Below, in pieces: positions 1 through 12,586 of a stretch of DNA of 12,586 bases (position 1 is the stretch's first letter; the number at the start of each line of letters is the position of its first letter). The DNA is from Geosiphon pyriformis uo1. Lineage: Eukaryota > Fungi > Glomeromycota. The notes below the pieces were generated by a model, which had not been told where the DNA came from, made no database searches, and saw nothing but the letters and a program-made list of their open reading frames with translations. The position numbers were made by a program, and so were the translations under genes. The stretch is from contig JAAOMT010000335.1 in assembly GCA_016748015.1 (NCBI GenBank), positions 1 through 12,586 of the forward strand, given 5' to 3'.

Positions 1-640
1 TAGATGGGATGGTGGTGTGGGCATATGGGTGGTAAGGGGGCTACATTGGGGTATAGAGGTGGATATGGTGGGATAATTGGGTATGGGGCATGTGGGCACA
101 TTTTGACATGTTTGGTCTGGGTCTGGGCATATGGGGCCACATGGGGAATCTTGGGTATAGTGTGATTGGGGCCACATCGTGGCTATGGGGTAGAATATGG
201 GCATATTGTGGTAGTATGGGGCCACATGGGCTACAATAGGGGATGGGCATATGGGGAATGGTTGTGGTATGGGCATATTGGGGACTCTGGTTTGAGAGGG
301 CTACAATGGGATATGGGCATAGGGGCTACAATTTGGTGTGGGTGGTGGTATTGTGGGATAGCGCATATTGGGTGGTATCTGGCGTGATATGGGTATTGGT
401 GGCAGGTGCCACATGGTGGTTAGGGTTGCCACATTGGGCATATCGTGAGTATGGGCCACATCTTGGCAGATATGAGCTACATAGTGGTATAATGGGACAT
501 CTAGGGCAACATCCTGTTGCATATGGGTATTGGATGCCACATAGGGCATATCGGGTGGTGTATATGGGTATAGGGCAATGGTTGGGATAGGGATAGGGTA
601 TAGTGGGATATGGGATACCTCTAGTGGCATAGGGACTACA
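1..640 (+). repeat. Distal end of the G/T-skewed arm (also shown at 10187-10826)
   Basis: Same vocabulary as 6830-10186. The first 60 nt contain 29 G, 16 T, 12 A and 3 C. Composition switches abruptly at ~640. Confidence 0.9.
463..493 (+). promoter_or_regulatory. Possible sigma70-type promoter upstream of the structured region
   Basis: TTGGCA (463-468), a 19-nt spacer and TATAAT (488-493) with the extended TG (TGGTATAAT), ~155 nt upstream of unit 1 on the RNA strand. It could be chance in this composition, and the host domain is unknown. Confidence 0.2.
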
Positions 641-649
641 TGGATACTC

Positions 650-3125
650 AGCCTCATGCTTTACACCATCATGGTGGATGGTAACCCGACTAACTCGTAA
701 GTCATTCCGAATTAGCCCATACTCTACCCGCCCCGGGTAGTACGGTTGTGGAAGGCTTCAGCATCCCAACCCTAACTTTCTATTTGCCCCTCGGCCGTAC
801 CAAACGGCCTGAGGGTACTGCTAAGGGTTCGCCTTTGGTTGAAACAAAGGGTACAACCCAAAAGCTATCGGATAGTACTCTGGTTAGGAGCCTATAAGGT
901 CCGATTTAAGTCACAACCTTGTAGCATAACCTCCCAAACCTATCCTATGAATTAGGAAATGGATAAGATGGTTGTTATAGGAAACTATAAGATTTGAGAT
1001 AGAGTGGTGGATATGGTTAGGAGCACATGGTTAGTACTAGAGACAGGTCCCATCAAACCTCTTACTTAACCAAACAATCCCCTCCATGAACTGGTAATCC
1101 ATAATTATGGGTAGTCTTAGCTTGTCAGTCTCCGCTGCGGATGGCAAGACCCGTAACATGGTACTATACCATTGCGGCCAACCAACTTACTTCAACAAGC
1201 CCCCCATAACCTGAAGTCAGATCCTTTCGGGAAACCGAATAGTCTTTCTAAAGGTCCTTCATGAACACTGTCTAGTGGGGTGCTGACCATGATGGTTACT
1301 CCATATCCATACAGTGATTCAACTGTGCACTCTTCCCAATACGTTACAAGGGGGTGTGTAAGGTATTGGATGGACCACGCTGTACTCTCCCCGAACTCCC
1401 AAAGTTCATAGGTACAGGGCCCATTCGACTTTAACACCTATACTCTTGAGCAGCTTAGATAGGTCCATAACTGAGTAGTACGTTGGTAATATTGGTACTT
1501 TCAAAGAATACCTCCTCCTAATCACAAACCTCCCAAACATTTGGACCCGAAGTTTATCCTTAGAATGGTGCTTTATTTGGTAGGCTTCTATGGGTTACCA
1601 TAACCACACTACACACACCAAACCAGTCATCACATCTCACCAGTGTATTGGGTGCCTAAAATTAGAAACAGGCATCCGATCATACCAACCCGATCCTCGG
1701 TCTATCCACAAAGGATAGGGCGGAACAGGTATGGCTAAGTAGCTTCTAGGATATACACCCCCAAGATGGATTGTTGTCCACGCTTTGGCATAGTTCGGTG
1801 GCATGGTCAGATTCCTATCCCAATAGGAACCCCCCCACCAACCGGTTATACCTACCACTATTGCTTTAGACATGGCCGTCCGGTACACTCCCTAGGGGTT
1901 AGGGTAATGTACACTTCGGCCGTGGACACATCGGGGTCCCTTCCTACACTGAGGTATGCTTAAAGGATTGAGGTATCCTTGGACGGCATGAAGGGCCACA
2001 CGTGTGGTCATATAACTCAGTTCAGCCTTCCCCACTATTCAATGGTTATTGTGGGAGAAAGGCTTAGCCTAATCCTACATTAACCTTAACTGGGGGTTAG
2101 GGTAAATGGGAATTGGACTCCGATCCACGTATATCCCTGTATCGCTACCCATCTTATCTGTCACAGCCAAGGAACCAGTACTCTTACCCTCTCCAAATAT
2201 GGATTGGGTGTAGACAGATTATTCGGACTTACAGTACTACTCTCTTCATAAAGAAGGAGTTCTACCATAACTCAGTTACCTATACTTTAAGCTATAGGGA
2301 TAAGCTCTTGTAGTAATAGACTTAAGCCAACCGAACTCCCGTCCTCCTAAGGAAGTGTCCAGGTGCATAGTAGGTAGTCCATTGGGATGGGAACCCCCCC
2401 ATAGCACGGCAGCTCTGAGTGGTAACCACCATTTAGACTGTACGTGTCTCTAGATCCCTCCATTTGGCCCCTAATACGTCTGGAAGGCGTCGAAGGGTAT
2501 CCTCCTCCCCAGGTAACACGAATCCCCTGTACAACACCCTTACCCCCCCCCAAATTGGGGGGATAAGAAAGGGATTGCGATTACTCGCCATTACCTTACT
2601 CTTGCCTAATCGATGATTAGGCTGGAGTGGACAGGCTGGTTGGCTATCCACCAACTGTAAGATTCCTCAGTAATGAGAACTCTTAAATACTCCCCTTACA
2701 ATGGGGTTGATATTTGACCAGTTGTGGAGAACCTACCACTTGTCCGGGTACAGGGCTCGTAATACCTGGGGGGAACTATGTACCACTGTAATGTTACCAT
2801 CCCCACACTGAACCATCTATTGTGGCCAGGCGTAGGCAGTGGGACTGTATCCTTAGCCTTAAAGCTATGGTTCATGTAGGAACCCACGTGGTTCCCTTCC
2901 TATTGCCAAACAACCCCATGATGATTACAGTAGGTTACATTGAACACACACTTCTGGACTAAGGTTTGAGAGGACCTATAGGGTAAACCTTACCATAGGC
3001 ACCTTAGTCCCTTCCCCGGGATAAAGGTTCATCCGGTACAAGTAGTGGGGATCTCCCAGACTTGCTCAGGAAAGGGGGGCTTGTGCTGTAGCTGCATGTA
3101 CCAAACCAACTGTACACGTCTACAT
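650..3125 (+). ncRNA. Large structured RNA unit, copy 1 (~2.48 kb; A part 650-2657, B part 2658-3125); family unassigned
   Basis: Dense hairpins: CCCTC-GGCCGT-accaa-ACGGCC-t-GAGGG 788-815, TTATAG-gaaa-CTATAA 975-990, TTCGG-gaaa-CCGAA ~1226-1239, CTCA-gtaa-TGAG 2666-2677. Long-range helices ATGGTAACCC 678-687 / GGGTTACCAT 1592-1601 and AGAGTG 1001-1006 / CACTCT 1328-1333. Colinear anchors are shared with copies 2 and 3. Confidence 0.72.
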
Positions 3126-5399
3126 AGCCTGCATGCCTTGACACCATCATGGTGGATGGTAACCCATCGTCGGGAACAATACGATCTATGCTTAGTACCA
3201 CCCCACCCCCTTTTTAATGGGGCGATTGACCTTGGTAGCCTAAAGCATCCCGTCTCAATACGAACTTGCCCCCCCCCTCGGGTACCAAACCCTGAGGTGG
3301 AGGACAGCCAAGGGTCCCTGTATAGTATGGCGCTATACCATATCGGAGCCCTATTGATTAGATAGGTACTAATGTACGATTTGTCTAACCTGGTAGCTAT
3401 ATCATGCTACACCTTACTTCCCTTGTTAAATACAGGGATAGGTAAGTATGGAATCTGATCTAGTTTTACTGCACTAGCAGATTAGAGATAAAGTGGTATG
3501 GTCAATCGGGTCCTAAATAGATTGAATCTATAAAGGATACCCAACCCCCCCCCCCCCCAACTTTAACCACCACTCTTCTCCTAACTATAAAGGGGGGATA
3601 TAGTAGGATAGGACCCCTCTACACTACCTAATGGGTACCCAAACCCATCCTGATGTGGAGGGCCCTATTCGACTTGAACATCAATTCTACTTCTATATTA
3701 TCCTGGTGGGTCCAACAGGTTAAATACAAGAATGGTATTATCCAATCACTATACCAAACAACTTCCAATCAAACCAATAACTAATATTCCCTTTGCACAC
3801 CTACCTCTTAGCTAGTGGGGGATCCTCTCTAAAGTATAGGAGGATAAGCTATTTGGAAAGTTGGGTACATAGTAATGACCTATCAAAGGGCTCTAAACTA
3901 GTTCCCAGTGCATATCCCAGTCATTAATCTAACCATAACCATTTAATATAACAATCTTGAATCCCTACTCAGCGGGGTCCTTGACGTGTCCATGCCATGA
4001 GGGATCATATGGTATATGGCCAGTGCCTGAGGCTCGTTCCACATATGGAATGAGGCAGGGATTAGGGTCATGGGAATTACCCCTTCCCACCCCAATATAC
4101 CTTTGGGTTCCTGCCACGTCCATAAGTACTCTTCTTAGAGTCTTAACCTACTCGCGGAGGGACCACCTGTAAAGGTAACCGGTACTTAATCAATAGGTTA
4201 TTGTACATTTGTTACCACCGATCCATGTTTTGATTGGGCGTCCTCCCATGGGTGGGGTTCGTCAGGATGGTCACATATGGCATACCTATCGATCATAAAG
4301 GTATTACTTACCTCTTGGTAGATAGTAAGCACCTCATATTGGCAAACTCGGACTTGGAACTGGGGCATGAGTAGGAACAACTTATACACTTGTAGATCCC
4401 TAACCTAGGGATCCCTGCCCCACACTTAGTATAGTTGGAGATATAAAGTATCAATCTACTTAAGCCCCCACACTCCCATGGCCTTAGTAGACCAACAGGG
4501 ATTTGAGTAGGTAGTCCATTTGTGTGGGACCCTACAGGATTCAGAGTCCTGTGAAGGTCCCCCCATTACAGGCTGTGTGTCCCCTGTGTCTCTATCCATT
4601 TAGGCCCCGAAGACGGTTGTCAACCGTCGCGACGGGTATCCTCTTTAACAGGCAACCCGTGTACCCTGTCCGCCATGAGAGAGGGCTCCATAACTGGGGC
4701 CCCCCAACTCTCCCTCACTACCTGGGGACCTAGGTAATGAGAGGCAATTCTACTTTATCTCACCCCTATAATTAGGGGCGGATCCCCCAATCTGGTAGTC
4801 ATACAAGGTGGGGAGTCTAATGGATAGGCTGGTGGCTCTACACCTACTGTAAGACACCCTAGTAATAGGTATTGTCCGGATCCCTTACCACCCCTTCCGG
4901 GTGATTAAAGGGGGCTTTTGGGAGATCTGATTATACCCTATAGCCGATACACAGTAGTGAATGACCTCCTGCCCGTCCGTGCAGGACAGGGTCTTGTAAG
5001 GCCTGTTATCAACTTTTATCACTGCCTGAATCCAAAGTATCCGTCTTAGGCGTTCCCATGAAGTGTGGGTATCCTAAGTGCAGTGGGATAGCAAGTTCTG
5101 GGACCATCAGCCTAATTCAGCTTCCCTGGCTCATAACCGGGGGGGTTCGGGATGGGATAATATATCCATCCAACTCTCAGTTATTACCCCTTTGGACCAT
5201 ACAGAATGGATCGTAGATGGTGCAAAGTCAACAGGAACTAAGGTCTACTTGGTGGATAGGACCCTGGTACCACTGACCTACCTCCAGAGCACTTGTGCTC
5301 TACCAATGATTAGGGTTCATGTTGTACATACTGTCTTGACAGTCTGCGGAGGGATAGGGGCTGATGGCTAAGCTGCAGTGTCCGAACCCTTGCACACCG
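3126..5399 (+). ncRNA. Large structured RNA unit, copy 2 (~2.27 kb; A part 3126-4850, B part 4851-5399)
   Basis: Exact 25-mer ACACCATCATGGTGGATGGTAACCC at 3141-3165 = 663-687. Exact 15-mer AGTAGGTAGTCCATT at 4506-4520 = 2369-2383. CCTATTCGACTTGAACA ~3664-3680 vs CCCATTCGACTTTAACA ~1420-1436. TGGATAGGCTGGTGGCT..ACTGTAAGA ~4821-4854 vs ~2628-2662. Covarying hairpin CCTA-gtaa-TAGG 4858-4869. Confidence 0.72.
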
Positions 5400-6812
5400 T
5401 CTTCATGCCCTAGGATAACTTACCAATCCTTGGTGTGATTGACTACCCCTGTCGTCCGATACTAATCGGACGGTCGGGAAACTGGGCTCCCATAGGAGCC
5501 CCAGATGGCAGGGATCCGCCTCCCACCACTCCCCCCGTTTGCCCACTCGGTGGTACCAATCCCCTGAGGGTGCGGGCGATAGCATTCTGTCTTTAAGACA
5601 GTTTGGCACTCTGCCATATCGTAGTCTGTATTGATTAGATACCTACTGAGGTCCGATTTAAGTCCACCTGTAATCCAGCCTGATTGTCCACCCCCCTTAT
5701 TATGAGGGAATGGGGAAATAGGATAGGTGACTGGTGTGACTGCCATAGCAGGTTGAGATAGGATGGCGTACTTATTACTATGGTAGGGCCAGGTCATAAA
5801 CAACCTCCCTCCCAACAGCTACTTCCTTAATCGACCCCCACCCCAACCCGGTCCCCCTCATGAGCCCCTTTACAAGCAGAGGTAACTGTACTTGTCTACC
5901 CATACACCAAGGGGGGTGGAAGATTCAGGTGTATGAGTATACGCTTACCCCCCCCCACACGGGGAGTGTGGTAGTCCGTTGACTGGCTATCCCCACCGGA
6001 GGTTCTAATGAGGTCCCATTCGATCGGTTGGGAATCGACTATATGGTAACTGATATTTGGTTTATGCCCATGGCCTCCCCAAACTATCATAGAAGATAGC
6101 CCTTTTACCCAAACCATCCTTTCCATAGCCTAACAGGAGGTGTTATATTCTGGTAGGACCATTATGGACTCCCCACTGACCTTAAACGGTCACGGGTCCA
6201 GGACCCTATCGACTTTAACATAAGGACAACTCTCTGATCCCCTAAGGTCCTAGGAACTATCACATATTTAAATGTCTGGTAGGGGTAGGAAGATAAGGTC
6301 TAACAACCTGACAATAGTACCTTCTCAGAATAAGAACCCATTGTGCCCCCCCCTCACTTTGGAGGTATGGATATGTAAGGATATCCAAGTAGGTGAGTGG
6401 TATCAATAGCCCCAAACACCGGGCCCTAGGAATATAACAGCCTAGTGCCTATGCTAATCCTCATCCGAAAGGGATCCTACTATCATGTGGTAGTCGCCCC
6501 CCAACCACCATACCAAACCTTATACACCTCATAATCCCCTAGCCTCTCTACGTTGGTATACTATCACAGGTTTATACTGAGGCCTTTCCCTACAGTACAT
6601 CTAAGGAAGTGGCAAATGTAGTGGCTGGGTAGCACTCCTTTCCCAATGGAATCCGGGGTACCCCAGAACCTGGGATCTCCTACAGCCTCATGGCGCATTG
6701 TGTTGCTACCCCTGTACAGATACCTTGTTGGGTAAACCCTCTATCATAAGGGAAGATCCTTTACACAGTACTTATGGTTATTGTGGGCTTTAGGCCCCCT
6801 ACCTAGCCGTAT
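5400..6812 (+). ncRNA. Large structured RNA unit, copy 3 (~1.4 kb; A part only, shortened middle, no B part)
   Basis: Exact 16-mer AGGTCCGATTTAAGTC at 5649-5664 = 897-912. TATTGATTAGATA 5629-5641 = 3352-3364. CCCTATCGACTTTAACA ~6204-6220. CTAAGGAAGTG 6601-6611 = 2347-2357. CCCCTGTACA ~6709 vs ~2524. Closing helix GGCTGGGTAG 6623-6632 / CTACCTAGCC 6799-6808. Confidence 0.65.
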
Positions 6813-6829
6813 AAAGGCATATTTAAGGT

Positions 6830-9800
6830 AGTCATATGGTGGGATATAATGGGACATGGTGGAATATAGAGGGTGGTTATGGGGTATAGTGGATATAGGT
6901 ATAGTGGATGGGGTAGAATAGTGGGGCCACAGGGGGCATTTGTATATGGTGGCCACATTTTGTGCCACATGGTGGAATGGGAATACCTCTTGGTGGGCAT
7001 AAGGGTTGATATATAGGTCTAGGGACTACCTTTGGTTATATGGGCTACATAGGGTAGGGTCTAGGATACCACATGGGGATTCTAGAGGGTGATACATGGT
7101 GGCCTCTTTGTTGAAAGGTCCTTGTGTGCCACATCCGGGCATAGTGGTGAGGGATCTGGGGGTTAGATAGGGGTAGTGGGTGGTATTGTTGGGTAGTGGG
7201 TTCTTAGGGGCCACATGGGGCATTGGGTTGAGTGTCCCATCTTGTGGGTAGAGGGGACATGGTTTGTAGTGGGGCCACTGGGCATATTGGAAATAGTGTT
7301 ATAGTGGAATATGGTAGGACATGGGCTATTGGGTGGGATAGATGGGACATATGGGTATGGGGCAGATAGGGACTATTGTGTAGAGGTATTGGGGTAGTAA
7401 TGGGCAGATGGTGGTAATAGTGGTTGATAGTGGGATATTTACTATTAGGGGCCACATACTGTGGCAGTTGGGGTTTGGTGGGATAATGGGCTACATTGTG
7501 GGATCTAGTGGGTGTATGGTGGGGATCTTTAGTATTTGGTGCCACATCGGGCAACATTGGGGCTACCTAGTGGGGTAGTGGTTCATAGTGGGTTAGTGGG
7601 CTATAGTGGGATAGTGGGGCCACACTGTGGCACATGGTTGGGATCCTGTGAATAGGGGATCTAGGGTATGGGGATGCCACATCCTGTTGCAGATGGGTTT
7701 GTATGGGCCACACATTTTGTGGTATTTGGGTAGTATGGGGCTACAGAGGGAATGGTTGTTGGGCTACCTATGGGGCATAGGGCTATATTGTGTGTGGTGG
7801 ATATGAGCTAGAGTGCTACATAGGGCATAGGGCATATGGGATAGTAGTCGGGGATGGGTCATGGGGCAGATAGGGGATATCTGGGTATATAGGGCATCTG
7901 GGATAGGTATAGTGGGATATCCTGGTATGGGACAGGATGGGTCAGGGTCATAGGGGTATGGTTGGGCCACATAGGGCATATGGGCATCATATGGTAGTTG
8001 TGGTATAGGGGCATATGGTGGGACATATTGGATGCCCCAGGGCATAAGGGGTAGAATATGACATCCTCTGGGATATTTGGAGTATGGGGCCACATATGGC
8101 ATATGGGTCTAGGGAATGGTTGGGATAGTGCCCATCTTGTTTGGCTGGTATTCTAGGATATCACATAGTGTGATTGGTGAGATGCCCCATCTCAGGGCAT
8201 AGTGGCTATTAGTGGAATATGTAATATAGTGGTGGCACATGGTTGGATAGGGATACCACACGGGCATATGGTATGATGGGTAGTGGGTAATAGGGTAGAG
8301 TGGTTATGGGACATCATGGGAGTTATGGGATGGGTAGGTATGGGTCTGTCTCATATCATGTGTGGTATGGTATAGGATGTCTCCTATGGGGCTCTGGTAC
8401 CTAGGGCTTGGTTATTAGTGTGCCACATAGGTAGATGGGCATAGGGAGGTAGAATGGGGGCAGATTGTGGATACCACTTGGTCTATTGGGTAGTGGCCCC
8501 TCTGGGCATGGGTAGGTCACATCTTGTGGTATATGGGCACATAGTGGAAGTGGTGGGGAATCTGGGCATATGGGTGGGATATAGTGCCACATCTTTGGAC
8601 ATCTGGGACATTAGGGATACCAACATCGTGGTATATTGGGATGGGGAAGGGATAGTGGTTATGGGTATGGTGGGTAGAATGGGTATGTGATTGCCCATTG
8701 GGCATAGGGAGGTCTAGGGGATAGGGAAGGGTGGTTAGGGGGATAGAGGCCACATTTGGATTCTGAGGGGCCCTGGGGGCCTCTGTTGATGTGTCACCTA
8801 TGGGACCTGTGTGGTAGAGGGTCTGGGCACATTTGGCATAGTGGGTGGGGTACTCTGGGCACATGGTCTGGTCTGGGTATCTCATGGGTTATGTGGCATC
8901 TTTGTATGGGTTATAGTGGATGCCCAGGGGGCAGATAGAGGTCTAGTGGGGCCCCTTTTTGGCCCCTTTTGTGGGATATCCTATGAGTATGGTGGTAGAT
9001 GGTGGGATAGTTTGATTAGGTGGCATATCCTATGGGATCTAGTGCCACATCCATGTTGCTTGGGAGGTGCCACATAGGGCTCCATAGGTATAGGTGGATA
9101 GGGGCTATTGTGGAAGATATTGGATACCACCTCTTGTGGCACATTGGGATGGTAGGGATCTAGGGCTAGAGGATATAGGATGCCACATGGGGCATAGTAG
9201 GACATTGGATGCCCCCATCATATGGGAATAGTGGTAGGTATAGGTTCTTGTGGTTATGGTTGATAGGGCTACATAGGGTATCTGGGTGTATGGCACATAA
9301 TTGGCCACATCCTGTGCATAGTGGCATCATGTTGGATGGAGCTATTGTTGGTAGAGTAGTGTAAGGGTTGGTAGAGTAGTGGTATAGGGTAATATGGGTC
9401 TGGGGCCCTAGTTGTGGTATCTTGTGGCACATGGTACATATGGTGGGATATGGTGGTAATATTGTGCCACCTGGCTATGGGCTACATCATGTGGGTCTGG
9501 TGTGGTATATGGGTAGAGGGGCATGGTGGATATATTGGGTATTGTTTGGTGCCACATCGGGCACATTGGTTATTAGGGTGCCCCATTGTGGGATCTGGGT
9601 TGGAGTGTCACTATTGTTTGCCACATCATGTTGCATATGGTGGATACATTTGGTCATGGGTCTGGGGCCCCTTTGGTTTTGGGGCCAATGGGGGTTGGGG
9701 GTGCAAGTGGGGGCCAATTTGGGTTTGGGGAATTGGTGTTGGGGGGACCAATTTGTGTGGGTTGGGGGGCCAATTTGGGTTGGGGGTAATTGTGTTTGGT

Positions 9801-10186
9801 GTCCAATGGTTGGGCCAGTTGAATTTGCGTTGAATTTGTGTTTGGGGACCAATTGGGGTTGGGCTAATTTGGTTTGGGGGGCCTATTTAGAATTTTGGGT
9901 GGGTTTGGGAATTTGGGTTTTGGCCTATTTGTGGGGCCAACTTGGGAATTTTGGGTGTCAATTGGGATGGGTTTGTGGCCAATTTGGAATTTGGATTGGC
10001 CATTGGTGTCAATTTTGATGGTGGTGGGCCTCTTGGGAATTTGGGTTGGGCACATTTGGTGGATATGGTAGAGTTTGGACATTGGGGATATGGGCGATTT
10101 GGTATTGGTGGGATAGGCAGTGGGCCACATGGGGCATATAAGTGATATGGTGGGATAGAGAGTGTGCCACATGTTGGATGTGGTGG
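6830..10186 (+). repeat. G/T-skewed low-complexity arm of dispersed short words; continues through the origin into 1-640 (~4 kb total)
   Basis: C is rare and mostly confined to the words GCCACAT, GCTACA, GGCACAT, GGGCATA, GGATCT and GGATAC. Roughly 50-60 GCCACA/GCTACA/GGCACA-type words by eye, all on one strand and in mixed reading frames. Longer recurrences include GGTGCCACATCGGGCA(A)CATTGG at ~7538 and ~9548. Confidence 0.9.
9680..10050 (+). repeat. Degenerate (CC/G)AATTTGGG / GTTTGGG repeat subdomain with dense G-runs
   Basis: AATT cores at 9716, 9731, 9750, 9772, 9788, 9822, 9833, 9851, 9866, 9891, 9910, 9947, 9960, 9981, 9988, 10011 and 10038, flanked by G-runs. The GCCACAT word is absent here. 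Confidence 0.8.
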
Positions 10187-12586
10187 TAGATGGGATGGTG
10201 GTGTGGGCATATGGGTGGTAAGGGGGCTACATTGGGGTATAGAGGTGGATATGGTGGGATAATTGGGTATGGGGCATGTGGGCACATTTTGACATGTTTG
10301 GTCTGGGTCTGGGCATATGGGGCCACATGGGGAATCTTGGGTATAGTGTGATTGGGGCCACATCGTGGCTATGGGGTAGAATATGGGCATATTGTGGTAG
10401 TATGGGGCCACATGGGCTACAATAGGGGATGGGCATATGGGGAATGGTTGTGGTATGGGCATATTGGGGACTCTGGTTTGAGAGGGCTACAATGGGATAT
10501 GGGCATAGGGGCTACAATTTGGTGTGGGTGGTGGTATTGTGGGATAGCGCATATTGGGTGGTATCTGGCGTGATATGGGTATTGGTGGCAGGTGCCACAT
10601 GGTGGTTAGGGTTGCCACATTGGGCATATCGTGAGTATGGGCCACATCTTGGCAGATATGAGCTACATAGTGGTATAATGGGACATCTAGGGCAACATCC
10701 TGTTGCATATGGGTATTGGATGCCACATAGGGCATATCGGGTGGTGTATATGGGTATAGGGCAATGGTTGGGATAGGGATAGGGTATAGTGGGATATGGG
10801 ATACCTCTAGTGGCATAGGGACTACATGGATACTCAGCCTCATGCTTTACACCATCATGGTGGATGGTAACCCGACTAACTCGTAAGTCATTCCGAATTA
10901 GCCCATACTCTACCCGCCCCGGGTAGTACGGTTGTGGAAGGCTTCAGCATCCCAACCCTAACTTTCTATTTGCCCCTCGGCCGTACCAAACGGCCTGAGG
11001 GTACTGCTAAGGGTTCGCCTTTGGTTGAAACAAAGGGTACAACCCAAAAGCTATCGGATAGTACTCTGGTTAGGAGCCTATAAGGTCCGATTTAAGTCAC
11101 AACCTTGTAGCATAACCTCCCAAACCTATCCTATGAATTAGGAAATGGATAAGATGGTTGTTATAGGAAACTATAAGATTTGAGATAGAGTGGTGGATAT
11201 GGTTAGGAGCACATGGTTAGTACTAGAGACAGGTCCCATCAAACCTCTTACTTAACCAAACAATCCCCTCCATGAACTGGTAATCCATAATTATGGGTAG
11301 TCTTAGCTTGTCAGTCTCCGCTGCGGATGGCAAGACCCGTAACATGGTACTATACCATTGCGGCCAACCAACTTACTTCAACAAGCCCCCCATAACCTGA
11401 AGTCAGATCCTTTCGGGAAACCGAATAGTCTTTCTAAAGGTCCTTCATGAACACTGTCTAGTGGGGTGCTGACCATGATGGTTACTCCATATCCATACAG
11501 TGATTCAACTGTGCACTCTTCCCAATACGTTACAAGGGGGTGTGTAAGGTATTGGATGGACCACGCTGTACTCTCCCCGAACTCCCAAAGTTCATAGGTA
11601 CAGGGCCCATTCGACTTTAACACCTATACTCTTGAGCAGCTTAGATAGGTCCATAACTGAGTAGTACGTTGGTAATATTGGTACTTTCAAAGAATACCTC
11701 CTCCTAATCACAAACCTCCCAAACATTTGGACCCGAAGTTTATCCTTAGAATGGTGCTTTATTTGGTAGGCTTCTATGGGTTACCATAACCACACTACAC
11801 ACACCAAACCAGTCATCACATCTCACCAGTGTATTGGGTGCCTAAAATTAGAAACAGGCATCCGATCATACCAACCCGATCCTCGGTCTATCCACAAAGG
11901 ATAGGGCGGAACAGGTATGGCTAAGTAGCTTCTAGGATATACACCCCCAAGATGGATTGTTGTCCACGCTTTGGCATAGTTCGGTGGCATGGTCAGATTC
12001 CTATCCCAATAGGAACCCCCCCACCAACCGGTTATACCTACCACTATTGCTTTAGACATGGCCGTCCGGTACACTCCCTAGGGGTTAGGGTAATGTACAC
12101 TTCGGCCGTGGACACATCGGGGTCCCTTCCTACACTGAGGTATGCTTAAAGGATTGAGGTATCCTTGGACGGCATGAAGGGCCACACGTGTGGTCATATA
12201 ACTCAGTTCAGCCTTCCCCACTATTCAATGGTTATTGTGGGAGAAAGGCTTAGCCTAATCCTACATTAACCTTAACTGGGGGTTAGGGTAAATGGGAATT
12301 GGACTCCGATCCACGTATATCCCTGTATCGCTACCCATCTTATCTGTCACAGCCAAGGAACCAGTACTCTTACCCTCTCCAAATATGGATTGGGTGTAGA
12401 CAGATTATTCGGACTTACAGTACTACTCTCTTCATAAAGAAGGAGTTCTACCATAACTCAGTTACCTATACTTTAAGCTATAGGGATAAGCTCTTGTAGT
12501 AATAGACTTAAGCCAACCGAACTCCCGTCCTCCTAAGGAAGTGTCCAGGTGCATAGTAGGTAGTCCATTGGGATGGGAACCCCCCC
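10187..12586 (+). repeat. Second copy of 1-2400 (wrap-around overlap of a circular contig)
   Basis: Start, end and all translated ORFs are identical to 1-2400. The overlap is a round 2,400 nt, which suggests it was added during windowing. Confidence 0.93.
10836..12586 (+). ncRNA. Wrap-around duplicate of the first 1.75 kb of structured unit 1
   Basis: Identical to 650-2400 at an offset of 10,186. Confidence 0.65.

Follow-up and report, generated by a model that had tools for sequence, protein, structure and literature searches.

A 10,186-nt element with three paralogous, predicted folded-RNA units and a G/T-rich arm: a candidate for a new class of protein-free replicon

What can a genetic unit of about 10 kb carry if none of its reading frames resembles a known protein? 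This question is raised by the window analysed here, a stretch of 12,586 nt. Positions 1-2400 recur as an exact copy at 10187-12586 with 0 mismatches, which confirmed the periodicity of 10,186 nt that had been predicted. One unit length of the element, assigned to neither strand, comprises positions 1-10186. The segment 10187-12586, also without strand, is a second pass over 1-2400 (wrap-around) and was probably added on windowing of the record, to judge from the round length of 2400 nt. The original claim of a circle held insofar as the unit assembles as one; this is an assembly feature only, and no contig across the 10186/1 junction was present among the 8 of 111 pieces listed. The GC content of the element is approximately 49% and TpA is enriched (1.3-1.4).

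Coding capacity and searches for relatives

The longest ORF under translation table 11 was 198 aa, exactly the upper limit that had been given for this DNA. The further statement that the unit is protein-free withstood the searches: none of the six read-through frames had a Pfam family match, and none of the 16 ORFs investigated matched PHROGs or NCBIfam. The longest stop-to-stop frames were at or below the level of 60 composition-matched shuffles with all seven stop-codon sets (p 0.51-0.79), which also covers the ORF in an alternative code against which the original prediction had cautioned. The best alignment of a PDB phmmer search with the three + frames (E 0.019) was rejected, as it crosses stop codons. 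No ORF for a Rep, polymerase or capsid protein was found in the ORF list, with Pfam, PHROGs, NCBIfam or PDB phmmer, or in the shuffle test.

Known RNAs were likewise not recognised. Scans of the element for tRNA and tmRNA yielded 0 hits and Rfam yielded 0 matches to the whole unit; the three units searched separately gave eight chance-level Rfam matches (E 3.6-9.3), far under the gathering scores. Neither Rfam nor three profiles detected homology to SSU or LSU rRNA, and the best nhmmer alignment with E. coli rrnH had E 0.33; rRNA-like words were attributed to chance, their 11-mers numbering 10 versus 5 for the opposite strand and giving no alignment. In blastn searches neither the domain nor the arm matched any of 72,556 plasmids or 50,697 phages. 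Exact-pattern motif scans, which miss diverged relatives, gave 0, 5, 50, 1, 0, 0 and 1 loci in IMG/VR, and one locus each in JGI and GTDB, where m2 was the only motif used. All these loci were judged to be chance by blastn, profile search or inspection, the last locus by composition only. Neither a relative nor a described element was found in Rfam or in the plasmid, phage, IMG/VR, JGI and GTDB collections, which cover plasmids, phages, viruses and prokaryotes. Also, no description of such an element was found in the literature considered, mostly open-access papers.

Three paralogous units, a G/T-rich arm and sister molecules

Change points at 634 and 6808 separate the arm from the domain, and the sharp split into two parts is therefore real. 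The domain had been regarded as a single base-paired region of 6.2 kb, and in this respect the description had to be revised: it consists of three co-oriented paralogues, A, B and a truncated C (2.5, 2.3 and 1.4 kb), which are 60-67% alike in blocks by self-alignment, and pairing within it is not uniform. The picture is thus no longer one of a single giant domain but of three paralogous units in tandem, together with a small family of sister molecules. Each unit follows the order m1-m2-(m3) on the + strand. Unit A (635-3112) comprises m1, a gap, m2, a variable region, m3 and a tail; unit B (3113-5385) comprises m1, m2, a variable region, m3 and a tail; and unit C (5386-6808) comprises m1, a gap and m2, followed by a stretch without recognisable m3 and with folding at chance level. 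The variable region of A (1446-2300, +) showed no detectable homology to the B copy (3691-4440) and is predicted to be folded in A (z -4.4; B -2.5).

Module m1 of A (655-1010, +; paralogues 3132-3500 and 5404-5770) contains conserved blocks, among them a 25-nt block identical between A and B. An invariant loop-loop pairing of 5 bp, 672-676 with 798-802, is also predicted; a consensus structure on the + strand was not significant in blocks m1a-d. Module m2 of A (1325-1445, +; paralogues 3568-3689 and 6112-6229) consists of two adjoining conserved hairpins, downstream of which lies an invariant UCGACUU-K-AACA block. Nine of its 21 pairs were changed on both sides (column-shuffle p 0.005) and exactly three copies were found with a CM, from which the outer helix was excluded because it overlaps the upstream hairpin. 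Readings of m1 and m2 as group I, group II domain V/VI or RNase P were dropped, being either not kept in all copies or explained by local hairpins.

The arm was delimited by composition and change points, and in its first part also by words and autocorrelation; it extends on the + strand from 6809 to 10186 and, across the junction, from 1 to 634. It is made up of a degenerate micro-repeat of 9-10 nt with the words GCCACAT, GGGCATA and GGGATA, G-rich on the + strand. Its composition (G38/T30/A21/C12; CpG o/e 0.07) is that of the strand-skewed simple-sequence arm originally described. G-quadruplex patterns numbered 18 on the + strand of the whole arm and 0 on the - strand. A sub-domain at 9661-10060 (+) uses another repeat word, with AATT occurring 17 times and CCACAT 0 times, and exceeds shuffles in folding on + (z -3.8) but not on - (z -0.4).

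The element was seen in one sequencing run, which may be its source sample. No RNA data set was listed as containing it and two further runs of that sample gave 0 records, which argues neither way. At least seven other contigs of the first run share its motifs and their order and have a similar depth, and the element therefore belongs to a small family. Seven domain sister contigs had depths of 121-217, differing from the 125-150 of the element's domain, and the arm had a depth of 46-102. Four of the seven join the end of a unit to m1 or m2 of the next. The sisters, known from short pieces, share with the element, among the pieces listed, blocks of approximately 20-55 nt and one 144-nt stretch at approximately 80-90% identity. 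Of the aligned contig records of the run, 24 of 55 (0.44) continue unlike the element. The assembly path through the element may be chimeric, because the graph branches at motifs common to the sister molecules. The similar depth of domain, arm and sisters would suit DNA segments better than independent RNAs.

Folding, covariation and the group I question

Windows of 200 nt in the domain reached z <= -2 in 11 of 31 cases (mean z -0.9), and the paired fraction of 0.44-0.65 was near that of shuffles. Folding was concentrated in m3 of A (z -6.8), the variable region of A, m3 of B (-3.7), m2 of B (-3.3) and m1 of C (-3.2), while the tails, gapC and VC folded at chance level. Hairpins with at least six Watson-Crick pairs numbered 32 versus 12.1 ± 3.7. 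Folding z-scores were equally good on both strands. GNRA tetraloops were enriched on the + strand (6 versus 0.86, p 0.005), but not on the - strand (1 versus 1.0), and GNYA loops gave 1 versus 1.0; this restriction to the + strand points to RNA. Internal G-T versus A-C gave 9 versus 7. None of the inter-module helices was clearly above crossed controls. The suggestion that the cargo is RNA structure gained support from the GNRA bias and from covariation between the paralogues, the latter being based on two to three copies.

The m3 module of A (2310-2790, +) is a predicted multi-pseudoknot domain with a paralogue in B (4448-5030, +). In A its helices are Px (2459-64/2626-31), Ha (2507-14/2764-71), Py (2520-24/2661-65), Hb (2525-32/2748-55) and Pz (2652-57/2719-24), with a GNRA hairpin at 2666-77; the equivalents in B are Px (4595-4600/4819-24), Ha (4646-53/5001-08), Py (4659-62/4854-57), Hb (4664-71/4984-91) and Pz (4844-49/4952-57), with a GNRA hairpin at 4858-69, all on the + strand. 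A sister contig carries a third variant of the hairpin at the 2666 position. Ha has 8/8 Watson-Crick pairs in both copies with four double changes, and its score of 12 was reached by none of 40 shuffles (maximum 10); Hb (8/8), Pz (6/6) and Py (4/4) have one, one and two double changes, giving eight in total for the four long-range helices. These helices do not contain any G-U pair and therefore cannot discriminate RNA from DNA or the + from the - strand. The m3-wide count of helices with two double changes was not significant (7 versus 3.9 ± 2.0).

The helix order of m3 in both A and B is group-I-like, i.e. P3(5′), P4/P5, P7(5′), an insert, P3′, P8, P7′ and a GNRA-capped P9, but the strands that would form P6′ and J8/7 have stronger support as parts of Ha and Pz, respectively. 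The modules might be a tandem series of ribozymes or introns that derive from group I and lack ORFs, in which splicing or cleavage releases or circularises the intervening sequences, an explanation that we consider markedly improbable. The guanosine site of group I is defined by a G-C pair in P7 after the bulge, the pair before it and an A-U pair after it. The P7-like helix of m3 has the invariant G-C pair with a C before it, and two double changes; the pair expected before the bulge is A-C in A and C-C in B, however, and the A-U pair following the G-C is swapped to U-A in B, so that the site as a whole is not present. Nor was a P1 U-G pair or a terminal G common to A and B found by inspection, Rfam gave no match to group I, group II or GIR1 for the whole unit or the three units, and the would-be exons had no protein or rRNA match. 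Group II introns are recognised by a GUGYG start, a conserved domain V and the D1-D4 models; GUGYG and domain V words did not occur at equivalent places in the copies, and this reading was rejected.

The lariat-capping ribozyme GIR1 resembles m3 in that P7 is tethered to P9 without a linker A (PMC2219692, PMC4167309), and the first C=G pair of its P7 has been confirmed (PMC2219692). In m3 there are a P3/P7-type crossing of helices and a P8-like hairpin, and the P7-like 3′ strand runs straight into a GNRA hairpin. The module differs from group I and GIR1 in the missing first P7 pair, in the additional long-range helices Ha, Hb and Pz, and in that neither a shared splice-site U-G or terminal G, a homing endonuclease gene, an rRNA host gene nor an Rfam match was found. 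According to the same sources (PMC2219692, PMC4167309), GIR1 has a P10-P15 stack with a G-U pair and a 3-nt J15/7, and lies upstream of a homing endonuclease gene in a twin-ribozyme intron. Identity of m3 with GIR1 was rejected: a P15-like 5-bp pairing can be formed, but it is invariant and competes with the covarying Pz, P10 fails in register and an endonuclease ORF is absent. Module m3 may cut or scaffold a transcript and is probably not a splicing intron.

Nature of the element and comparison with known systems

The element is likely to be a new kind of host-dependent genetic element with RNA structure as its cargo, and would be a host- or helper-dependent replicon. Tentatively, and short of an even chance, we read it as a multi-copy, host-replicated DNA circle, a member of a small family in a single host, which is transcribed into giant folded RNAs and whose arm is an R-loop/G-quadruplex maintenance region. 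A host polymerase would enter at a putative promoter at the arm/domain border near 635 and read A, B and C. The + strand RNA would fold into modules, with m3 as a compact multi-pseudoknot of group-I-like helix order. Transcription onward through the G-rich arm could form R-loops and G-quadruplexes priming replication (a putative origin role), and these might also cause the slippage and recombination by which the arm is reshuffled. The units may have arisen by duplication within and between circles, and selection for their shape may have preserved them. A eukaryotic organelle is a weak first guess for the compartment, because the composition is CpG/GpC-poor and TpA-rich and the element is absent from the prokaryote and virus collections.

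It is rather unlikely that the element, instead of being a free circle, is the repeat unit of an array or belongs to a larger molecule, or is a chimeric path that runs through several related molecules, closed by the assembler, in which case the RNA units would be real, reside in a chromosome or organelle genome and have the arm as spacer. The round overlap of 2400 nt argues for this, as do unitig ends that fall at motifs present in other contigs too (at 2630-2683, two paths enter and two leave) and an arm depth below that of the domain. The branch depths at 2630-2683, however, pair as the element does (149.9 to 141.3; sister 195.9 to 216.8, if both sister contigs belong together), the sister depths spread more widely than one molecule should give, and none of the joints and loose ends listed was seen to continue into unrelated sequence with genes. 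An RNA replicon in the form of a giant viroid-like circle, which a polymerase of the host or of a helper would copy and whose folded modules would act as cis signals or new ribozymes, would agree with the RNA-type loop bias and the lack of an encoded protein. We consider it distinctly unlikely, as Rfam gave no self-cleaving ribozyme or other family below E 3.6, there is no rod-like fold (arm-domain complementarity was at chance level, k = 8-12), the sisters lie within a two-fold range of depth and the TpA enrichment is unusual for RNA replicons. Obelisks, moreover, are reported to be approximately 1 kb and protein-encoding.

A known type of organellar minicircle (kinetoplast guide-RNA circle, diplonemid chromosome, dinoflagellate or red-algal minicircle) with a small gene piece missed is very improbable. 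Several related molecules at like depth and the G/T strand skew are consistent with it, and so are the non-coding circles of Vickermania (HL-circles; 15-22 kb; PMC12012515) and the diplonemid mitochondrial circles of 2-12 kb with modules of 40-540 bp (PMC7049700). The kinetoplast minicircle or HL-circle is disfavoured, since the CSB3 12-mer had 0 copies in the element and its GC content contrasts with the AT-rich HL-circles. Diplonemid and Stylonematophyceae chromosomes have a constant region >90% identical over >100 bp around a unique cassette, as given in PMC7049700 and PMC10250338, and are disfavoured likewise, the sisters sharing only short blocks among the pieces listed. Large covarying RNA folds are not mentioned in the parts available of the literature on such circles.

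A little short of even, then, stands our proposal of a new class of protein-free replicon, in which 10-kb circles carry arrays of kilobase-sized paralogous folded RNAs of a type not yet described, the multi-pseudoknot module is perhaps a new large ribozyme of group I descent and a G-quadruplex/R-loop arm provides maintenance. With 6 kb of a 10-kb element devoted to three diverged folded-RNA copies that compensatory change maintains, RNA function would be strong enough to maintain a replicon without a protein of its own. The element would provide a large RNA fold that is new and exists in natural variants, and perhaps a new catalytic RNA as well. The whole class would be invisible to protein-based searches, and should the circle turn out to stem from the assembly, the RNA family would still be uncatalogued.

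Among known systems, the organellar circles of Vickermania, diplonemids and Stylonematophyceae are similar in that a single cell contains whole families of circles, several to 20 kb in size, with little or no coding sequence; they differ from the element, which has no CSB3, is not AT-rich, has no near-identical constant region or detected gene module, and has a cargo that looks like large folded RNA. Viroids, Obelisks and ambiviruses share the apparent circularity and richness in RNA structure; they are much smaller and rod-like or ribozyme-bearing, with proteins encoded by Obelisks and ambiviruses, and the lack of a known self-cleaving ribozyme (Rfam) and of a whole-genome rod speaks against a viroid-like RNA. 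The Varkud satellite (VS) plasmid and RNA of Neurospora (named in PMC2950038) is likewise a circle that encodes no protein, depends on a helper and gives rise to a folded RNA, as would be the case here; the present element differs by its 10.2 kb, three diverged units of 1.4-2.5 kb, 4-kb G-rich arm and lack of an Rfam VS match. The giant bacterial and phage RNAs GOLLD, ROOL and OLE are large, pseudoknotted, GNRA-bearing and non-coding like the RNA proposed here, and lie within gene-bearing genomes; the element has no Rfam match to them and carries diverged tandem paralogues on a gene-free unit. VS itself has a length of approximately 0.9 kb and contains a single small self-cleaving ribozyme. 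The large non-coding circles known so far belong to organelles and serve guide RNAs or gene fragments. To our knowledge, the known protein-free replicons are smaller than about 1-2 kb; if the element were RNA, no other viroid-like genome known to us would come near it in size.

Organisation of the 10,186-nt unit

Self-comparison of the window revealed that positions 1–2400 recur exactly after one unit of 10,186 nt, bearing out the periodicity already noted, with an exact second pass across the first 2400 nt. The round length of this overlap suggests a wrap put onto a record already labelled circular, and it is therefore no independent evidence of a circle. The original observation of no ORF above 198 aa and no protein resembling a known one was likewise confirmed. 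The longest ORF (198 aa) is located in the A-poor part of the G/T-rich arm. Lengths of open frames did not exceed those of 60 local Markov shuffles under any of seven stop-codon sets, alternative codes included. Pfam yielded no matches for six read-through frames, PHROGs and NCBIfam none for 16 ORFs, and the sole PDB match of the three + frames (E 0.019) was riddled with stops.

Cumulative skew changed at 634 and 6808, in agreement with the sharp split already noted. The 6.2-kb domain (635–6808) was, however, not uniformly base-paired as had been claimed, since 200-nt-scale folding reached z ≤ −2 in 11 of 31 windows; hairpins with at least six pairs were enriched in it (32 vs 12.1 ± 3.7). The arm (6809 through the junction 10186/1 to 634, about 4.0 kb) is G-rich on the + strand (G38/T30/A21/C12), with 18 G-quadruplex patterns on the + and none on the − strand, and showed a broad quasi-period of 9–10 nt made by short recurrent words. 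As only four self-matches (21–32 nt) were found, it is a degenerate micro-repeat and not a tandem array. Pairing between arm and domain was not beyond chance. A 400-nt sub-domain (9661–10060) uses a different word from the rest of the arm: GGCCAATTT-type words are spaced about 15–22 nt apart, CCACAT is absent and the + strand folds with z −3.8. The sub-domain may be an element of its own, either for protein binding or as an origin. Over 1–10186, CpG (observed/expected 0.39 in the domain, 0.07 in the arm) and GpC (0.54 and 0.87) were depleted and TpA and GG/CC enriched, a signature that may help in finding the host.

Paralogous units and conserved structure

Self-alignment resolved the domain into three co-oriented paralogues, 60–67% alike within collinear blocks. 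Units A (635–3112) and B (3113–5385) comprise modules m1 and m2, a variable region and module m3; unit C (5386–6808) also opens with m1 followed by m2, without a recognisable m3, and its final 580 nt fold at chance level. Short words like the start of m3 occur in order in its last 600 nt (6400–6420, 6487–6496, 6789–6798), possibly a decayed m3 truncated by the arm. The variable region of A (1446–2300) shares no detectable homology with B or C; it nevertheless folds with z −4.4 and contains a long imperfect inverted repeat (1992–2138). A 25-nt block identical between A and B (663–687, 3141–3165) includes a near-palindrome of 13 bp that can form either of two hairpins; instead of acting as RNA structure, the block may be a site of DNA binding or recombination. 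A related 11-bp palindrome lies at 1286–1296.

Paired changes between the paralogues indicate that structure is under selection. A CM search found exactly three copies of m2, in which 9 of 21 predicted pairs had changed on both sides, one position carrying three different Watson-Crick pairs across the copies. Because the m2 structure derived from the same alignment as the covariation, prediction was repeated after shuffling the alignment columns 200 times. Energy and double changes each reached p 0.005, and for the upstream hairpin the respective values were p 0.005 and p 0.025. The m1 blocks had no significant consensus structure on the + strand, and inter-module helices were not clearly present.

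A and B, folded separately, showed the same long-range m3 helices. An unbiased scan of m3 ranked helix Ha first: its eight pairs include four double changes, and its score exceeded that of every one of 40 shuffles. Helices Hb (8/8), Pz (6/6) and the P7-like Py (4/4) were entirely Watson-Crick in A and B, with one, one and two double changes. The m3 helices draw on different bases and are thus compatible, Px and Py being predicted pseudoknot crossings of the others. Against this, the total of short covarying helices in m3 was not significant. Two conserved UCCAUU copies (2377–2383 and 2459–2464; in B, 4514–4520 and 4595–4600) are each able to pair with the same downstream strand (2626–2632), which suggests a candidate conformational switch. 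A match to a sister contig, one of the run's other contigs with the same motif order, stops exactly at 2629, if its two pieces are one contig; such a break is what one would expect had the second pairing undergone compensatory change.

GNRA tetraloops capping stems with at least four pairs were in excess on the + strand (6 vs 0.86 expected, p 0.005, 200 shuffles), while GNYA loops, and GNRA loops on the − strand, were at chance level. One GNRA hairpin shared by A and B differs between them by two double changes and occurs in a third variant on a sister contig. These loops are the best evidence for the fold acting as + strand RNA; folding energy alone did not distinguish the strands, and the main m3 helices contain no G-U pairs.

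Sister molecules and nature of the element

The element was found in one sequencing run only, possibly its source. Among the 55 run records matching the window, 34 fitted partially and a share of 0.44 continued into sequence unlike it. Counted from the contigs listed, at least seven domain contigs had depths of 121–217, differing from the window's own 125–150 (depth in the run is not copy number). At least four of them join a unit end to m1 or m2 of the next unit, and additional contigs are reshuffled arms. If organised like the 10,186-nt unit, the sisters number at least two. A contig of depth 128 aligned at 4946–5089 with at least 19 substitutions and two insertions, the only long sister stretch among the contigs listed. 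Comparative evidence is good both that RNA structure is conserved and that sister molecules exist.

We favour, tentatively and at somewhat less than even confidence, a multi-copy DNA circle that would be replicated and transcribed by the host, its + strand yielding giant folded RNAs. Because a G-rich non-template strand favours R-loops, the arm would be a plausible replication origin and recombination zone. The element is known from one sample, and its circular form, DNA nature, RNA product and host are putative. The assembly graph forks at motifs shared between molecules, leaving room for a chimeric path, but depths at the 2630–2683 fork pair in agreement with the window path, provided that the two sister contigs there belong together. 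A tandem array or chimeric assembly appears unlikely. An RNA replicon is more doubtful still. That depth varies so little among unit, arm and sisters, and that the composition is rich in TpA and poor in CpG, would point towards DNA. A cluster of ribozymes or introns has a slimmer chance, and a known organellar minicircle is highly improbable.

Comparison with known systems

The non-coding element is real, strange and uncatalogued. The proposed search of metagenomes and described elements found no relatives in plasmids, phages, IMG/VR, JGI or GTDB and no family match in Rfam; identity with rRNA was excluded, and the main texts covered by the literature searches held no description of such an element. 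The helix order of m3 is group-I-like, a G-C pair preceded by C occurs at the P7-like helix, and a GNRA hairpin directly follows the P7-like strand, as in the lariat-capping ribozyme GIR1 (PMC2219692). Unlike group I, m3 lacks the first P7 pair, the pair next to the G-C is swapped in B, no splice site common to the copies was found on inspection, and the P6′ and J8/7 strands have stronger support as parts of other helices. With these discrepancies m3 does not qualify as a group I member, but may have descended from that fold. The HL-circles of Vickermania have a high AT content and contain CSB3 (PMC12012515), and diplonemid and red-algal circles have near-identical constant regions flanking gene pieces (PMC7049700, PMC10250338). 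Obelisks, ambiviruses and dinoflagellate minicircles were also compared, by partial description only. Closest to the element in logic is the Neurospora VS plasmid/RNA (PMC2950038).

Follow-up and report, generated by a model that had tools for sequence, protein, structure and literature searches.

We describe a 10,186-nt circle that carries three diverged head-to-tail copies of a non-coding unit, and we tentatively attribute it to tandem multiplication of a unit of ~2.3-2.5 kb in a high-copy DNA element. The window, that is, the whole stretch of 12,586 nt that was analysed, consists of this circle and a 2,400-nt overlap. The order round the circle is [A-V-H-B][A-V-H-B][A-tail][G/T array][~24-nt B-end stub], with A denoting the conserved ~450-900 nt at the start of the unit, V its variable middle, H the block called 'helix' and B the distal one. 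The circle is known only as contigs, which fit a tandem array equally well. One contig spans the left junction of the arm (5533-7165), and none among the eight contigs listed bridges the junction of the arm to unit 1.

Three A domains and two helix and B blocks

The units and their junction blocks are given below; strand is stated where one was assigned.
637-3112: unit 1 (2476 nt), from alignments against shuffles and HMM matches at 637-1075 and 2273-3114; A 637-1530, variable middle 1531-2272, 'helix' 2273-2657, B 2658-3112
3113-5390: unit 2 (2278 nt), from segment alignments to unit 1 and HMM matches; A 3113-3775, variable middle 3776-4422, 'helix' 4423-4866, B 4867-5390
5391-6339: unit 3, A domain only, from alignments to units 1 and 2 and an A-domain HMM match at 5394-5845
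663-687: junction block ACACCATCATGGTGGATGGTAACCC, copy 1, containing a 6-bp palindrome
3141-3165: junction block, copy 2, with 25/25 identity to 663-687
5418-5449: unit 3's diverged version of the junction block, with the palindrome ACCAA-TCC-TTGGT, from alignments
10187-12586: second copy of 1-2400, by exact identity, the circle being written past its own start

Units 1 and 2 share the colinear segments 637-1017/3113-3502 (74%), 1328-1530/3571-3775 (73%) and 2273-3107/4423-5388 (70%). The last of these covers 782 columns with a score of 151 versus 36.4 ± 3.2 in 40 dinucleotide shuffles, confirming the preliminary description, in which copies 1 and 2 stay colinear right up to the next unit. 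B also aligns significantly on its own (2658-3112 versus 4867-5390; score 54, versus 27 ± 4.3 and at most 39 in shuffles; z 6.3). The five anchors that had been proposed for B1 and B2 were all found in place or at most one base off: GCAGTGGGA (2836/5080), ACTAAGGT (2958/5237) and AGCTGCA (3090/5371), which occur nowhere else in the circle, together with GGTTCAT (3026/5314) and GGGGCT (3076/5357).

When controlled with shuffles, the alignments between units gave z values of 36 (units 1 and 2), 12.7 (units 1 and 3) and 17 (units 2 and 3), with ~70% identity in the alignable parts. Profile HMMs run over the circle detected exactly three A domains, two H+B domains and three junctions. Thus, the A domain (~450-900 nt) is found three times, starting at 637, 3113 and 5391, and the distal 'helix + B' (~840-970 nt) only twice, at 2273-3112 and 4423-5390. 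The three A domains are colinear and the three junctions are homologous and all in direct orientation, which is consistent with an ancestral multimer of ~2.3-2.5-kb units joined head to tail. The most conserved block sits at the unit junction, where 25/25 nt are identical in units 1 and 2 although the units are only ~70% alike.

Both helix and B are missing from copy 3

The remainder of copy 3 and the far end of the arm are defined as follows.
6340-6830: unit 3 tail, unalignable, with no covariance model or HMM match
10823-10846 (= 637-660): B-end-like stub of ~24 nt at the far end of the arm, from the alignment of 637-687 with 3113-3165 and a three-way junction alignment

Copy 3 is homologous to copy 1 only over 5506-6339 (= 749-1530; 70%, z 12.7) and to copy 2 over 5357-5847 (= 3076-3561) and 6104-6233. 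It had been said to end just after closing a helix equivalent to 2369-2656, but no third helix was found by local alignment, six conserved blocks, a covariance model or a profile HMM. Copies 1 and 2 both carry five conserved helix-region blocks and the B-end block AGCTGCA, all six of which copy 3 lacks; the helix-region covariance model recovered copies 1 and 2 only (257-265 bits, the next match having 7.9 bits), and the helix+B profile HMM exactly two copies. By eye, 6826-6850 looked like the beginning of the helix block (GGTAGTC...), but this resemblance was discarded, as it scored -0.2 bits with the covariance model. Hence, the arm does not take the place of a third B alone, as first thought: with helix and B both missing from copy 3, the arm (6831-10822) and 490 unalignable nt stand in for the two together.

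These 490 nt, the tail at 6340-6830, showed no significant similarity to copies 1 or 2 (z <= 1.5) and a fold equal to that of shuffles (z +0.36), and may correspond to the variable middle. The claim of a break at a helix or domain boundary relied on the absent helix, the homology of copy 3 fading at ~6340. Since copies 1 and 2 likewise stop resembling each other at 1530/3775, the counterpart of ~6340, this position marks the boundary between conserved and variable sequence and not a breakpoint. The true break of copy 3 is at 6830, a position that could correspond to the start of the helix block.

At the far end of the arm, likeness to the end of B begins at 637 (637-687 versus 3113-3165, 84.9%, E 8e-9), and only ~24 nt of it are left. 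A hairpin at 626-660 resembling the end of B had been described here. Its arms, GGCATAGG...CCTCATGCT, are indeed present, the B-end likeness starts within it and the MFE fold contains it; however, its stability does not exceed that of shuffles (z +0.54) and the end of B1 folds differently.

The G/T arm is a degenerate simple-repeat array

Two features belong to the arm.
6831-10822 (circle: 6831-10186 + 1-636), + as the G-rich strand: G/T arm, 3992 nt, from composition, skew and periodicity
9660-10060, + strand: sub-array within the arm, built of another kind of repeat with TTGGG / CCAAT words, from tandem repeats of period 18-50

The arm (A 0.205, C 0.119, G 0.379, T 0.297; GC skew +0.37 to +0.66) is a degenerate array of ~9-10-nt G-rich repeats, with a 9-10-nt periodicity, few recurring 8-mers and many short tandem arrays. 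G-quadruplex motifs number 18 versus 9.3 ± 2.5 in shuffles. In the sub-array, TTGGG occurs 8-11 times per 200 nt versus 0-4 times elsewhere.

Aligned as written, arm and units showed no similarity. The idea that hypermutation (A>G, C>T) had turned a unit copy into the arm was rejected, given purine/pyrimidine-coded z values of -0.6 to -1.4 in a comparison of low power whose control, units 1 and 2, reached only z 2.9. Complementarity to the units was also rejected (reverse-complement alignment, z -0.1 to -1.0), as was a connection of the arm repeats with the B2-end motif GGGATAGGGGCT that had been noticed by eye (B2 versus arm, score 28 versus 32 ± 2.9). Regarding its folding, the local energy of the arm in 300-nt windows equals that of shuffles (z about 0). 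Being unrelated to the units and folding like shuffled sequence, the arm is no 'scaffold', and the 'control or scaffold arm' of the preliminary description finds no backing in similarity, complementarity or energy. It probably expanded through slippage of a G-rich motif of 9-10 nt.

Coding sequences and known RNAs

The longest ORF in the circle has 198 aa and lies within the skewed arm, those in the units having at most 127 aa; under genetic code 4 the longest has 253 aa, likewise in the arm. Pfam gave no family at cut-off for the 140 stop-to-stop ORFs of at least 30 aa in the units, and 0 families for the six read-through frames of the whole circle, a search that rRNA or heavily edited pieces could escape. 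Hidden coding, through code 4 or with all stops read through, was therefore rejected, as nothing was found. A mirror-image (reversed) synthetic standard was discarded too, as the reversed sequence contains no tRNA and no long ORF, the longest having 175-181 aa. Rfam 15 returned 0 matches at gathering score and 0 at E<=5 on both strands, with neither a self-cleaving ribozyme (hammerhead, hairpin, HDV-like, twister and others) nor the conserved central region of pospiviroids, and a tRNA scan returned 0. The mtDNA mode of ARAGORN made nine calls, regarded as false positives because this mode over-calls. Neither sigma-70 promoter-like sites (13 versus 18.4 ± 4.3) nor terminator-like sites (9 versus 8.6 ± 3.4) were enriched, and 0 of the 9 latter lie on the - strand.

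RNA folding and word usage

Among the conserved-structure tests, one was positive and five were negative. Compared with column shuffles, RNAalifold energies gave z -7.7 for the helix block and -5.5 for the A domain, with 25 compensated pairs versus 16 ± 3.3 and 17 versus 8.5 ± 2.7, respectively. The helix block favours the + strand (z -7.8 versus -4.4), and GNRA tetraloops make up 6 of 41 on + and 1 of 41 on -. By eye, several hairpins with different stems are seen at the same aligned sites. Predicted pairs of single units, projected onto another unit, were kept no more than in permuted controls, and hairpin projection between units did no better than slid-partner controls. Coincidence of hairpin sites between units gave P 0.05-0.49, and a model of units 1 and 2 scored the held-out unit 3 with 30.4 bits without structure versus 10.4 bits with the RNAalifold consensus structure. 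These negative tests have low power because the MAFFT alignments (~70% identity, many gaps) misplace stems. In 300-nt windows, most fold z values lie between -2.5 and +2.6, and z <= -3.5 was reached in only 3 of 34 + strand windows. We infer that short sequence blocks are conserved, and not folds.

The word usage of the circle is unusual, with A4 runs (2 versus 21 expected) and T4 runs (6 versus 21 expected) strongly depleted. CpG is short (0.39 in the units, 0.07 in the arm), the units show no excess of TpG/CpA (TG 1.03, CA 0.95), and UpA is in excess (1.3-1.4). C runs reach 14.

Relatives and sequencing runs

A blastn search of 650-6830 against phage and plasmid collections gave no match. 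Four motif patterns gave 0, 3, 0 and 0 loci in IMG/VR, and eight motif loci were found in JGI metagenome contigs and five in GTDB genome contigs. The three IMG/VR loci and 12 of the 13 JGI/GTDB loci match the circle by BLAST only over the motif (<=29 nt), and the thirteenth, L015, has no BLAST match to it; we took all of these as chance. The collections searched (phage, plasmid, IMG/VR, JGI, GTDB) contain no record of the window itself, and no relative was found in them. Literature searches turned up no description of such an element, which is not proof of absence.

The circle is present in one of three listed runs of one sample, a run whose kind was guessed, and no RNA run is listed as containing it; the other two runs of that sample contain next to none of the circle's words, which is no proof of absence. 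In the run with the circle, contigs of 1910, 618, 1342, 5060 and 2217 nt match the circle only in 30-67-nt blocks of 83-100% identity, at depths of 120-196 versus 125-150 for the units. A separate 54-nt contig identical to 2630-2683 has a depth of 385, ~2.6x that of the contig carrying unit 1, and this excess suggests that the stretch also occurs on other molecules. Arm-like G/T sequence is also found on other contigs of this run, at joints and as inserted letters.

Origin of the circle

Our favoured reading, tandem multiplication in a high-copy DNA element, is a tentative one. The unit would have multiplied head to tail, by unequal recombination or as a rolling-circle concatemer, which fit the data alike, and then diverged to ~70%. 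Copy 3 would have lost H and almost the whole of B, or never received them, and a 4-kb slippage array of a G-rich motif would fill their place. The short conserved blocks (for example the 25-nt junction block and the 54-nt 2630-2683) are predicted to act in cis, for instance in replication or processing, with each unit carrying its own set, and the G-rich strand of the arm would adopt G-quadruplexes or R-loops. The element, seen so far in contigs, is likely DNA and not a folded RNA, and would be either a tandem array or one of a family of circles related to each other. Against this reading, the RNAalifold result with its compensated pairs points to conserved folds, the sharp A4/T4 avoidance is not accounted for by plain repeat DNA, and a third H+B may never have existed. 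One could argue that the arm is ancestral, that copy 3 was always without helix and B, and that only 'end of B + A domain' was duplicated a third time with nothing replaced. We consider this somewhat unlikely, although copy 3 is homologous only over 5357-6339, neither tail nor arm has any trace of H or B, and the arm-like sequence on other contigs implies that the family may regularly include arms. The ~24-nt stub fits deletion or replacement in a full copy, and equally an arm that was always upstream of the junction.

It is also unlikely that the 10.2 kb are one period of a chromosomal satellite, a tandem array of diverged ~2.4-kb monomers and a G-rich minisatellite closed by the assembler and not self-replicating. 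Head-to-tail monomers at ~70% identity have the look of higher-order repeats, and the high depth with several related variants at similar depth, the lack of any gene found, the strong CpG shortage and a circularity drawn from contigs all agree with it. However, methyl-C decay should leave a TpG/CpA excess, and none accompanies the CpG shortage of the units; A/T runs, which satellites often contain, are avoided; and two other runs of the same sample are nearly devoid of the circle's words, albeit with the caveat given above. Distinctly doubtful is a protein-free circular replicon family from an unsampled lineage, be it an organelle chromosome of the minicircle type or a viroid-like agent of giant size, in which each ~2.4-kb unit would carry its own cis-acting blocks, the G-quadruplex-prone arm would serve priming or maintenance, and the ban on A4/T4 would let a run-sensitive polymerase read round both strands. 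Finally, we regard as improbable a giant protein-free RNA replicon or large structured RNA, with units as folded domains, the junction block as the site where a rolling-circle multimer is processed or ligated, and avoidance of U/A runs preventing termination by a host polymerase on either strand. The RNAalifold energies and excess of compensated pairs, the + strand preference of the helix block, the GNRA loops, the hairpins at shared sites, the rarity of A4 runs, the lack of terminator-like sites on the - strand, the conserved block at the junction and the presence in one of three runs all speak for it. Nevertheless, no ribozyme or other Rfam family was found even at E<=5, most 300-nt windows fold like shuffles, five conserved-structure tests were negative, UpA is in excess, and 10,186 nt is twice the longest viroid-like circle (4,705 nt, coding) given in the available part of one preprint.

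This 10-kb circle is hard to place: no gene and no known RNA family was found in it, and the viral, metagenome and prokaryote collections searched yielded no relative. If self-replicating, it would widen the size range of protein-free replicons or hint at a new multipartite organelle genome. If a satellite array, it would be ordinary, yet a clean higher-order repeat with odd word usage (A4/T4 avoided, almost no CpG, C runs to 14). What is useful here is the correction that three A domains accompany only two helix+B blocks, and that the arm is a simple-repeat array and not a folded scaffold.

Comparison with known systems

In kinetoplast minicircles, the conserved regions are in direct orientation round the circle, as if derived from an oligomer, and so are the three junction/A blocks here. 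Conserved sequence block 3 of minicircles is the universal 12-mer GGGGTTGGTGTA, which is absent from our circle at 0-1 mismatch and occurs five times at 2 mismatches versus 4.98 ± 2.28 by chance. A-tract bends are typical of minicircles and A runs are expected in their guide regions, whereas the circle avoids A runs; its units measure ~2.4 kb and theirs 0.1-0.4 kb. Both systems comprise sequence classes with only short blocks in common (here 30-67 nt between contigs). The circle also resembles minicircles in its likely high copy number, its lack of protein genes and a size at about their range, which the accessible parts of PMC8277381 and PMC11769408 give as 0.5-10 kb for these gene-less, high-copy molecules.

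With satellite higher-order repeats, the circle shares diverged tandem monomers (~70%), short conserved boxes, the lack of genes and adjoining simple-repeat arrays, but it differs in its very long monomer, its avoidance of A/T runs, the reported closed circle and a 4-kb block with extreme strand skew. Viroid-like and Obelisk-type RNAs are likewise circular, with a multimer logic and a junction, their cleavage-site position, that carries the most conserved element. In contrast to viroid-like RNAs, the circle has no ribozyme (Rfam) and is not rod-like by local energies (300-nt windows), and its 10 kb exceed the about 0.25-4.7 kb stated for viroid-like and Obelisk RNAs in the portions of the sources consulted. 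Obelisks, described there as circles of about 1 kb encoding Oblin-1, are set apart by size and ORF length from a circle of 10,186 nt with no ORF >198 aa.

Diplonemid mitochondrial chromosomes are circles of 2-12 kb made mostly of non-coding repeats, according to the available part of PMC7049700, and the circle agrees with them in both respects. Their gene-piece cassette was not found in it (Pfam, ORFs and read-through frames), and their constant regions are, in the same partial source, >90% identical over >100 bp from one chromosome to another, whereas the circle's relatives share only 30-67-nt blocks of 83-100%. As for the arm, it is similar to G-rich minisatellites, telomere-like arrays and R-loop-prone switch-like regions in that its repeats are short and degenerate, one strand is rich in G, G-quadruplex motifs are dense and words like TTGGG and TTAGGG occur. 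Unlike them, it forms no clean tandem array, lies within a circle, extends over 4 kb and contains 30% T and 20% A.

Composition and units of the circle

By sequence comparison, positions 1-2400 and 10187-12586 are identical, which makes the window a 10,186-nt circle continued past its start. The circle has two compositional parts, and the switch is abrupt at both ends of the G/T-rich arm (6831-10822, the last position being 636 on the circle). The part at ~637-6830 has near-equal amounts of the four bases, with slightly more C than G, and the + strand of the arm has frequencies of A 0.205, C 0.119, G 0.379 and T 0.297. GC skew ranges from +0.37 to +0.66 in the arm versus -0.03 to -0.24 outside it.

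We compared the three units (U1, U2 and U3) by local alignment, setting the score of each pair against 40 shuffles.

Similarity between units (U1, 637-3112; U2, 3113-5390; U3, 5391-6830)
U1 with U2: score 151; shuffles 36.4±3.2; z 36
U1 with U3: score 104; shuffles 36.7±5.3; z 12.7
U2 with U3: score 114; shuffles 37.8±4.4; z 17.4

By this measure of sequence similarity, U1, U2 and U3 are related to one another. Each unit starts with a conserved part, A, which may be followed by a variable middle (V), a 'helix' block (H) and a distal block (B). Colinear segments were mapped by iterative masking, and A, helix+B and the junctions were searched with profile HMMs at full sensitivity.

Colinear segments and domains (identity where given)
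637-1017 with 3113-3502: U1/U2 segment, 74%
1328-1530 with 3571-3775: U1/U2 segment, 73%
2273-3107 with 4423-5388: U1/U2 segment, 70%
749-1530 with 5506-6339: U1/U3 segment, 70%
3076-3561 with 5357-5847: U2/U3 segment, uninterrupted through the unit junction
3562-3688 with 6104-6233: U2/U3 segment
637-1075, 3113-3559, 5394-5845: A domains, exactly three by profile HMM
2273-3114, 4423-5388: helix+B domains, exactly two by profile HMM

The profile HMMs also found three unit junctions. The variable middles (1531-2272 and 3776-4422) could not be aligned, not even between U1 and U2. The resulting layout is [A-V-H-B][A-V-H-B][A-tail, 490 nt][arm, 3,992 nt][B end, ~24 nt]. Over 352 three-way columns, U3 was the odd one in 73, U1 in 72 and U2 in 51, a pattern that reflects branch lengths and not the order of duplication.

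Besides, each of the three A domains carries a hairpin (787-815, 3276-3297 and about 5540-5570) in which the loop GTACCAA(A/T)C is conserved and the stems differ. GGGGTTAGGGTAA, a telomere-like word, is found in the variable middles of U1 (two occurrences, 1895-1907 and 2093-2105) and U2 (one occurrence, with two changes, 4058-4070), and is absent from U3.

The third copy and the arm

According to the preliminary description, copy 3 continues through the helix equivalent to 2369-2656 and the arm takes the place of a third B. Every test of this helix came out negative. The copy 3 tail (6340-6830) gave no significant alignment with the remainder of U1 or U2 (z at most 1.5). All five helix-region blocks common to U1 and U2 are missing from copy 3, as is AGCTGCA, the block at the end of B. 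A covariance model for the helix region recognised U1 and U2 only (257-265 bits, with the next match at 7.9 bits), the profile HMM matched no third helix+B copy, and the tail folds no better than shuffles (z +0.36). Since copy 3 lacks the helix in all tests, the layout ends in [A-tail][arm][B end], and arm and tail together stand in for V+H+B or H+B, not for B alone. The homology of copy 3 fades at ~6340, the point (1530/3775) where the likeness between U1 and U2 also ends, so this position is a boundary between conserved and variable sequence and not a breakpoint.

The proposed colinearity of B1 and B2 held: B alone scores 54 versus 27±4.3 (z 6.3), and the five anchor words lie at the cited positions or at most 1 base off, three of them occurring nowhere else in the circle. 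The resemblance of the far end of the arm to the end of B is real, although short. A 25-nt block, ACACCATCATGGTGGATGGTAACCC, occurs in identical form at 663 and 3141, and the likeness extends ~24 nt upstream, to 637. The small hairpin noted at 626-660 is part of the minimum-energy fold, with a stability no greater than that of shuffles (z +0.54), and the end of B1 folds differently.

The arm did not resemble the units, whether compared directly, in purine/pyrimidine code or as reverse complement. It has a small vocabulary (GTGGGATA, TGCCACAT, GGGCATAT and similar words), a periodicity of 9-10 nt and many short tandem arrays. Positions 9660-10060 form a distinct sub-array of TTGGG/CCAAT(T)-type repeats with periods of 18-50, outside of which GGGCATA/GCCACAT words are found instead. 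A role as scaffold had been suggested for the arm, but its local folding energies are no different from dinucleotide shuffles (z -1.9 to +2.6), which leaves a scaffold helix without support. Its + strand holds 18 non-overlapping canonical G-quadruplex motifs versus 9.3±2.5 in shuffles (maximum 16), and its other strand holds none.

Coding content, word usage and RNA folding

The longest ORF, of 198 aa, lies within the skewed arm, where composition makes stop codons rare; under code 4 the longest (253 aa) is again in the arm. None of the 140 stop-to-stop ORFs (30 aa or longer) on both strands of 560-6900 reached the Pfam cut-off, the four weak matches (E 0.005-0.075) all falling under it, and reading all six frames of the complete circle through every stop yielded no Pfam family. 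Rfam gave no match at gathering scores or at E≤5, and ARAGORN found no tRNA in the window. Reversing the sequence did not raise its coding content. Hence, ORF, Pfam, Rfam and tRNA searches found no encoded product in the window.

CpG is scarce, with an observed/expected ratio of 0.39 for the units and 0.07 for the arm. The units also show GpC 0.55, CC 1.5, GG 1.67 and TA 1.3, with no excess of TpG/CpA. Animal mitochondrial DNA has low CpG, high CC/GG and normal-to-high TpA. A and T runs of at least four are sharply depleted: those of A number 2 in the units (21 expected) and 0 in the arm (5.6 expected), and those of T number 6 (21 expected) and 10 (22 expected), respectively. Runs of exactly three occur about as often as expected, and the longest C runs reach 14. 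All nine terminator-like sites, each a hairpin plus a run of T, belong to the + strand. RNA polymerase III termination has a sharp limit at four T.

Tests for a folded RNA gave mixed results that, taken together, speak rather against it. RNAalifold consensus energies are below those of column-shuffled alignments in the helix block (z -7.7) and the A domain (z -5.5), and compensated pairs exceed shuffles in the helix block (25 versus 16±3.3), the A domain (17 versus 8.5±2.7) and B (26 versus 16.6±3.2). In the helix block the + strand outperforms the - strand, and several strong hairpins share an aligned site across units, with differing stems. Against this, pairs predicted from a single unit were kept in another no more often than with permuted partners (P 0.48-0.99), projected hairpin stems kept 32-40% of changed pairs, as many as with slid partners, and the coincidence of hairpin sites between units was not significant (P 0.05-0.49). 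In a single test on the held-out U3, a model of U1 and U2 gave 30.4 bits with sequence only and 10.4 with the consensus structure. The power of all these negative tests is lowered by the poor alignment of changed stems.

Relatives and sequencing runs

No relative of the circle was found in phage and plasmid collections, in IMG/VR with four motif patterns, or in JGI metagenome contigs and GTDB genomes. Three IMG/VR motif loci were rejected because BLAST matched the circle over the motif only, as were 13 JGI/GTDB loci, 12 with such a match and one with none.

Of the three listed runs, one contains the circle (0.97 of the sampled words), and the two others, from the same sample, have next to none of these words. 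Contigs of the holding run have a mean length of 74 nt and those of the two others one of about 220 nt, a difference suggestive of another library type. One of its contigs spans 5533-7165 without a difference, so the junction between unit 3 and the arm is real in this assembly. The junction between arm and unit 1, which sits inside a 21-nt tandem repeat, is bridged by none among the contigs listed.

In the holding run, contigs carrying the units have a depth of 125-150. Five others (1910, 618, 1342, 5060 and 2217 nt; depth 120-196) match short blocks only.

Blocks of the circle matched by other contigs
2467-2533: about 83-87% identity
2718-2768
3137-3166

A further contig, 54 nt long and identical to 2630-2683, has a depth of 385 versus about 150 for its flanks, which suggests that this stretch is exactly common to other molecules. 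The run also contains contigs with arm-like G/T sequence in differing arrangements. Together with the short-block contigs, these make the circle part of a family of related units of similar abundance in one sample.

Nature of the circle and known systems

Beyond the layout, which the comparisons show, we propose that a non-coding unit of ~2.3-2.5 kb was multiplied head to tail and that the copies then diverged. The third would have come to lack its distal part, and a G-rich array of simple repeats may have grown there by slippage. For the short blocks that remained identical while the rest diverged to about 70% identity, we predict a role as cis-acting sites. As to the nature of the circle, judged from contigs alone, we tentatively rank a free, minicircle-like circle first, a chromosomal satellite period second and an RNA last.

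When compared to known kinds, the circle does not match viroid-like circles in ribozymes, fold or size (4,705 nt for the longest one described in a preprint). No gene-piece cassette of the diplonemid type was found, by Pfam on ORFs or in six read-through frames. The circle also fails the test for the kinetoplast minicircle 12-mer and has no A tracts. On these results, we file it under no family. The closest architectures are those of satellite higher-order repeats and of kinetoplast minicircles with repeated conserved regions, the latter with sizes stated as 0.5-10 kb (PMC8277381, PMC11769408).

Follow-up and report, generated by a model that had tools for sequence, protein, structure and literature searches.

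A plausible long-range helix closing the first domain of three diverged noncoding modules on a high-copy, ~10-kb element

Group I and group II introns carry peripheral insertions in their paired regions, with domain I closed by a long-range stem. Rfam also holds large orphan bacterial noncoding RNAs, such as GOLLD, ROOL, and OLE, and viroid-like RNAs and Obelisks are circular RNAs of ~1 kb with a rod-like fold, to which Obelisks add the Oblin ORF. For diplonemid chromosomes, a size of 2-12 kbp is reported in PMC7049700. Here, we analyzed a window of 12,586 nt (the whole stretch of DNA under study), for which a sequence-only reading had proposed a helix between strands far apart in each of three copies and had likened it to rRNA or self-splicing introns. 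All of the strings and coordinates quoted in that reading (12/12) are exactly in place, and the likeness is best taken as an analogy only, as Rfam 15 gave 0 matches at gathering thresholds for the whole window and 0 at E<=5 for positions 600-6900. A domain-closing helix in a large noncoding module, hereafter P1, is in our assessment plausible and unproven, with a probability slightly short of even. Taken by copy, long-range pairing that closes the first ~0.9 kb is likely in copies 1 and 3 and weak in copy 2, and is likewise unproven. An inserted hairpin is required in copy 2 alone, and the helix is a less strange finding than the element that carries it.

Form and content of the element

The window covers one 10,186-nt unit and then repeats its first 2,400 nt exactly, so that the unit is either a circle or a tandem repeat. 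The joint from position 10186 to position 1 is present in run X1, which is the sole run containing the sequence and a probable DNA source. The word depth of the element in this run is ~85-350. The element is therefore a ~10-kb high-copy circle or tandemly repeated DNA, gene-free as far as detection goes. In its ~6.2-kb core (637-6830), a noncoding module occurs in three copies that have diverged strongly, together with a fourth, start-like stub, and the remaining ~4 kb are G-rich repeats that differ from the balanced core in base composition:

1-636, + strand: part of the G-rich repeat region, with a GC skew of +0.4 to +0.66 and 38% G and 12% C; continues across the unit junction to form one block with 6831-10186.
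6831-10186, + strand: remainder of the G-rich repeats; small-hairpin GCCACAT motifs occur 27 times, and a CCAAT-containing, iteron-like array lies at ~9640-10060.
10187-12586, + strand: exact repeat of 1-2400 with 0 mismatches, either the wrap-around of a circle or the second unit of a tandem array.

By summed contig depth in run X1, which is a crude measure, the G-rich region lies at 85-270 and the unique core at ~125-150. Diverged sister contigs, representing related but different molecules in the same sample, occur in this run at similar depth, and their similarity to the element stops exactly after positions 687 and 5447, which are the ends of P1 5' strands. The longest run of antisense complementarity between the core and the G-rich region is 18, inside the null range of 16-21.

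Searches for coding potential gave no gene among the ORFs under every stop reassignment, with no ORF of more than 130 amino acids in the core, and a period-3 signal in none of 99 windows. Pfam returned 0 matches above the curated cut-off for 138 stop-to-stop ORFs (code 4), with 2 matches below threshold, and 0 matches for the 6 full frames with stops read as X. ARAGORN found 0 tRNAs in the window, and the scan for promoter and terminator consensus sequences was at or below shuffle expectation. Eight universal rRNA motifs were matched with no fewer than 2 mismatches, most of them only at 4 or not at all, and the best matches to the universal minicircle 12-mer of kinetoplasts were at 2 mismatches (5 found vs 4.98 expected). 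There was no match to the core and G-rich region by blastn against phages and plasmids, and exact and degenerate motif scans of viral contigs gave 0 matches. Motif scans did match three loci in prokaryote genome contigs and one in metagenome contigs; these are AT-rich, have nothing else in common with the window, and were attributed to chance. A full-text literature search on ORF-less circular or structured elements returned nothing pertinent.

The carrier falls outside the usual categories: it has no detectable gene, its sample contains sister molecules, and neither the phage, plasmid, and viral collections nor the motif scans of prokaryote genomes and metagenomes yielded a relative. It might be a complete, high-copy, protein-free replicon whose sole cargo would be tandem paralogous structured RNAs of 1.4-2.5 kb, each with a P1-closed 5' domain, while the 4-kb region of G-rich hairpin repeats and iterons would recruit replication functions in trans. 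Such a new class of RNA-only elements, with sister elements in the sample, is an unlikely reading on present evidence.

Module copies and local hairpins

The copies lie in tandem on the + strand and contain local structures that recur at corresponding places:

637-3112, + strand: module copy 1, with domain A at 637-1606, domain B to ~2055, and domain C to 3112; anchors collinear with copies 2 and 3.
3113-5401, + strand: module copy 2, with collinear anchors.
5402-6830, + strand: module copy 3, shorter and without a separate C domain, with collinear anchors.
6683-6716, + strand: fourth stub, CAGCCTCATG ... CTACCCCTGT, start-like in its similarity to the 5' ends of the copies.
664-676 (copy 1), 3142-3154 (copy 2), and 5422-5434 (copy 3), + strand: H0 hairpin, CACCA/TGGTG in copies 1 and 2 and the compensated ACCAA/TTGGT in copy 3.
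788-815 (copy 1), 3276-3297 (copy 2), and 5546-5568 (copy 3), + strand: hairpin with a conserved UACCAAA loop; the inner stem varies in length and sequence with pairing kept.
1368-1426, + strand: base of the A5 hairpin in copy 1, GGAUGG/CCAUUC.
3606-3670, + strand: base of the A5 hairpin in copy 2, GGAUAGG/CCUAUUC.
6152-6210, + strand: base of the A5 hairpin in copy 3, GGUAGG/CCUAUC.

Each copy begins with a CATGC-like box followed by H0, which has a 5-bp stem and a 3-nt loop, and in each copy the P1 5' strand lies within 1-3 nt of H0 and is itself followed by a local hairpin. The UACCAAA hairpin is present in all three copies (3/3), vs 0 matches expected by chance, and in the A5 hairpin the stem changes are compensated and a G.U pair is kept in all three. 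These compensated hairpin changes and the conserved G.U argue for structural constraint on the module.

The anchors common to the copies are H0, the UACCAAA hairpin, a TTAG...CGATTT box, GAGATAG, and TCGACTTTAACA. Short boxes of the GGTNACC type, CTACCCC, GGTAGTC, and CCAAAC also recur across the copies.

The candidate P1 helix and its rivals

The strands at issue in copies 1 and 3 are as follows:

678-687, + strand: P1 5' strand of copy 1, ATGGTAACCC, whose best partner within its own copy is 1592-1601.
1592-1601, + strand: P1 3' strand of copy 1, GGGTTACCAT; 1590-1601 is also complementary to the copy-2 5' strand over 12 bp.
5438-5447, + strand: P1 5' strand of copy 3 as revised here, ATTGA-C-TACC.
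6399-6407, + strand: P1 3' strand of copy 3 as revised here, contiguous, GGTATCAAT.
6281-6288, + strand: inner 3' strand of copy 3 as first proposed, AGGGGTAG, equally complementary to CTACCCCT at 5443-5450 and at 6706-6713.

The 10-bp helix proposed to close the first domain of copy 1 is borne out as a clean pairing (11 bp with a G.U) that dominates the domain fold: it is in the minimum free energy (MFE) structure of the domain, with pair probabilities of 0.86-1.0 for domain A alone and for A+B, and is the best of the 3 sites with at least 8 bp for its 5' strand within copy 1. Its permutation P is 0.011 when split helices are allowed (2000 shuffles, ~310-nt target window), and a second test with 3000 shuffles gave 0.007 in a narrow window, such windows having been chosen post hoc, and 0.019 in a wide one.

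For copy 3, a split helix had been put forward in which ATTGACTACCCCT at 5438-5450 pairs with AGGGGTAG at 6281-6288 and TCAAT at 6403-6407 (8+5 bp), with an insert at the same point as in copy 2. The permutation P of this split pairing is borderline (0.056; 2000 shuffles, ~310-nt window), both of its 3' pieces have rival partners, and TCAAT also fits a 7-bp helix, 5629-5635/6402-6408. A contiguous pairing of 9 bp with one bulged C (5438-5442/6403-6407 and 5444-5447/6399-6402) needs no insert and is cheaper, with a constrained-fold cost of +1.2 kcal/mol vs +6.2 for the split form, and its anchor spacing matches: the P1 3' strand follows the conserved TCGAC anchor by 167, 194, and 190 nt in copies 1, 2, and 3, vs only 72 nt for the inner strand at 6281-6288. 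We have therefore abandoned the insert in copy 3. Since the likeness between 6289-6402 of copy 3 and 1465-1591 of copy 1 is not significant (z 0.84, P 0.19), its absence is argued from spacing and energy and not from homology. The contiguous helix is the best of 3 sites with at least 8 bp for that strand in copy 3, and the probability of its outer pairs is ~0.4. With 3000 shuffles, a 40-nt window placed where the strand was expected, and chosen post hoc, gave it a permutation P of 0.024, and a 309-nt window one of 0.106. The cognate duplex of copy 3 has an energy of -8.5 kcal/mol, vs -5.1 to -6.2 when 5' strands and 3' sites of different copies are combined. At the sequence level, the double compensatory change from ATGGT/ACCAT to ATTGA/TCAAT is genuine, and the contiguous pairing keeps it, although it rests on one paralogue; with three paralogues only, two of which (copies 1 and 2) have the same 5' strand, the independent comparisons carrying covariation are effectively one, that of copy 3.

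The pairing in copy 2 would be of another form, 5+5 bp around one bulged A and a 65-nt hairpin:

3156-3166, + strand: P1 5' strand of copy 2, ATGGT-A-ACCCA, with ATGGTAACCC at 3156-3165.
3862-3866, + strand: candidate inner P1 3' half, TGGGT (GGGT at 3863-3866), competing with a 9-bp helix, 3556-3564/3857-3865.
3867-3931, + strand: 65-nt self-contained hairpin, with stems 3870-3872/3929-3931 and 3873-3879/3920-3926 (TAATGAC at 3873 and GTCATTA at 3920).
3932-3936, + strand: candidate outer P1 3' half, ACCAT inside ACCATAACCA, which is common to copy 1 at 1597-1606.

The hairpin lies exactly where the copy-1 3' strand is continuous, and this part of the proposed split helix stands. The pairing around it, however, is at chance level, with a permutation P of 0.67 (2000 shuffles, split helices allowed, ~310-nt window) and of 0.15-0.45 in the second test (3000 shuffles). 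In the energy model, the split helix has a probability of ~0 and an ensemble cost of +8.4 kcal/mol, and the GGG of its inner half is also claimed by the perfect local 9-bp helix listed above.

Two further analyses across the copies were set aside. The partner positions of a second long-range helix from the TTAG anchor (881-890/1515-1524, 3350-3360/4187-4197, and 5629-5635/6402-6408) do not correspond between copies, and MAFFT with RNAalifold on the first ~370 nt misaligned the 5' end of copy 3 and was not counted as evidence.

If P1 is as proposed, the flagged strands would be the two halves of a helix closing the first ~0.8-1.0-kb domain in each of the three diverged tandem copies. We predict a + strand transcript, possibly a single precursor spanning the copies, in which P1 would form co-transcriptionally, between completion of domain A and the appearance of competitors in domains B and C. 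The 5' domain of the module RNA would be an independent folding unit, in which the hairpin insert of copy 2 would make a three-way junction of P1, much as an expansion segment does, P1 of copy 3 would form without an insertion, and the many CCAAAC hairpin loops would be putative contact or binding sites. Our guess is that the module RNA is a self-organising structural or scaffold RNA. Should P1 and the module fold be real, they would define an unclassified family of very large structured RNAs, and the three paralogues on one molecule would then be a natural series for the tolerance of a big RNA to insertion and divergence.

Alternatively, no long-range RNA helix forms, and the complementarities arose by chance or are inherited inverted repeats. 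The DNA would then be noncoding and rich in repeats, such as a complex satellite or a noncoding chromosome of organellar or plasmid-like type, and its recurrent short boxes would generate the apparent pairings. We regard this account as somewhat unlikely. Perfect inverted repeats of at least 10 bp at distances of 200-2500 nt number 26 in the 6.2-kb core, vs 15.6 +/- 4.5 in 200 dinucleotide shuffles (fraction with at least 26: 0.02); about 16 of the 26 are thus expected by chance, and a single such match is ordinary. Rival partners exist for every P1 strand, several per strand, and copy 2 is at chance level. Automated three-copy helix matching, which gave 1025 "conserved" triples, is in keeping with chance pairing and too permissive to inform. 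Two other runs of the same sample have next to no element sequence, which would suit this account; it says nothing about expression and is not evidence of silence. Against this account, the P1 partner ranks first in copies 1 and 3 and its positions match relative to independent anchors, the outer 5 bp are compensated, and compensated changes, along with a conserved G.U, are also seen in nearby local hairpins. Were the pairings nonetheless chance in a box-rich repeat, they would serve as a useful warning that ~16 perfect 10-bp long-range complements arise by chance and that split helices can be found almost anywhere.

It is quite unlikely, in our view, that the strands pair with other partners or alternate between them. 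Such pairing could, for example, bracket domains B and C, if the 3' strand joined the 5' strand of the copy that follows, or close the whole of copy 3, if its 5' strand joined 6827-6834. Copy-1 1590-1601 and copy-2 3156-3167 do form 12 perfect bp, longer than the within-copy helix, but cross-pairing of copies 1 and 2 is automatic because their 5' strands are identical. At the following junction, ACCAT of copy 2 is not complementary to the copy-3 5' strand and barely pairs with it (+0.2 kcal/mol), so that a next-copy rule is at best weak there, though the GGGT site scores -7.2 kcal/mol with that strand, vs -8.2 with its cognate. The copy-1 5' strand region also has a rival 10-bp partner at 2793-2802. 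The energy support for P1 varies with context: in a fold of the entire 2.5-kb copy 1, its probability drops to 0.002, and the full copy-3 fold leaves both versions of P1 at 0, its MFE structure pairing 5440-5447 with 6827-6834 and the AGGGGTAG region through 6280-6295/6699-6714. Full-length MFE folds of 1.4-2.5-kb RNAs, however, are unreliable.

The inverted repeats could also act as DNA, serving a high-copy replicon as signals for replication, recombination, or cruciform formation, with hairpin conservation reflecting DNA structure. This would fit the depth and iteron-like array of the element and the negative fold z-scores on both strands in several windows (local 300-nt z-scores being weak and not strand-specific), yet it is improbable. 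The A5 G.U (G.T) kept in three copies is a C.A mismatch on the other strand, the + strand gives the better fold of the copy-1 domain (z -5.9 vs -2.4), and 10-bp arms that lie 0.9 kb from each other make poor substrates for cruciform formation or recombination.

Comparison with known systems

As a carrier, the element resembles diplonemid mitochondrial circles and kinetoplast minicircles in being high-copy, ~10 kb, circular by mapping, mostly noncoding, and repeat-rich, with sister molecules in the sample. Unlike diplonemid mitochondrial chromosomes, it contains no gene module found by Pfam or period-3 tests; unlike kinetoplast minicircles, it lacks the universal 12-mer beyond chance. By contig depth, a crude measure, its G-rich region appears to lie at only ~1-2 times its own depth, without the large excess expected of a constant region common to dozens of chromosomes. 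With viroid-like circular RNAs and Obelisks, it shares circularity by mapping, an absence of homologues, and richness in structure, whereas its 10,186-nt unit is ten times larger and has no ORF. A genome-wide, viroid-like rod is hard to reconcile with a 4-kb stretch of 38% G and 12% C next to a balanced core, an argument from base composition.

The modules, for their part, recall GOLLD, ROOL, and OLE, which are large, ornate, of unknown function, and sometimes multicopy on mobile DNA. They differ from these in having no Rfam match, in being 2-4 times longer and three in a row, and in residing on a gene-free replicon. Large size (1-2.5 kb), domain-closing helices, and optional peripheral stem-loops are features in common with group I and group II introns, from which the modules are set apart by the lack of an intron covariance-model match, exons, an intron-encoded ORF, and a recognisable catalytic core. 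Unlike rRNA, they have no Rfam or motif homology, occur as three tandem paralogues without ribosomal context, and show one convincing insertion only, that of copy 2. Even so, P1 would resemble the domain-closing helices of rRNA in joining strands ~0.9 kb apart and enclosing an independently folding domain, and copy 2 is reminiscent of rRNA expansion segments, as one copy carries a self-contained hairpin at a fixed point of the helix with the flanks conserved.

The repeating unit and its three-copy module

Positions 10187-12586 of the window repeat 1-2400 with 0 mismatches, giving a unit length of 10,186 nt, and the joint 10186->1 is present in a contig of the source sequencing run (X1), the sole public run containing the sequence; the exact 2400-nt overlap together with this joint indicates that the DNA is either a circle or a head-to-tail array. 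Other X1 contigs, of similar word depth (~100-220), align to parts of the element at 80-99% identity and jump between copies (e.g., 687->3290, 2683->5418, and 5447->5536), which implies at least one related sister element in the same sample. Two other runs from this sample contain next to none of the element, which settles nothing.

By composition, the unit is bipartite, with a core (637-6830) of balanced composition whose + strand is slightly G-poor, and a G-rich part of ~4 kb (6831-10186 plus 1-636; 38% G, 12% C, GC skew ~ +0.5), in which TRF found no regular tandem period. GCCACAT occurs 27 times in this part at irregular spacing (9-429 nt), mostly as (G/T)GCCACAT-N(0-5)-G(G/T)GGCA, yielding small imperfect hairpins. 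A separate sub-block at ~9640-10060, with ~15-20 short GGCCAATTTGGG-like units and TRF periods of 18-23 and 50, is iteron-like or protein-binding-array-like and could be a replication origin or promoter region.

Self-comparison of the core revealed a module present in three tandem copies (c1 to c3), which have diverged greatly and are joined by collinear short anchors.

Module copies and anchors in the core
637-3112, + strand: module copy c1, from self-comparison and collinear anchors
3113-5401, + strand: module copy c2, from the same evidence
5402-6830, + strand: module copy c3, from the same evidence
663-687 = 3141-3165: 25-mer common to c1 and c2
790-814, 3277-3297, 5546-5569: UACCAAA/U-loop hairpin (0 matches expected by chance)
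1356-1436 (c1) versus 6140-6220 (c3): block with TCGACTTTAACA at its end (E 1.8e-7)
Collinear short anchor: TTAG...CGATTT box
Collinear short anchor: GAGATAG
Collinear short anchor: ATGGTTATTGTGGG
6683-6716, inside the c3 tail: fourth start-like stub, truncated (CAGCCTCATG ... CTACCCCTGT)

Local hairpins vary between copies with their pairing kept. The stem of H0, the hairpin at the start of each copy, changes from CACCA/TGGTG (c1 and c2) to ACCAA/TTGGT (c3); within the UACCAAA hairpin, the inner stem reads GGCCG/CGGCC, GGG/CCC, or GG(U)GG/CCCC; and the base of the long conserved hairpin A5 is GGAUGG/CCAUUC, GGAUAGG/CCUAUUC, or GGUAGG/CCUAUC. This pattern is what would be expected from a structured molecule, and the same G.U, kept at the A5 base in 3/3 copies, favors the + strand as the putative RNA. 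For the c1 domain (660-1620), the fold z is -5.9 for the + strand and -2.4 for the - strand (20 shuffles per strand); the z for the c2 domain is only -2.0, and z-scores in 300-nt windows are weak and without strand preference.

In the core, CCAAAC is found 14 times, compared with an expectation of 2.2, often in hairpin loops (e.g., 798-804, 3283-3289, 3637-3643, 3096-3115, and 6409-6424), and may be a recurrent loop motif and candidate contact or binding site. The + strand carries long C runs (up to 14) at ~3545-3558, 2541-2563, and 5947-5964, several of which form C-run/G-run hairpins kept between the c1 C domain and the c3 A domain. GGGGTTAGGGTA, which is telomere-repeat-like with just two units each time, occurs twice in the c1 B domain (1895-1906 and 2093-2104).

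A proposed long-range pairing around domain A

The sequence-only reading had proposed a long-range helix that closes a 0.8-1 kb domain and is interrupted by inserts at the same point in c2 and c3. The 5' strand of this putative helix (P1) directly follows H0, and the enclosed domain would be domain A, the first part of each copy. All of the quoted strings are present where it placed them. In c1, P1 comprises 10 bp (11 with G688.U1591), is the top of 3 sites with at least 8 bp for that strand within the copy, and lies in the MFE structure with pair probabilities of 0.86-1.0 in folds of domain A by itself or of A+B. The probability falls to 0.002 in a fold of the whole 2.5-kb copy, and thus the energy argument for c1 is valid only with sequential folding.

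The 5' strand of c2 is identical to that of c1, so this copy contributes conservation and no covariation. Its ACCAT (3932-3936) lies inside ACCATAACCA, common to c1 1597-1606, its TGGGT (3862-3866) is complementary to ACCCA (3162-3166), and the intervening 65 nt fold into a closed hairpin with its base adjoining the break. For modular insertion, c2 is the only good case; against it, the split helix is disfavored by energy (probability ~0, +8.4 kcal/mol in the ensemble). The c2 GGG is also within a perfect 9-bp helix (3556-3564/3857-3865), and among contiguous sites in c2 the 5' strand pairs best elsewhere, with 3631-3639, which is itself an arm of a conserved local hairpin.

For c3, the proposed version was 8+5 bp around a 114-nt insert. 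AGGGGTAG (6281-6288) has a second, equally complementary partner in the start-like stub, CTACCCCT (6706-6713), with which it pairs in the full-copy MFE; TCAAT has an alternative as well, a 7-bp helix involving the conserved TATTGAT box (5629-5635/6402-6408). The stub at 6683-6716 repeats the c3 5'-strand motif. GGTAGTC occurs 6 times in the core against 0.6 expected (~1109, 2374, 4511, 5970, 6489, and 6827), and since its complement, GACTACC, lies within the c3 5' strand, the apparent partners of that strand are multiplied. A simpler pairing, ATTGA(C)TACC (5438-5447) with GGTATCAAT (6399-6407), gives 9 bp with one bulged C, is the top of 3 sites in c3, and costs +1.2 kcal/mol relative to the MFE, versus +6.2 for the split version. 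Its 3' strand lies 190 nt after the conserved TCGAC anchor, compared with 167 in c1, 194 in c2, and 72 for the inner strand first proposed. That c3 has no insert is argued from spacing and energy, as sequence did not show homology of 6289-6402 to c1 1465-1591 (z 0.84, P 0.19), and the contiguous pairing, being simpler, cheaper, and at matching spacing, would make that insert unnecessary. When the whole of c3 is folded, each version falls to probability 0, as 5440-5447 is then paired to 6827-6834.

Compensatory change weighed against chance

Perfect inverted repeats of at least 10 bp, 200-2500 nt apart, number 26 in the core versus 15.6 +/- 4.5 in 200 dinucleotide shuffles, so chance accounts for most such matches. 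With the freedom of the original proposal allowed (two blocks, an insert of at most 150 nt, a 310-nt target window, and 2000 shuffles each), permutation P was 0.011 for c1, 0.67 for c2, and 0.056 for c3. For the contiguous c3 pairing, P was 0.024 when the target was a 40-nt window at the predicted position, a window picked after the data were seen, and 0.106 when it was widened to 309 nt (3000 shuffles). The strands also have rival partners, 676-685 with 2793-2802 (10 bp) and 1590-1601 with the c2 5' strand at 3156-3167 (12 bp). Two further long-range helices leave the conserved TTAG-box region (c2 3350-3360/4187-4197, 11 bp perfect; c1 881-890/1515-1524, 10 bp with one G.U); these were rejected as conserved pairing, as the two copies have the partner strand at non-equivalent positions.

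What survives is the compensatory change itself. The outer five pairs go from ATGGT/ACCAT (c1 and c2) to ATTGA/TCAAT (c3), with two positions compensated on both sides, at matching places just after H0 and just before the A(A/G)CC...CCAAAC stretch; the contiguous c3 model adds two more compensated positions. The c3 cognate duplex reaches -8.5 kcal/mol, versus -5.1 to -6.2 when 5' strands and 3' sites of different copies are combined. With the 5' strand of the following copy, the c2 ACCAT site shows no complementarity (+0.2 kcal/mol) and the GGGT site gives -7.2, versus -8.2 for the cognate strand, so complementarity follows the copy more than the neighbor. In diverged sister contigs from the source run, similarity ends exactly after 687 and 5447, the 5'-strand ends.

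Taken together, the sequence-only reading is borne out in part: a real domain-closing helix is plausible, at a little under even chances in our judgment, and expansion-segment behavior would apply at most to c2. That the complementarities reflect chance or inheritance without function, as the shuffles and the c2 value would allow and the compensated pairs would not favor, we consider less likely; other partners, such as the 12-bp rival, and DNA-level roles jointly take up the remainder.

Identity of the element

Nothing coding-like is found in any part of the unit. The longest core ORF is ~127 codons, neither single nor double stop reassignments opened a convincing frame, and Pfam gave 0 matches at cut-off (2 sub-threshold) for 138 stop-to-stop ORFs (at least 45 aa, code 4) and 0 families at E<=0.1 for the six full frames with stops read as X. 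None of 99 windows (300 nt) exceeded the 99th percentile of shuffles for a period-3 signal. Rfam returned 0 matches at gathering thresholds, and for the core also 0 at E<=5; the element is neither an rRNA nor an intron and belongs to no Rfam family. ARAGORN found no tRNA, blastn searches of phages and plasmids with the core and the G-rich part as queries gave no match, and neither did three motif scans of viral contigs. Degenerate-motif scans, one each of GTDB genomes and JGI metagenomes, returned 4 loci, which are otherwise unlike the window and thus chance matches; the kinetoplast 12-mer was not present beyond chance.

We reached no placement of the element in known categories, and a high-copy unit of 10 kb that has no genes and carries paralogous large structured modules is a more surprising object than P1. 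It differs from viroid-like elements in size and composition. From multipartite noncoding organelle chromosomes it differs in having no gene module and no large depth excess in its repeat region, but it is like them (PMC7049700) in its size and copy number and in having sister molecules.

Follow-up and report, generated by a model that had tools for sequence, protein, structure and literature searches.

The window analysed here is the whole of contig JAAOMT010000335.1 (12,586 nt) from the Geosiphon pyriformis uo1 assembly. It has an exact period of 10,186 bp and comprises one full copy, with some overlap, of a DNA element that is present in high copy number and has no protein genes. The element comprises three paralogous units, the third of which is truncated, followed by a G/T-rich arm of about 4 kb. 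The units were delimited by collinear blastn similarity and MAFFT alignment, U1 being aligned with U2, U3 and three units of a sister contig (see below):

1-649, + strand: G/T-rich arm, continued across the period start
650-3125, + strand: unit U1, full length (2476 bp)
3126-5410, + strand: unit U2, full length (2285 bp)
5411-6812, + strand: unit U3, truncated and internally deleted (1402 bp)
6813-10186, + strand: G/T-rich arm (G 0.38, T 0.30, C 0.12), with degenerate repeats and a GC skew of +0.45 to +0.66
10187-12586, + strand: exact repeat of 1-2400 (0 mismatches over 2400 bp; repeat family D1), which defines the 10,186-bp period

The + strand has 19 G-quadruplex motifs, of which 18 fall in the arm (6813-10186 plus 1-649). 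The sister contig, C164, has an exact period of 7,305 bp and carries three further units (V1-V3). It lacks the G/T-rich arm, which thus appears to be dispensable. Both contigs stop after 1.2-1.4 periods, and the 10,186-bp period reflects either a circle or a tandem array homogenised to full identity.

A preliminary description of this DNA had proposed three diverged tandem copies between positions 650 and 6812, an arrangement borne out by the collinear similarity among U1, U2 and U3. In relaxed blastn (E 1e-7 to 1e-13), segments 650-1008 and 2310-2530 of U1 correspond to 3126-3497 and 4448-4669 of U2, and segment 3273-3490 of U2 corresponds to 5542-5760 of U3. The first 40-nt block of U2 is that of U1 at 92% identity, and the 5' block of U3 is of the type found in C164. 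Within the window, the units are just 41-45% identical over aligned columns and differ by numerous short indels. However, blocks of 19-27 nt are identical between units that are otherwise about 40% different: short invariant blocks occur in a fixed order, with fast-evolving, indel-rich stretches between them. The copies had also been regarded as a single type of RNA of 1.4-2.5 kb. U3 is, however, a truncated copy and not a shorter version of the RNA; a covariance model of the 3' domain (R1) gives no match in it. Nor is there support for an ancestral trimer, in which each unit of one element would have its orthologue in the other: the C164 units are mutually closest (0.65-0.72 vs 0.50-0.60).

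This organisation suggests the main alternative to a family of RNAs. Monomers that are 41-58% alike lie within periods whose successive copies are 100% alike, over 2400 bp in the window and 2954 bp in C164, which is the classic pattern of a higher-order repeat. The units could then be repetitive DNA without transcription, either a higher-order-repeat satellite or the backbone, itself non-coding, of a plasmid or organellar circle. In that case, the hairpins described below would act on DNA, for instance at origins of replication, in single-stranded intermediates of replication or as palindromes to which proteins bind; or else template-switch mutation could make and maintain them without any selection on RNA. 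We consider this explanation possible, though somewhat unlikely.

The units do not resemble protein-coding DNA. No open reading frame (ORF) above chance was found under seven sets of stop codons, nor on the reversed sequence. With standard stops, the longest ORFs in the units are of about 120 aa or less and ORFs of 212 and 199 aa lie in the skewed arm, to which the long frames seen under single-stop codes are also confined. The period-3 signal is at the level of random sequence throughout. These results agree with the earlier view that the units are non-coding, and coding under the standard code, code 4, single-stop codes or in mirrored sequence could be ruled out, nothing having been found. 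As far as ordinary coding is concerned, a base-substitution cipher or heavily recoded genes can likewise be ruled out: relabelling the bases leaves the summed period-3 spectrum unchanged, and this spectrum is flat; the test is blind to frameshift-type editing every few codons.

Known structural RNAs and replicons gave no match. The window has no match in Rfam 15, on either strand, at the gathering score or at E values up to 10, so that the novelty suggested earlier is maintained with respect to this collection; C164 likewise has no Rfam match. Ribosomal DNA was rejected in the absence of any Rfam rRNA match, or of any rRNA fragment even at E up to 10. Moreover, ten universal rRNA motifs (the 515F site, the sarcin-ricin loop, the peptidyl-transferase centre and others) were all absent when up to 2-3 mismatches were allowed, whether the sequence was read forward, reverse-complemented, reversed or complemented. 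A kinetoplast minicircle was also rejected: the universal minicircle sequence GGGGTTGGTGTA occurs only with 2 mismatches, at a frequency expected by chance (5 vs 4.98), and the same is true of C164. A bacterial plasmid or phage is not indicated either: ORFs are lacking, and no similarity to known replicons was found, PLSDB and INPHARED giving no blastn match in distant mode. Two patterns built from the conserved blocks were blank in metagenome, genome (GTDB) and viral contig collections. The preliminary description had called for a covariance model and a collection of homologues; R1 does recover the five copies from which it was built, and no other in the whole assembly.

All of the anchors and helices previously named are present at their positions. 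The anchor GAGATA lies at 996, 3485 and 5755 and TCGACTT at 1425, 3669 and 6209, and the further pairs TTATGGGT (1105) with ACCCGTAA (1149) and CTCTACA (3617) with TGTGGAG (3654) were also found. The principal structural elements are the following:

664-676, + strand: unit-start palindrome CACCAT-C-ATGGTG, repeated at 3142-3154
790-814, + strand: hairpin H1, with the conserved loop GUACCAAW; homologues at 3276-3297 and 5546-5569
1001-1007 (5' strand) with 1327-1333, + strand: long-range helix; homologues at 3490-3496/3570-3576 and 5760-5766/6114-6120
2476-2490, + strand: hairpin H3, always formed, with five different stem sequences; homologue at 4613-4627
2638-2656, + strand: hairpin H4, within the best conserved block; homologue at 4831-4848
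2666-2677, + strand: hairpin H5, with a GNRA tetraloop (CTCAGTAATGAG at 2666); homologue at 4858-4869 (CCTAGTAATAGG at 4858)
4968-4985, + strand: hairpin H6; homologue at 2733-2750

The long-range helix (AGAGTG at 1001 with CACTCT at 1328, AAAGTGGT at 3490 with ACCACTCT at 3569, and AGGATGG at 5760 with CCATCCT at 6114) spans 74-355 nt in the units of the window and about 330-360 nt in C164. Over the six units, 39 of 42 cells pair and three of the seven positions (3, 4 and 7) have changed on both sides; the pairing probability is about 1 in two of the six units only, U1 and V2. The inner stem of H1 reads GGCCG/CGGCC, GGG/CCC, GGUGG/CCACC or GCAG/CUGC according to the unit, and four of the seven pairs of H3 have changed on both sides. 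In H5, the stems CUCA/UGAG, CCUA/UAGG, CCUAU/AUAGG and CCCU/AGGG carry the loops GUAA, GUAA, GAGA and GAAA, respectively. Several pairs have changed on both sides in H6, where CCUGC/GCAGG in U2 and V1 is replaced by CCAUA/UAUGG in V2 and V3. The block containing H4 includes 27 nt identical in V1-V3; inspection by eye of alignment columns 16 and 28 shows A-U exchanged for U-A when U1 is compared with the V units, while the computed fold pairs these columns otherwise. At the start of U3, a different hairpin (5424-5441) takes the place of the palindrome.

These features speak against purely repetitive DNA. Duplex DNA would not easily form the long-range helix, which has three compensatory positions; the four or five different stems of H3 and H5 indicate repeated independent compensation; and the combination of constant loops with changing stems is characteristic of RNA or of single-stranded recognition sites.

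The observation that helices are kept while their sequence changes withstands a comparison with shuffled alignments. Under Watson-Crick-only rules, 86 pairs are conserved, 34 of them with at least two pair types, as against 32±13 pairs and 5.1±3.7 covarying pairs in column-shuffled alignments (maximum 17 in 60 shuffles); these values are based on six copies from one sample, and part of the covariation follows a single split (U2 and V1 vs V2 and V3). Base pairs are thus kept by compensatory change beyond chance, in local hairpins and one long-range helix only. The folding energy of the units, for which a comparison with shuffled sequences had been recommended, is also lower than that of the shuffles, with a mean z of -0.89±0.16 on the + strand and values around 0 in the sibling circles described below. 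The proposal that selection acts on the RNA fold of each copy is partly supported, by the local hairpins and the long-range helix, and finds no support as regards a single rRNA-sized fold: the alifold structure conservation index ranges from 0 to 0.43, with values close to 0 in the 5' two thirds, and an all-against-all scan for long-range helices, a scan without power, gave 13 and 16 hits vs 2-15 and 7-22 in controls.

Of the two arguments advanced for the + strand, that from GNRA loops receives support. Eleven GNRA-capped hairpins occur on this strand as against 1.98±1.43 in shuffles, none of 200 shuffles reaching 11, whereas the opposite strand has 4 (2.1 in shuffles); no such excess was found in the sibling circles. 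The argument from G-U pairs fails, as exceptions among the conserved pairs are 14 G-U and 16 A-C. The + strand as the putative sense is thus supported by the excess of GNRA loops in the sequence, and not by G-U pairs. The restriction of the GNRA excess to one strand is a further point against repetitive DNA; the absence of a G-U excess, and structure signals that are equal on both strands, with no difference in alifold energies or in folding z (about -0.9 on both), are in its favour. Poly-C runs of 8-14 nt occur on the C-rich + strand, an uncommon feature in a structured RNA.

The composition of the element is foreign to the AT-rich fungal genome and, by this measure, the element does not belong to the fungal chromosomes. 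The same composition recurs in other ORF-less, circular-mapping contigs, the set as a whole measuring 5.7-10.2 kb, with a GC content of 43-48% and a dinucleotide signature in which TA is above 1.2 and CG and GC are both depleted. Since the element groups with these contigs, a replicon of plasmid-like or organelle-associated type is most likely, belonging either to the fungus or to an organism sampled with it. That these siblings share the odd signature and are devoid of any structure signal again favours repetitive DNA, as does a tetramer vocabulary (GGGG, GGTA, TGGG, GTAC) common to the units and the G/T-rich arm.

The existence of several independent circular-mapping contigs of one composition also raises the question of an organellar origin. 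The circles might be the unrecognisable remainder of the multipartite organellar genome of a co-sampled organism, with fragmented or heavily edited genes, the units being cryptic genes or constant regions. A tRNA-Leu(UAG) of bacterial or organellar type is indeed encoded on one sibling circle (C165) and on another contig (C135); the tRNA-Leu of the sibling circle was blank in metagenomes. No COX1 was found anywhere in the assembly, and organelle contigs with recognisable genes may therefore have been removed. A second eukaryote is also present in the assembly. However, a link to it was rejected, as CpG content is normal in the rDNA of this eukaryote (C402) and not in the circles. Moreover, no constant or core region common to the circles was found, period-3 signal and rRNA fragments are lacking as described above, as is the kinetoplastid universal minicircle sequence, and three paralogous units with conserved hairpins are unlike gene modules. 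An organellar remainder of this kind therefore seems improbable.

The possibility that the element arose during amplification, library preparation or assembly has also to be considered. The stretch is present in one of three runs of a single sample, with nothing in the other two; its dinucleotide signature looks unnatural and nothing similar exists in any collection searched. On the other hand, contigs from the public run of the same sample that contains it match the window without one difference at a word depth of about 125-150, and relatives are found at depths of 120-195; these depths come from contigs built from short words and read alike for a circle and a tandem array, and the run may itself be the source of the assembly. 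This run (X1) is taken as DNA by guess, and no run containing the stretch is recorded as RNA. Invariant blocks, variable spacers and compensatory changes in six copies would require long evolution under selection, and reversed or re-coded sequence was excluded. An artefact is accordingly very improbable.

The reading that we tentatively prefer, with a probability of roughly 0.45, is that the units form a real and probably new family of structured non-coding units. They are ancient paralogues of about 2.4 kb whose hairpins have been kept by compensatory change. The + strand would be transcribed into large structured non-coding RNAs, with either a separate transcript for each unit or a long common precursor cleaved close to the palindromes at the borders between units, and the conserved loops and blocks could constitute binding or catalytic surfaces. 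The G-rich arm may control replication or transcription through R-loops or G-quadruplexes. A more far-reaching version, which must be regarded as unlikely, is that of a self-contained, protein-free replicon whose sole products are the paralogous structured RNAs of about 2.4 kb. These would represent a class of non-coding RNA that is new and of very large size, which might be catalytic or act as a scaffold, borne on high-copy circles in the fungus, its organelle or endobacterium, or a co-sampled protist, and without relative in current metagenome, genome and viral collections. The earlier suggestion of a ribozyme or multimeric scaffold is pure conjecture.

To our knowledge, very few natural RNAs above 1 kb, besides ribosomal RNA, are held together by conserved structure, and we know of none that is the sole content of a replicon. 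Were the units transcribed, the size range of orphan structured RNAs would grow about threefold, and each element would provide three natural paralogues, an asset for cryo-EM and for comparing structures. Even if untranscribed, they would represent an unusual situation in which compensatory change maintains DNA hairpins within a repeat. In either case, a public fungal assembly contains ORF-less, circular-mapping contigs of foreign composition, which deserve to be flagged or explained.

Several known systems share part of these properties. OLE, GOLLD and ROOL RNAs are, like the units, long and without coding capacity, with conserved blocks, covarying stems and GNRA loops, and are often found on mobile or extrachromosomal DNA. 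However, they are of about 580-800 nt and single copy, whereas the units described here measure about 2.4 kb, occur in threes on an ORF-less element, have no Rfam match at any threshold and belong to a host that is not a recognisable bacterium. The Varkud satellite (VS) plasmid of Neurospora is a high-copy, protein-free mitochondrial DNA that forms head-to-tail multimers and has a structured RNA as its sole product. VS measures 881 nt, has identical repeats and a defined ribozyme, and depends on a helper retroplasmid; here the repeats are diverged paralogues, and neither ribozyme nor helper was found. Higher-order-repeat satellites, such as centromeric alpha satellite, also combine diverged monomers with identical successive copies, but the present monomers are complex sequences of 2.4 kb in which hairpins covary and GNRA loops are enriched on one strand only, and a 4-kb skewed arm is present in one of the two elements. 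Kinetoplast minicircles, the "empty" minicircles of dinoflagellate plastids and diplonemid chromosomes likewise provide many small, largely gene-free circles per sample; the circles described here differ in having no common core or constant region, no universal minicircle sequence and a GC content of 43-48%. A parallel in layout is also offered by rDNA units, whether on the circles of Naegleria or Euglena or in ordinary repeats: these too are of about 10 kb and high copy number, with some 6 kb resembling structural RNA and some 4 kb of repetitive spacer, whereas in the present element SSU, LSU and 5.8S signals and universal rRNA motifs are absent and the three parts are mutual paralogues.

Contig C81 (12,586 bases) is one complete contig of the 128-Mb, 792-contig assembly. 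Positions 10187-12586 repeat 1-2400 exactly (0 mismatches), which indicates that the true object is either a circle of 10,186 bp or a tandem repeat with perfectly homogenised copies. Its parts are the following:

650-6812: part of even composition (A 0.26, C 0.26, G 0.22, T 0.26)
5411-6812, + strand: U3, the last of three paralogous units, truncated and with an internal deletion; the G/T arm follows directly
6813-10186, running on into 1-649, + strand: G/T-rich arm of 4 kb (G 0.38, C 0.12; GC skew up to +0.66)

The arm is built from degenerate motifs that form no clean tandem array, with recurring words including GCCACAT and GGGCATATGGG, and it contains 18 of the 19 + strand G-quadruplex motifs of C81. 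A sibling contig, C133, ends in an arm of similar composition (approximately 3000-4473) in the opposite orientation.

The stretch 650-6649 is covered without difference by four contig pieces of a single public run from the same sample (word depth ~125-150); since the assembly may have been built from this very run, the match is not independent confirmation. Relatives of the element occur in the same run at a depth of 120-195; in the other two runs of the sample the element is absent. Contigs of the covering run are mostly tiny (mean 74 nt) and the pieces over the C81 element measure 0.6-2.3 kb, sizes which suggest a copy number well above that of the nuclear genome. That the element is an artefact is, in our estimation, very improbable.

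The preliminary description of three diverged tandem copies is upheld: relaxed blastn and MAFFT recover three collinear units, U1 (650-3125), U2 (3126-5410) and the truncated U3, and all its motif coordinates proved exact. Identity among the units is just 41-45% over aligned columns, with numerous short indels and near-invariant islands of 15-40 nt in constant order. Poly-C runs of 8-14 nt lie within the units at 2543, 3269, 3545, 5948 and 6346, on the + strand only; no poly-G run of at least 8 nt occurs on the + strand of these units. A sister contig, C164 (10,259 bp), repeats exactly every 7,305 bp and carries on its minus strand three more units of ~2.4 kb (V1-V3), the G/T arm being absent; a further family member is represented by a fragment, the 2-kb contig C83. 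Over reliable columns the V units are 0.65-0.72 alike among themselves versus 0.50-0.60 to the U units and, since they are nearest each other, a trimer older than the C81/C164 split cannot be claimed.

Sliding alifold on the six-unit alignment, counting Watson-Crick pairs only, gives 86 pairs in helices of at least 4, of which 34 show at least two pair types. When the alignments are column-shuffled with gap pattern and conservation preserved, the counts fall to 32±13 pairs and 5.1±3.7 with at least two pair types (maximum 17 in 60 shuffles). Individual elements are:

790-814: hairpin with invariant loop GUACCAAW and four inner stems
1001/1327, 3490/3570 and 5760/6114: long-range helix present in all six units (39 of 42 cells pair)
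2476-2490: hairpin with five different stems in five units
2666-2677: hairpin with stems CUCA/UGAG, CCUA/UAGG, CCUAU/AUAGG and CCCU/AGGG and loops GUAA, GUAA, GAGA and GAAA, respectively
4968-4985: hairpin whose stem CCUGC/GCAGG is swapped for CCAUA/UAUGG between units

The long-range helix, already singled out in the preliminary description, has compensatory changes at three of its seven positions. The distance it bridges is 74-355 nt in the C81 units and ~330-360 nt in C164, and of the six units only two give it a probability near 1 in thermodynamic folding. In an all-against-all scan, long-range covarying helices were no more frequent than in controls. Structure conservation by alifold is 0-0.43 and approximately zero in the poorly aligned 5' two thirds. 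The proposals of a single rRNA-sized fold, of a ribozyme and of a multimeric scaffold are conjecture.

In non-overlapping 150-nt windows the units form more stable folds than their dinucleotide shuffles, with no strand difference (mean z -0.89±0.16 for the + strand, -0.97±0.13 for the - strand); alifold energies are likewise equal on both. The G-U pairs earlier adduced for the + strand do not withstand a systematic count, the exceptions among Watson-Crick-majority pairs being 14 G-U versus 16 A-C. Such symmetry counts in favour of the alternative that the hairpins act at the DNA level, within satellite or plasmid backbone DNA, which is possible though on the unlikely side. By contrast, the + strand has 11 GNRA tetraloops on stems of at least 4 pairs, versus 1.98±1.43 expected from dinucleotide shuffles (0 of 200 reach 11); the mirror class, equivalent to GNRA on the opposite strand, numbers 4 versus 2.1 expected. 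Of the signs that the + strand is read as an RNA, this excess is the best, albeit modest (11 versus 4).

No ORFs beyond chance were found on C81 or C164 with seven stop-codon sets, nor any in the mirrored sequence, and three-base periodicity is at the level of random sequence. A strong Rfam match, which would have made the family a known one, did not appear: Rfam 15 gives 0 matches at gathering scores and 0 at E up to 10. Ribosomal RNA was rejected (ten universal motifs missing in all four orientations), as was a kinetoplast minicircle (kinetoplastid universal minicircle sequence missing). Two conserved-block patterns have 0 matches in 241 million metagenome records, GTDB species genomes and IMG/VR, and plasmid and phage collections yield 0 blastn matches. 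Searched against the whole assembly, a 3'-domain covariance model retrieves its five training copies and nothing else.

In fungal contigs the GC content is 21-24% and the dinucleotide profile is ordinary. In C81 and C164 GC reaches 45-50% and the dinucleotides are biased (TA 1.3, CG 0.39, GC 0.55, CC/GG 1.5-1.7, AA/TT below 1); judged by composition, the element is foreign to the chromosomes of the fungus. This profile recurs in at least six further small contigs that lack ORFs (C82, C84, C165, C85, C133 and C135; TA 1.15-1.5, CG 0.13-0.3, GC 0.4-0.6, CC/GG 1.5-1.8; 43-48% GC), together with poly-C/G runs and excess GGGG, GGTA, TGGG and GTAC. In three of them the ends overlap exactly, giving periods of 7,265, 5,658 and 5,771 bp. 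Long C/G runs are the sole long words common to these siblings, which have no sequence in common with C81 or one another, and no internal units, folding signal (z ~0), GNRA excess or period-3 signal. The siblings thus serve as an internal control, by which the structure signal belongs specifically to the C81/C164 family and is no by-product of composition. Another contig, C163 (6.7 kb, 33% GC), is unrelated: its positions 100-3417 align to their own reverse complement (3.3 kb at 65% identity), and it contains direct repeats at offsets of ~160-180 bp, a 290-aa ORF and a period-3 signal that is strong along its entire length. RNA genes found on C165, C135 and C402 are:

C165, 1562-1645, + strand: tRNA-Leu(UAG) of bacterial or organellar type, on an otherwise gene-free circular-mapping contig
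C135, 2961-3044, - strand: the same 84-nt tRNA, its flanks 88% alike to the C165 copy over ~150 bp
C402, 4415-6462, minus strand: rDNA of a second eukaryote (18S of ~2.05 kb, GC-rich expansion segments)

The tRNA copies would fit the notion that the element is the remainder, beyond recognition, of a multipartite organellar genome, which we consider distinctly improbable. A 32-nt piece of the tRNA has 0 exact matches in the metagenome collection. COX1 has no match in the whole assembly, which suggests that the mitochondrial genome was either taken out or never assembled. The 18S genes are scattered over large contigs (C658, C659); the C402 18S is 78-90% identical to the fungal one on C658. The second eukaryote was rejected as a match for the circles, its rDNA differing from them in composition.

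Six copies that combine invariant blocks and freely varying spacers with stems compensated again and again require long evolution with selection on a single-stranded fold. The compensated stems and the + strand GNRA excess favour the reading of a large non-coding RNA. Our tentative interpretation, with a probability of about 45%, is that the units are putative large non-coding RNA genes, presumably transcribed, on a plasmid-like, protein-free element. The two systems closest to it in workings are the Neurospora VS plasmid and the orphan large bacterial RNAs; the C81/C164 element, having no Rfam 15 match, does not belong to the latter and is probably not a VS plasmid either.
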